From Camelus ferus (lineage: Eukaryota): a DNA stretch of 64,000 nt. Location of the stretch: positions 12,028,001 through 12,092,000 of the forward strand of contig NC_045711.1 in assembly GCF_009834535.1 (NCBI RefSeq), given 5' to 3'. Under the pieces are notes generated by a model. That model was not told where the DNA came from. It did not search any database and was given only the letters and a program-made list of their open reading frames with translations. Of this stretch, positions 1-64,000 are shown in pieces (positions within the stretch are counted from its first letter, which is position 1; each line of letters opens with the position of its first letter). A program made the translations under genes and the position numbers.

Positions 1-769
1 CATGACGCAATCCCCAGGGGCCCTTCCAGTTGCTGGAGCCTAGTAAGGCTACAGAAAGCGGCCACCAGGATCTGGAGCCCCTCCCCTTTAAGGGGAGCCC
101 GCAAGTGGCAGGGATCCAGCAGCCACACCACCACCGTGCAGACACCCCGTATGACCTCGCCAATTAGGAGTCCCCGAAGGGCGTGGTACTCCCAGCAGGC
201 ACCCGGCCACCAGAGCATGATGGCCGGCCTACCTAGACTTGGTGTCCTAGTGCTGGATAACAGAGGGCATCCCTCCCCGCGGTAGTCCAAGGTGCCCTTT
301 CCCAAGACGAGCTGCTGGGCCCCGGCCGCCTTGCCCAAGTCCTGGCTCAGCACGTGGTCAGAGAAGGCTGAGAAGCCAACCTTGGCCCAGAGGTGGTGCC
401 CTCGGGCCAGTGGGGTGAGAGGGTGCCCGGGGGCTCGCGTTTCAGAGGCTGCCAGGGCTGGTGCCGCTGACGCCCCCTGAAACTGGACTCGCCTTCCCCA
501 CCTCCCCTTCTCCTGTTTCACTGTCCCGGCCCAGCAGCTGCAGGCGCACCCATCCGCCAGGAGCTGGGCGAACCTAAGGAGGGAGACACACAACACAGGC
601 GCCGATGGGGGTGGCTGCCTAGCTCAAACTGTCCCGCTCCCGTCGGCGAAGCTTCCTCTGGAGACGCAGAGAGTACAGCACATAGAAAGCTAGAGAGCCC
701 CCACCCAACGCCATTTTGGAGACTCACGCTCCTTCTCTCAACTTCGAACAATGTAAAGTCAGCTGGAAG

Positions 770-3925
<3,156 letters not shown>

Positions 3926-4501
3926 AGTTGAGCTGGCTACTGAAAGTACATTCCATGTTTCATTCACCCACCCAACCTCAGGGCCCTTCTCATCTTAACC
4001 AGCCTGCTGGTGTGACCATTCCCCATCCTTCTGCAGTTGCAACTTTAGTAGAAATGCTTGGTTGTCCCAAATCCTTAGGATAGGAGTAGAGATTTTCAGG
4101 CTGACATTTTGACATCTATTGTGTGCTGTCCGGTGTATTACTATTGACTTGTTAAGTCATTTGGCTGAGATTCTTCCTTTAGTAGAAGTTTATAGCTACT
4201 TAACTATTCCAGGCAAAAGTCTTACCCTGTCCTCCCATCTCCCCACTTCCCTTCTGGCCCTAGAGGACAGAGCCTGGACAGTGGAAGGGACTAGGCATTT
4301 GTGGCTGCCTCCCTTCCCCAGCCCAACCCAGACTGTCTCCTGGACCCTGGTGTAGGGTTCGGGGGCAGGGGGAGGGGGACAGAAAAATGACTCAGGCAGG
4401 GCCCCAGGGTTGGGTGAGGAGGTTCCTGCTCTGGCAGGTCCAGGCAGAAGGGAGTGGAAACCATGCTGGTTCCTGCTGCAGTGAAGAGGAACAGATGGGA
4501 C

Positions 4502-4507
4502 AATAAA
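4502..4507 (+). terminator. MPDU1 polyadenylation signal AATAAA
   Basis: Canonical hexamer about 580 nt after the stop codon, followed by GT-rich sequence at about 4540-4570. Confidence 0.7.
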
Positions 4508-4522
4508 GACTCAGAGACATGG

Positions 4523-4528
4523 TTTAAT
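4523..4528 (-). terminator. SOX15 polyadenylation signal ATTAAA
   Basis: TTTAAT on the plus strand, about 200 nt downstream of the SOX15 stop codon. Confidence 0.6.
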
Positions 4529-4724
4529 CATACAAAACTGTGTTTGGCCTACAAAAATATAAGTGTTGTGTTCCCCTGGAGTTTGGGGGTTTGAGGGGGT
4601 ACTGCCCACCTCCTCTGGACTGTGGTCAACAGTTCTAAAAAAGGGTTTGCAGCCTGGGGTGGAGGGTGGTTCTGGGTGGAAAAGGAGGATGGAAACCTTT
4701 CTGGGAGGCCCATGTCCATGAGGG

Positions 4725-6085
4725 TTAGAGGTGGGTTAGGGGCGTGGGGGCCCCTGTGAGGGGAGGGTTGTACAGAGTGGGAGAGCCTGGGGGTAGGTAG
4801 GGGTTGTAGGCGGGGAGCAGCTCCCCCTGGAGCCTAGGGTTACTCTGAGGGAGAGAGCACGGCGAGGGGGCCTCCGGTTTACAGTGGGAAGAGCTGCAAA
4901 GAGAAATACTAGGGTTAGAAGGTTCTTGCTTCTTTGGGAGGGAGGTGCCAAGCAGGGTCCCCAACTCTCATGTTGGGGTGGGTCTGACCAGTTCTGTGCA
5001 GAGGCAGAACCTGTCATCCATTTACATATCCCTGGCTATCCGGGCCCTACTGGGTACCGCAGGTCGGGAACCGGATCTCAGGATGGCTTAAAGCAGCCCT
5101 GCCACGGCCGTGTTCGGGCACGCTCAAGAGCGAGCTTGCGTGCTGCGCGCCTGTTTTCCTCTTTTGGGGCGGCAGGCCAGGAAGGGGCAGAGTTGGGCTT
5201 GGCCTGTCCTTGCCCCGGGGGCTGGGAGAGGAAGCGGGGTCACACGAGGGCCAGAAAGGGGGTTGGGGGGTGGATTCAGGTAACTAGAACACGTCACATC
5301 CAGGGGGCTGTGGTCTGCTCCTGCGGGGCCAACACTGCCCAACTGAGATGAAAACCTCCTGGCCCCCTGGAGCCCTCCCACTCTCCACAGGTCGTCCCCT
5401 AAACGCCTCCGGGATCACCCGTTGCTTGGGTAGGCTCAGGGCCTCTGCCAGCCAGGCCCTCTGGTATTCCCCCCCACCCCCCCACCCCGGCTCCAGGAGG
5501 TGGGGGGCGCGGCGCACAAGCGCCTCCGTCCTCATCCCACGCCCTGGGCACTTACCTGTAACCGCCAGGCAGGTAAGCTGTCGAGTAGTTGGGGGGTTGG
5601 TACCCAAAGCCTCTGCTCCCCTGCGTGGTCGCGTACCCAGTCGCCCAGACGGGCCCGCCACCAGCCACGCTGCCGCTTCCCTGATCGAAGTAGGGGGACC
5701 TGGCGCACGAGCTCTTGGTCTTGCGCCGGGGCCGGTATTTGTAGTCGGGGTAGTCGCGCAGGTGCCGGGCCCGGAGCCGTTTAGCTTCTTCCACGAAGGG
5801 CCGCTTCTCTTCCTCGCCCAGCAGCTTCCACTGCGCGCCCAGGCGCTTGGAGATCTCCGAGTTGTGCATCTTCGGGTTCTGCTGCGCCATCTGGCGGCGC
5901 TGGGCGGAGCTCCACACCATGAACGCGTTCATGGGTCGCTTCACCTTCTCCAAGGGAAGCCCCCGGGATACTATCGGGCTCCCGGCGCTCTCCTGCTCCT
6001 GGGAGCCCGAGGACAAGGAGGTAGGGGCCGTGGGAGCGGGAGGTTCCAGGCTCCAGGCCTGGTCCTGTGAGCCAGGTAGCGCCAT
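4725..6085 (-). CDS. SOX15: SRY-box transcription factor 15, 232 aa, 2 exons
   Basis: Exons 6085-5556 and 4893-4725 (AG|GTAAGT donor, TTTGCAG acceptor). HMG box [37 protein letters not shown]...[11 protein letters not shown]; C-terminus PLTHL*. Confidence 0.97.
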
Positions 6086-7699
6086 GAGGAGGGTGGAGGG
6101 AAGCTTTAAGAGGGCGTCCTACACGCCCTCCCCTCCAAAGTGAAACGTCGATTCCCAAACCCACTATCCTTAAAATGGAAGTGCCTTCCTAGTCCGGAGT
6201 CGTTACAGAGAAACTCGTCTTCTTATAAAGTATATATATCGTCCCCTAGTTCAGAGTCCTTATAACCGAGCCCCTGCGCCCAAACGACCCGACACCCTTT
6301 TGGGAAGTCGAGCGCAAAATCCGCTGTCTAGTACCCGGTCCTGGGCAGGTGTGCTCTCCTTTCCTTGTTGCCACTGGATCTCCGACCCAGACCGGCTGCC
6401 CCTACCTGCTGCCGGCCACCGGCCCGGCCTTCGGTGGAGGCAGTAAACCTTCACGCTGCCTGGAGTCCCGCAGCCGCCGGAGTCCCTGCAGCCACCAGTA
6501 GGCAAATCCCAGGTGCCACAGCGCTTTCTCACCTGGCCTCGGCGTCTGCGGCGGCGGGTGAGCCAGGCCCGGGAACAGCTTTTAAAGACTGACTCCTCCC
6601 ACTCCCTCCCAGTCAACCGCGCCTCCTTAAGGGCGCCAACATCCCCCTCCCTTAGGCAAACTCAGATGTCCTGTTCCTCCCAGCCCCCAACGCTCCTCCT
6701 AGGGGCACCACGCCCCCTCCCCACCCAAGACCCAGAAGTCAGGCCTTCCAGCCCCAGTAGCTCTGAGCAGTTTCCCCTCCCTTCTTAAGCGTCGGCAATT
6801 TAAAGTCAATGACTTTGCACAACGGGATCAAGCACAAGGGGATCAAAAGCCCTCAGGGTCTGAGTTGTGCTGGGAGGAAGATGGGAACACCCAAACCCCC
6901 AACCCAATCCGTTTTTTGCTGCCTAAAGCTCTTCAAACCCCCCACCTACCCCAGGGCAAAAAGTCAGGCAGTCAGAGGGAGGTAGGCAGGCCATTTTTGT
7001 TTCCTGAGTCATCCCAACAGGTGCTTGGGTGGTGATTCAACCCCTTTCCAGGTGAGAAAATTTAAACCCTCCTAACTACAGCCCCTAAACCTAGGTTTCT
7101 CCACCACAAAAGGTTTTATCTCCAAACCTTACAGTCAGGAGGAGGCAGGGAGCAAGGAACCCCAGGGTAACTCCTGAGGCTGAGAGGTCAGTGATGCAGC
7201 TGCTGGAGAAAAGGCCTGGATCCAGAGCAGAGAACCAGCAGGAATGAGGGCTGGACACCTACATCCCAGGGGCTGTCGTGAGGGAACCCTGCTCCCCACT
7301 CTGCCCAAGGCCCAGCCCAAGCCCCAGGCCTCAGGTAATCGGATTAAGCTGCCTGCCTTGGCTCTCAGCACTTAGCAGGAACAGGTCCAGCTTCAAGCAG
7401 TCCTACCAACACTGCTGTGACTCAGGGTATAGGAGTGGCCCAGCTCCCTCTACCAGCAAACCTGGGGGAGGGGAGAAGCAACAAGGCACAAGCCACACTC
7501 CTCTAGACCAGGCAGGTACCTGTACCTGGGGAATTTAGGAATGTCAGAAATTCCCACAAGTAGACCATCTCAGGAATGCTAAAGAAGCCAGGTATGGAGA
7601 TACAGGAAAAAAGGGCCAGGGCAGGTCAGTCCTACAGAAACAGATGGGGCACACTGGGCACAAAGAAGGTGCAGGAACCAGAAAGCCATTTGGATTTTT

Positions 7700-7705
7700 T
7701 TTATT
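7700..7705 (-). terminator. FXR2 polyadenylation signal AATAAA
   Basis: TTTATT on the plus strand, about 590 nt after the FXR2 stop codon. Confidence 0.65.
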
Positions 7706-8069
7706 CTCTTTTTAAATACTGTACAGTGAAAAATAAATACGCCTTCTCATCCACCAGACAAGGTTGGTCCCCCCTCCCCTGGGGGACCTTGTCACCCCCC
7801 TTCATACACACCCCTGGTTCTACTCCAAAACCTTCCCCATGCCTCCCACCCACTTATACCCTTACTATCCCCGTCTTCCACAGTGATGAGGCCCCAGAAA
7901 TGGGGGGTACAGGACGGGAGGAGGGATAGCAGGGGAGCCCCCCTGAACTGTCAAATCTGGGTGGGTCAAGGAGCACCCCGCACCAACAGGCGGAGAATGG
8001 GGGTGTTCAGAGAGAGATTGGGGCATTAGAGGATAAAGGCACATCCAGTCTGATGGGGAAGGAGAGAGG

Positions 8070-8282
8070 NNNNNNNNNNNNNNNNNNNNNNNNNNNNNNN
8101 NNNNNNNNNNNNNNNNNNNNNNNNNNNNNNNNNNNNNNNNNNNNNNNNNNNNNNNNNNNNNNNNNNNNNNNNNNNNNNNNNNNNNNNNNNNNNNNNNNNN
8201 NNNNNNNNNNNNNNNNNNNNNNNNNNNNNNNNNNNNNNNNNNNNNNNNNNNNNNNNNNNNNNNNNNNNNNNNNNNNNNNNNN
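8070..8282. other. Assembly gap (213 N) in the FXR2 3' UTR
   Basis: Run of N immediately after the FXR2 stop codon. Confidence 0.99.
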
Positions 8283-8290
8283 TGGAGGGT

Positions 8291-11200
8291 TTATGAAACC
8301 CCATTCACCAAACCACCCAACTCCAGAGGGGCAGAGAGCTCCCCATTCTCTGAGGGGCCCTTAGGAAGCTTGCTGACAGAGTCACCCTGAGAGGGAAGTG
8401 GGAAAGAAAATGGAGAGGAAGAAAAGAAAATGATCAGTAGAAATTCAGGTAATGACATTCCCTATCACCTAGGTGCTCTAAGGCATCTGGTCATCCAGGG
8501 GTTAGTCCCCTGATGTGACTAGTCACTTTTACTGGAATCCAGAAAATATGAACCAAACTTTCCTTTCTCTTCTATTCAGACTTTCCACTATTCTAAATGC
8601 AGTCTAAAACTCCATCGGACATGCCCTCTCTGCAATTTCATAAGAGATTTCTTTGGGAATTTTCTTACGTCCCCTGCCCCAGAATAACAAAAAAGGCGTT
8701 GAGGTAAACTACATATTGCTTTCCTACCTTCTGTCCTGAAAGAGAGTCCTCTGAAGGTTTAGTGCGTTCTAGGGGTGGCCGCTGGCGGCTCTGAGACTCT
8801 GCTCGGGAGATATAGTCAGCCACAGTCACTGGAAAAGGCAGAGGACCAAGAGTTTCAGAAGGAACCCAGGTATCCAGCCCCTAGACACTCACTGAACCCC
8901 AACCCCTAGTTTTCACAGGATAGGAAGCATCCTGTTCTCTGAGGAAGGACGCTGACATCCAGTGTTAGCTGACCTGGTTGACGGTCTCCACTGATAGAAC
9001 CATCAGTCCGATTACCACGGTTACGGCGGCGGCGGCTCCGATTACGACGCTGGGGTCTTGACTCATCTTCTGTGGGGCAGGGAAAAACGAGAGCTGTGCA
9101 TCAATCTCCCATCCCTCAATTCTTGCCCAACTCTAATTTTTCAGACCCAGGTACACCCTTTACCCAGGCCATTCTCTGTCATGCTGGGCCCGTCAGATTC
9201 CAGGCCTCCGTCCATGACAGTTCTGTCTTCATCAGTGCGGCGGCGGCGGGAGCGACGACGCCTGGCACTTGCTGGGGGGGGTTCCCCAGGCTCTGAATCA
9301 ACTGGGGGCTCTGGTTCAGACGTGTCCAGTAGGCTGTAGGGATTACTGTCTGGATCCTTCAGCACTGGTCAGAGGAAGAAGAGGAGGTGGGAGTCAGGTG
9401 TCCATCATCTTTCCTTTTACCCCACATTTATGAACCCAGCTGTCTGCTTCTGGTACCTGAGCTAATAGATGAAGAGTTGTATCTTGAGGTGGGCCGGGGG
9501 GCAGGTGGGGGTCCCCTACCCCGGCCCCCAATCGGCCGCCTACGGCTTTCTTCCCCCCGAGTCGGGGGATCCCGGTCGCCAGGCCCAGCTCGGTTGGGCT
9601 CCTCCCTCTTCTCTGACTCGGTCTCAGAAGCTGTGGATGGGTCTGAGCTGGGGCCTGAAGAACACAGTGAGGGTCAATCAGAGTCTCTCACCCTACCCCA
9701 GGATCCATCACAGCCCCCGAACTGGAAGACTCTCCCCTTCACTCCTAAGTCCCCCCCCCAATCACTTCTTCATCAACTACATCACCCTTTCCACAGTCTT
9801 CCACCCAGACCTCTGCCTCCCACACACCACACCACTGCTCGCCTCCCCTTTCCACAGCTCTCACCATAGGCAGGACCACCTGTCCTCCGGCCCCGGCCGC
9901 GGCCCCCATAGCTGCCCCCATAGGTTCGCGTGGTGTGGAGGGAGGAGGAGGAGCTCTCATCAGTGGTATATCCAGCCTTGTCACTGCCACCGCTGCCCCG
10001 CCCACTCCCAGGAGGACGGAAGCCCAGCCCAATCTGCCGAAGCTGTTCATCAATTTGCAGCCTCTCCAAGCGAAGCTGCTCCACCTCCTGGTGGGGCAGA
10101 AGATGGAGAAAGACATGCAAGGAGGAATAAATATAAGATCAATGAACAGTCTCTTTTCATGAGTCTCTGCCCTGACTGTCCCTACATATCTGAACTCTCA
10201 AGAATACAAGACTTAAAACAGAAAATTCTGGGATCCAACCCCACAGCCCCAGATTTCCACCCAATGGTTTCTATTCTACTCAGAGACACAAACTGGGAAC
10301 CACCACTTTTAACTCTATCCAACAGCATTCTTAGTCCCCTTGTACACGTGGATCTTTCCTATTTCAGGCTTTCAGCGTGGGTACCTGCAGGTAGGAGAGG
10401 TGATATTCCAGCAGAGCCTGAGCATTGCTGATATTCTCTCGGGTGCCAACAAATATGAAAGGAACCATTCCCTGGAAAGCAGAGGGAAGGACAGATGGAT
10501 TAGAAAAAGTCAAAGGAAGTATTAGGCCCACCCTTTCTCCTACAGAAGCCCACCCAAATGGGATCTTTCTGGTTTCTACATCTACCAGGGGAAACCAAAG
10601 TGACCATGCCCCAACCCCTAGGAATCCCAGCCCTCAGAAAATGGCTTGGAGAATAAGCCCATCTACTTCTGGAAACCAATCTCTAGGTGTTTATGTCTCA
10701 TACCTCCTCCCTGGGGTTCTTCTTATCATTGTCACCTTCTACTCGAACCCTCACCACACCAGATTTATCCACAATCTCCTGGATCACTTTCCCATTCTTT
10801 CCAATCACTTTGCCTGAATGGGTAAAGGAGGAATTAGGCCTTTTAGAAGAAAGAGAGAAGAGTAAAAACAGACAAGATAAACAGTCTTCCAGCTTCTATA
10901 TAAGGATTCTGTTAAATGAGTCTCCTGCCTCCAGGCTTCTGATGTGTTCTCACAGGACAAAATATTACAGTCCCTAGAAATTTGTTCTCCCATTTTTGTC
11001 ACTCCTACTTCAGACTCTGTCCTTATGAAAATGGAAGTTTGCAGGGAGGTGTCAAGCCCAGAATCACTTTAGAGAATCTCACATCTGCCCCCCAACTGTA
11101 TTCTCCTATATACATACACATCCTCAACTCACCAACCAGGTTCCTGGGCACTTGCACAGAGTCCTCAGAAAACTCAAGGTAGCTCCGGGCCTGTCGGCAT

Positions 11201-14200
11201 GCCTCGGGAGTCTAAGAGAAGAGGAGTGGGGAGTCATTAATAAAACAAAAGGACCTGGATCTTAAATAGTGATCTTCCTGCCACTCTGTCTTTGGGAAAA
11301 CGTGCTACCACCAAAGTCAGGGAGGGAGGCCAACATGACAGATTTCCTTCCTACTTTATACTCTCTTCTCTCTACCCCTAAGAGACCTAGACAACAGTTA
11401 TCTTTTGCTGACCTCCCCATAGATGCGGAAAGTGCAGGTCTCTTCACCCAATTCAATGGCAGTCACACCAGGTACTTTCCGGGCCTGCTGGATGTTGGCA
11501 CCATGAGTCCCGATTGCCAGTCCCATCAGGTCCTCTCGCACTGTGAACTCCTCTTGGAAAGCTGCCGCCAGCTGCTTACTTGTCTGAAAGAAAAAGGCAC
11601 TGGACTGGAGGAATCATGGTGGTGAAATCTCAGAACACTGTCCCAGGTACCTGATGTGTAACTTCAAGAAGAAAAAAATGTGTGAAAGAAAGCCAGAACT
11701 ACCTGGCTGACCTAGAGTCTGATGACCACTATGACCCGTGTGAAGAGTTCAGGAACTTTTCTCTCCAACCTTCCAAATACCAATGGCTTGGAGGGGAGAG
11801 GAGGAAATGAGGTAGAGTTTGGGCTGGCAGCCACCAAAGCTCCAGATTTGGCTTTAATACAATCTGGTTGTGTGATCCCAAACAAAACACACTCTCTGTG
11901 CCTCTGTTCTGTCAGGTGCTAAATGATGACACCTGACCTACCCCATCCCAGGCTATCAAGAGGATTAAATAAGGTTGGTGCGGAAGAAAAAACTTTTCAC
12001 AAGGCAAATGCAAGTGTAAGGAATTATTTACCTTTATCAAACTAATATCAACTCCCAAAATAAAACCCGAAAAGTTGAGTAGAAAGCAAGGAGTTAAGAA
12101 AAGCATATAAGGAAGTTACAGAACCCCATACCACCACTGTTTCTCAACCAGTCCTTAGAGGGATACCTGAGTACAAGAGCAGGAAAAGGGAAAGGTTCTC
12201 GAAAAGTGAGTCCTAGGTAGGAAGCATTAAATAGGAAAATTATCTGAAAGGGGACACTGCCAGATCGCAATTCACTACTTTCTACTTCCAAGATGGATGG
12301 GGCTGAGCTAGGCAAGAAGAAAAAGCTGGAAAAAGGAACTATGTTGAGTGTTCAAAATAACTGAGGGAGGGAGGGGAGAGGATCTAGAATGATTTACAAA
12401 TGTCTTCTAGAGAAATTTGCCAAGAGTTTTCTTTCTTAAACTGCATGATGGGTACAAAGGTGACTTGTACCCAACTTGTACCCATATCCCTATTCTTAAA
12501 ACTTTGCATCTGTGGTTACTTTAGTTCTCTGGGATTCTTTACCACACAGATCAATACAGCCAAGTCGTAGGAGAGAATACTCTACATCACCAAGAAATCT
12601 GCTTGTTGGGAACTGGAGCAGATTATCTGGGAGTAATGGTGAATTTTTAACTGCCAGTGCCCTGAATAGCATCCCTGGAGAAGTGAGAGATTACCATGGT
12701 TCAGAATTTGCACAGGCTCCCAAAAAGATCAGTTCACTTAAAAAGGAACTGGATGTTCAAATACACACACATACACACACACCCTACTCATTTAGAATGG
12801 TATAATACCTACAGAAATCTGACCATCATAAGATGTCAGAACTCAGAAAGATCTTGTAGAGACATTCTAGTTTAACTAGCTCATTGTCACAGATAAAGAA
12901 GAGAAAGTTCAGTGAAATCAGATTATTTGCCAAGGTCAATTATTTGATAAAGAAAGATTTAGGATTTCAAGTTCAGTGGTCTTTCCAATGTATAAATGAT
13001 TCTCAAATATATCCACAAAGCGGCTTGGTTCCCAGAGGTAATTTGGGGGAGGCTAGTGGAGGTAAGAGCCACACCTTCTTCCACTTTTAGACAGAGCTGC
13101 TCTGACTGATCCGTTTTATGCATTGTGCTTTCAAGTAAAATTTCACTTGATCAAAGGGTCCTACAGCTAAAAAAAAAAAAAAGTGTATACTAAAACATGA
13201 TGGAGCTCTGCCATCTGGAGTCGAGGAGTCTGGAATAAAATAGCAGACCTAGGTTTAATGGCCCACAAAGATCTTAACCCCTTTGTTCTGTAAAGACAAG
13301 AGCATGGGTAGAGGATGGGGTAGGAGGGAAGGAGGACAATTCTATTCAGCAGTAAAAAGTGGACCCAAAACTTACCTCTAGGTGCTTGGTAGCTTCTTCA
13401 TTGCGGGACATGAGTAACAGTTTGGTGCGCAGGCTTCGGAAATGCATGTCACCCAGCAGGGATGCCCGTTTCACAGGGGCTTCTGTGGTTGACTGGGATG
13501 AAACCAATGGAAAAGTCATTAAAACTGATAGACTATTTATTGGAGAAGAGCCAGGAACTAGGAATCAGGATGCCTGAGTGTCTGGAAAAGGGTGGGAGTT
13601 AAGAAACATAACTGAGGAAAATAATTGTCAGTTTCACAAGGGCCTAACTAGGTGCCTAAGGGAAGTGATTTTAAGCAGCAAGCACAGACAACAATCATAC
13701 TGTCTGTTTTTGAGAGCCCAAATACACAAGGGAAGGTCCCCAGCCCAGACTGCAACATGATGGTCAGGTTAAAAAATAATTAAGGTCATACATGAGGAAA
13801 ATTAAGGAAAGGCAGGGCTGACCTGAGTCTACAGGGGTCAGGAGCAATAAAGTCCTCTTTGACAAATAAATATAAGCACATTTTAGCTCCTCCCTTCCTG
13901 CAAAGTAGTTAACAGGAGACAAGGGTTTAGGTGAAATTCAGGCAGAATACACTCACCGGGGCGGAGGGTGTGGTTCAGTGGAAAAGTGCCTGCATAGCAT
14001 GCACGAGGTCCTGAGTTCAATTCTCAGTACCTCCGTTAAAAATAAATAAATGAACTTAATTACCTCCTCCCCCCCTAAAAAAGCCCATGTGTAAACTCAC
14101 CAGAATGAAGAGCTCACTATTTGTGAAGTTGAGAAAGATGCAGTTTGCTCCCAATGCTTTCTTGAACTCTTTATGGACATTTTCATTGGAGCAGCTGCAA

Positions 14201-15276
14201 AGAAAGAGAACAGTGCTCAGAGGGCAGCTGAAGATTCAGGGGAGAGACAGACTGAGAAAAATAAGAAAAGTGGAAGGACTACAGTAAAAGAACAGGGATG
14301 AGGAAACAGAGGAACTGGGAGCAAAAAGGACTCTAGAGGGCTAAGGGAACAGCACAGTACACTGAACCTGGGAGCGGGGCCTGGGAGAAACGGGTAGAAA
14401 TGAGGTCGGGAGGACAACTCCCGACATCCCAAACACTCACGCCTCTCTCAGATCCTCAGGCACAGCCATGGTAACCTTGAAGAAGCTGCCTTTGGTTGCA
14501 AGGGGATTGGGGTTAACTGGCCGAAGCCGTTCCAGGGTGACAATCTCATTGTAAGTGGCATCACAGGCAGCATATTCAATGACATAGAACTGGCAGAAGG
14601 AAAAAAAGGAGAAGCTGTGGATGACTTGAGCTTCTATCTCCCGCCTTTCTATGACTAAAATGTGTTTCAGTTCTCCAAAGGCCTTCACAATCACTCACAT
14701 CTCCCTTCATCATCCGCACCCGGGCCAGCCACCAGCCACAAGGTTCTTGTTCATTGGCTCGAGAATAAACCTGAGAAGTTGAAAATAAAAGAGATATTGA
14801 GGACCATCCAAAAACATCAAGAATGGAATAAGCACTAAGACACCTGGGAAGTATCCTAAGCCAAGATTTAAAAAAGTGGGGAAGAGCTGTTAAATAAAAT
14901 CAGAGGGCACTGGATTTTAGATACTATCATCATAAATGGAAGAAAAGTGAATCCCTGAAACTGGGAAGCTCCCTGAGAGTCTGGATGATCACAACAGTGA
15001 TGGACAGAGAACTGCTGCATTTCACTCTTCCACAGGCTGCCTGGATGAAGGGAGTAACTTAGCTTGGGAAGGAAGGACAGTGAACCAACCAGTGAGGAGC
15101 CTAGGATGCTGGTATAACGGTAAGGGAGATGCAGACTCCTGGGAAACGTGACATTTATAAAGGGTGGACTCCATGCCCTTACCTCCACCTCATCCCCTTC
15201 TGTGATCTCCTTATTATAGTCAGCTGGAGGTGGGAGCCGGACATCCCCAAAAGGAATCTGTCTCTCACTCTGCCAG
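8291..15276 (-). CDS. FXR2: Fragile X-related protein 2 (Agenet/Tudor, KH, RGG domains); exons 3-17 visible, exons 1-2 in N gaps
   Basis: Exons 15276-15183, 14770-14699, 14589-14441, 14194-14101, 13492-13376, 11583-11413, 11211-11133, 10813-10704, 10471-10385, 10087-9865, 9654-9457, 9364-9164, 9069-8974, 8828-8728, 8386-8291, all GT-AG and in phase, 1888 nt. Adding the human exon 1 and 2 coding lengths (81+53) gives 2022 nt = 673 aa. KH motifs [11 protein letters not shown] and [11 protein letters not shown]. Confidence 0.97.
13958..14082 (+). mobile_element. tRNA-derived SINE (probably camelid Vic-1 family) in FXR2 intron 6
   Basis: A-box-like GGTTCAGTGG, B-box-like GAGTTCAATTC, AATAAATAAA region, C-rich stretch and A tail; same structure as the four other copies. 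Confidence 0.85.
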
Positions 15277-15542
15277 CTGCAAGGGAAACAGTGATATGAA
15301 AGCTATTCAGCTTATGTGGTTGCCCATTTCTTCAGGAAGAGGTTACTTTCTCTACTGGGCATTTTCTCCCTTCCCTGGTGATTAGAAGCTAAACCCCAGG
15401 CCCTGCTCCATAGTGGTGTCATCTATCTCTTGCTTGCATCTAAATACTGGATCAAATGTCCCCTACCCGCACCAAATTTCAGCCCTTTCCTCTCCTGGGA
15501 TCCCACCCAAACCCCTGTCTCTCCCCGACCTATTACATGCCT

Positions 15543-15706
15543 NNNNNNNNNNNNNNNNNNNNNNNNNNNNNNNNNNNNNNNNNNNNNNNNNNNNNNNNNN
15601 NNNNNNNNNNNNNNNNNNNNNNNNNNNNNNNNNNNNNNNNNNNNNNNNNNNNNNNNNNNNNNNNNNNNNNNNNNNNNNNNNNNNNNNNNNNNNNNNNNNN
15701 NNNNNN
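15543..15706. other. Assembly gap (164 N), inferred to hide FXR2 exon 2
   Basis: Exon 2 (GFVKDVHEDSVTIFFENN-like) is not found elsewhere. A minus-strand pyrimidine tract (TGTCACTTTCT) runs into the gap, and the spacing from exon 3 fits a short intron 2. Confidence 0.8.
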
Positions 15707-16504
15707 AGAAAGTGACAATTTACCACCACCGCAGCCATCAAGGGAACAGAGACTTCTGGAGGGCCTTAAATACTCTTGAGTTTTAGATGGGGACACAAGC
15801 AATCTCAAAACAGCCAGACAAAGCTGTACTGGGGAAAGAAAACCAATGTTGAGGTAGCAAGAAAGGAAATATTTATTGGCTTGGAAAGGGATGTGGCAAA
15901 ATCCTGAAATGAGATAGAAATTAAGTTGAAGGGAGAAACATCACCTGCATCAGAATAGCCTGGAAACTAGTGGTCTCCTATGGCTCCCACAGGGACCTCC
16001 CTATCTGTCTGCCTCCTGCTGTGCTGAGCAGCTTGCCAGAGTTCAATTAAAATACCAACAACATTCAGCAAAGCTAAGAATATCCCATGAGACAGTGTGA
16101 GACTGTCCTGGAGCACCTAGAGGACATCAGGATCTGCCAAGACAGAAAAGGGTCTGGCTTCTTAATACAGCAAGAGCCCTGAGCAAACATGGTGCCGGGG
16201 TGCCTGGTCCTAAGAAAATAATCAGAACACTGGAGAAGTTCAAAACTTCGAACACAATTCACAGAAGGAAAAATTGGGATTTAAAAGATGTGAGATTTCT
16301 AAATGTTAGACTAGGATACTGCTGAGATTTCGGAAAGGAAAATAAAATTTGTGGAAGACCCCAATCTTGAGATCTTGACAAAGAGGAACAGGGAAGATTA
16401 AATAGCTGGTCTACCTATTTCCTACATCCTCACTGAGGAAGCCAAAGCTATGTGTTCAATCCTTTGCTCCCAATTTTTCTATCTTCTCTCGCTATTTTTG
16501 ACAT

Positions 16505-17000
16505 ATTCAAAATCAGGGGTTGCTAAGTTTGATAAAGTCCAATTTATCAATTTGTCTGTTTGTAACTGAGCTTTTGGTTTCCTTTCTAAGAAATCCAAAG
16601 CCACAAAGGTTTTCCCCTATGTCTTCTAGCAATCTTATAGTTTTAATTTTACATTTAGGTCTGTGATCCATTTTGAGTTGAATTTTGTATATGGTGCAAG
16701 ATATGATCAAAGTTAATTTTTACCTATGGATATCCAGTTCTTTCAGCACCATTTGTTGAAAGACTATCCTTTCTCTACTGAATTACCTTCCACTTCTGTC
16801 AAAAATCAGAAAATACAAATTAATGTATAACAGAAAGCAGGTTGGTGGTTGGCAGTTGGCAGAAGACTTTTGGGAGGGATAGAAATGTTCATTATCTTGA
16901 TTATGGTTTGTTTTATATATATGTCAAAACTTAACAAATTGTACACTTTAAATATGTGTACTTCACTATATATCAATTATGCCTCATTAAAGCTTTAAAA
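16505..17000. mobile_element. Ancient LINE-1 fragments (ORF2 end on minus strand, 3' UTR on plus strand) in FXR2 intron 1
   Basis: Typical L1M sequence, e.g. CATTTAGGTCTGTGATCCATTTTGAGTTGAATTTTGTATATGG and CAGCACCATTTGTTGAAAGACT. Confidence 0.7.
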
Positions 17001-20000
17001 AAATTTAGTGGTTTCAAAAAGCTAACATACAGGAACTATTCCTGAGCTTTGCAAGTAGGAACAAAATATGAGCTTAGGAGAGAAAACACCAAAAACGTAT
17101 ACTTGTGTCACTCCCACCTCAGAGAACTAGTCAATCATAAACACTACATTGCTGTTTCCTTACGGTGGGAAAATCTAAAAAATCTCACTCTTGATACAGA
17201 TCTTGCTATGGAGTCTTACTACTTAGAGCCTTACTACTCCCCAAGGCATTAACACTCCTGCCTGGCCCCTTCATGCTTTAGCTTTCTCAGCCATTCCCTT
17301 CCTCGGAAATGTTTTTCCCACTCTTCATTCAGCTCCATCAATACCCATTCCTACTATTCTCCATTCAAGTCTTCTGAGGCATCTACTCCCCACTATTTGC
17401 CTAAGTCCCTCCTCCCTTTTGGGTTCTTCCCTTAGTTCCTTCCTCCCCTCCTTTTTTTTCTTTAGCTCTTTTCTCAGTGTCCTCTTCCCCTCCTCCCACA
17501 ACCACTATCATCTCTCTTGCCTCTTCTTTTCACCATTTATAAGGGTCTGTCTGAATTTCTATAAACATTTCAACCAGCCTCTTCAGCTGACTTTATCCAA
17601 CTCACTATACAAAATGTCTATCTCTAAGCTTTAGAAACAGTTTATCAACAGAGAGTTAGCTATTTTCAAAACATTTCAGGGATGAAATAAAACACAGTGG
17701 AAGACACAGAAGGAGAAAAGAATCACTTGCCTGCCTCTTTGGTGAACAGATTCCCACTCCTAGGTATATATACACATTCACAAAGGATATGCCTAAAGCT
17801 CCAATCCAATCCTCCTCCAACGTGTCAAGGTTGGACCTCAGGGAGAGGCAGCAATACTACCTGGTTTTTCTAGCTACCATGATCCCAAAGCAGAAATTCA
17901 AAGCTCAGAATGGAGTTTTCCCTCACATTACTCAGCAGTACAATGAAGCGTCACTCATACTTCTAGGGTCCTTTTCCTTCAGATTCTCCAAAACAAGCTT
18001 TCTCCTCAACTTCATATTCCAATTCAGTCTCTGCTCCTTAATTCCACCCACACCACCCCAGTTTTTTTCCTCCAAAGATACCAGTGATAGAAAGAGAGCT
18101 CCCAGTTCTGCTCAGTCCATGATCATTGGGAAGTTAAGCAGATGAAGGCAAGAGCAGTTGAATAAATCTCTAGAAAGCTACCTACATCCAAAGGATAACT
18201 CAATTCAGTGGCCATGGTATATAGGATTTTGGCTTATAGGGCCTAGGACTGGAGAGAGGAAGAGACAGCCTTAGTTTCCTAAGTACTTCAGTTTCCTCAA
18301 ATTACAAGACATAAAATTAGTTCCCACCTTCAACCTATCTTCTAGTCCTGGACTCTCAAAATAAAGGAAGGAGTTCTAGGAGAAAAGCAGGAAAGGGTCT
18401 GGATAAAAACCACATGTTGAAGCTGAGGATGCCATATTCTTTAACAAAAGAACAGGAATTAGGATATCCAGGTAAGGTCTGGAGAGCTGGATAACTGTGT
18501 CCTGGAAGTTGAACAGATACTTCATTTAGGAGAGTACAATTTAAAGAATAAAACACATTAAGTTCTGACAGAAAAGAAAGAACTGATGGGATAGCTACTA
18601 GATAACTTAGACCCCAGATCTGACATTTGCAGTTCTACCCTGGAAGATCAACAACAGGACCCAATTCTGAGAGGGATGAAAGGAACCTTCCCAAATTTAT
18701 AGTTCTGGAAGCAATGTAAACACTCCTTGACCCACACTGAAGTTTGCTGAGTCATGAATATTAAATCAGTAGCAAGGTCAGATTGGGTAAGTATCTATAT
18801 GGCACTGAAAGCTGAAGAAAGATTAGTCTGAATTTAAGGACTGATCGTTATTTTCAACTGAGGCATGGGGCAGAAAATGCTAAAGTGACCAGAACACAAA
18901 ATCCACATTACCTGGCTTTCAGCTCAACTCCAAACTTTACTCTCTGATTTAAAGCATCCCATCCCCAATTCACTCAATCAAGTATATCACTGCCACAGCC
19001 CACAGGAGAAAAGGGAAAGATTCAGTCTTTGTTAGACACTCATATGTGGAAAGGGAAATTTCCCTTCCCAGCCGGCGTACACCGTTAATTTGAACTGGAT
19101 ACCAATCTTTCCCAGCTGTGCTTGGCTTCCCTGCTTCCTAGAACAAAAGCAAACATCATATCTTGATCTCAGACTCAATTTAAGAATCACTTTTCTTGGG
19201 GGTGGGAAGGATCTAGATGAAGGACAAGATACTGTGGGAAATTAGGCTAAACTCTTATGAGGAAAGGTATTTCAACAAAGGTAATGCAAGTCTGGGGAAA
19301 AGGGATTTAAGAGACAAATGTACTCTATCAGAACCAGAAAGGAATTAAAAGAGACTCTGCCAAAGAAAACAGAAATGCTATGGAAGCAGCTAGAAGAAAA
19401 AAGTCTCATGAGTTAGGAAAGTATGCACAAAAAAATGACAGACGGGATCAGCTGGGAGCTTCCTTCTCCCATCTCAGCTGGGTAATAGAATAAGGCCGTT
19501 TCCGGGGATTACACAGGAATACAGAAATATTAGGACAAAAAGGCAAAGACTTAAACTGAGAGGATAAGATCGATGTGGGTACCCACAGGCACTGAATATA
19601 AAGAAATCTGGTGAGGGAAGTAAGGCAGAAATGAATAGGCATTTAGAGTGGGTAAAAAATCACTATACTGAATTTATCATTTGAAGCTGGGGCAGAAACC
19701 TTCTACTCCAAGGACAAATATGAGACCCTTTCTAGTTACAGTTATAGCAAGATATGCTTCACAGGGAAGGAGATGGAGAAAGTCATTTCCAAGGGCACTA
19801 AGGCGAACAGGTCTACTATGGGAGGCTTGAGGGGAAGTGGAGGAAAGGGGCCTCTTCTCACAAGTGATGTTATGAGAAAATATCTCTGCTCTTGCTCCTT
19901 AGGATAAAACAAGAGAATGAGACAGAAATTAGGAAAGTCTCTGAGACAATTTCAGGCATAAAGTCCAAAGAGTTCAAAGTAACAACAGTCACATAAAGAA

Positions 20001-21073
20001 AAATTCCTGAGAGACAAGAGGGGTCTCCCTCTGGCTTAATCTAAATTTAGTGTCCTAAAAAATAGCTTCAGAACAGATAAAGAAGGCAATAAAAGTAGTT
20101 CTAAAAAACCAAATCCTGGGCAAGGAGGGAGCTGAAGTAAACAAGGATCTTTTAAAGATAGTCCCCTTCTTCTTAAAAAAAAAAGAAAAAGAAAAAAAAA
20201 AGCCTATCGGATTCCCAAATTGGGCAGCCTGGTCAAAAGTCTTCTAGAAGTGGATATCTTTTAAGATAAACATAGGGAATCCTAATGAGATCCCCTTTTA
20301 GAGATCACAATATGAAGCTTACACTCCTCAAGATGAAGAAAGTATGTGAATGATCTAAATGTATCTGAGGTCAAAGTGAGATGATAAATACAAAACCATC
20401 CCTGGGTAGAATGGTAGACTAGCTAGTCTTGGGATAAAGGGGTGGGGTAAGAGACTTGTGAAAAGATGCCACCTTATGGCTAGGAGGTAACTTGACTGGT
20501 ACAGCCCAGAGTTCCTGAGGTCAAAAACACGAAATGTCATAAACAGACTTCGACCGTTTCTCCTTGGGTTAGAAACAGAAATACAAGATGAAAGTGGGGT
20601 GAGTCTTTCCGAGCCAGCAGGCAGAGGCCTCTCGGAGAAAGATGAAAGGATCTAATATGGGACGGCCTTCCCAAGGGGTTAACAGGGGAGAATAAAGAGA
20701 ATTCTCCATGTGCGTGGACTGTAGGGAAGATGTGATTAAGGTCTAAGGTAAGTCTTCCACTAGGAAACAGGAAAAGTCAATGACACGCTGGGTAAATGGG
20801 GTCTCTTCTGGGGTGTTGGGGTGGGGGGTGCTGATCCAAGCACAATAATGCCCTGATATTCATGCTCTCTGAGATGCGGGTAAAAGCAGGTATAATTAAA
20901 GGGGCCAAAAATAAGAGGAAAGGGTTAACTTCCAGAGGTCTCCTCAGGAGGGCCGCGGGTGGGAGCGTGAGTCTAAGGTTCTAAGGGTCAGGACTTAGCT
21001 CCAGAACCTCGATCCCGCCCCACTCTCTGCTCTGGCTGGAGGGAAGTGGCTGAAGACCGTGTCCCCGGCCAGC

Positions 21074-21509
21074 NNNNNNNNNNNNNNNNNNNNNNNNNNN
21101 NNNNNNNNNNNNNNNNNNNNNNNNNNNNNNNNNNNNNNNNNNNNNNNNNNNNNNNNNNNNNNNNNNNNNNNNNNNNNNNNNNNNNNNNNNNNNNNNNNNN
21201 NNNNNNNNNNNNNNNNNNNNNCGGGNNNNNNNNNNNNNNNNNNNNNNNNNNNNNNNNNNNNNNNNNNNNNNNNNNNNNNNNNNNNNNNNNNNNNNNNNNN
21301 NNNNNNNNNNNNNNNNNNNNNNNNNNNNNNNNNNNNNNNNNNNNNNNNNNNNNNNNNNNNNNNNNNNNNNNNNNNNNNNNNNNNNNNNNNNNNNNNNNNN
21401 NNNNNNNNNNNNNNNNNNNNNNNNNNNNNNNNNNNNNNNNNNNNNNNNNNNNNNNNNNNNNNNNNNNNNNNNNNNNNNNNNNNNNNNNNNNNNNNNNNNN
21501 NNNNNNNNN
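21074..21509. other. Assembly gap (with a 4-nt CGGG island at 21222-21225), inferred to hide FXR2 coding exon 1
   Basis: N run inside the FXR2 CpG island, flanked by promoter/5' UTR-like sequence; no FXR2 start codon is visible outside it. Confidence 0.8.
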
Positions 21510-22020
21510 CCCTGCCGCCACCGCCTACTGCGCAGGCGCACCGAGCACCCGCCCGCCGCGCGCGGGTCCCAAGGGCCACTGCGCAGGCGTCGAAGCTGGC
21601 GACCCAGCTCGCGCTCGCCAGCGCATCAGGGCTTCTACACTCCTCTTCACTCTCTCACGCCCTCTCCTGGTCGCTTTTTTGCGCTTGCGCAGAATGAGAC
21701 TGGCGCTCTTTCTTCGCCACCCCACCACTCCACCGTCCCCATCTCTTCCTTTCCCCGCCCCACAACACTGAGAGCTAACCAATCATGGGGAGGGAGGGGC
21801 CAAGCTCACTCAGTCGGATTGGGTTTCTGCTGCTCCTGGTCAGACCACACCCACTTCACCCTGAGAGCTCCACCAGGCTTGGGCAAGTTAGGGATGGGCA
21901 TGCGCCTGAATGATTGCTTGGTCACTTTCCCCACCTTTGTCTTCCTTGATGCGCACGCTCCAAAGAAAAAAAAGAGGAGTCAAAAGGAAAAAGGAGGGGC
22001 TGGTGCGCATGCGCTGAGCT
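21510..22020 (-). promoter_or_regulatory. FXR2 CpG-island promoter with multiple NRF1 sites
   Basis: TGCGCAGGCGCA 21529-21540, TGCGCAGGCG 21580-21589, TGCGCATGCGC 22004-22014. Confidence 0.75.
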
Positions 22021-22339
22021 TTAATGTCTACAGTCCCGTATAGGCTCTTTTGATCATCTGTAACTCTTGTGAGAGGTTTACGAGTCATGTTCTTGCCTTG
22101 AGAAGATTCTGATCATGCGTATATTGAAAGGTTAAAAAAGAATGTCAAGGCAGTACCAAAAGGCAAATGCAACTTAGATTAGCACAAGATTTGATATCTA
22201 AATGCTGAGAAAATTCAAAATAGGAAAAATTACTATGGAAAAAGGATAGCAGATGGAAAACTTAGGATTCTTAAACTAAAATAATTAAGAAGTTTAGGTA
22301 TAAGTGAATAAAATCGTACACAGATTAGAATCATGTGTT

Positions 22340-23230
22340 GTGCAGTTAATCATTTAGCAAATATTTAGCCCTCACTCTGTTCCAATCACTATAAGTGGTA
22401 AGGATACAAAGGCAAGATGTGGGCCCAAAGACAAGACTTTCACAATGTGTTGGGGAAGGGACAGACAATTAAACACATTTAAACAAACAAGTCAACAAAT
22501 AAGTGCATGGCTTTAAATTGAAGACAGAAATAAGAACTAGGCATAGAGGGAAATCCAGGGAGGCAAACAATGGTCAATTGTTCTTCAGAGTTATCCAGGA
22601 AGACCTCTGCAGGGGAGGTGGTGCAAACTGAGATTTGAGGTATGAGTAGGAGTTTGCTAGAGGAAAAGTGCAGTAAGAGTATTCTTGAGAGAACAGAGTA
22701 CAACGGTGCAAAGGAGCAGAAAGACTTTGTCCTTTGGGGAACCACAACTAGTTTAAACAGCATTTGGCTTTAAGTAGGGAAGCTGAATTTTGAAGGACTT
22801 ACAAATCAGAATAAGGAAAATGGCCTTCACTTTATCAATACTGAAGAGCCATTGAAAGATTTTAAACAGTAGTATAAAGTGATAGGATTTACAGTTTACA
22901 ACGGTGGAGAATAGATTCAAGAGTAAGGACATTCCCTAAGGTGGTGAGACCTATGAGGAGCAGGTGATACTGAGGACATTTCAGACAGGGTAATGACATG
23001 TGCAGAAGGCTCAGAAAGGAGTGTACGGTGCATCTGAGGTACTGAAAAGAGTCAAACGTGGTCAGAACTTGAAGAGGAAACATGGCTGGAATAATATTTC
23101 AGATAACGGAGGTTTGGGCCAGAGCCTGGAGGGACTGACCAGAAGCTTGGAGTGCTGAAAGCAGTGGCAGGATTTTCAGTAGACTTGCCTGTAGATGAGA
23201 TTACTCTAGCTGGACTATAAACAGTGTGCA
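22340..23230 (-). mobile_element. Degenerate LINE-2 remnant
   Basis: L2-like 3' end (CATTTAGCAAATATTTAG...) and body motifs; boundaries approximate. Confidence 0.55.
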
Positions 23231-23639
23231 AACAGAATGTCCCAGCTCACCTTAGGACTTCTAAATACACAGACTAGGCAGGAGACAGATTGATGGCTGG
23301 ACGGTTAGATAGATACTAAAAATGGGGATTAAACGAAAGTTTACAGATTGAATGTTGAGACTTGCCCCAGACTCCCTCTTCACCCAGCTCTGAGATTACC
23401 TACAGCCTGTCTTATACCCTGCAAGTGGGAGTCTGGAAGTCTTCTCTGGGAAATCTGACCAGACAAGGAAAAAGATCTAATGGTATTGATACCAGTGGTT
23501 CCTCAAGGAAATGGCCTCTTGGATCACCCTATAGTGAAGATCACAGTCAACATGCCTCCCTACCTCTCACATAGATGCACACAGAACTTCCAAGCAGTAC
23601 CTTAGTGTACCTCAATTTTAAATATGAGCAGACAATTGA

Positions 23640-25250
23640 GGATTACCAGTCACTTGAGGAAAGCTTCTAAAATGAAAGACAAAGGCCAAAACAAATAGAG
23701 AAAGAAAGAAAGAAAGAAAAAGTTGTAGCAGAAATACAGATTACACAATGGAAAAAAACATTTTAAAAAAATCACAAATATTCTCAGTTAAGAAAAGAAT
23801 ATATATCCATGAAATAAAACCAGAACTTTTTAAAATGCAGAGAATAAAAGAGAACTCTTAGAAATTAAAAACCTGAAAGCAGAAATAAAAATTCAATAGG
23901 AGGTATATAATATACAACATGATAGATATAATTAACACTGCTGTATGTTATATATGAAAATTGTTGCGTTCTCATCACAAGAAAATTTTTTTCTCTACTT
24001 CTTTAATTTTGTACTATATGAAATGATGGATGGTAACTAAAGTTATTGTGATAATCATCTTGCAATGTATGTAAATCAAATCATTATGCTGCATATCTTA
24101 AACTTATACAGTACTGAAATTATATCTTTTTAAAACTGAAAGAAAAATAGATAAAATTCATTAGTGGATAAAAAAATTCAATAGAAGGGTTGGAAAATAA
24201 CATTAAAGAAATCTCCTGGAAGATAGAGGGGGAAAAAAAAGGAAAGAAAATAATTTTGAAAGTAAAAGACTAGTCCATGGAATTTAACATCTGAATAACA
24301 AAAGTTCCAGAAAGAGCTCATAGAGATAATGTAGGGGAGGAAATTACCCAAAAAATAATAATAAATTTTTTAAATGTTTCCATAACTGAAAGACATGAGT
24401 TTCCAGATTGCAAAAACCCACTAAGACCACACATTTGTATGTAAGATCTCAGGATGCTAAGATAAAGAAAAGATCTTAAAACTGTGGTTGGGGAAAGAGG
24501 GAAGGAAAATAAAAATAGGCTTCATACAAAGGATTCAGAATAAGATTTCAGACTTCTTATCAGCAATACCAGAAGCTAGAAGGCAATGGAGAAATGCCTT
24601 AAAAATTCTCAGGGTAAATTATTTCCAAACTAATATTTGCTACCCATCCACACTGTCAATTATGTACAACAGTAAAATAGACATTTTCAGATTTTTAAGA
24701 TCCCAACAAATTTACCTCCCAGGCATCCTTTCTGAAGAAGCTTCATCAAAATAAACCAAGAAAGATGAGTACATAGGTTCTGGGAAACAGGCTATGAACC
24801 CAAGACAGAGGAAAAGGGAGTCCCGAGGATGGATGTGAAGGGAGATACCAACAGTGTTGCCTAAAGATCAGACTCTGTGCTGAAGCAGGTCTAAAGGCTC
24901 TGTGAGAAAGTTCTTCAAAATGAAATAAATAAAATTCCTTAGGTGTTTATGTATTCTGAGAAAAGACTGACACAACTAAGGGAGAATTGGGGGATAAAGA
25001 AGAGTATACAGAAAATTAAGGAAAATAAAGAAGACAAGACAAGTGTTGATTCCAAGGAAAACAAAAATGGTGCAAGAGAAGAAAAAAACAACCATCCACA
25101 TGGCTCAACTGTAAAGAGCATTTGCATAATCATAATGAAACACAGATTCAACCAGAGTTATGATATAATATTGGAAGGATGGGAGGATGAGAAGTGCAGG
25201 TGGGGTGATGGGGAAGTTGGAAAAGAGAGTTAGCAGTGGAAGGTCCATAT
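23640..25250 (+). mobile_element. Ancient L1-like A-rich remnant containing a younger L1 3' end at about 23895-24150
   Basis: Inner segment ...CTCATCACAAGAAAA...TGTAAATCAAATCATTATGCTGCATATCTTAAACTTATACAG is a typical L1M 3' end; the flanks resemble old L1 5'/ORF1 sequence. Confidence 0.55.
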
Positions 25251-26377
25251 TCATGCCTGAAACAGAAACATCAAAAAGTAGCAATATTTGTATGCTATTT
25301 TGAGTTTGAGATATGAAGGTAAATTGAAAAAAAATAACAATTTAAAAACTCAATTGAAAGTGATTGACTTTGAAGAGTGAAGGGAATTGGGAGACTACTT
25401 CTTTCAATATATAGACCTTATAGAAATATTTGATTCTTTAAATAATATATTGTATATCTTTGATAAAAATAAATAAATAACCCAGTTACAGGAAGGAATT
25501 AGGGAGTCTGGGAGATCAGTTAAGAGGCTATGGCAACTTTCAAAGAGAGATGATAGCGGAAGTAGGGATAGGGATGTGGACAGATTTGACAGATATTTTA
25601 ACTAAGTTTTCTCTATTTTCCCTTTAAAAACCCCTTACCCTAAATGCCCTTCCCTCTGTTCTCCCTGGAACGGAGAATGGCCAGACCCCAGGTGCTTATC
25701 ATTCCATACCAGTCAGCCCCAACATCTAAGGCTCAAAAATTGGCATTACTCTGGAAGAATATGGGCCCCTGAACTGTTCTTTGACTAAATATTTTTTAAT
25801 TTGAATCTTTTAAGATGGATTCTTCAACTCTCCATATGCCATAGATCCTGTTTCTTACAATTTACACATTTGTTACCTACTTTTCAGTGTCTAAATTATG
25901 ACCATTTAACCAATGGTTCATCTACAAAAGGAATAATATGCCAGCATGTATGGCAGATGACAGATGAGTTTAATAGTATGGGAAGATTTTCTGATTTATT
26001 GTTAAATGAAAAAAACAGGTCACAAAAGAGTACAATCCCATAAACGCCAACACACTTAACTAGTTATATGTATACATTTACGCTGAAAAAAACTAAAGAA
26101 TTGATACCAAAGGGTTAATAATTATGTAAGTAAGGCTATGGATTCTATACTTCAAATATTTCTTCAACAAACCTGTATTACTTGTGCAATAAAATGTTAT
26201 GAAAGTGGGGAATTAGTTTGTTTCCCTTCTTACCTTCATGAGCCCTTAAAGTTTGTTCCAGTTTTGCAGAACCGAAAATAAAGGCTTTGTGACTTTTGAA
26301 AAAGAAAAATCACTAAATAGCTGAGCGGATTTTTTAAAGTCGGGGCAAGTAAAATGCCCTGTGCCCCTGAAAAGCCA

Positions 26378-26391
26378 CCACTAGGTGGCAG
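26378..26391 (+). promoter_or_regulatory. CTCF core motif
   Basis: CCACTAGGTGGCAG matches the CCASYAGRKGGCRS consensus. Confidence 0.65.
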
Positions 26392-26716
26392 CCTGCTCCA
26401 TCTGTTGAGTCCGTGGGCTAGCCTCAGTCATGGATTCTGCACAGCCCAGTCCACACACTGTACGCCTTTGTCTGGGTCCCAAACGTGACCTACAAGCCTG
26501 ATGTGAAAGATGGCCCCTTGCTCTTCTTTTCTCTGTATTCTACAGGCCAGAGCGAAGACTCTGGTCCATTGAGAGCGAAAGTCATCTTAGGCCCACCTTT
26601 ACCCCCAGGAGCAACATCCACTGACCAGAACACTGAGGAAGGGTTGTAAAGTGGCTGAAGCTTATCACATGCTCAATCTCTCCTCCCAACACCACATCAG
26701 CACATAGGAATTCTCA

Positions 26717-26722
26717 TTTATT
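26717..26722 (-). terminator. SAT2 polyadenylation signal AATAAA
   Basis: TTTATT on the plus strand, about 195 nt after the stop codon. Confidence 0.65.
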
Positions 26723-26915
26723 TTTCACCCTTAACAAGAAGGTGGGAAGGCCTTTTCCATGCTTCTGCTCTTTCCATTTGGGAATATTCACCCCAATCCT
26801 CCTTCCTTCAGGAAGGCCTTTGTCGGTGGAGACTATCTCTGGGGTGATAGTCTCTAAGGAGTGCTTGAGCTGGTGGGCGTGGAGAAGCTGAGATAGAGAT
26901 TCTCAAGGGATGGGA

Positions 26916-28228
<1,313 letters not shown>

Positions 28229-29009
28229 CCCGATCCCCACCGTCTGAGACTGAAGTCCAGGGCCCTCACTTCCGTTCTGCAGGATCGAGCAAAGAGCAAC
28301 TGGGACCCTTTAAGGGGCCTACAAATTCGGATCGCGGAAAGCCGCGGGAGCTGGGGGAGCGAGGCTGTGGGGACGCCGCGAGCTGGGAAGCCGAAGCCCA
28401 ATTCCGGCTACAGCGGGGCCGAGAAAGTGGTCGGGCGAGTGCGCTTCATAGCCCAGTAGCCCCTAAATTCTGCCTCCGCCGGCGTTCAACCACCAGCCAA
28501 TCAGCTTGCAGAGCAGGCATGTCCCCGCCCCCCGGTCCTACCCACCGAGGCCCGGTCTCGTGACCGCGCCCCTGGTCAGGGGTCAAGGCTGGACTGCCGA
28601 GGCTTCCTCGCTGTTGTTACGTGGGTGTTCCAGCCTCCACTGGAGAAATCCCACGGCCCAAAGACACCTCCTTCTTTAACTGAAGTGTGCAGTGATTACC
28701 TGCTCTACCCTTCACTCAAACTCACCCATTCCAGCCCACCCAGACCCTGGATGAGCCCCAAGACCTCCAGCTCATTCCTACTGGCTTAAAGTGTTACTTC
28801 TCTTGTATTTTAAATGGGTCGGGGGAGAGGGTGATGAATTTCTATTGGTAAATTGCTAGGCCTTGTCATAAACAATCAAGAGGAGATAACCGGGAGTTGG
28901 GAGGGGCGGGTTTCTTAGTATCTACTGACTGTCACTCAGAGACAATACCTCCCTATGAGAAAAGCCTCAGAGGCCTGGGAAAATACTGCGAGAGGAGCTC
29001 AGAGCAGAT

Positions 29010-29170
29010 ACCAGGCACCATGCCTGCATTATCTCGATTCATCCTCATTCACAGAAACCCCATAAAGTAGGTATTATTTTTCAAGTTTTACAGACAAGGA
29101 CACTAAAGCACACTGGGGGGTGACTTGCCCACAGTCACTCAGCTAGTATTTGGGATTCTGAGTCTCAGCT
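29010..29170 (-). mobile_element. MIR remnant between SAT2 and SHBG
   Basis: MIR core-like AATCCTCA...GTAGGTATTATT...TTTTACAGACAAGGACAC...GACTTGCCCACAGTCACTCAGCTAG. Confidence 0.6.
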
Positions 29171-29394
29171 GTAGGCCTCGCGGAGGATGCTACTTGGGGA
29201 GCCCAGCAGGACTGTTCCTGTTGGTAGATCTCTTGATTGTCATCAAGGCAGCCTCCGCAGGTGGGCAGAAGGCTTGGAAGACACGGTCAGGCTCTAGAGG
29301 AAGGGAAGAGGGAAGTCCTCTCCCAGCTCATAACTTTCTCAGCAGTGGGGGAGGGTAGTGGAGGAACTCTGTCCCTTTCTCCATTTGTCCTCAG

Positions 29395-29465
29395 AGGGGC
29401 CAAAGGGTCAGTGGCCCTGTCTCCTGCCTTCCTTCTTACCCCTGAGGCAACCTTTAACCCTCCAC
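29395..29465 (+). promoter_or_regulatory. SHBG proximal promoter: nuclear-receptor direct-repeat element and TATA-like HNF4A site
   Basis: GGGGCCAAAGGGTCA at about 29396-29410 and CCTTTAACCC at 29451-29460, in the positions of the human SHBG footprints (recalled). Confidence 0.55.
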
Positions 29466-29542
29466 CAACCATGTGTGAGGCTGCCTGCCCCCATGCTTTC
29501 TCCCCAGAGCTGTCTGAGGCACAGAGAGGACCAAGGCTGATA

Positions 29543-32382
29543 ATGGAGAGCAGAGGTCCACTGGCCACATGGCATGGGCTGCTTCTGCTGCTGCCGCTGA
29601 TGCCTCCTAGCCACGCAGGAAGGGCCCTGAGACACACTGTCCCCAGCCAGGTGCAGGGGCAGGACAGGGTGCTCAGCCCCATCTGTGTTTAAATGAGCTA
29701 CTCTTCGGCTCTGCCCTGTTCCTTTCTTTCCTCCCCTGGCCTTGTAGCAGTGCCTCTCCTTCCCTCCCTCTGTCTCCGGCATGTCCTTATTTCAGCTTGT
29801 TTGTTTTCTATCTCTGACAGAGGACTCAGGACCCTCCTGCTCTACACCTCAGCAATGGCCCAGGACAAGAGCCTGTCACCATCATGACCTTCAACCTCAC
29901 CAAGATCACAAAGTATGGGGTTGACCTAATTCCTTGACCTAGTCCCCTGACCTCACCCTCTCTCCATCATCTCCTTTCTTTTCCATTTCTCCCTGCCCTT
30001 CTCTCTCCCTGAAGTCCACCTCCCTCAACCTCACATCTACCATCAAAGGGCACACCCCATACCCAGTCCTTCTGTGTCCTTCCAGAACCTCCTCTTCCTA
30101 TGAGTTTCGCACCTGGGATCCAGAGGGAGTGATTTTTTATGGTGATACCAACCCAAAGGATGACTGGTTTGTGCTGGGACTTTGGGATGGCAGGCCTGAG
30201 GTCCAGCTTCACAATCACTGGGCCCAGCTTACAGTGGTCATCGGACCCTGGCTGGATGATGGGAGGTGGCACCAGGTAAGCCAGATCTAGTCCTGAGAGA
30301 GGGGTGTCTTGAGCTGGTCTGCGGAAGGGAACAGAACCAAGTTACTGGGTATCCTTTTACCATTGTCATCTCATTGAATCCACATAAAAGCCCCATGGAG
30401 CTGCTATTCTTGTCCCCATTTTTTTCAAAGAGGAATTCTGAGGCTTAGTATGTAAGTGACAAGTCCCAAGTGAGCTAGTGACGTTAGCTGACTCGTCAAG
30501 TACGTGTTCTTTCTGCCATACAAAGCTGCCTCTGAAGAAAGTGGTGAAGGCAGGCCTCAGGGGTCCTGGTTCTGCTTCTCTTTTCCTTCCTGCAGTTAGA
30601 AGTGAAGATCCATAGAGACTCTGTGCTGCTGGGGTGGATGGGGAGGAGGTGCTGCCTGCGTCTGAGACAGGTCTCTGGGCCTCTGGCCTACAAACCCCAG
30701 CCCATCATGAGGATTGCGGTGGGGAGGCTGTTGTTCCCTGCCTCCAACCTCTGGTTACCGGTAACTGCATCACAGGAGTAACCAAAGCTGGTAAAGCTCT
30801 GCTGGCTGGGTGGCCATGGGGGTCTAAGTCCACACTTCACGGAGAGGGGATGGGGTGAGTGCTGCATGGGGGGAGGCCAAATACTTGTGTCTTGGAGGGG
30901 AATAAGCTGAGGGTGGAGAGGCTGGGACTAGGGCTCAGATGTCCTGATTCCAGCATCCCCACATCTTCCCTTTCCCCCATGGGCTCCAACTGGTCCCTGC
31001 CCTGGATGGCTGCCTGCGCCAGCATGACTGGCTGGACCAACAGGCCCAGAGCTCAGCATCTGTCCCCACTGGCCTCAGAAGCTGCTCCGTAGAGTCCCAA
31101 CCTGGGATATTCTTCCCTCCAGGGACTGGTGCAGAACGCAGTCTTCAAGGTAAAGGCCATCTTTCTCTCCATGACCAGCTTGTGTCCATTTCCCTCCACC
31201 ACTAGCCTCTTCCATCCACAAATACCCAACCTTGAGACCTCAGGAAGATCATTTCTCCCCCACCCCCAGACATTCCCCAGCCTCATGTAGAGCCCTGGGC
31301 CTTCTCCCTGGACCTGGGACTCCAGCTAGCAGCAGGCTCAGGCCCTCTCCTTGCCCTTGGGACCCCAGAAAACCCTACTCGGCTCAGCCTTCACCTCCAA
31401 GATCAAGTAAGAGAGGGATGCTTCCTGTATATGCTGGAGCCTGGAAGCAGTGGGAGAAAAGGGGACTCCAAGAAGTCAGTACTAGGAAAGCTTAAGGGTA
31501 GGGGTTGGGGGATGGGGGGCCTGCAGAGACACATGTTGAAGCTGCCTACACCAAGCAAATGGCTTTTACTTAAGATTGTATATTTACTTGGGACTTGGGG
31601 TGGGTGTGGTTTTATAGAAGGCCAAGCCAGGAGAATGGAGGCAGGATCGAGGTGGTGGGAATGGCCAGTAATTAGACTGTGTGGCTAAGAGGCAGAATTG
31701 AGGCAGCCAGAGTGGGACCACAAGGTTCACTCTTTCCTTCCCAACTTGTGTCCCTTCCAATATACTCTGCATAAGGTGGTACTGTCTTCTGGGTCGGAGC
31801 CAGGGCTGGACCTGCCCCTGGTCTTGGGACTCCCTCTTCAGCTGAATCTGACTGTGTCCAGGGTGGTTTTGAGCCAGGGGCCAAAGAAGGAGATGCTTAC
31901 TCTGCCTCCTGTGGGTCCTGGCTCCCTCTTCAACCTTTGGGCCCAGCTGCAGGGGCATCTCTTCCTGGGGGCTTTGCCAGGTAAGAAAGTGATGTCCACG
32001 TTTCTCAGCACACCACTGGAAACAGCTAAGGGGAGGGGAGAAGATGGGAAGGGGTGCATTTTTAGGGGAAGGAAACCTCTGGGAGGGAAGAGGAAAAGGC
32101 TACAAGAAGAGAGAGGGTAAGCGGGCAGTGGGAGGAAATGCTTTCAAAAATTTAGGTTGGAGAACTGGAAAAGCAGGGAGGAGCTTCTGGATCCAAGCCA
32201 CCCTAATGTCCCCTCAATGCTACCTCCCTCTAGGAGAGGCCTCTTCTGCCTCCTTTTGCTTGGATGGCCTTTGGGCACAAGGCCAGAGGCTGGACATGGA
32301 CCGGGCCTTGAGCAGAAACCAGGACATCTGGACTCACAGCTGTCCTCAGAGCCCAAGCAATGGCACTGACACCACCTATTAA
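29543..32382 (+). pseudogene. SHBG: Sex hormone-binding globulin locus with disabling-type lesions (candidate unitary pseudogene or splice-rescued gene)
   Basis: Exon homologs 29543-29650, 29821-29912, 30086-30275, 30596-30760, 30990-31149, 31270-31406, 31773-31980, 32234-32382. Exon 4 has a -1/+4 compensated frameshift; the exon 5 acceptor is AA (30988-30989); the exon 7 acceptor is AT (31771-31772). Gene identity is secure ([26 protein letters not shown]); pseudogene status is inferred. Confidence 0.7.
30340..30500 (-). mobile_element. MIR remnant in SHBG intron 3
   Basis: CTCATTGAATCCACATAAAAGCCCC...CCCCATTTTT...GAGGAATTCTGAGGCTTAG matches the reverse MIR core. Confidence 0.6.
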
Positions 32383-32383
32383 A
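32378..32383 (+). terminator. SHBG poly(A) signal ATTAAA overlapping the stop codon
   Basis: TAT TAA A: the hexamer includes the TAA stop. Confidence 0.6.
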
Positions 32384-32407
32384 TCCCTACCTAAGAACCC
32401 CCTTTGA

Positions 32408-32620
32408 ACGTCACTCATTCATTTATTCAACAAATATTTACTGTGCATCTGTAATGTACCAGGTGCTGTGCCAAGCACTGGGTTATACTGATGAGCGACA
32501 TTAACCCTGCTTCCTGCCCTCTTGGTGCTCACGGTCCCCTGGGGGAGGCAGGCATCCATCAAAGCCTAACAAGTGAGTGGATAATTGGAAACTCTGATAA
32601 GCATCATAAAGGAGCAGTCA
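32408..32620 (-). mobile_element. LINE-2 3' end remnant
   Basis: TCATTCATTTATTCAACAAATATTTACTG...CCAGGTGCTGTGCCAAGCACTGGG. Confidence 0.65.
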
Positions 32621-33719
32621 GGGAGCTGAGAGAGCTTGGAGGCCAGCTGCCTTGACCTGGGTTGGGGGGGAGTCAAGGAGGGCTTTCTGAGGAAGTGATG
32701 ATAGCACCCACAGATACATACACCCCCACCTCCTTCCCCAGCAGCTACTCCTTTGGGACTTTAGCTTCCTCCCTCTGAGGCTGGTCCCCAGAAACCAGGA
32801 GGGAAGGGAAGAAGAGATGGGATTTTGTTGTCCTTTAGACTAGCCACTGCTATGCAAGAAAGAAGCAGCAGGGGGCGTGAGTGGGTCATAGAAAGATGAG
32901 GGCGGGGGTTCTGGGAAAAGGGGTGGAGGCAGCAGGGAGAAAATAAAAGGGAGGAGAGCAGAGGGAGAAAGCTGCCTGTCTCTCCTAGCCTCGGTGTACT
33001 TGCTGGGTTCCCACAGGAATTTGTCTTTACTCCATTAAACAAGAATTGGCTTGTGCTAGTCCCAGCTGGAAAGGACAGATTCAGGAATATCTCTGCCCTC
33101 AAAGAATATATGGTGACCCAGCCCTCGGCTCCCAGACCTCTGCAGAATCCTGGTGCCCCAGCTCCTCCCTGGGGCACCCTTTTGCCCCAGCCCTCAGCTC
33201 CCTGGGAAACTTCATGCCCAACCCCCCAACCCCTAGGTCCCAGCTCTCAGCCCTCTTGCAAATCCTTACATCCTAGCCCGAAGCTCCCAGCCCCCTAGGG
33301 AACTCCAGCCGTCAGTCCCCACCTCTCAGTCCTCATCCCTCTTAGGAACTGTTAACCTAGCCCCCATCTCCAGACCCCATGGGGATCCTAGTGTCCCAGC
33401 TTCCCAGGTGATGAGGATCTTCCTACCAGTAACCCAGGCAACAGGGTGAGTCACTCACTGGACCTTCTGTCCCCTTGTTGCAGGGATCAGCCAGGACCTA
33501 AATGGCTCCAGGGTAAGGAGACTTCCAGAGAGTCTCTGGGTTGGAAGACACAAATCCTAGGCCCCTCCTTGGACCCTCTTGATCTCAAGTTTGCAAGATC
33601 TATAGCTGCCTCCATCCAGTCAGAGTGTTTTGCAGGAAAGTCTTCAGCATGGCGAGGGAGCCCCAATTCAACTCTGGTCCCTGGGCAATGTTCAAGGTCA
33701 GCCTGGGCCACTTGGACAT

Positions 33720-34050
33720 GTCCATTCAACTGACATTTCCTGAGCACCTACTGTGTACCAGGCACTGTTCTAGACACAGAGAATGCATTGATGAAAAGGA
33801 TAGACACAATCCCTGCCCCTATGAAGCAAGCTCACAATATAAGGGAGGCAACGGCCAGACAGCTCATAAACAAAAATAAATAAGCAAGGCCATTTCCGAT
33901 AGTGGGCATCTCCAGAAAGGGAACAGAATCCTGTAGTAGAAGCAAGGGTGGTAGGGGAGGAGTGACATTAGCCAAGTGGTCAGGGAAGGCCTCCCTGAGG
34001 CAGTGTCACTTGAGCAGAGACCTGAATAATGAAAAGAAACCAGTCCTATG
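33720..34050 (-). mobile_element. LINE-2 remnant
   Basis: CATTCAAC...CTGAGCACCTACTGTGTACCAGGCACTGTTCTAG and GGGAAGGCCTCCCTGAGGCAGTG motifs. Confidence 0.65.
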
Positions 34051-34530
34051 GGGCCTCGGGTATTGGCTAGTGGGGAGAGAGGTTAAAGGGCCTCAACACA
34101 CCTGGGATCGCACCAAGGGGGTTGTTCTGCGTTGTAACTTCCTGGCCTTGAGGAATCTCCCAGGGGCTAGCTTTTCTCTCCTTCCTCCACTCCATCCTGT
34201 CCAGGACACCGTGCCCCCAACCTCTCTTTCTCCAGCCTGCCCTAGATTCCAGGATTCCTGATTACCATCCAGAGCTGTCTACACTCTTTCATTAAGGCCC
34301 ACCCCCCAACCCTGCTTTGACACAGACTCTGCCAGGACCCACCAAGGGCACCTACGATGCCTGCCCAGTGTCCTGTGCCTCCCCCACACCCCTGAAACCT
34401 TTCCAGAGCTTGGCACCATATGCTGCAGCCTTCAGGCCTGGTCTGCCCACTCACTCTACCCAATGTATTATCACTCTCTTCCCTTCCCCCACCTTCCCTT
34501 CCTCTCCACCCCCCTCTACTCCTTTCTCTC

Positions 34531-34681
34531 CTTTCTTTTCTTTTTTTCTTTTTTTTTTTTTTTTAGTGGGGGAGGTAATTAGGTTTGTTTGTTTGTTTAT
34601 TTTTGATGGAGGTACAGGGGATTGAACCCAGGACGTCATGCATGCTAAGCAGGCACTCTACCACTGAGTCATACCCTCCCC
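34531..34681 (-). mobile_element. tRNA-derived SINE (Vic-1-like)
   Basis: Minus strand GGGGAGGGTATGACTCAGTGGTAGAGTGCCTGCTTAGCATGC...GGGTTCAATCCCC, with a long A-rich tail. Confidence 0.85.
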
Positions 34682-35244
34682 TCTCTTTTCCTTTCTTTCA
34701 GCTAACATTTATTGGCTCCTGACAGTATGCCAAGCACTATGTTAGGTAGTCCACGGGGACTCCAGGGATGAGCAAGAGTTGGTCCTGGCCCTGGAGAACC
34801 AGGGTCTAGGGAGAGAGACACATAAAATGCATTAATAGGGATCTCTAGGAAGTGCCAGGAACTTGAACAAATAATTAACATCTTTAACATTCAGTTTCCC
34901 CAGCTACAAAATGGGCCAGTTACCCTACTCATAGGATTACTGGGTTTGGTGAAATCATGTATCAAATGCCTAGCATGGTGCTCGGCATATAAAAAGCGCC
35001 CAGTATATGAGGGATGTTACTCTTGTTGATATCATTAGCCTTGTGCAGAGTTCCTGAAATATGTCTGAGCCTGCCACATACAGAAGATAAGGAAGGGTGT
35101 GTGATGTGTCTGAAGCAGGGACAGGCTGAGATAGAATGAGGGCAGACTGGGGAGGCTCCTTCAGCCATGGGCTCAGAGGTCTTATATGTCCTGTTGCGGA
35201 GTTGGGGCTTGATCTGGTCAGCAGAGGAACATCTGTGTTTCTTT

Positions 35245-35385
35245 CCTTTTTTTTTAAATTGTAGTAAAAGACACATAACATAATCTTAACCATTTTTAAG
35301 TGTCCAGTTTGGTGGCATTAAGCTTCACAGTGTTGTAAAATCATCACCACTGTCCATCTTCAGAACTCTTCATCTTGTAAAACTC
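35245..35385 (-). mobile_element. LINE-1 3' end fragment
   Basis: TTTTTTAAATTGTAGTAAAAGACACATAACATAATCTTAACCATTTTTAAGTG...CATCACCACTGTCCATCTTCAGAAC. Confidence 0.7.
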
Positions 35386-35903
35386 CCTTTGTCCTACAAT
35401 GACCTGTATGACCTCTGGCACATCACTATGGTTTTTTTCTGCATAATATTAACATTATTAAATTTTTTGCTTGTTTTGTTTATTGGAATGGGATCCCCAG
35501 GAGCACAGGGACCAGAACAGAGCCTGGCTCTGAGCAAATGCTTATTAGATACATGTTGAATGAATGAATGGAAGTTCGGGTTGGACTCTAAAGGGTGGGC
35601 AGTTTTCCAGGACGAGGAAATGAAATGGACAAAGGTGTTAAGTCAGGAATAAGCACAGCCTGTCCCAGGAGTGGCCAGCTCAGCTCCAGTGGAGGGCTAG
35701 TTAGGGCCTAGTGGCAAAGGAGGCTGGGGGACACAGACTGGGTCTAGGCTGTGGAGTACCCTGAAGGTTAGACTGAAGAATCCAGACTATATCCTGCAGG
35801 ATCACAGGAAGCCACTGAAGACCTTTGAGGTGAGGGGTGACCTAATTAAAACTGTATTTTGAGAAAAATAATAATCCTGAACCTGCCGTGGAAGGGACTG
35901 AAG

Positions 35904-36837
35904 TAGGGCCAGCTGCAGAATTTGTGGGACCCAGTGCAAAATGAAAATGTGGAATCTCTTGTTCAAAAAGCAGGAAAAGAGTGACGTTCCAGGTACTAAA
36001 GTAGAAAATGTTTTCCTTTTTTCCATCATCCTTCTCTTGACTTGTCATGATATTTATTTAATGTTATTCTAAATGAAGCAAATAACATTGTTAAACCTTC
36101 AGCTTACTGATCAGTACAGAAGGACTGAAAGGAAAGAGAATTATGGGTTGCCTCAGCTTTCCCTTTCTTTCCATGTCATCACTGCCAGCAGAAGCAGTTG
36201 CCTAAATCAGGGAAGTGATATGACTGAGAAAGCATGTGATAGGATACCTCGATCACCTATGTCCCCTGGAATGCCATTGCCTTCTTTCTGTGTTCAAAGC
36301 AATTTCTGTTTATAAAGGAAAGTGTGGTCTCTCAGCTGTCAGCACTCCCGCTTATTCAGGTGTAGACATGATATGCTTACCTTACTTACTCTGAGTCTTG
36401 CTGAACCCCCACACATGGTGGGTCCACCTGAGATCTGTGCTCATGGACCATCACAGATGGCATGTTAGACTTATCTCCTCTGCTCACACCCATGCTCCAT
36501 TGTCCCACTGGACTTCACTGACAAAGCACAGGTTTGAAGATAAAATTATTAAGAAATTCAAGATGAGGGGAGGGTATAGCTCAAGTGGTAGAGTGCTTTC
36601 TTAGCATCCACAAGGTCCTGGGTTCAATCCCCAGTACCTCTTCTTAAAAAAAATAAATGAGTAAACCCAATTACCTCCCCCATACACACACACAAAATCA
36701 AAAAAAAAAAAAAAGAAAAAGAAAGAAAGAAAAGAAAGAAATTCAAGATGGTCACCGCAGAGCACTAAATCAAGCACAAGTCCACTCCAAGCACCGGCCT
36801 TGTTTGAGCACATCCCAAGCCCATGAAGCCTGCCCTG
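35904..36837 (-). mobile_element. Non-autonomous hAT DNA transposon, MER45-like (hAT-Tip100)
   Basis: Terminal inverted repeats TAGGGCCAGCT ... AGCCTGCCCTG; 8-bp target duplication GACTGAAG (35896-35903) / GACTGGAG (36838-36845); internal sequence matches the recalled MER45 consensus. Confidence 0.8.
36566..36735 (+). mobile_element. tRNA-derived SINE (Vic-1-like) nested in the MER45-like element
   Basis: GGGGAGGGTATAGCTCAAGTGGTAGAGTG...GGGTTCAATCCCCAG, A-rich tail, perfect 15-bp TSD AAGAAATTCAAGATG (36551-36565 and 36736-36750). Confidence 0.92.
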
Positions 36838-37734
36838 GACTGGAGGGAGAGCTTGAGCGGGAGAGTGGTAAGTCAGAATGGGAGTTCGTGAGGAATAGAG
36901 CCAAGGATTTAAAGTGAGAGCTGAAAGAAGAAAAACCTCTCCAGGGAAAAGCAACAAGATTTGAAGAGAGATGAAAAGACATGGATAATGATTCTTAACA
37001 CGAGGTCGGTGAAGGCCCTTGTACCACCCTGTACTAGACTGTGGTTCTCTGGAGCCCTGTGAGAGCTGCGACTTTACCTCCCCAGTGCGAGATTGCACAA
37101 GGTCTCCAGTAGGTGCTCAATAAATGTTTGTTGATCCAAATGGGCAAATGAGGAGGGGATTTCAGACATAGGGTTGGGAGGAGGCAGCACATCCAAGAAG
37201 ATGGGGCTCCAGGGCTGAGGTCCCAGGGCAACGCTGGGGACTGGGAATGTGCTGTTGGGAGGCTTCATCAAGGGGTATGGTGGGAAGGCAGGGAGTCCCC
37301 AGGCTTGGGGAGAACCAGGTGGTGGGAGAAGGGGCTGTGGGAACAGAGACGGTGGTGTTGGGGGGATTGGTAGCAGCTCCTACAAGGGGTATTTCCCTCC
37401 TGCGGTGGCCTTTATCCATCTCTGTGTGGCCTGTTCTAGCTCCCATCCCGGCTGGTATAGCACCCCGGCTGGTCTCTTCGATCCGTTTTTCTTGTCTCTG
37501 GCCCTTTCTCTATTCATCTCAACATTCTGCCCAGTCTCCTGTATCTTAGTCTCTAACTCTCTGCCTGGGGCCCCATCTCAGCATATATCTGCTTTCCTCT
37601 CCGTCTTCTGTGTCTCTCTCGGGTTATCTTTTCCTCTACTGAGCCCGGCACGCCCTCTATTCTCTCCACCCACCCGGATCCAGCCCAGTACCTGCGGTGG
37701 GGGTAGGGAAGAGACCTCTTGGTCTGAAGAGGAG

Positions 37735-37865
37735 TCAGGGGGCGGGCCCAAGCCCTTCCTCCAAATTTGCATATGCATGAGGTCGCCCTGGCCAGCCGCG
37801 AGGAGGCGGGGCTTCTGGGGGTGGGAAGGGGGCGGGCACCCCTGGAGCCGCCGAGTATAAAGACT
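37735..37865 (+). promoter_or_regulatory. ATP1B2 core promoter
   Basis: TATAAA 37856-37861, octamer ATTTGCAT 37765-37772, several GC boxes, start of a CpG island. Confidence 0.75.
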
Positions 37866-38471
37866 GCGCGTCGCGACTGACGGCCCCGCACTGCTGAGGA
37901 GCGAAGCCTTGCTCTGGGGACCCCCTCATCCCCGCCTGTCCCCCAACTGCGCGTCCCCGCCTCACCCCCGCGTCCAAGCCACCGCTGGTGTGGCGGTCTC
38001 CGCTCGGCGGAAGAGCCTTGAGCGGTCACCCAACCCCTCTCCACAGCCTCTTTGCATCTCGGATTTCGGGGCGGCCCCTTCCCCCACTTCTCCCTGCCTC
38101 ACTGCACCCCAATTTTTTCTGCGCTTCGCCCTGGTTTTGCAGCCGTCTATTTTTGCATCCCTTTTCGTTTTACTTCTGGGAGGCTTGGGGGTGAAGCTGC
38201 GATCGCACCCCTTTCCCTTTTTATCTTCCCCTGCTCCGACAACCTCCCTTTTCATCGCAGTCGGGGGGCCTAGAATCTGTGCATCCTACGCTGTGCCGCC
38301 AGCACCCCGTGGCGCGTGGTCCTGCACCCCGGAATTTGCAGCAGCTGCATATCTGAGGGGGGTCTCCCTCGCCACCCTTGCCTTTGCTCCCCGCGCGTTA
38401 GAGTACGTGGGGAGGCTTCATCGCGCAGCACCCCGGCTTCTCCGCAGCCCCCCGCCCCGCGCGGGACTCGC

Positions 38472-38611
38472 NNNNNNNNNNNNNNNNNNNNNNNNNNNNN
38501 NNNNNNNNNNNNNNNNNNNNNNNNNNNNNNNNNNNNNNNNNNNNNNNNNNNNNNNNNNNNNNNNNNNNNNNNNNNNNNNNNNNNNNNNNNNNNNNNNNNN
38601 NNNNNNNNNNN
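38472..38611. other. Assembly gap (140 N), inferred to hide ATP1B2 coding exon 1
   Basis: The 112-nt coding part (MVIQKEKKSCG...) is not visible elsewhere; the gap lies at the end of the GC-rich 5' UTR and is large enough to contain it. Confidence 0.8.
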
Positions 38612-40403
38612 CCGCGCTAGGGGAGGGGGTCCGCCAGGCGACGCCCCGGGGGCACCAGGTCTCGTCGGTCCAGCCCCAGCTCCCTTCCCGGGTCCCCGGT
38701 GTCCAGTCCCCCTGCCTGGCTCTGGGCTGGGAGGGGGCCGAATCGCAGGTCTAATCTCCCTGGCTGGCCGCTGCGGAGGCGGAGAAAGTAGGTCACTGCC
38801 GCCTTCCTGCCCCCCGCGGAGCCCCCTCGCGCGGGGGGTCGCGGGCTCTGCGCGCCTGTCCGCGCCGCGGCGCTCGCGCTCCCTGTCGGGGCCGGTCAGC
38901 GCCACACGGTCGTCCCCCCTTCCCCAGAATAGCGCCCCTTCCCTCCCTCTGGCTCTCCCTAGCTAGCCAACCCCTTCTATTTTTAGCTCGTGCCCACCCC
39001 TTGGACCCTGGGAACATTCATGAGAGGGCGGGTCTTGGAGAGGTGGGGTGTGTATAGGAGGGGGTTCTTTACAGCGGAAGTTGTCTGTATCCTACTGCCG
39101 AGTATTTTGGAGCCTTTTGTGGCTGCTTTGTGGGTGGGAGGGTTGTTGGCCAGGGGTGCCACTGTGAGGTTTTCGAGGTTAGATGTTTGGCTCTGATGTC
39201 GCAGGCAGAGGGAGTGGTCACTAGTGCTGAGATGCGTACATCATCTGGCCCAGTGTGTCTGTGGGCTTGGGGTGGCCTGGCACCTTCCCCACCTTCCCCA
39301 CCCATACCTTGGTGGGACTCACGAGGTGTGGAGGGAGTTGTGTCTGGTTGAGGGTTTGGTGCTGGACATAGGTGCCGGTGACAGGTGGAATTCTTCCAAA
39401 AGGGATTTTCAAGCTGGGAAGTCGAAGCACATGGACGTTGTGTGACACACTTTACAGTTCATCCACACTGATTGAAGCTATCCCCGTTAGCCCACCCACC
39501 TAGGGGCCCTTGAGGTGGGTCTGATGCAGTCCTTGCTGCAGGAAACTTGCAGTTCAGCCCCTGGGACTGGAGGGGTCCATGAGTTCTTGGGAGAATCTGA
39601 GGCAGCTTCATGGGGTATGTGTCTTCTGAGATGGAAGAACTGAGGGTCTGGGGTAGTGGAAACAGCAGGTACTCACACTAGGCTGAGGAGTGACGGACGG
39701 AGTGATGAGTCAGATCCACCAAGGACCAGCTCTTTGCCTGGAAGGCTATGTGAGATCTACCTTTACTCCCAGCTCTGCCCTGGGTGCTGTGTGTGAGTTG
39801 GGAGTGGATGACAGTTGAAGGTTCTGGTCAGCTGTCTCTGAGAGACTCTGCAGCTTGACAGGAGCCTCATTCAAGGTTTGGCTTTTGTGGGGCTCCAAGA
39901 GAGAGAAGATTTTGCTGTTTGAGGGTGAGGGTCCACACTCTCGGGGATGGGATGAGAGTTTGGTTGTGAAGCCAGGCCAGTGCCAGCTTAAAAAGTCATT
40001 GTGCTGGACAGCTTCAAGCATGAGTACCGATACAGTGGAAACAGATGTGCCTTTTCAGGGTCATGAAAGTTGAGAAGTTAGAAATGTAATTTGAGGCAAA
40101 ATGATTGCGGCCTGTTCTAGAGGTTGTCCCAGCAATGAGAGTTTAGGTCTCTTGTGGCCTCCACAAGGTTGGGCCTCACTGTCCTGTAGGACTAGTTGGG
40201 GCTGGGGAGTCATGGCTGGAAGCCAGACACAACTGTCTTTTTCCAGCTGGTCCCTTTTTGCTCCCAGGGGAAGTCTCCAAGATGTTCGTGAGGCTCTTCG
40301 ACCTATTCCTGTGTAGAACTCTGAACGGGAGTGGGGTGTGTGGGAATAGGTGAGGTCATCAAGGAAGACCTGGTGCCTGCTGACCCTGTTTCCTCCTCCA
40401 TAG

Positions 40404-42723
40404 CCTTTATCCTCCTCTTTTACCTCGTCTTCTATGGCTTCCTCACCGCCATGTTCACCCTCACCATGTGGGTGATGCTGCAGACTGTCTCTGACCATAC
40501 CCCCAAGTACCAGGACCGACTGGCCACGCCGGGTGAGTGATGCAGCTCCCCCCACCAGCCACTCTATCTTGTGCCCCCATGCCTCCAAGAGGAACTCACA
40601 GGACGAGAACTCACAGTTCTTCTCAGAGGTTTGGTTCTGATGATCCAGTCGCCGTGTGCTGGGAAGTTCTTCTTGAAGTCTGCCTTCCCATTTCCCACAG
40701 CAGAGAGCTATGTGATCTGGGGAGGTGGCAGATGTTCACAGGAGATCTTCCTCCAGTGGAGATGATCTCAGATCTTCACCCTATCCCTCACCCTGGTTTG
40801 TTCATCGTCTTCCCTCTGTGTGTGGTCCCTCGTCTTATATATGCTTCTCACTCTTGCCTTTATTGGCTAGGCTTGATGATTCGCCCTAAGACTGAGAACC
40901 TTGATGTCATTGTCAACGTGAGTGACACTGAAAGCTGGGACCAGCATGTTCAGAAGCTCAACAAGTTCTTGGAGCGTGAGTGTGGTTCTGATGATATGGC
41001 TGTGCAGGACCTCCGGAAGGGAACTGGGGACCCTGGGATCGGAACATTAGGCCCATGACTCTCTCTCCCCCACCTCCTTAGCTTACAACGACTCCATCCA
41101 AGCCCAAAAGAATGACGTCTGCCGCCCTGGGCGCTATTATGAACAACCAGATAACGGAGTCCTCAACTACCCAAAACGTGCCTGCCAGTTCAACCGGACC
41201 CAGCTGGGCGACTGCTCGGGCATTGGGGACCCCACCCACTATGGTTATAGCACTGGACAGCCCTGTGTCTTCATCAAGATGAACCGGGTACCCAGGACCT
41301 TAGTTCCCAGGGAGAACGGAGGAGGGATCTGGGACCACCATCTGCTGGCAGTTGCTTCCTTTCACTGGGGCTCATGGGCTTTGGGAGATTTTTAGATGTT
41401 TGAGTGGCTGAGAGAACAAGAGAGATGGGGCCATTGATGGCTGAGAGCATGGCTGGAAAGCTGGATACTTATGTCTTTGACAACTTCTTTCTCTAATCCT
41501 CACCACTCTTTCTCCTAACTCCAGGTCATCAACTTCTATGCAGGAGCGAACCAGAGCATGAATGTTACCTGCATGGGGAAGGTGAGTTTGTTGGGCCTTG
41601 TCCACCTGCCCTCCTGTTTGTCCTTCAAGGTTTCCCTGTCATTCACTCATCTCTCCCTATCTCCTTTGCTCCCAGAGGCCCCATCACCATAGGGACAAGG
41701 GGGTAAGAGTGGACTCCAGTATGGCTCCAACCCCAAGGGGCTCCCACCCCTCTTGCTTCTCTCTAGGATACAGAAGCTTGCTCTTTGGTGTGGATAGATA
41801 ACCCCTTCCTGACTCTACCTACCACCTTCTCGCCCTAACCCTTCCATCTTCTCTATTCCCTGACCATGCTTTTCCCTCTCCCTCCCATATCTCTCCTGCC
41901 CCTCTATTCTTTTTAAGTATCTAGTAGCTGCTGATCTGTAAATGCCACCTGCCACCACTAAGTTGTCCTTGGAACCCTGGACCCCCCACCTCTGTCCTCT
42001 CTAGGAACTTTATGCTCCTCTTCAGTCAACCCCCTCTTTCCTTCCTACTGAGTCCTTACTCATTTATCTGTTCTCTCTTGGCTCTGCTCCAGAAACCGAT
42101 TCCTGAGGATGGGGTAAGAATTTGGGGTGGGAGGGCAGTAGGAGGCTTCAGGCTCATTAGCGCCCTTCAGGACTTCCCAGTCCGATGAGAGACGGGACAC
42201 CTCTCCTGCGCACACGCAAACCCACCCGGACTCAGCTCAGGGGAAACGGATTTGAGACAGACTAATTTGGGGTGAAGGAAGAACAGAGGACAGTCTGGAG
42301 AGCTTCTGGGTTCCTGCCATCCCTAATATGCTCTCCCCCACCCTCCTGCGCCCCCACAGCGAGATGAAGATGCCGAGAATCTCGGCAGCTTCGTCATGTT
42401 CCCGGCGAACGGCAACATCGACCTCATGTACTTCCCCTACTACGGCAAAAAGTTCCACGTAAGTCCCGTGGGAGGTGGGGGGCCCCAGGGGAGCGGGGTC
42501 CTGGGGAGGAGGCCTCGTTGCCGCGGGCCTGCACCCTCGCTCTCCTCCCCTGGCCCAGGTGAACTACACGCAGCCCCTCGTGGCCGTGAAGTTCCTGAAT
42601 GTGACCCCTAACGTGGAGGTGAACGTGGAATGCCGCATCAATGCCGCCAACATCGCCACCGACGACGAGCGCGACAAGTTCGCAGGGCGCGTGGCCTTCA
42701 AACTCCGCATCAACAAAACCTGA
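40404..42723 (+). CDS. ATP1B2: Na+/K+-ATPase beta-2 subunit (AMOG); exons 2-7 visible
   Basis: Exons 40404-40532, 40871-40975, 41082-41287, 41525-41581, 42360-42458, 42559-42723, all GT-AG. With a 112-nt exon 1 the total is 873 nt = 290 aa. TM segment [17 protein letters not shown]; YFPYYGK motif; C-terminus [11 protein letters not shown]. Confidence 0.97.
41676..41702 (+). CDS. ATP1B2: Putative 27-nt alternative microexon of ATP1B2 (RPHHHRDKG)
   Basis: Long pyrimidine tract ending TTTGCTCCCAG; phase 0/0; donor GGG|GTAAGA. Confidence 0.65.
42093..42113 (+). CDS. ATP1B2: Putative 21-nt alternative microexon of ATP1B2 (KPIPEDG)
   Basis: Acceptor CTCTGCTCCAG; phase 0/0; donor GGG|GTAAGA. Confidence 0.65.
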
Positions 42724-43092
42724 GACCCCTTCCTCCCGCCCCCACCTCTTTTCCTATGGATGCTTCTGGAATGTCCGCTACCTTGCCTGAGCCCTCCCTC
42801 ACCCACCCCAAAGGTATTTTTTATAACAGAGCTATGGCTTGTCTGAGCCTCGTGCCCCTTTCCTTTACTTCTGAGTGCATTGTGATTCCCTGGCTACACA
42901 CATTCTCCACCACCTTCTTCCCATCCTAGCTCAGTCAGAGACAGGGAGACAAGACCCCAAGATGGTCACAGAGGAAGTAGGAGCCTTTCTAGTTCTGGCA
43001 TAGCAGTGAGTGGGGCATCCTCCCAGCTACCCACCTTCCTGCCCTCTTGTCCTGAGTGAAGGTGCCCACTCTCCCATCCACCCACCTTCTCA

Positions 43093-43094
<2 letters not shown>

Positions 43095-43146
<52 letters not shown>
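43095..43146 (+). repeat. (CA)26 microsatellite in the ATP1B2 3' UTR
   Basis: Perfect dinucleotide run. Confidence 0.97.
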
Positions 43147-43150
<4 letters not shown>

Positions 43151-43194
43151 TCATTTCACCCCTTAGCTTCCAGACATGAATGTGGCATCCTTCT

Positions 43195-43297
43195 TTTTTT
43201 TTTAAACTGAAGTATGGTTGACCTATAACACTACCTTAGTTCCAGGTGCACAGCATAGTGATTTAATATTTCTGTACATTACAAACTGGTCACCACT
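43195..43297 (-). mobile_element. LINE-1 3' end fragment in the ATP1B2 3' UTR
   Basis: TTTTTAAACTGAAGTATGGTTGACCTATAAC...GGTGCACAGCATAGTGATTT. Confidence 0.65.
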
Positions 43298-44323
43298 GTG
43301 GCCCTCCATCCTTCCATTCACTCTGCCACTGTCACCTTCCTCTGTCTCCCACACCTTCTGCCTTGTCTACGACAGTCACTGTCTCGGTGGCTTTTGTCTT
43401 GTCTGGCTCCTCTGGCTGCTCTTCCCCTACTTCTCCATTCCTATTCCCTCCACTGAAAGGGGACCGCTTGTGACTGAGGACAAGGTGGCTCAGTGGCCTT
43501 TTCTCTTTCCTGGCACATCCAGCTTCTGACTGCATGTTGACTGCGTGAGCTGGGAATGAAGGTCTGGAAGAGAAGTCCGTGTTGGTTCTTGAAAGTTCTC
43601 TTCCTGGTCCTTCTTGTCACCCAACTAGGCACTCCTCAGAGGGGCGGGGTTGACCTAGGCTGAATATCCACTTTGTTTTTTCCGACGGCTCCCTTCCCCC
43701 TGTTCCCTTTCCCAGAATATCCTTCAAGTTCTACTTCCCAGGCGCCCTGGGGGAGGGGCAGCCATTTTGGCTGGGTCCCCAGTGGCCACCTTGGAAACGT
43801 CAGCTGGCGACGGGAGGACTCTTCCACCTTATTCCCCTGCGCCCAGATCTGCCCCCACGATCCTCCCTCTGGCTTCTCTTAACAAGTTATCAACTAATCA
43901 CTAACTCCTTCCCTTTCCTCCGCATGCCAGCCTGAAAATTGCAAACACCTCCTCAATCTGAGGCTCTGAGTTTCTTGGCCCTGTCTCCCTCAGACCCCTT
44001 TGCCTTTTTAAACAACCCCCTAGTGCCCACAGAATGTTAAATGAGGGACCGCCTGTGTTCTTGAATTAGAGAGGGATTTTAACTCTTTCTTCCCCCACAC
44101 CCTTCACTTCGTCACCTCCCACTTCCCCTCCTTTTTTTTTTTTTTGATGCTGCAGCTTCCACACCCCACCCACAGATGGACCCTTCCTGTTTTTACTCTT
44201 GCTGGATCTGAGTCTCTTCCCTTTGGGTCCCCATATTTCCCTGCTCTCCCCTCTCCCCAGTGGTCTCTCTCTGCAGTTATTTAATGCCTGTGTCAGATCT
44301 ACTGTAAAAAGAGGATAAAGTAC

Positions 44324-44329
44324 AATAAA
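44324..44329 (+). terminator. ATP1B2 polyadenylation signal AATAAA
   Basis: Hexamer about 1.6 kb after the stop codon. Confidence 0.6.
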
Positions 44330-45188
44330 ATGAGAGCAATTATATATATATAAATATATATCATACATGGACCCCTGCGTGTGGGTTGTTCCTTTCTGAG
44401 CATTTGGAAGATTTCCAGGAAGTGGGTGGAGGGTGGAATTGGGTGACCCGGGGTTACCTAGGCCTTGGGGAGGCTGTTTTCCAGCTTTGACCTCTTCCGT
44501 CCAGTGTCCCAAGCATCTGCCTCCTAGCTCACTCCATCACCTGTACTATCTTGAGATCACCCAACAGAGAGGCAGGAAGTCTGCATCCCTCTGTACAGCG
44601 ATACTTATAAAGTGCCTACTCTGTGCATTCTAGGCACCATGAGGACATACTTATGAGAGAGGCAGAGTTTTTGCCCCCAAGGAGCTCCCCAGTTTAACAG
44701 GAGAGGGGAGGAGCACACAAGAAACTCTCAAACCACGTAGACCTAAACCTACTTCCAGGTGGGGATAAAGCTGGTGAGGACAAAACTTGGAGTGATCAAC
44801 CATTTTTCAGTCTTGGCTTTGAAGGGATTTCTTTCTTAGAGGTTTAAAGGATGGAGTGGTTTTGGGGGAGAGAATAGCATCAGTAAATGCCTACAGACAG
44901 ATGAGGGAAACTGACTAGAAGCAAGAGATCTCAAAACAGTATGAACCATAGCATCCCAGTTTGGTATGTGAAAAAAAAGTACACACACAAGCATAGCAAA
45001 AAAGGATGGATGCGTCTACACAACGTTTATTGTAGTATATGGAGATGGGTTTATAGCTAATTTTTGTTTCCTTGGGGCTTATTTTTGTTTGCAATGAGTT
45101 GGTCTTAGCATTTGCCTTGTAAAAATAGCTTTATTATGCATACATATACACACAATTTTATTATGAATGCATAGTACACATGGGCATA

Positions 45189-45214
45189 CACACACACACA
45201 CACACACACACACA
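45189..45214 (+). repeat. (CA)13 microsatellite
   Basis: Perfect dinucleotide run. Confidence 0.95.
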
Positions 45215-45539
45215 TCACTGGGTTTTGGTCAGTCATACCAAAACTGGATATTATACACAGTTTGCATCTTACTGTTCACTCAATTCCACCTGGCCTGCTA
45301 GAGCTCCTATTCATTTAAAAAAAATGATTGCATAATATTTTTTCGTCCTTCCTTTGTTAATTTATTAGCGCTCCTTGACAGTTGCGGGTATAAACTATTT
45401 TCTGCATTGTAAAATTTACTCCAACTGATTTTACTGTTTATAGTTTTTTTTTTTAATGTTAAAAAGGGGTTTGTTTTTTCATACCATCAAATATGCTTAG
45501 TTATTCTTTTGCAGTCTCTGGTGTTCCAGTCAGTAAGGT

Positions 45540-46043
45540 ATATTCTTATCACTTTTAAAAAATCCATAATTTAGTCCCATTGAATTGAAATGCCAACTTT
45601 GGCCATATAGTACATTTTCCTGTATGCTAAAATCTACTTCTGGATTCACTACTTGCTGCCTGTGGCTTGTTTACCACTCCATACATACACCAAGCCGTAT
45701 TGATCTGATTCCAGTTTTATAGTATGTTTTGATATCTAGCAAGGCAAGTAGGTTTCCCATCCCCCGCACCTTGCTTGGTTTTTTGTTTTTTTTTTTTAAA
45801 CTGTTGGCTATCCTTGGGCACTCACTATTCTCTATAAATTTATAACAAATGTATCCAATTTACAAAAACAAAAGCCATCAACACTTGGGCTTCTAATTGG
45901 AATTGCAATGACTCTTTATTTCAGGAGAATTGAACTTTTTTAGGATATTAAGTTTTCCCACCTAAAAACAGGTTCTCTTTCCTTTTGTTTGCAGCTTGGT
46001 TAATGTCCTTAAATAGATTCTATAGTTTTCTTCATATGGGTTC

Positions 46044-46081
<38 letters not shown>

Positions 46082-46900
46082 TTAAGAAACTTACTACTCA
46101 TCTGAATGGAATATTTTTCATTCTTTTTTTCTCAGTGCTTTTGCAATAAGATAAAATATTTTCTCCTATTCATTTATTTTAATTCCATCAGCTCTCTATT
46201 ATTAACTAAGAAGTCAGTTTTCAGGTACACATTCATATGATCAAAAAGGCAAAGATTTTATATATATAAAATATATATACTTTACCAATTTTTAAAAATC
46301 CTCTTGAGTGCTCTAAAACCGTTGTTAGTGGGCATCCCTGTATAGTTCTTAACATATTGAAAATTGAAATTATCTTAGGGTAATACTGGCATTCCATTAC
46401 TATTTCAACTAATGTTTGTTTTTTTTAAAGGGATGGCTGCTGAAATTTAATCAAATTCCTTTCAGCATCTCTTGATATGATCATATTTTTCTTTCTTAAC
46501 TTGTTAATATAATGAATTATGTTGACAGATTCTCTATTAAATCAACTTTATGCTCCTGGAACAAACCCTACTTGGATAAAAAGATTCATCAGTGTGTTCT
46601 GATACTATTCAGATATTTTGCTTCTCTCTCTATAAGTTAATTTGGCTTCTAGTTTTTTAGTATCTTGATCAGGTTTTATTAGTGAAACCACAATAACTTT
46701 ACATGAAGTGGAGATTTCACTTTTCCTATGGTCCAGAATAGTTTAGATAACGTTGGATCAATTGTCCTTACTTGTTCTTTTTCCCTCCATCAAGCTCTTG
46801 AGTTTTTCTTTTCTTTTTAAAATTTATCTTTTTTAAAGCCCTGCTTTTGAATTTATCCTTTCAAGCAAGTTTGCTTTCTCTCTCAATAATTTATACCTTT
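45540..46900 (-). mobile_element. Highly degenerate ancient LINE-1 fragments between ATP1B2 and TP53
   Basis: AT-rich sequence with reverse L1 ORF2 motifs (TATAGTATGTTTTGATATCTAG...GGCAAG, TTGTTAATATAATGAATTA); boundaries approximate. Confidence 0.6.
46049..46080 (+). repeat. (GT)16 microsatellite
   Basis: Perfect dinucleotide run. Confidence 0.95.
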
Positions 46901-48561
46901 AATTTTTAGGATGTATGCTAGGTTCCTTTATTCTTTTTAAATAAGGAAAGTATTTATGGTTTACATTTTCTTCATTGTACAACTTTTGCTGGCTGTTACA
47001 GATCTGGGGACCCTGTGTTCCTGAAATCAGTTAGATAAATTTTTAAAAATTATTCCAAACTTTAGTGGGACAGGATTTGGGTTCTTCAAGTTTGAGGGCA
47101 GAGGCTATGTCTGCCATGGGCCCCCATGGCCTAGAACAGTGCTGGGCACAAGTAAGGTACCAACCAATATCTGCTGGCTAGATTGTCAGAGGAATGAACA
47201 CAACCAGAGGGAAGGAAGTGAGCAGGTGACCAGAGAGGTCAGGGACTCGTTGGAGGTCACACAGCTTAGTAGAGCTGGCCTGAAAACCCAGGACTAATAG
47301 TTCTCAGCCCAGTAATCTATCAGCTCACAAAGGGATCGGCAGAGCCAGAATGGACCTGCTTTGCAAAGGAGTACAGCAGAAATAAAGTGCTAAAGACATA
47401 CTCTAGAGAAATGTTGAGAGTAGGGGGTGCTGGATGCGGGCCAGAAAGAGAGCGTCAAGGTGACCTGTCTACAGGAGTGAGGCTAGGGAATGAGTTTCAA
47501 GTGCTCTGGTTTGCCAAGGGCCTGGCTGGTGGAGAGAAATGGCGAAGTTAAAGATCTCTGACAGAGGTGGTTCTGGGTCTCCTGGGGAGAGTGTTTGGCA
47601 TTCCCCAGCAAGAGAAAGAAAGGTGGTTTTGAGGTCAAGAAGCTTGGTGGCTTTACAGCTGTCTGGGATCTTCAGGGCATGCCAAGGGACTCCCATGAGC
47701 ACTTTAAGTCAGGTTGAGAGACAGTGGCCCCAGAAGCCCCTTTGGACCTTACTCCCCTCTCTCTGCCTCCAAGGAGGAGGCAGGATGAGCCATGTCCCCG
47801 CTGTCTGGCCATCCCTCCAAGCACTAGCTCAGGCAGCTGGGGGCGATGGGGCAGAGCTTGCCCCCAGCCCCCCTCCCTGGGAGCTGGCAGCACTGAGGAA
47901 CAGAACGGTGGGGGGTGCTGGACTCCCCAGGCTCGGCTCTCCTCCCTACCCCAAGAAGCCCTTTGAAAGGTTTTCCTGGCAGAGTTTAAAGCTTCAATTC
48001 ATTCAACTGGCTGGCATGAGGCCCGGATGAGGGGATGCTGGGAAGGCCCCAGCCCCACATCTCGGCCCTCACCTTAGCCGCCCCCAGCCACCCCCTACTC
48101 TCTCTCCTCATCCAATAGCAGCACCCCCCCTCCCCTTGGGAACCCAGGTATCCTGCCCCTTTCCCGCAGAGCAGATGGCCACCCCAGAGGCTCAGGCTTG
48201 CTAAATCAGACATTTAAATCCCGTAATCCTTGGTGAGAGGCTGAGAGCGGGTAGCAGCCCAATCCTAGAAGCAGGAGCAGGAGAAGACCTTGTGCCAGCC
48301 CTGGCAGGAGGGGAGGGGGACAGTTGGTTGCTGAGTTATGAATGGAGTCACCCCTTCCCTTATTGTCATGCAGCCTGCAGACTGACCCAGTCTCCAGCTT
48401 TTGTTCTCCTCCCGGAACCCGGGCGTTGGCCCCCCCAAACCCACTCCCAGAAGACTCAGGTGGCTGCCTCCCAACCTCACCTCCTCCTTCATCCCTGCCC
48501 TGTGCACCCCAGGTACCCTGCAATGGCACCAATCCCTCAGACGCACTGATGGTAGCAAAGT

Positions 48562-48567
48562 TTTATT
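48562..48567 (-). terminator. TP53 polyadenylation signal AATAAA
   Basis: Minus strand TACAATAAAACTTTGCT, the conserved TP53 3' end context. Confidence 0.85.
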
Positions 48568-48949
48568 GTAAAATAAACTGATATAAAAATGGGATATAAA
48601 AAGGGAAGGGAAGGGGTGCGGGTGATAAATGCAGATGTGCCCTGCAGCGTACAAAAGAAATCTGCCTCAGAATTTGGGGGAAGTAAAACAGATCTTGATA
48701 GATACACCAGAGATGGAATCCTCCAGGGTGTGGGATGGGGGTGAGACCTCCTCTTAGGTGCTGAGGTTCACCAAGAGGTTAGACAGGATTTGGCAGGGCC
48801 AACAGAGAAGGACCTTAGACATCCCCTCCCCTTAACCAGCTGCTCAGTCAGTCACAGAAACTCTCAACCCATCCACTAAAGGGGACATACAACCAGTGCC
48901 CACGAGGGCACTAAGTTCTAGACATCATGTAATAGAAGGTGGCTTTGGG

Positions 48950-49110
48950 GCCAGACACACATTATTTCATTAATCCTCACAACAAACCCCGTGAGGTAGG
49001 TATGATTACCAGCATTTTATAAGTGTCGACAATGAAGTTGGAGAAACTCAACAACTTAATATAGTTTCCCTAGCTAGTATGGTGGAGAACGGGGCTTCCT
49101 ACGCCCGTAT
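48950..49110 (-). mobile_element. MIR remnant in the TP53 3' UTR
   Basis: TCATTAATCCTCACAACAAACCCCGTGAGGTAGGTATGATTACCAGCATTTTATAAG. Confidence 0.65.
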
Positions 49111-49406
49111 ACGGCCGGTTGGAAAACGTTCCTTCCATGCAGGAACACCTTCCTACCTCTCCCAAAGTTCTGCACAGTAAAAACCTTATAAGCTAAGCTA
49201 TAAAGCCTCAGCACCCGCTACATCCCCCTAAAACCACCAGTGCAGGTCAACTTCTTTAGCAGAGCCCGGGCCAAGTAAATGGAAGAATTCCAGAATGTCT
49301 GAGGCACATCTGCACTAAGCAAAGGTCTTAGCACCTGAGTCCCAAAAAATGCCAGGGGAGGGGGATGAGGGCAGGGGTGTCAACAGGGGAAAGGAAGCAG
49401 AAGACG

Positions 49407-52762
<3,356 letters not shown>

Positions 52763-53189
52763 GTCAGCTCCTCAGAAGGCAGTGTGGCCGCTGTGTGGAG
52801 AAATGTGGGGATCTAGCCCAAGATACACGCAACCTGGGTCACCTGGCCCTGAGGCAGGAGGGACTCCCTCCACCCCCTGACTTCCAGAGGAGCAGGGCTG
52901 CTCCTTCATAACTCAGGCTGCGCCTAACCCTCACCACATACTCCCTTGACGGAAAAAGACAACCAGAGAGGAACTTCCAACCTCCCACCATGGAATCCAC
53001 AAGCGCTCCTCAATGTGTACTCTGTTTCTGCACTCCTTTGCTGTCATCAAGATGAAGCAACTCTCAGCCCACTCACTCCATCTGGGGGAAGATACCTCCC
53101 TTGACCCCCACATTCTCCACCCTGTCCTTTAGGACGGCTCCTCATCCCTGCCTTACAAACCCCTCAACCCAGCCCGTCTACCTCTTTGA

Positions 53190-53625
53190 TCTCACTTTCT
53201 AGCACCCTCTCCCTTCTCTGATGCTTGGGCCCCAATGGCTGCCCCTCCCTGCTCATCATACACTCCCCCAGTTCACTTAACTGGTGCTTCCCTCTACTGG
53301 GAACACGGGTCCTGCCATCGCCACAGGCTAAGCTCCTTCTCACTGAGACTTCATTGTCAGTGTCACACCTCAGCCAGGATGTCTTCCCAGACCTCTCAGT
53401 CAAAGCCAGCCAGCCAAACTCTGTCACATTATTTTAGTTCAGGTCACCCGGTTTTAATTCTCAGAGTACATACACTACCTGATACCTTTTCTTGCTCATT
53501 TTGTCAGTTTCCTCCACTGGAATATACACTTCCTCAGGGCAGGGAATTTGTCTTGTTCACCACAGTTACTAGCATAATGCCCTGCACCTGGTCAGGCTCA
53601 GTAACTGTGGTAAATAAGTGAATTG
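53190..53625 (+). mobile_element. LINE-2 remnant in TP53 intron 1
   Basis: L2 body and 3' motifs (CCTCAGGGCAGGGAATTTGTCTTGTTCACC...ATGCCCTGCACCTGG). Confidence 0.55.
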
Positions 53626-53826
53626 TTGTCCAGGCTGTGAGCTGGTTATGAGCAGTCAGGGGAGCAAGGGGGATGGAGGGGTGGCTGCGGCCTGGGCCAG
53701 GGCCCCGCACTGGGCTATGCCACCACCGTCTCATCTCCTAGGCCATTTTTCTTGACGCCAAATTTGTCATCAGCTTTGCTCAAAAACATGCATGCTGCAA
53801 AAGTCCATGTTCGTAATACTTACGGG

Positions 53827-53942
53827 TTTTTTTTTTGGTGGGGGGAGGTTTGTTTTTATTTATTTATTTACAGAGGTACTGGGGATTGAACCTAGGACCT
53901 CCTGCACGGTAAGCAAACTGTACCACTGAGCTATACCTGCCC
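53827..53942 (-). mobile_element. tRNA-derived SINE (Vic-1-like) in TP53 intron 1
   Basis: Minus strand GGTATAGCTCAGTGGTACAG...AGGTTCAATCCCCAGTACCTC with AATAAATAAAT region and A tail. Confidence 0.85.
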
Positions 53943-54639
53943 ACCAACTTTTTTGTCTCAGTGGCATTGACAAACATCCCCCCGGCGAGCAGCTCTTTTC
54001 TAATCGCCCTTAACATTTCACCTGCACCTTTACCTCGATATAGGGCCTGCCTTCTTATGTACTTAGAGTTTGCAAAATCCTTTCATGTGGGTTATCTTAT
54101 CTGTCCCGATAACCAGATAACCACTCTTGCCTCTTGACAGGTGAGTCTCAGAGAAGTTAAGTGACTGGCACGTGGTACACACAGTTGAGTGAAGGCGCTT
54201 TTACGAAAAATGACTGTTCAAATGTCTAGGATTAAGACGCTTACTTCATCACAGACTACTCTGCAGAGCTCTCTTTTGTAATCAGTTAAGCGTGGAGGTG
54301 CAGATTTTAGCTGATGTAAGTCCGCCAACTGAGAGGCTGGCAGAGGGCCACTTATCACAGCTCCCAACGCTGAGGGAGGATGGACTATGATTGTGTATGG
54401 AGGAAGGCTAGAGGGGATAGCAGGGGGACCCCAAACATTTGCCTTGGGGTCAAGGACCAGGGGTCCCCGACCCGCAAGACTGATGATCAAAATAACTTTT
54501 AAGACTTTTATGGAAGGGAGACTCGTGTAAACAGACAGGGCTCAGAAGTCAAGCGCCCTGGGTTGGATGCTGTATTGTCATTTTTTGGTTTGTTTTTGTA
54601 TTGCCATTGAAATTTGCTGCATAACTTCACTTATCTTGA

Positions 54640-54850
54640 AGCTCCCCTGCAGAACACTGGCTCTGGAGCAGATAGGCTAGGTCTGCATCCCAAGTTTACC
54701 AACTATAATAGCTGTGTAACTTTGGGAGGTTGCTTAACCTCTCTGTGCCTTAGTGTCCTTTGCTCTAAAATAGTGCCCTACTTATGAGAAATATCAAGAT
54801 TTGAGAAGACTGCCTAGCACATACTAAGAGCTCAATAAATGCTTCTCTTT
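54640..54850 (+). mobile_element. MIR
   Basis: GGCTCTGGAGCAGA...AGCTGTGTAACTTTGGGAGGTTGCTTAACCTCTCTGTGCCTTAG...GAGCTCAATAAATG. Confidence 0.7.
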
Positions 54851-55224
54851 ACATGATCATTTCAGTTTTGTTTATTCTGTAATATTATTCCAGAGTGAGA
54901 ACTTTGTGAGCGGGTGGGGCTTTTGTGGTCCTGCCTGGGGTTAGTGCTGGTTCGCCTCCCTCAGGCAACTCTGTTCAGTACACATGCCAGGAGGGAGACA
55001 GCTCCTCATTCTTTGGTTAGCAGCTAAATTCTCAATGTTTCTTTCTCTAGGAAACCTTTTCAGAGCAGGTACTTCCCATGGGTACGAACATCCAGGGATC
55101 ATGATGCTAAATTGTCAGAAGCTGAACCAGACCCTCCAAATGGTTGGGGAGGCAGAACATTTACACAGGCAGTCCTTGTGGGAAGGCAACAAATTCAGCT
55201 GGGACTCGCAGGAGGGGCAGGTTT

Positions 55225-55400
55225 GACCACTATCATAACAATGGCTGCTGTTTATATAGATCCTAACCGTGCCCTCAGCTTTCAGCGGCTTATCTCATTA
55301 ATCCTCTCAAAAAGTCAGTATGGTAGGTACTATCATCAGAGGAGAGAACTGAGGTTAAAAGAATTAAGTCACTTACCCAGGCTCAGAAAGCCCCCAAGGG
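55225..55400 (-). mobile_element. MIR
   Basis: ATCTCATTAATCCTCTC...GGTAGGTACTATCATC...GAGAACTGAGGTTAAAAGAATTAAGTCACTTACCCAGG. Confidence 0.65.
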
Positions 55401-56179
55401 GCAGGGCCAAAGATGTGCACCTGGGCTGTCTGAAGCCACACCCAAGTTCTAAATAATTGTGCTTGACTGACTTCACCCAGAGTCTGGTGTTTAAAAAAAA
55501 TTTTTTTTCGGGGGGGGGGTGCTGAAAACTGTGATTGGGAAAGAAAAATTGATTCTGGGAAGAAATAAGGCAGCGTCTGGTAACACTGAAAACACATCTT
55601 ACTACTCAGCAAAACCACTTCTAGGTGGACTCCTTAGAAAAAAGGTTGCATGGGCAGCAAGAGTTGCACGAAAACGTTCATGTCATAGTTGCTCTTAAGG
55701 GAGGATGACAAGAAACCACCTTACTATTCCCTTCAGTAGGGAATAGGTAAACGACACGTGGTGTAGTCACTTACAAGAGAAATTTACTACAGCAGTTTCA
55801 GGAAATGAATTTATATGTGTATGTGTAAGCAGATGTAGCTCAGAAATGTTGGGTGAAAATATAATTCGCAAGAAACAAAGCAAAACACAATAATAGAAGT
55901 AGGTTATGGAAATTAAAAATATAAAACGACGATTGCTTATTAATTTACACACACACACACACAAGTATGGCAGATAGGCAAGAAGAATAAAAATTCACAA
56001 AACCTATGGTAGTGATGGTCCAGGGACAGGAGGGGATGTCTGCTTATGGCACTGGGGATCTAATCAAAGAATTTTTAGCTTTATTAACAAAGAAAAACTT
56101 AAAAACTATTTGGTGGGGATATATGTTATGTTACTATTGTACCTGTTTGTACCTGTTTATTTTCTTAAAATAAAAAAAA

Positions 56180-57775
56180 AATCTAAGAAGGTAAAATAAA
56201 AATTATGGAACATTTTAACCATATAAAAAGGTAAAGAGAATAACGTATCCCCAGATACCCATGACACAGCTTCCAGAATAATCAACATTCCGCCTTTATT
56301 ATCTCATGCATAACTTGAGCCACTCCCCACGACCCCACCAATGTTTCTGAGGTAAAACACACACACGGTGAAATGCTATCATACCATTTTTGATGACAAA
56401 ATGTGACAAATTTTGATGCAGCTCTGTAACCCACCCCTACCAAGACAAAGACATTTTCCTGTATTTTCTTCTCAAAAGTTTTATGTTTAGGTCTATTAAC
56501 CACCTCAAGTTAACTATTGTGTATGATGTGAGGTGGGGGTAAAAGTTCATTTTTCAGCTCCAGATGTTTCAGGGCCATTTGTTAAAAAGCTTCCCTCTCC
56601 CTGCTGATTCACTTTGGTGCCTTCGGAGACAATCATTTGTCAACGAACTATATTCATTGGTTGTTGTTCTACCATAGCTTTATAGAATCTTAAGTATTTT
56701 AAGATCTCCAACTTTCTACTACTCTCTTCATTTTGGAATCAATTTGTCAGTTCCCACAAACAAGGCTGGTAGGATTTTTGACTGGGATTGAATTAAATAA
56801 TTCTGATGAGGACTGACACCTCTTGAGTTTCTGATCTACAAGTATGGTATCTCTCCATTATTTAAATCTTCCTTAAATTCTCTCAGCAGTATTTTGTAGT
56901 TTTCAATACAGAGCTCTTGTCCAACTTTGGTTAAATTTATCCCTGAGTATGCCATGTTATTGGATGCTATTGTAACAGCATTGTTTTTAAAATTCATTTT
57001 TTGATTTCAGATTCAAAGTCGCTATTATATAAAAATACAATTTATGTATATAGCCTTTGAAATTTGTAACCTTGCTATAATCACTTATTAGTTCTAATAG
57101 TGTTAAATGAATTTTCTATTAGGACTTTTTATGTACACAAAAAGCAGCTTTATTTCTTCTTTTCCAACTGTTACATTGATTTCTTTTTCTTGCCTCCAGT
57201 TTACAGTGCTGAAGTGGTGAGAGTTGAATCCTTTTCTAGTTCTTGATCTTAGAGGAAAAGCAATCAACCTGTCACTACTATGTATGTTCATGGTAACTTG
57301 ATTGCCAGTGCCCTTTATTAAAATGAGTAAGTCTCCCTTTTCCTAGTTTGCTAGGAGGTTGGTTTTTCTTTTCTTTCTTTTTAAAATCATGAATAGGTGT
57401 TGCATATTGTCAACTGCTTTTTATGCATTGATTGAAACTGATCATCTAATTTTTACCCTTTCATCTGTCAGTGTGGCAAATTACATTTATTTTTCTATGT
57501 GAAAATGTTGCAGTCCAGGGACAAATTCCACTTGGGCAAGATATATTTATCATTTTTATATTTTACTAGGCTTGATTTGCTAAAATTTGTCATATTTTTG
57601 TATATATATGCTAAAAGGAATACTGGTCCAAATTTCCTTCTCTTGTAATATGCCCTTGTTTGGTTTTGGTAAAAGGATTATTTTGGCCTCATAAAATGAA
57701 TTGGGCAGTGTTACTTCCCCTATATCTTGGAAGAGTTTATGTGAGATTCCTATCATTTCTTCCTCAGATGTTTGA
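56180..57775 (-). mobile_element. Ancient LINE-1 ORF2 remnant in TP53 intron 1
   Basis: ORF track 57580-57879 translates to KLFQDIGEVTLPNSFYEAKIILLPKP, the L1 ORF2 RT-proximal PNSFYEA motif; multiple stops and frameshifts. Confidence 0.75.
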
Positions 57776-57779
57776 AGAG

Positions 57780-58960
57780 AAGAACAAAGAAGACACACAG
57801 CAAATAGCACTAAGACAGCAGATTTAAACCTAAACCTAACAATAACTCCATGAAATATTAATGAACCAATCAAAAGCAACTCAGTAAGGGAAAGCTATTT
57901 CAACAAGTGGAGCTAGAACAACTGGATATCTATAAGAAAAAAATTATCTTGATGTCACATCATAAAAAAAACTTTTAATCAATCAGTCAATCAAGGCTCA
58001 TAGACCTAAGCGTAAAACCTAAAACTACAAAGGTTCTAGATGAAAATATACGAGAAAGTACTAGAGAATATCCTTGGGACTTTGGGATATGATTTCCTAA
58101 AGAGGTCACAGCAAATAGTTAAAAGAAAAAAGATGAATCTTCTGCTCCTCTTAAGAGCTGTTATATAGGCAAGCAAGAAGTCAGGAGAAAACTCACGTAT
58201 CTGACAAAAGAGACTCCTATTCAGAATATACAAATAACTCCAAAACTCAATAATACAGAAAGCAAATAAACCAATTTTAAAAATGGGGAAAAGACTTGAA
58301 TAGCCATTTCACATATGGCACAGACATGGCCAACAAGCACATGCAAACTGTTTCAGGTAGTTAACAAAGAAACTGCAAATTAAAACCACAATGAGATACC
58401 ACATGAGTAAAATCGACAAACCAAATAATGAGACAGGATGTTATCTTGCTGGTAGAACTGTAAAATGGTACAACCGCTTTGAAAAATTAGAACCTTTTAA
58501 TAGAGTTAAAAAATACATAGATCTACTTCTCACTCTGACCTAGCAATTCCATTCCTAAGAATTTATCCAAGAAACATAGAAACATATGACCACAAAAATA
58601 ATTTTACAAGAAAGTTAATAACAGCTTTATTTAAAATAATCCCAAACGGTAAACAACTCAAACCTCCATCAAAAAGAGAATGGCTAAACAATCGATGGTT
58701 TATTCATCCAATGGGATATATTAACTGAAAAGAGGAAAGTGCGGATAAGCCGCTGATACATGCAATAAAACGGGTGAAATTTCAGATATTATGCTGATGG
58801 GAAGAAGCCCGACACAAAGGAGCACATACTGTATAATTCCATTTATGTGAAGTTCTCCAACAGACAAACCTAACCCTTGGAGACATAAATCTAAATTAGG
58901 TGGGGGTCGGGTCAGATACAGACTGGGAAGCAGCATGAGAAATTTGTATTTTGATAGTCG
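57780..58960 (+). mobile_element. Ancient LINE-1 fragments (ORF2 end and 3' UTR), opposite in orientation to the adjacent fragment
   Basis: TTCAACAAGTGGAGCTAGAACAACTGGATATC, TGACCTAGCAATTCCATTCCTAAGAATTTATCC, ATACTGTATAATTCCATTTATGTGAAG. Confidence 0.7.
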
Positions 58961-58969
58961 GTGGTTGTA

Positions 58970-59880
58970 AACGCTACCGCAGTGTAGAAAGACGCTCGTA
59001 AGTATCGCGAATAGTGTCCGGTTCGGAGCAGGTGCGTGGTACGTCACCGCGCCCTAAACGATGAGGATGCGGGAGAAACCGATTGGGGTTACACATCGCG
59101 CGGGGCCAGCCGCCCCCAGCAGGCAAGAACTAGCTGGGACCGGAGGCCAGCACTCAAGACCTCGGGCCACGCCCCTCTCCAAGGCCCGCCCCTTCCGCTT
59201 TCACGACGTTCACTCTGCGTCCCAAATGGGGATGGCTCAACCCAAAGCCGGATACAGAAGAAACTGCTTCTCCGCCACGACAAATGGCCCATCGTTATAC
59301 TCTTTTATCGTTTAATTCTCAGATGTACTCATTCTTGAGTACCCAGGGTTTGCCCTCTGACACCTAAAAAAAAAAAAACAAAAACCGTCCCACGCAATGG
59401 TAGTGTCCACTAGGACAGCCCTCCACCGGGATGGAGCACACCATTCAAACGGGGGGGAAGGATTGCGGTTTGCATCAAAACAAACCCCTCTTCCTTTCCG
59501 AAAGAGGTAACTAAGTACTTCAGGAAGGAAAAAAAAGAAAGAGGTTAGCAGCCCCCCTCCTCAAGTAATAGGAACCCGTCTGGAAGACTTTTCCTCTACT
59601 TCCCTTACATCGGGTGACTAGTGGGCTGCTCCGAAAAAAAGAAACCGGAAATGCTCTTGCAAGCGGCATAAATGTAAAAGTAGAGGCAAACAATAACAAG
59701 GCTCCCTGGCCTTTTCAGGCCGGTTTAGTCCTTCTGGGCTTCGCGGGCAAACCTGTTGTTTAGCACGTCCAATTTCCACAACATATAGTGTTTAATTGGC
59801 TTTTCTCCATCTAGCGGAGCCTGGGGCCAGTTGGAAAGATCACTCCAGGAAGGACAAAGGTCCGGAAGTAATGGGACCTT
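58970..59880. promoter_or_regulatory. Intronic CpG-rich promoter-like region in TP53 intron 1 (P2-like)
   Basis: Dense CpGs; CCAAT box (ATTGG 59082-59086); GC boxes 59167-59175 and 59184-59192; ETS CCGGAAGT 59862-59869. Confidence 0.55.
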
Positions 59881-60449
59881 AGCAGCCTGGACTTCCCGGA
59901 TCTCCTCGAATAACCACTTCGGAATGGAACCCGAGGTCCCACTGGGATTCCATAGGCTTTAAAATCTAGAGCCATGAAACCCGAAAGTTCCGAGATCTGA
60001 AAATCTCAGACCCTGATGCTCTGTGCGTCTTATTTCGGGGTCCCCCACACCAGCCCTGGGATGGGGGTGATGGTGGCGGTTGGGGTAAGAACCCCCTAGG
60101 CCGGCTCAAGATTCCCCAAAGCCCTTCTCCCTGGTCCAGATGTTCAGCTTTGAGTTCGGCTGGTCCTAACACCCCCATCATCTGCACGCAGGCCTCCTAA
60201 CATTGCATTCCTTGGCTGGTGCGGCTAGCGAAGCTTCCATTCCCTCCAAAATCGCTAAGACCCCAATGCCCCACCCCCAGCCCCCTCTATTTCACCGAGC
60301 TGAAAATTCACGGAGCGGAAATCTCGTGACTCAGAGAGGACTCATCAGGCTCAGTGAAGAGCTTACCCGAAGCTCAGGGGAGCGTGTCACCGTCCTGGGA
60401 TGCACGCTCCGAGACCGGACGCCAGGTGACCCCGGAGCCCAGAGGCTAC

Positions 60450-60545
60450 CTGCGAACACGATGGTGGCTCTGGACTTTTGAGGAGCTCAAAACTTTTAGC
60501 GCCAGTCCGGAGCACATGGGAGGGGGAAATCCCAATCCCAGCAAC
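60450..60545 (-). other. TP53: TP53 non-coding exon 1 (5' end approximate)
   Basis: Minus strand GGGATTGGGATTTCCCCCTCCCATGTGCTC...GGCGCTAAAAGTTTTGAGC...GCAG|GTAGCC closely matches the recalled human TP53 exon 1. Confidence 0.88.
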
Positions 60546-60600
60546 CCTCGCGAGGCTCCTGGCACAAAGCTGGACAGTCGCCATGACAAGTAAGGGCAAG
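60505..60600 (-). promoter_or_regulatory. TP53 P1 promoter elements
   Basis: E-box CACATG 60513-60518; NF-kB site GGGAAATCCC 60524-60533; NF1-type TGGCA in GGCTCCTGGCACAAAG. Confidence 0.75.
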
Positions 60601-60779
60601 TAATTACCCTGAGGGCGGAGGCGATGGGAACGGAGAGTAGGAGAGGAGGGTGTGGGGAGAGTCAGGACTCTCGCCTTATTGGTACGGTAGCTACAGACCG
60701 GGATGGGTAAGTTCGACAAACCAGAGCCAGGAGGGCAGAATTGGTGGAAACCATCTTGGAAGACTTCTGCCAGTGTGTC

Positions 60780-61120
60780 AAATAGAAGATAAAAGGAAGA
60801 AAGCCTTTGCACTTGATATTCCCTCTGCCTGGAACACTCCTAGATAGCTAGAGAGTTTTTACTCATCAGCTAAAATGTCATCTTATAGGAAGGTCTTCCT
60901 TAATGTCCCAGTCTAACTTACACTCCTAGATACGCTATATCACACTATCTTATTTAATTTCCTTCACAGCCCTTATCGTTTTCTGAAATGATTTGTTCTT
61001 TGCCTTAAGTACACAGGGATCTTATATACTATCTTACTTGTTGTTGTGTTTCCCAGTGCCTAGTACAGTACTGGGTAGCAAGTAAGAGCTCAATAATAAG
61101 TACTTACTGAATGAATGAAA
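60780..61120 (+). mobile_element. LINE-2 3' end remnant between TP53 exon 1 and the WRAP53 beta promoter
   Basis: TTCCCTCTGCCTGGAACACT...CAGTGCCTAGTACAG...CTCAATAATAAGTACTTACTGAATGAATGAA. Confidence 0.7.
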
Positions 61121-61192
61121 AGAGATGAAAGTCTGAGGAATTTAGCGAATGAGATGCAAGAGTCAAAACCTGTAAAATGAAATATGGCGCTA

Positions 61193-61206
61193 GCGCCCTC
61201 TGCAGG
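61193..61206 (-). promoter_or_regulatory. CTCF core motif upstream of TP53
   Basis: Minus strand CCTGCAGAGGGCGC. Confidence 0.65.
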
Positions 61207-61293
61207 TTGGGGATGGGAGTAGGTGCTTTCAGAATGACCGCACAAGACGGCAGGGGGAGCGCAGGCACTTCTCGCCCAAACAGAAGCTTTCGG

Positions 61294-61306
61294 ACTACGA
61301 CTCCCA
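61294..61306 (+). promoter_or_regulatory. ZNF143/Staf-type motif at the WRAP53 beta promoter
   Basis: ACTACGACTCCCA matches ACTAYRNNNCCCR. Confidence 0.6.
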
Positions 61307-61713
61307 GCAGCCACTAGGAGCCCCGGGGCTTGATGGGAACGATACCCCGTGATCTGGTACGCCCCTGCCCCGCCCCTCCGTGGGTGGCCCGCGAAATCTG
61401 ATCCGGGATACCGAGGTCCAATCGAAAGATGGGCCCAAATCCCGCGAGAGCAGGTGGTGCGTAGCGACCCACAGGGCTGAGGAACGTTGTGCTTTCCATT
61501 AATTGCTGCACGCTTGTTAGCCTAGTCTTCCGGGGGAGGGGGTATCTTCTGGCCCCCTCCCGGGAACAGAAGGAAGGCACAGGTGGGTTTCTCCAGTTAT
61601 GCGTCCCGATCCTTGCGAACTTTGAAGCAGTCTCGGCCTTGCCGGGCAGCTGGTAGCCGGCAGGAAGAGAGTTGCCTGGCCGCGGCCAATGTCTGCCGCG
61701 CTTTCTCTGCAGT

Positions 61714-62731
<1,018 letters not shown>

Positions 62732-62979
62732 GTAAGGGTAGGGGCTAACTGCCCCTTCATCAGGCACTGCACATTTAAGACCTTCCTGGGGGTGGAGAAA
62801 GTACAGTCCACATGTTTCCTGTTCACAGGCAGGATGTTTCTTCACCATGAGTTTCCCCAGGTAGCATTTTCTGCCCTGAATTCTAAAATGATTTAAAGAG
62901 ATGTTTGTCGTTCTTTAGTAAGGAATATGTGTTTTCTGTAAAAGAGTAGTGGATTTCTCACTGTAGTTTTTAATTAACT

Positions 62980-63800
62980 TGCAGATATTTATTGAATGAC
63001 TACCAGTAGGTTAGTTACTGTGTTTGGTGTTGGGATAAAGTGATACATGAGACAGATGAAGAGCTGGTTTGCTTTCTTGGGTGGGAGATAGACAGCAAAC
63101 ATGTAAACGAATGAGTAATGAAGTTCACTATGGATTGTAAGACATGCTGTGAAGGAAACAGAATGAGAAGAGGTTACCTAGAGGATCGCACTTTAGATAA
63201 AGTGGTCAGAGAGGGGCTCCTGAAAAGGAGACATTTGAGCTGAGATGTGAGGAATGACGAGGTCAGTCATATGAAGAGCTGTAGAGAGAGCTTTCCAGGA
63301 AGAGGCAAAGATGCTACAAAGACCCAGAGCTGGGAAAGAGTTTTGTGTATTCAAGGAACAGAAAGAAGGCCAATATGCCTGGACTGAGGCCAGTGGGCGG
63401 AAAGTGTGGTCAGGATGGAGAAGTGGATCTTGTGGGTAGGGCATTTGGAGTGCTTTGGGAAGCCATGGGAGAGTTTTAAAAGAGAAAAGTGAAATGATGG
63501 CTGAAGTTGAGAGAATGGATTGTGAGTGGGCAAGAGTGGAGACTCATTAGGATGCACTTATGGGCCAGGCGAGAAATGATGTTGGCGTGGGCTAGAGTGG
63601 TGTCAGAAGAGAGAGATGTGGGTGGATTTGAAGTATATTTCATAGGACTTGGAAATCAATGGGGTGGATGGGGGTGCATTTTACTCACAGGATATGAAGA
63701 GGTATTGAGACAGAAGTCAAAGGTTTTTAGGTCCCTTAAATGTGGAATGTAAAGCTGAGGGGAGACTTTGAGAAGGGCGCTAGGGATATACTTTGGAAGT
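62980..63800 (-). mobile_element. LINE-2 remnant in a WRAP53 intron
   Basis: GATATTTATTGAATGACTACCAG...GAGCTTTCCAGGAAGAGGCAAAG...TGTGTATTCAAGGAACAGAAAGAAGGCCAATATGCCTGG. Confidence 0.7.
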
Positions 63801-64000
63801 GGGAGAGCATGTTGATGGTGTCTTGTCGATGGTGTCTTGTCAATCTCACGAGAGGGTAGATGGATGAGGAAAGGCTTGTGCAGAGCCTGGAGCGCCCCAG
63901 CCTGTGGAGGTGGATGCTGGAGAAATCACAAAAGTGGAGGCAAAGAGTCATGTCTGACACTGTTAAGAGTGAGGGCAAATTTAGAGAATGACCCAAGAAG

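Follow-up and report, generated by a model that had tools for sequence, protein, structure and literature searches.

The window analysed here, a stretch of 64,000 nucleotides of Camelus ferus DNA (contig NC_045711.1, positions 12,028,001 to 12,092,000), carries on its forward strand an SHBG gene of eight exons (29543–32382), which we rebuilt from the sequence as a coding region of 1209 nt or 402 codons. Its product equals C. ferus XP_006175875.2 except for one Lys and is 75–83% identical to other mammalian SHBG, and its eight exons agree in phase with those of five other mammals. In camel, alpaca, oryx, dolphin and fox, the locus has a SAT2-like acetyltransferase gene (PF00583) on the minus strand upstream of SHBG; the flanks in the window match those of dromedary at 99.5%. 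Sequence and gene order identify the gene, which adjoins SAT2, as the true orthologue of SHBG in a Bactrian-type camel.

Exon 1 (29543–29650) provides the ATG and a Leu-rich signal peptide, both intact in the window; the signal peptide of plasma SHBG is encoded by this exon (PMC2973947). Exon 2 (29821–29912) is bounded by canonical AG and GT, and holds an internal Met that is used by the NCBI alpaca model. The core of the first laminin-G (LG) domain is found in exon 3 (30086–30275; Pfam Laminin_G_1, E = 1.4e-17), which aligns with human SHBG chain 1d2s with E = 4e-36 and 56 of 63 residues identical (89%). Exon 4 (30596–30760) has 165 nt, 3 nt more than the 162 nt of whale, dolphin, oryx and bat. 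The orthologous exon 5 (30990–31149) covers the end of the first LG domain and the linker, exon 6 (31270–31406) has canonical splice sites, the orthologous exon 7 spans 31773–31980, with an effective start probably at 31776, and exon 8 (32234–32382) ends in a TAA codon (32380–32382) located within an ATTAAA motif. All seven donors are GT, and the acceptors are AG except those of exon 5 (AA, 30988–30989) and exon 7 (AT, 31771–31772). The 402-codon frame is open up to this TAA, in line with the initial annotation, which had read no in-frame stop. About 135 nt upstream of the ATG, a DR1-like promoter element (GGGGCCAAAGGGTCA, 29396–29410, forward strand) is conserved in a promoter alignment of nine species and undamaged in camelids; it is presumably the HNF4 site of the SHBG promoter.

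The camelid gene shares with human SHBG/androgen-binding protein (1d2s, 1kdk, 6pya) the eight exons, the SAT2 neighbour, two laminin-G domains, the ligand-contact residues and four Cys codons. It differs from it by eight out-of-frame residues at the V-D-G turn, one additional residue, the loss of the canonical acceptors of exons 5 and 7, and the replacements F206R and G145R.

Frameshift and splice-site changes

Nucleotide alignment of exon 4 to five non-camelids reveals the loss of one G from the G-run at 30631–30634 and a tandem duplication of CTGC at 30652–30659. These −1 and +4 indels are 22 nt apart and add a net 3 nt, such that the frame is restored, as in a compensated frameshift. Between them, eight codons (30632–30655) are read out of frame as GWMGRRCC, identically in four camelid assemblies, where the consensus is G/E-V-D-G-E-E-V. 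The segment replaces Val116 (present in 41 of 43 mammals), Asp117 (42 of 43) and Glu120 (39 of 43).

At exon 7, the ancestral acceptor, AG in all five outgroups, is AT (31771–31772) in the same four assemblies, and the predicted replacement is the AG located 3 nt downstream (31774–31775), the use of which removes one Lys codon in frame. The change from CAG/AAG/G to CAT-AAG/G, as read from the sequence, fits a tandem (NAGNAG-like) acceptor shift, with a second AG 3 nt away that can serve in frame. The downstream AAG/G was already in place, being found also in oryx and bat, and all NCBI camelid models use it, with ...LQDQ-VVLSS lacking the Lys. The loss of this single residue is probably harmless.

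The exon 5 acceptor, which is also AG in 5/5 outgroups, is AA (30988–30989) in the four camelid assemblies. As for exon 7, in-frame alternative AGs are present. A candidate upstream AG (30952–30953) would add 36 nt to the exon (12 codons, with no stop); it has a weak pyrimidine tract, and we consider it poorly placed because it lies 5–6 nt past the best branch-point-like motif, CTGAT (30943–30948). None of the NCBI models retrieved uses it. Downstream, there is no further AG between 30990 and 31021. From our reading of the sequence, use of the first one (31021–31022) would remove 33 nt, or 11 codons including that of Cys164, and use of the second (31042–31043) removes 54 nt, or 18 codons, again with Cys164. 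The second is the site chosen in the NCBI dromedary isoform X2 (P0261) and alpaca isoform X1 (P0232), and exon 5 has 106 nt in the exon map of P0232. The NCBI Camelus X1 models keep the old exon 5 boundary and therefore need AA as a non-canonical acceptor; they could not be mapped with a splice mapper restricted to AG. AA is not a normal U2-type acceptor site.

A-to-I editing was considered as a way to make the AA functional, and is unsupported: the predicted RNA fold does not exceed shuffled sequence in stability (z = −0.44), and a long duplex is lacking. A search for camelid transcripts returned none, as the cluster to which the camel protein belongs at 90% identity comprises only NCBI and UniRef models. 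Run-assembly matches from a short-query search were rejected as camelid transcripts, since they are read-through ORFs of other species. The acceptor that is chosen in vivo is thus something that we infer.

Age and distribution of the changes

The two indels of exon 4 and the two destroyed acceptors had been described in the initial annotation, and all four were recovered, the two acceptors at exactly the positions it gave. They are identical in the window and in the assemblies of dromedary (GCA_036321535.1), Bactrian camel (GCA_048773025.1) and alpaca (GCA_048564905.1), and absent from five outgroups (whale, dolphin, oryx, bat and fox). The possibility that they are artefacts of how this genome was sequenced or assembled, in which case the AGs would be present and the indels missing, has a negligible probability: we found no point in its favour, and it is refuted for the four shared lesions by the same bases in three further, separate assemblies. 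The 32-nt deletion in alpaca exon 1 described below, which rests on one assembly, could still be an artefact.

Since the four lesions are common to Camelus ferus/bactrianus, C. dromedarius and Vicugna pacos, they are older than crown Camelidae, i.e. than the camel/llama split. They arose, on this sequence comparison, on the Camelidae stem and were inherited by camels and alpaca. The proposal of a young pseudogene in this lineage is therefore wrong on both counts, its age and its placement. As its alternative, the initial annotation had offered a gene whose open frame was saved by successive rescues.

The frame is open in the three Camelus species. In alpaca (L002), a 32-nt deletion in exon 1 removes the core of the signal peptide and creates TGG-TCC-TAG, with a stop at codon 12. 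Among the camelids compared this deletion is seen in alpaca only, in one assembly. The signal peptide is absent from all alpaca NCBI models, and P0232 starts at the internal Met of exon 2.

Rates of protein change

SHBG is fast-evolving everywhere, with a background ω of 0.4–0.47. The dN/dS comparison suggested in the initial annotation was run here as a branch test. For camelids as a whole ω is 0.53, which does not differ from the background of 0.47 (p = 0.65, or p = 0.26 when whales are set apart), and ω = 1 is rejected (p = 0.007–0.008), so that the neutral value of about 1 expected after inactivation is not observed for camelids overall. The stem branch has ω = 0.51, with ω = 1 again rejected (p = 0.027). 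For crown camelids ω is 0.56, with a profile interval of about 0.27–1.2 that includes 1; the counts behind it (16 nonsynonymous and 13 synonymous) lean towards constraint (one-sided binomial 0.07). Within Camelus, there are six nonsynonymous and two synonymous differences (ω = 1.35, not significant). Whale SHBG has ω = 0.84.

The open frame itself is expected even under neutrality, as a random substitution creates a stop with a chance of 0.039 and the probability of no stop over the approximately 30 crown substitutions is 0.31. The divergence between camel and alpaca is only about 2%. All four stem lesions preserve the frame, for which we roughly estimate a chance of 1/27 if they were neutral. 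The comparison of exon with intron divergence was dropped as a test of neutrality: the ratio is about 1 in camelids and also, at 1.08, in the minke–dolphin control, and the statistic therefore says nothing.

Residue changes and structure

An alignment with human SHBG (PDB chains 1d2s and 1kdk) confirmed the altered motifs listed in the initial annotation (GLWDG, GPWLD, VGRLLF and NLWLP), as well as the retention of Ser42, Asp65, Phe67, Asn82, Met139 and the four Cys codons. The radical changes it reported are thus present, and several of them are effects of a comparison with human only or are confined to Camelus. The N351 sequon, counted as lost, is not a lesion because it is missing also in all five non-camelid Laurasiatherians aligned. 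R72W and R94W occur in Camelus only, with Arg kept in alpaca, and G109R is restricted to Bactrian camels. A human-only comparison overstates decay, given that several of the 'radical' changes occur in related mammals or in one camel genus only. F206R and G145R are private to camelids. F206R, F44Y and S353N fall at sites that are invariant in 43 mammals, as does R72W in Camelus. These changes were polarised only by site-by-site outgroup comparison and branch models.

At sites conserved in ≥95% of mammals, camel has 7 changes and pika up to 11, and camel is not an outlier. Compared with those of six control clades, camelid replacements fall at slower-evolving sites, a result that is borderline (z ~1.5), and their distribution fits a uniform scatter. 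AlphaFold2, run with the same shallow alignment of 46 rows, gave a poor model for camel (mean pLDDT 37.5) and a mean pLDDT of 63.7 for bat; as the drop spans both domains, including the little-changed second one, we treat it as a heuristic.

Possible slow erosion or remodelling

Camelid SHBG is either slowly dying or remodelled, rather than a young pseudogene. The first reading, that camelids have an impaired canonical secreted SHBG, encoded by a gene in slow erosion as constraint has weakened, is one that we judge from the sequence to be evenly poised between true and false. The ancestral SHBG mRNA would no longer be producible by standard splicing. Exon 7 would start 3 nt later with the loss of one Lys, and exon 5, deprived of AG at its old boundary, would be spliced at the first usable downstream AGs, cutting 11 or 18 codons that carry the last β-strand of the steroid-binding LG domain together with Cys164. 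Eight residues over the conserved V-D-G turn are swapped for out-of-frame sequence, and alpaca would be further along, having lost the signal-peptide exon. The Camelus frame would still be open mainly because little mutation has accumulated, in keeping with the low camel–alpaca divergence. The loss of function that we infer agrees in part with the initial annotation, which had described the gene as decaying: the alpaca exon 1 deletion, the 18 codons with Cys164 dropped in the canonical models and the changes at sites invariant in 43 mammals support this description, whereas the unraised ω (0.53 against 0.47), the rejection of ω = 1, the unexceptional number of conserved-site changes and the equality of exon and intron divergence, seen in the whale control too, do not. 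Slow erosion is made easier to accept by the apparent dispensability of SHBG elsewhere (birds lack the gene, and whales show the ω given above), and harder by the intact promoter block, ATG, donors, five remaining acceptors, ligand-contact residues and Cys codons.

The other reading, to which we give somewhat less than even credence, is that camelid SHBG was remodelled yet is functional, and that purifying selection has acted on it ever since the lesions appeared. The exon 7 acceptor would have slid by 3 nt, as tandem (NAGNAG-type) acceptors do, the frameshift would have been compensated because the frame mattered, and exon 5 would be joined in frame through the upstream AG (adding 12 residues), through the non-canonical AA, or as a shortened but useful exon. 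The alpaca deletion would be a lineage-specific loss, a polymorphism or an assembly error, or would be bypassed via an alternative first exon, with translation from the exon 2 Met; human transcripts with alternative first exons do start at Met30 in exon 2 (PMC2973947), like the NCBI alpaca model. This reading agrees with the background-like ω of stem and crown and the rejection of ω = 1 for camelids overall, with the frame-preserving nature of all lesions and the proximity of the two indels, with the open frame of three Camelus species, with the intact contact residues, Cys codons, promoter block and other splice sites, and with the lack of any excess of conserved-site changes relative to other long-branch mammals. 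It has to contend with exon 5, where AA is not a normal U2-type acceptor and no RNA duplex that could support editing is predicted, the upstream AG, with its weak pyrimidine tract, adjoins the likely branch point, and the canonical AGs delete a core strand and Cys164. The replacement of the near-invariant Val116 and Asp117, the broken alpaca exon 1, the inclusion of 1 in the crown ω interval and the absence of camelid transcript contigs from the protein collection also weigh against it. In its more specific form, we regard with more doubt than belief the joint proposal that an SHBG with a rebuilt steroid-binding domain has been kept under ordinary purifying selection (ω ~0.5) for the whole life of the camelid family, with two new cysteines in an out-of-frame β-hairpin, an exon 7 whose boundary has moved, and an exon 5 that either gained a 12-residue insertion or lost the last strand and Cys164.

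It is improbable that SHBG worked in the camelid ancestor and still works in Camelus, with its loss confined to the llama/alpaca lineage. The sole unambiguous disabling mutation, the deletion with its stop at codon 12, is indeed found in alpaca alone, and the Camelus frames are open; but the most threatening lesions, the lost acceptor of exon 5 and the frameshifted segment, are common to all camelids, Camelus has replaced conserved Arg residues on its own (R72W, which is at an invariant site, R94W and R318H) and shows six nonsynonymous against two synonymous differences within the genus, and the alpaca evidence comes from a single assembly.

Relation to known systems and significance

The fraction of testosterone and oestradiol that circulates free is set by SHBG, which in the testis takes the form of androgen-binding protein. 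In camelids, ovulation is induced and males have a marked rut. Should their SHBG prove disabled or altered, measurements of total hormone and kits based on the human protein would mislead in camels, llamas and alpacas, and the dynamics of free hormone would not be those of cattle or sheep. For evolution, the gene would represent either a loss seen at an early stage, in a lineage that mutates slowly, or a rare survivor of a compensated frameshift and two splice-site losses. A rebuilt domain, if real, would be a natural experiment in the tolerance of the laminin-G steroid pocket, or a change of function.

Our search of a paper library on camelid SHBG, SHBG pseudogenes and SHBG gene loss returned nothing relevant beyond birds. 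SHBG (Shbga) is reported to be conserved in all vertebrates except birds, and in 99 of 99 mammal genomes examined (bioRxiv 10.1101/2020.07.02.184432); in birds, CBG takes over the binding of sex steroids (bioRxiv 10.1101/2020.07.02.184432; PMC12571615). Birds are thus a precedent for a vertebrate lineage managing without SHBG, but there the gene is wholly absent, whereas camelids keep a syntenic, open and promoter-bearing gene with a normal ω. With the unitary pseudogenes of gene-loss screens, camelid SHBG shares clade-wide mutations of splice-site and frameshift type in a single-copy orthologue, to which alpaca adds a disabling deletion. In contrast to them, camelids have no shared premature stop or uncompensated frameshift, ω is not raised and ω = 1 is rejected, and Camelus SHBG would therefore fall outside the usual definition of a unitary pseudogene. 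Compensated frameshifts and NAGNAG-type shifts are known from functional genes, and the −1/+4 pair and the 3-nt shift of exon 7 resemble them; camelid SHBG differs in that a third splice site has also been lost outright, with no equivalent AG nearby. The human SHBG transcription units TU-1A and TU-1B, which have alternative first exons, are translated from Met30 in exon 2, without signal peptide (PMC2973947). The alpaca model P0232 starts at the same Met, but alpaca, with its broken exon 1, would have no other start to use.

SHBG structure and the age of its lesions

Manual and scripted translation resolves SHBG on the + strand into eight exons (29543-29650, 29821-29912, 30086-30275, 30596-30760, 30990-31149, 31270-31406, 31773-31980 and 32234-32382), with a coding length of 1209 nt, or 402 codons, ending in a TAA stop at 32380-32382 and containing no internal stops. 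Exon 3 matches Pfam Laminin_G_1 and human SHBG crystal chains (E = 4e-36), the product differs from Camelus ferus XP_006175875.2 by a single Lys, and the window matches the dromedary flanks, which hold a SAT2-like acetyltransferase gene upstream, at 99.5%. We identify the gene as the orthologue of SHBG in a Bactrian-type camel. Its ATG, the ATTAAA motif at the stop and a promoter block with a DR1-like element, which we take to be the HNF4 site of the SHBG promoter, are undamaged. The runs of N in the window (8070-8282, 15543-15706, 21074-21509 and 38472-38611) all lie outside SHBG.

All seven donors are GT and five acceptors are AG. The two destroyed acceptors reported in the initial annotation are present at exactly its coordinates (exon 5, AA at 30988-30989; exon 7, AT at 31771-31772), and its two indels are also real, both in exon 4. 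Nucleotide alignment with five outgroups (minke whale, dolphin, oryx, horseshoe bat and arctic fox) separates the indels into two events: loss of one G from the G-run at 30631-30634, and a tandem duplication of CTGC (30652-30659), 22 nt downstream. Eight codons (30632-30655) are thereby read out of frame, with a net gain of one codon, and camel exon 4 reads SVLL-GWMGRRCC-LRLRQ against SVLL-EVDGEE-V-LRLRQ in human 1kdk.

Using NCBI proteins from the homology search, we located SHBG in the five outgroups and in three further camelids, C. dromedarius (GCA_036321535.1), Vicugna pacos (GCA_048564905.1) and C. bactrianus (GCA_048773025.1). The four lesions are identical to the base in all four camelid sequences, and each of the five outgroups retains the ancestral form, with five Gs, one CTGC and CAG at both acceptors. 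This indicates that the lesions arose on the Camelidae stem, before the camel/llama split, so the proposed pseudogene is not young; usual estimates place this divergence at roughly 16-25 million years before present. Assembly error, the doubt attached to the original claim, would have to recur base for base in three other assemblies, and we consider an artefact extremely improbable.

Splicing and translation starts

For exon 7, an AG three nt downstream (31774-31775) would restore splicing in frame at the cost of one Lys, and is adopted by every NCBI camelid model. For exon 5, an upstream AG (30952-30953) would add 36 nt and no stops; by our reading it lies 5-6 nt past the best branch-point-like CTGAT, with a poor pyrimidine tract. 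The nearest downstream AGs, at 31021-31022 and 31042-31043, are both in frame; splicing to them would delete 11 or 18 codons, Cys164 and the D-G-C-L motif among them. The −54 nt site is the one taken by NCBI dromedary isoform X2 (P0261) and alpaca X1 (P0232). The Camelus X1 models retain the old boundary and therefore require an AA acceptor; an AG-only splice mapper could not place them. A search of the protein collection yielded no camelid transcript contigs. Our use of the Cys164-Cys188 pair, and of dimer-interface and calcium-site residues, presumes their roles in SHBG. In a moderate-confidence horseshoe bat model, the equivalents of the frameshift segment are predicted to form a strand end, a turn and the next strand start (strands 142-147 and 150-156), and the D-x-C-L motif would fall within strand 194-197.

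Run on one shared alignment of 46 mammals, AlphaFold2 returned a mean pLDDT of 37.5 and pTM of 0.28 for the camel query (m990d74dfcafc), and 63.7 and 0.50 for the bat query (mbbe3c618b7f1). The camel drop spans both LG domains and may simply follow from how far the query lies from the aligned sequences. Three further NCBI models (P0265, P0266 and P0267, from dromedary, wild camel and alpaca) start in an alternative exon 3 frame and rejoin at the codons right after the frameshift segment (30086-30655), a layout which implies an odd internal intron skirting the out-of-frame stretch.

In the single alpaca assembly, exon 1 lacks 32 nt, which takes out the signal peptide's hydrophobic core and yields TGG-TCC-TAG, a stop at codon 12 for which the upstream in-frame ATG offers no rescue. 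No NCBI alpaca model has a signal peptide, and P0232 begins at the exon 2 Met. This start corresponds to Met30, used by human transcripts with alternative first exons; plasma SHBG depends on exon 1 (PMC2973947). Separately, an in-frame ATG lies 24 codons upstream of the usual camel start (29471-29542) and is chosen in the NCBI C. bactrianus model P0264, a feature shared with the oryx model P0161; if used, the N-terminal extension would bury the signal peptide.

Amino acid replacements and constraint

The initial annotation listed radical changes relative to human SHBG, which we scored for conservation among 43 non-camelid mammals. F206R (conserved in 43/43) and G145R (39/43, private) hold up as camelid-wide changes. 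R72W (43/43) and R94W (34/43) are confined to Camelus and G109R (32/43) to Bactrian camels, while R154W (37/43) and the exon 6 Trp to Arg change (35/43), found in all camelids, recur in dolphin and in three other mammals, respectively. The N351 sequon, whose loss had been counted as a lesion, is missing from all five aligned non-camelid Laurasiatherians. Comparison with human only thus inflated the list.

Camel-alpaca divergence is 0.0212 in exons and 0.0208 in introns, a ratio of about 1 that is uninformative for fast-evolving SHBG, as the minke-dolphin control gives 1.08. Our own implementation of a GY94/F3x4 codon branch model (nine taxa, four of them camelid; 402 codons, frameshift segment masked) assigns a single omega, uniform over sites, to each branch class. 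Omega is 0.47 for the background, 0.51 for the camelid stem and 0.56 for the crown (profile interval about 0.27-1.2), with no difference between camelids and background (p = 0.65). Omega = 1 is rejected over all camelid branches (p = 0.007) and on the stem (p = 0.027), and is not rejected for the crown (p = 0.13). The estimate within Camelus is 1.35, based on about six nonsynonymous and two synonymous changes, and is not significant. With whales as a separate class, omega is 0.40 for the background and 0.84 for whales; the camelid value of 0.535 does not differ significantly from the background (p = 0.26), and omega = 1 is again rejected for camelids (p = 0.008).

Among 44 mammals, camel is no outlier in deviations at sites at least 95% conserved (camel 7, hedgehog 8, tree shrew 10, pika 11). 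In a site-rate test, the 16 camelid-variable sites and the 9 with private fixed residues fall at slower-evolving positions than the corresponding sites of six control clades, and uniform scatter describes them better (P = 0.11 and 0.60) than rate-weighted scatter does (P = 0.022 and 0.002). The control clades likewise lie a little under the rate-weighted expectation, and measured against them the camelid excess is only borderline. The open frame is weak evidence either way, since a random substitution creates a stop with probability 0.039, which leaves a chance of staying free of stops of 0.58 along the C. ferus line from the crown onward and 0.31 across the entire crown.

Erosion or remodelling

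Since all four shared lesions preserve the frame and stem omega is normal, we say that selection still acted on the gene when most of them arose. Four observations argue for a compromised classical secreted carrier and for weakened constraint: the exon 5 acceptor is gone, and using its canonical substitutes would cost a core strand together with a disulphide cysteine; the near-invariant V-D-G turn is replaced; alpaca carries a further break; and the replacements show a scatter. An impaired, slowly eroding SHBG thus has, in our judgement, an even chance of being correct. That the protein was remodelled and still functions is a serious contender, a little short of even; the roughly 30 crown substitutions are too few to decide between decay and function. 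Loss in the llama lineage only, as the alpaca exon 1 break might suggest, is improbable. The impaired, eroding SHBG would be a case of lineage-specific erosion of a dispensable gene. Our literature search found no report on camelid SHBG; the gene was present in 99/99 mammals examined in a 2020 preprint, and lost only in birds (bioRxiv 10.1101/2020.07.02.184432).

SHBG in other species

Full-length pig SHBG was absent among the matches listed in either full-length search, where the sole pig entry is P0284, a 182-aa Sus scrofa UniRef 'uncharacterized protein' whose short model is a read-through of intron 4 into exons 5-6. In cetaceans SHBG may be relaxed: omega = 1 is not rejected on the whale branches (Balaenoptera acutorostrata and Delphinus delphis), and whale-variable sites scatter toward conserved positions in the site-rate test. 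Dolphin SHBG has lost its normal stop, which extends the protein by 8 residues, and it shows replacements such as K-L-W-L-R and L-R-A-Q.

Follow-up and report, generated by a model that had tools for sequence, protein, structure and literature searches.

The SHBG gene in a stretch of 64,000 nucleotides of Camelus ferus DNA (GCF_009834535.1 NC_045711.1:12028001-12092000; hereafter the window) carries in its fourth exon a one-nucleotide deletion and, 20 nt away, a four-nucleotide tandem duplication, and comparison with other camelids and with outgroup mammals shows that this pair of indels is real and more than chance. Its sequence suggests that we are probably dealing with a true compensatory pair, fixed in a gene that has been kept under selection and that still encodes an SHBG, albeit a remodelled one. 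We prefer this reading because the two indels are close to each other and cancel exactly, because omega is below 1, and because the residues of the ligand pocket are preserved. SHBG is a clinically important steroid carrier, in its functional form a secreted homodimer to which DHT, testosterone and estradiol bind, and the hairpin affected by the pair has been characterised crystallographically.

A deletion and a tandem duplication in exon 4

The gene lies on the plus strand and runs from ATG to stop at 29543..32382, in an exon model that was built by hand from the sequence and that comprises eight exons (29543-29650, 29821-29912, 30086-30275, 30596-30760, 30990-31149, 31270-31406, 31776-31980 and 32234-32382, all on the plus strand). 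The spliced ORF of 401 codons is intact, with no internal stops, and the 401-aa protein that it encodes is 100% identical to the C. ferus RefSeq protein XP_006175875.2; 2 residues separate it from the C. bactrianus model and 5 from C. dromedarius X1 (98.75% identity), which marks the window as DNA of a Bactrian-type camel. Exon 4 (30596..30760, plus strand) has AG and GT flanks and measures 165 nt in the camelid window versus 162 nt in whale, oryx and bat, in line with an earlier note on this DNA, made from the sequence alone, which had described the exon as longer than the 162 nt of its human counterpart. Its translation is LEVKIHRDSVLLGWMGRRCCLRLRQVSGPLAYKPQPIMRIAVGRLLFPASNLWLP, beginning LEVKIHRDSVLLGWMGRRCCLRLRQ, and human SHBG PDB chains align over the full exon (E about 3e-13), interrupted only by a gap of one residue, at EVDGEE-VL in human versus GWMGRRCCL in camel. 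The fox exon 4 is also 165 nt long, through a 3-nt gain elsewhere in the exon that is unrelated.

Both indels were located in a DNA alignment of exon 4 that brought together the window, C. dromedarius and Vicugna pacos with the loci of Balaenoptera acutorostrata, Oryx dammah and Rhinolophus ferrumequinum. The deletion falls in a run of four G at 30631..30634 (plus strand), where the ancestral sequence had five (G5, CTG GGG GTG): the run reads CTGGGGGTG in whale and bat, CTCAGGGTG in oryx and CTGGGGTG in the three camelids (CT-GGGGTG). The earlier note had placed a missing base near 30632, and the loss of one nucleotide stands, but the lost base is a G of the G5 run of the artiodactyl ancestor and not the A of a human GAG codon. 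The second indel is a tandem CTGC CTGC duplication at 30652..30659 (plus strand), which adds four nucleotides and restores the frame, converting the ancestral GTGCTGCGTCTG into the camelid GTGCTGCCTGCGTCTG; the alignment with the three outgroups (GTGCTGC[CTGC]GTCTG in camelids versus GTG----CTGCGTCTG in outgroups) bears out the same note on this point.

Between the two indels lies the frameshifted segment (30635..30655, plus strand), seven codons, TGG ATG GGG AGG AGG TGC TGC, that encode WMGRRCC in place of VDGEEV. Its 21 nt match the ancestral-type sequence of whale exactly and are read in the +1 frame, and VDGEEVL remains legible one frame over, in an ORF at 30634, just as had been claimed from the sequence. 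Reverting both changes in silico, by removing one CTGC and adding one G, yields LLGVDGEEVLRLRQ exactly. Introduced alone in silico, the -1 deletion gives ...GWMGRRCCV and then a premature stop, and the +4 duplication leaves the reading out of frame, with a stop in exon 5; since either mutation by itself cuts the protein short, the two act together as one unit. Neither indel length (-1 and +4) is divisible by 3, the net change being +3 with a spacing of 20 nt, and in the 1.2 kb of coding sequence the camelid stem shows no frameshifting indels besides these two. According to a rough calculation for 1.2 kb, the chance of two random frameshifts falling within about 25 nt of each other and compensating is about 2%. 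Indels so close together that cancel so exactly are predicted if selection favoured a rescue or if both arose in one event, and are not what would be expected of random decay.

Distribution of the patch and its consequences for the protein

At the DNA level the window, C. dromedarius and V. pacos carry both indels, and whale, oryx and bat carry neither. The RefSeq SHBG proteins from C. ferus, C. bactrianus, C. dromedarius and V. pacos all show the resulting patch, so that, as to which camelids carry the indels, a point raised in the earlier note, both occur in all four of the species sampled (three Camelus species and the alpaca). Some 130 further SHBG sequences from mammals lack the patch; they span cetaceans, ruminants, hippopotamus, bats, carnivores, pangolins, primates, rodents, lagomorphs, afrotherians and xenarthrans, and in every one of them the segment has the constant length x[V/L][D/N]xxxxLx. 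GWMGRRCC, which the note had allowed might also turn up in outgroups, does not do so among them. In alpaca the patch reads GWMGRRCCLC, with an additional Arg to Cys change that is also common in other mammals at that position. On this distribution the pair was fixed on the camelid stem, before the split between Camelini and Lamini. Since both indels predate the divergence of camelids, their order is unrecoverable from living species, and no sampled living species has only one of the two.

Searched against a collection of 5.8 billion proteins, the genomic ORF across the patch matched seven fragments, all from other mammals, all of the ancestral VDGEE type and none from camelids. The protein clusters that contain camel and alpaca SHBG held RefSeq/UniRef models only, and no transcript-derived or Logan sequences were found in them. 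The camelid RefSeq SHBG models are predictions, and a literature search covering camels, dromedaries and camelids returned nothing relevant on SHBG sequence, expression or serum binding.

The effect of the pair on the protein is to turn GVDGEE-VL into GWMGRRCCL. In human mature numbering, Val116 is replaced by Trp and Asp117 by Met, two positions that are nearly invariant in the alignment of SHBG orthologues; Glu119 and Glu120 become Arg-Arg; and Val121 becomes Cys next to one inserted Cys, which leaves the protein with two adjacent cysteines and one extra residue. Three acidic residues thereby give way to two basic ones, a local charge swing of five units. A natural compensated frameshift that adds two cysteines, as originally proposed for this exon, is supported by the outgroup DNA alignment and by four camelid species. 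The dimer interface of human SHBG was reportedly defined by Avvakumov in 2001 and Grishkovskaya in 2000, and Val89 and Leu122 are said, after Avvakumov et al. 2001, to be its key residues; the residue aligned with Leu122 is still Leu in camelids.

His101 and Asp117 form zinc-binding site III, which has been placed near the SHBG dimer interface (PMC8804615). As the patch replaces Asp117, here with Met, one of the two ligands of this site is removed in camelids, and His101 is kept. The earlier note had assigned the change to a conserved turn at the dimer interface, and this is right insofar as Val116 and Asp117 hardly vary and zinc site III lies near the interface, but the Leu122 residue itself is retained; the note's further suggestion, that the patch probably disrupts dimerisation or folding, finds no support in any of the results and is not favoured by the selection analysis described below. 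When the functional residues of SHBG were listed from PMC8804615, the steroid-contact residues were found to be kept at the positions aligned with Ser42, Asp65, Phe67, Asn82 and Met139. In the camelid 401-aa model the calcium site Asp50/Glu52/Ala160 is conserved and the four disulfide cysteines, Cys164-Cys188 and Cys333-Cys361, are retained as well.

Domain and structure predictions gave lower values for camel. Pfam Laminin_G_1 scores 85 bits on camel SHBG (cut-off 24), some 30 bits lower than on whale (119) and bat (115), and the Laminin_G_2 match on the camel protein ends at residue 142, just upstream of the patch. With the same 49-orthologue alignment, the mean AlphaFold2 pLDDT was 40 for camel versus 60 for the whale control, both too weak to interpret, and the camel values were below those of whale in both LG domains and not near the patch alone, a non-specific difference.

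Selection, splice sites and competing explanations

Selection on the gene was analysed with the patch masked, by fitting GY94 branch models with our own likelihood code to an eight-taxon codon alignment, in which the window, dromedary and alpaca were joined by minke whale, oryx, fox, pangolin and horseshoe bat. Omega was 0.46 on the background branches and 0.54 on the camelid stem and crown taken together, a value that does not differ significantly from background (p=0.52) and that is significantly below 1 (p=0.009). Taken alone, the camelid stem gave 0.55 (p=0.04 against omega=1) and the crown 0.53, the latter not significantly below 1 (p=0.10) in a test with little power for recent times. 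Counted by parsimony, the ratio of non-synonymous to synonymous changes (N:S) was 29:17 for the stem and 15:13 for the crown, and values in this range are also seen on the other branches. SHBG is fairly fast-evolving throughout, and outside the patch additional relaxation in camelids is not detectable, at a power that is low for the period following the event.

Other comparisons bear on constraint within the family. Camel and alpaca diverge by 2.13% in exons and 2.08% in introns, a ratio of about 1.0 that rests on small counts (25 exon and 34 intron differences), and the same ratio lies between 0.7 and 0.85 in outgroup pairs. Only one intron indel separates camel from alpaca, and for this reason a crown without new coding frameshifts is weak evidence. 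At two arginines, Camelus has undergone a CGG to TGG change (Arg to Trp), and the other sequences of the eight-taxon alignment, alpaca among them, keep both; one of the two sites, R100, sits in a column that is at least 95% conserved. At sites with this degree of conservation (at least 95%), 6-7 changes are private to camel, the patch accounting for two, and the median across 60 sequences is 2.

The splice sites of the gene are canonical with the sole exception of the exon 5 acceptor dinucleotide (30988..30989, plus strand), which is AG in outgroups and AA in the window, dromedary and alpaca. Because of this change the 401-aa product requires a non-canonical splice, and the 401-aa RefSeq X1 models presuppose such an AA acceptor. 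Alternative in-frame AGs are available on the plus strand at 30952-30953 (+36 nt, inserting 12 residues), 31021-31022 (-33 nt, deleting 11 residues) and 31042-31043 (-54 nt, deleting 18 residues), the last of these being used in the RefSeq X2 models and in alpaca X1; Cys164 is lost with both of the deleting acceptors (-33 and -54 nt). The first 54 nt of exon 5 accumulated a single change along the long camelid stem, which argues that the loss of the acceptor was late or tolerated. The acceptor of exon 7 has also moved (31770..31775, plus strand): in outgroups the junction falls between CAG and AAG, and in camelids CAT AAG precedes it, 3 nt further downstream, so that one Lys codon is lost in frame. 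In alpaca exon 1, a 32-nt deletion frameshifts the signal peptide, which is intact in Camelus, and alpaca exons 2-8 are open. Neither the window nor the locus of C. dromedarius contains an uncompensated stop or frameshift, and for C. ferus and C. bactrianus RefSeq gives full-length protein models.

How the pair arose, and what kind of gene it now sits in, can be read in several ways. The loss of one base in a homopolymer is a typical sequencing error, yet the probability that the feature is an artefact of sequencing, assembly or alignment is close to nil: C. dromedarius (GCA_036321535.1) and V. pacos (GCA_048564905.1), which were assembled independently, show the same indels, C. ferus and C. 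bactrianus have the patch in their RefSeq proteins, and the nucleotide alignment is unambiguous. The presence of the pair in camels and alpaca and its absence from about 130 other sequences mean that it is not an assembly error, an explanation rejected on the ground that the indels are common to four species. It is rather unlikely, in our estimation, that both changes were produced at once by a complex mutation, through template switching or slippage over some 30 nt, so that a null intermediate never existed. Such an origin would suit two indels that are just 20 nt apart, that are both of the slippage type in a repetitive context (the G run, and CTGC adjoining GCTGC) and of which no living species sampled carries just one, although it has been argued from genome-wide patterns that pairs of this kind usually arise in two separate steps on a single haplotype (Biba et al. 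2022, PMC8935012). A single event is in any case a variant of the main explanation and does not compete with it over what the feature is.

Somewhat more credible, although still doubtful, is the possibility that camelid SHBG is decaying or already non-functional, the indel pair being one of several lesions under relaxed constraint and the restoration of the frame partly luck, and that no functional steroid carrier is secreted at present. The exon 5 acceptor AG has been lost across camelids, as might be expected of such a gene, yet the single stem change in the 54 nt that follow suggests that this loss was late or tolerated. Nearly invariant residues, Val116 and Asp117, have been replaced, but those of the steroid contacts, the calcium site and the disulfides are all retained. 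The frameshifting deletion of 32 nt in the signal-peptide exon of alpaca would also fit decay; against it, the Camelus copies are free of stops and uncompensated frameshifts and exons 2-8 of alpaca are open. Equal exon and intron divergence within camelids, the two Arg to Trp changes of Camelus, the 6-7 changes private to camel at highly conserved sites (at least 95%; median 2) and a crown omega of 0.53 that is not significantly below 1 (p=0.10) all point in the direction of relaxation, but omega for camelids as a whole is 0.54, close to background, and omega=1 is rejected (p=0.009). The reduced Pfam score and an AlphaFold2 confidence below that of whale with the same alignment could be counted on the side of decay, although they are non-specific, and a random compensating pair within about 25 nt in 1.2 kb would be expected only about 2% of the time. 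Camelid SHBG resembles unitary pseudogenes in its clade-wide loss of a splice site and in the exon 1 frameshift of alpaca, and differs from them in that the Camelus ORF is intact, omega is 0.54 and not 1, and the frameshifts of the stem cancel each other.

On the reading that we prefer, a compensatory pair in a gene still under selection, the G5 run contracted to G4 and CTGC was duplicated in tandem 20 nt away, both changes being of the slippage type. The pair puts 21 nt of ancestral sequence into the +1 frame and then restores the frame. The likely route is that the second indel arose on a rare haplotype already bearing the first, and it may have been retained as the rescue of a gene that still mattered. 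Camelids would then have continued to make SHBG, its hairpin remodelled but its steroid pocket preserved, as a protein in which zinc site III is probably absent and the dimer contacts are possibly altered.

Relation to known compensatory frameshifts and significance

Judged from its sequence, the camelid SHBG pair belongs to a known class, that of pairs of compensatory frameshifting mutations (pCFM). In vertebrates, Biba, Klink and Bazykin (2022) reported 468 low-confidence genes with such pairs, 15 of them in several species and 5 after filtering (PMC8935012). Their screen was limited to indels of 1-2 nt (PMC8935012), and the -1/+4 pair of SHBG falls outside it because the second indel is of 4 nt; SHBG is not named in the text of that study or in one supplementary file (PMC8935012). 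Like the pCFMs of RAB36, ARHGAP6, NCR3LG1 and RASSF4, in which the spacing ranges from a few to about 100 nt (PMC8935012), the SHBG pair consists of two non-3n indels that fall on one branch, and it shares with the pCFMs of that study a restored frame, an intervening segment read in a new frame, clade-wide inheritance and a fairly high dN/dS. Members of the class tend toward poorly conserved segments of weakly constrained genes (PMC8935012). SHBG fits the trend toward weak constraint (omega about 0.46) but not that toward poorly conserved segments, and, unlike in typical pCFMs (PMC8935012), the segment that has been rewritten takes in residues of a structured LG-domain hairpin that hardly vary.

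The comparison with human SHBG is equally two-sided. Exon 4 of camel aligns with the human protein end to end (E=3e-13), and the residues that anchor the steroid, those of the calcium site and those of the disulfides are conserved. The camelid protein differs in that the stretch E115-L122 (EVDGEEVL) has become GWMGRRCCL, with one residue and two cysteines gained and Asp117 lost, and in that camelids are without one Lys at the exon 6/7 junction and without a canonical exon 5 acceptor.

Few clade-wide compensated frameshifts withstand quality control: five were kept in the only systematic screen of vertebrates. The camelid case is a natural experiment on how far an LG-domain hairpin can be rewritten, for which GVDGEEV offers a clean revertant for comparison. 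Pipelines for the detection of gene loss may misclassify camelid SHBG, and immunoassays or free-hormone calculations that presume a conventional SHBG in camels or alpacas may be wrong. Beyond being tolerated, the patch, which takes away zinc site III and puts two arginines and two cysteines into the strand beside the dimer interface, could have changed the way in which camelid SHBG works, through an altered quaternary structure (for instance monomeric or disulfide-linked) or through altered metal regulation, and on the present sequence evidence we consider this quite unlikely. If it were true, the later changes at the splice acceptors could represent further steps of remodelling, or the start of the loss of a plasma carrier in an induced-ovulating lineage.

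Splice acceptors of exons 5 and 7

In all three camelid loci (3/3), the AG that forms the exon 5 acceptor of SHBG in whale, oryx, bat and fox is replaced by AA (window 30988-30989; L001:4446-4447 in dromedary; L002:4105-4106 in alpaca). The closest AG dinucleotides are all in-frame, and lie at window 30952-53, which would add 12 residues, and at 31021-22 and 31042-43, which would remove 11 and 18, respectively. The last of these is the site chosen in the RefSeq X2 isoform models, with the resulting loss of the disulfide cysteine, Cys164. At the exon 7 acceptor (window 31770-31775) the outgroup sequence CAG/AAG, the slash marking the splice site, reads CATAAG/ in camelids, a displacement of 3 nt that leaves the protein one Lys shorter and is common to the window, dromedary and alpaca.

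Predicted isoforms and reading frame

RefSeq isoform models of 286 aa exist for dromedary, Camelus ferus and alpaca, the C. ferus entry also bearing a C. bactrianus accession. These models begin out of frame at an ATG in exon 3, and their predicted splice joins a donor within the same exon to an AG (window 30647-30649) inside the patch, the exon 4 segment rewritten by the compensated frameshift, where reading resumes as ...W/CCLRLRQ. In the alpaca assembly, exon 1 (L002:2692-2767) has a deletion of 32 nt, either genuine or specific to that assembly, from the region coding for the leucine-rich signal peptide, so that MESRGPLATW is followed directly by a stop. In its current RefSeq model, the alpaca protein begins not in exon 1 but at the internal Met of exon 2.

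Coding changes and structure models

Two Arg to Trp replacements (CGG to TGG; window 30183-30185 and 30249-30251) are specific to Camelus, both sites being Arg in every other member of the eight-taxon alignment, including alpaca, and one of them, R100, falls in a column that is at least 95% conserved. Since the split from dromedary, the SHBG coding exons of the Bactrian lineage represented by the window have acquired four non-synonymous changes (T119I, G137R, N162Y and G292E) versus one synonymous, too few to test. The SHBG region is free of N, the 949 present in the window all lying outside 29000-33000. With the same 49-sequence alignment, the AlphaFold2 model of camel SHBG (m25e1154ace43) has a confidence about 20 points lower than that of whale (mbbacf1283964), a deficit that spans both laminin G-like domains and extends beyond the surroundings of the patch.

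An SHBG-like protein of another species

In P0010, a predicted SHBG-like protein of 365 aa from another species, exons 3-4 are read out of frame (…CCWGWMGGDAVPETGLWASGQQSPAHHEDC…). This protein is either a mis-model or the product of a further lineage with disrupted SHBG.
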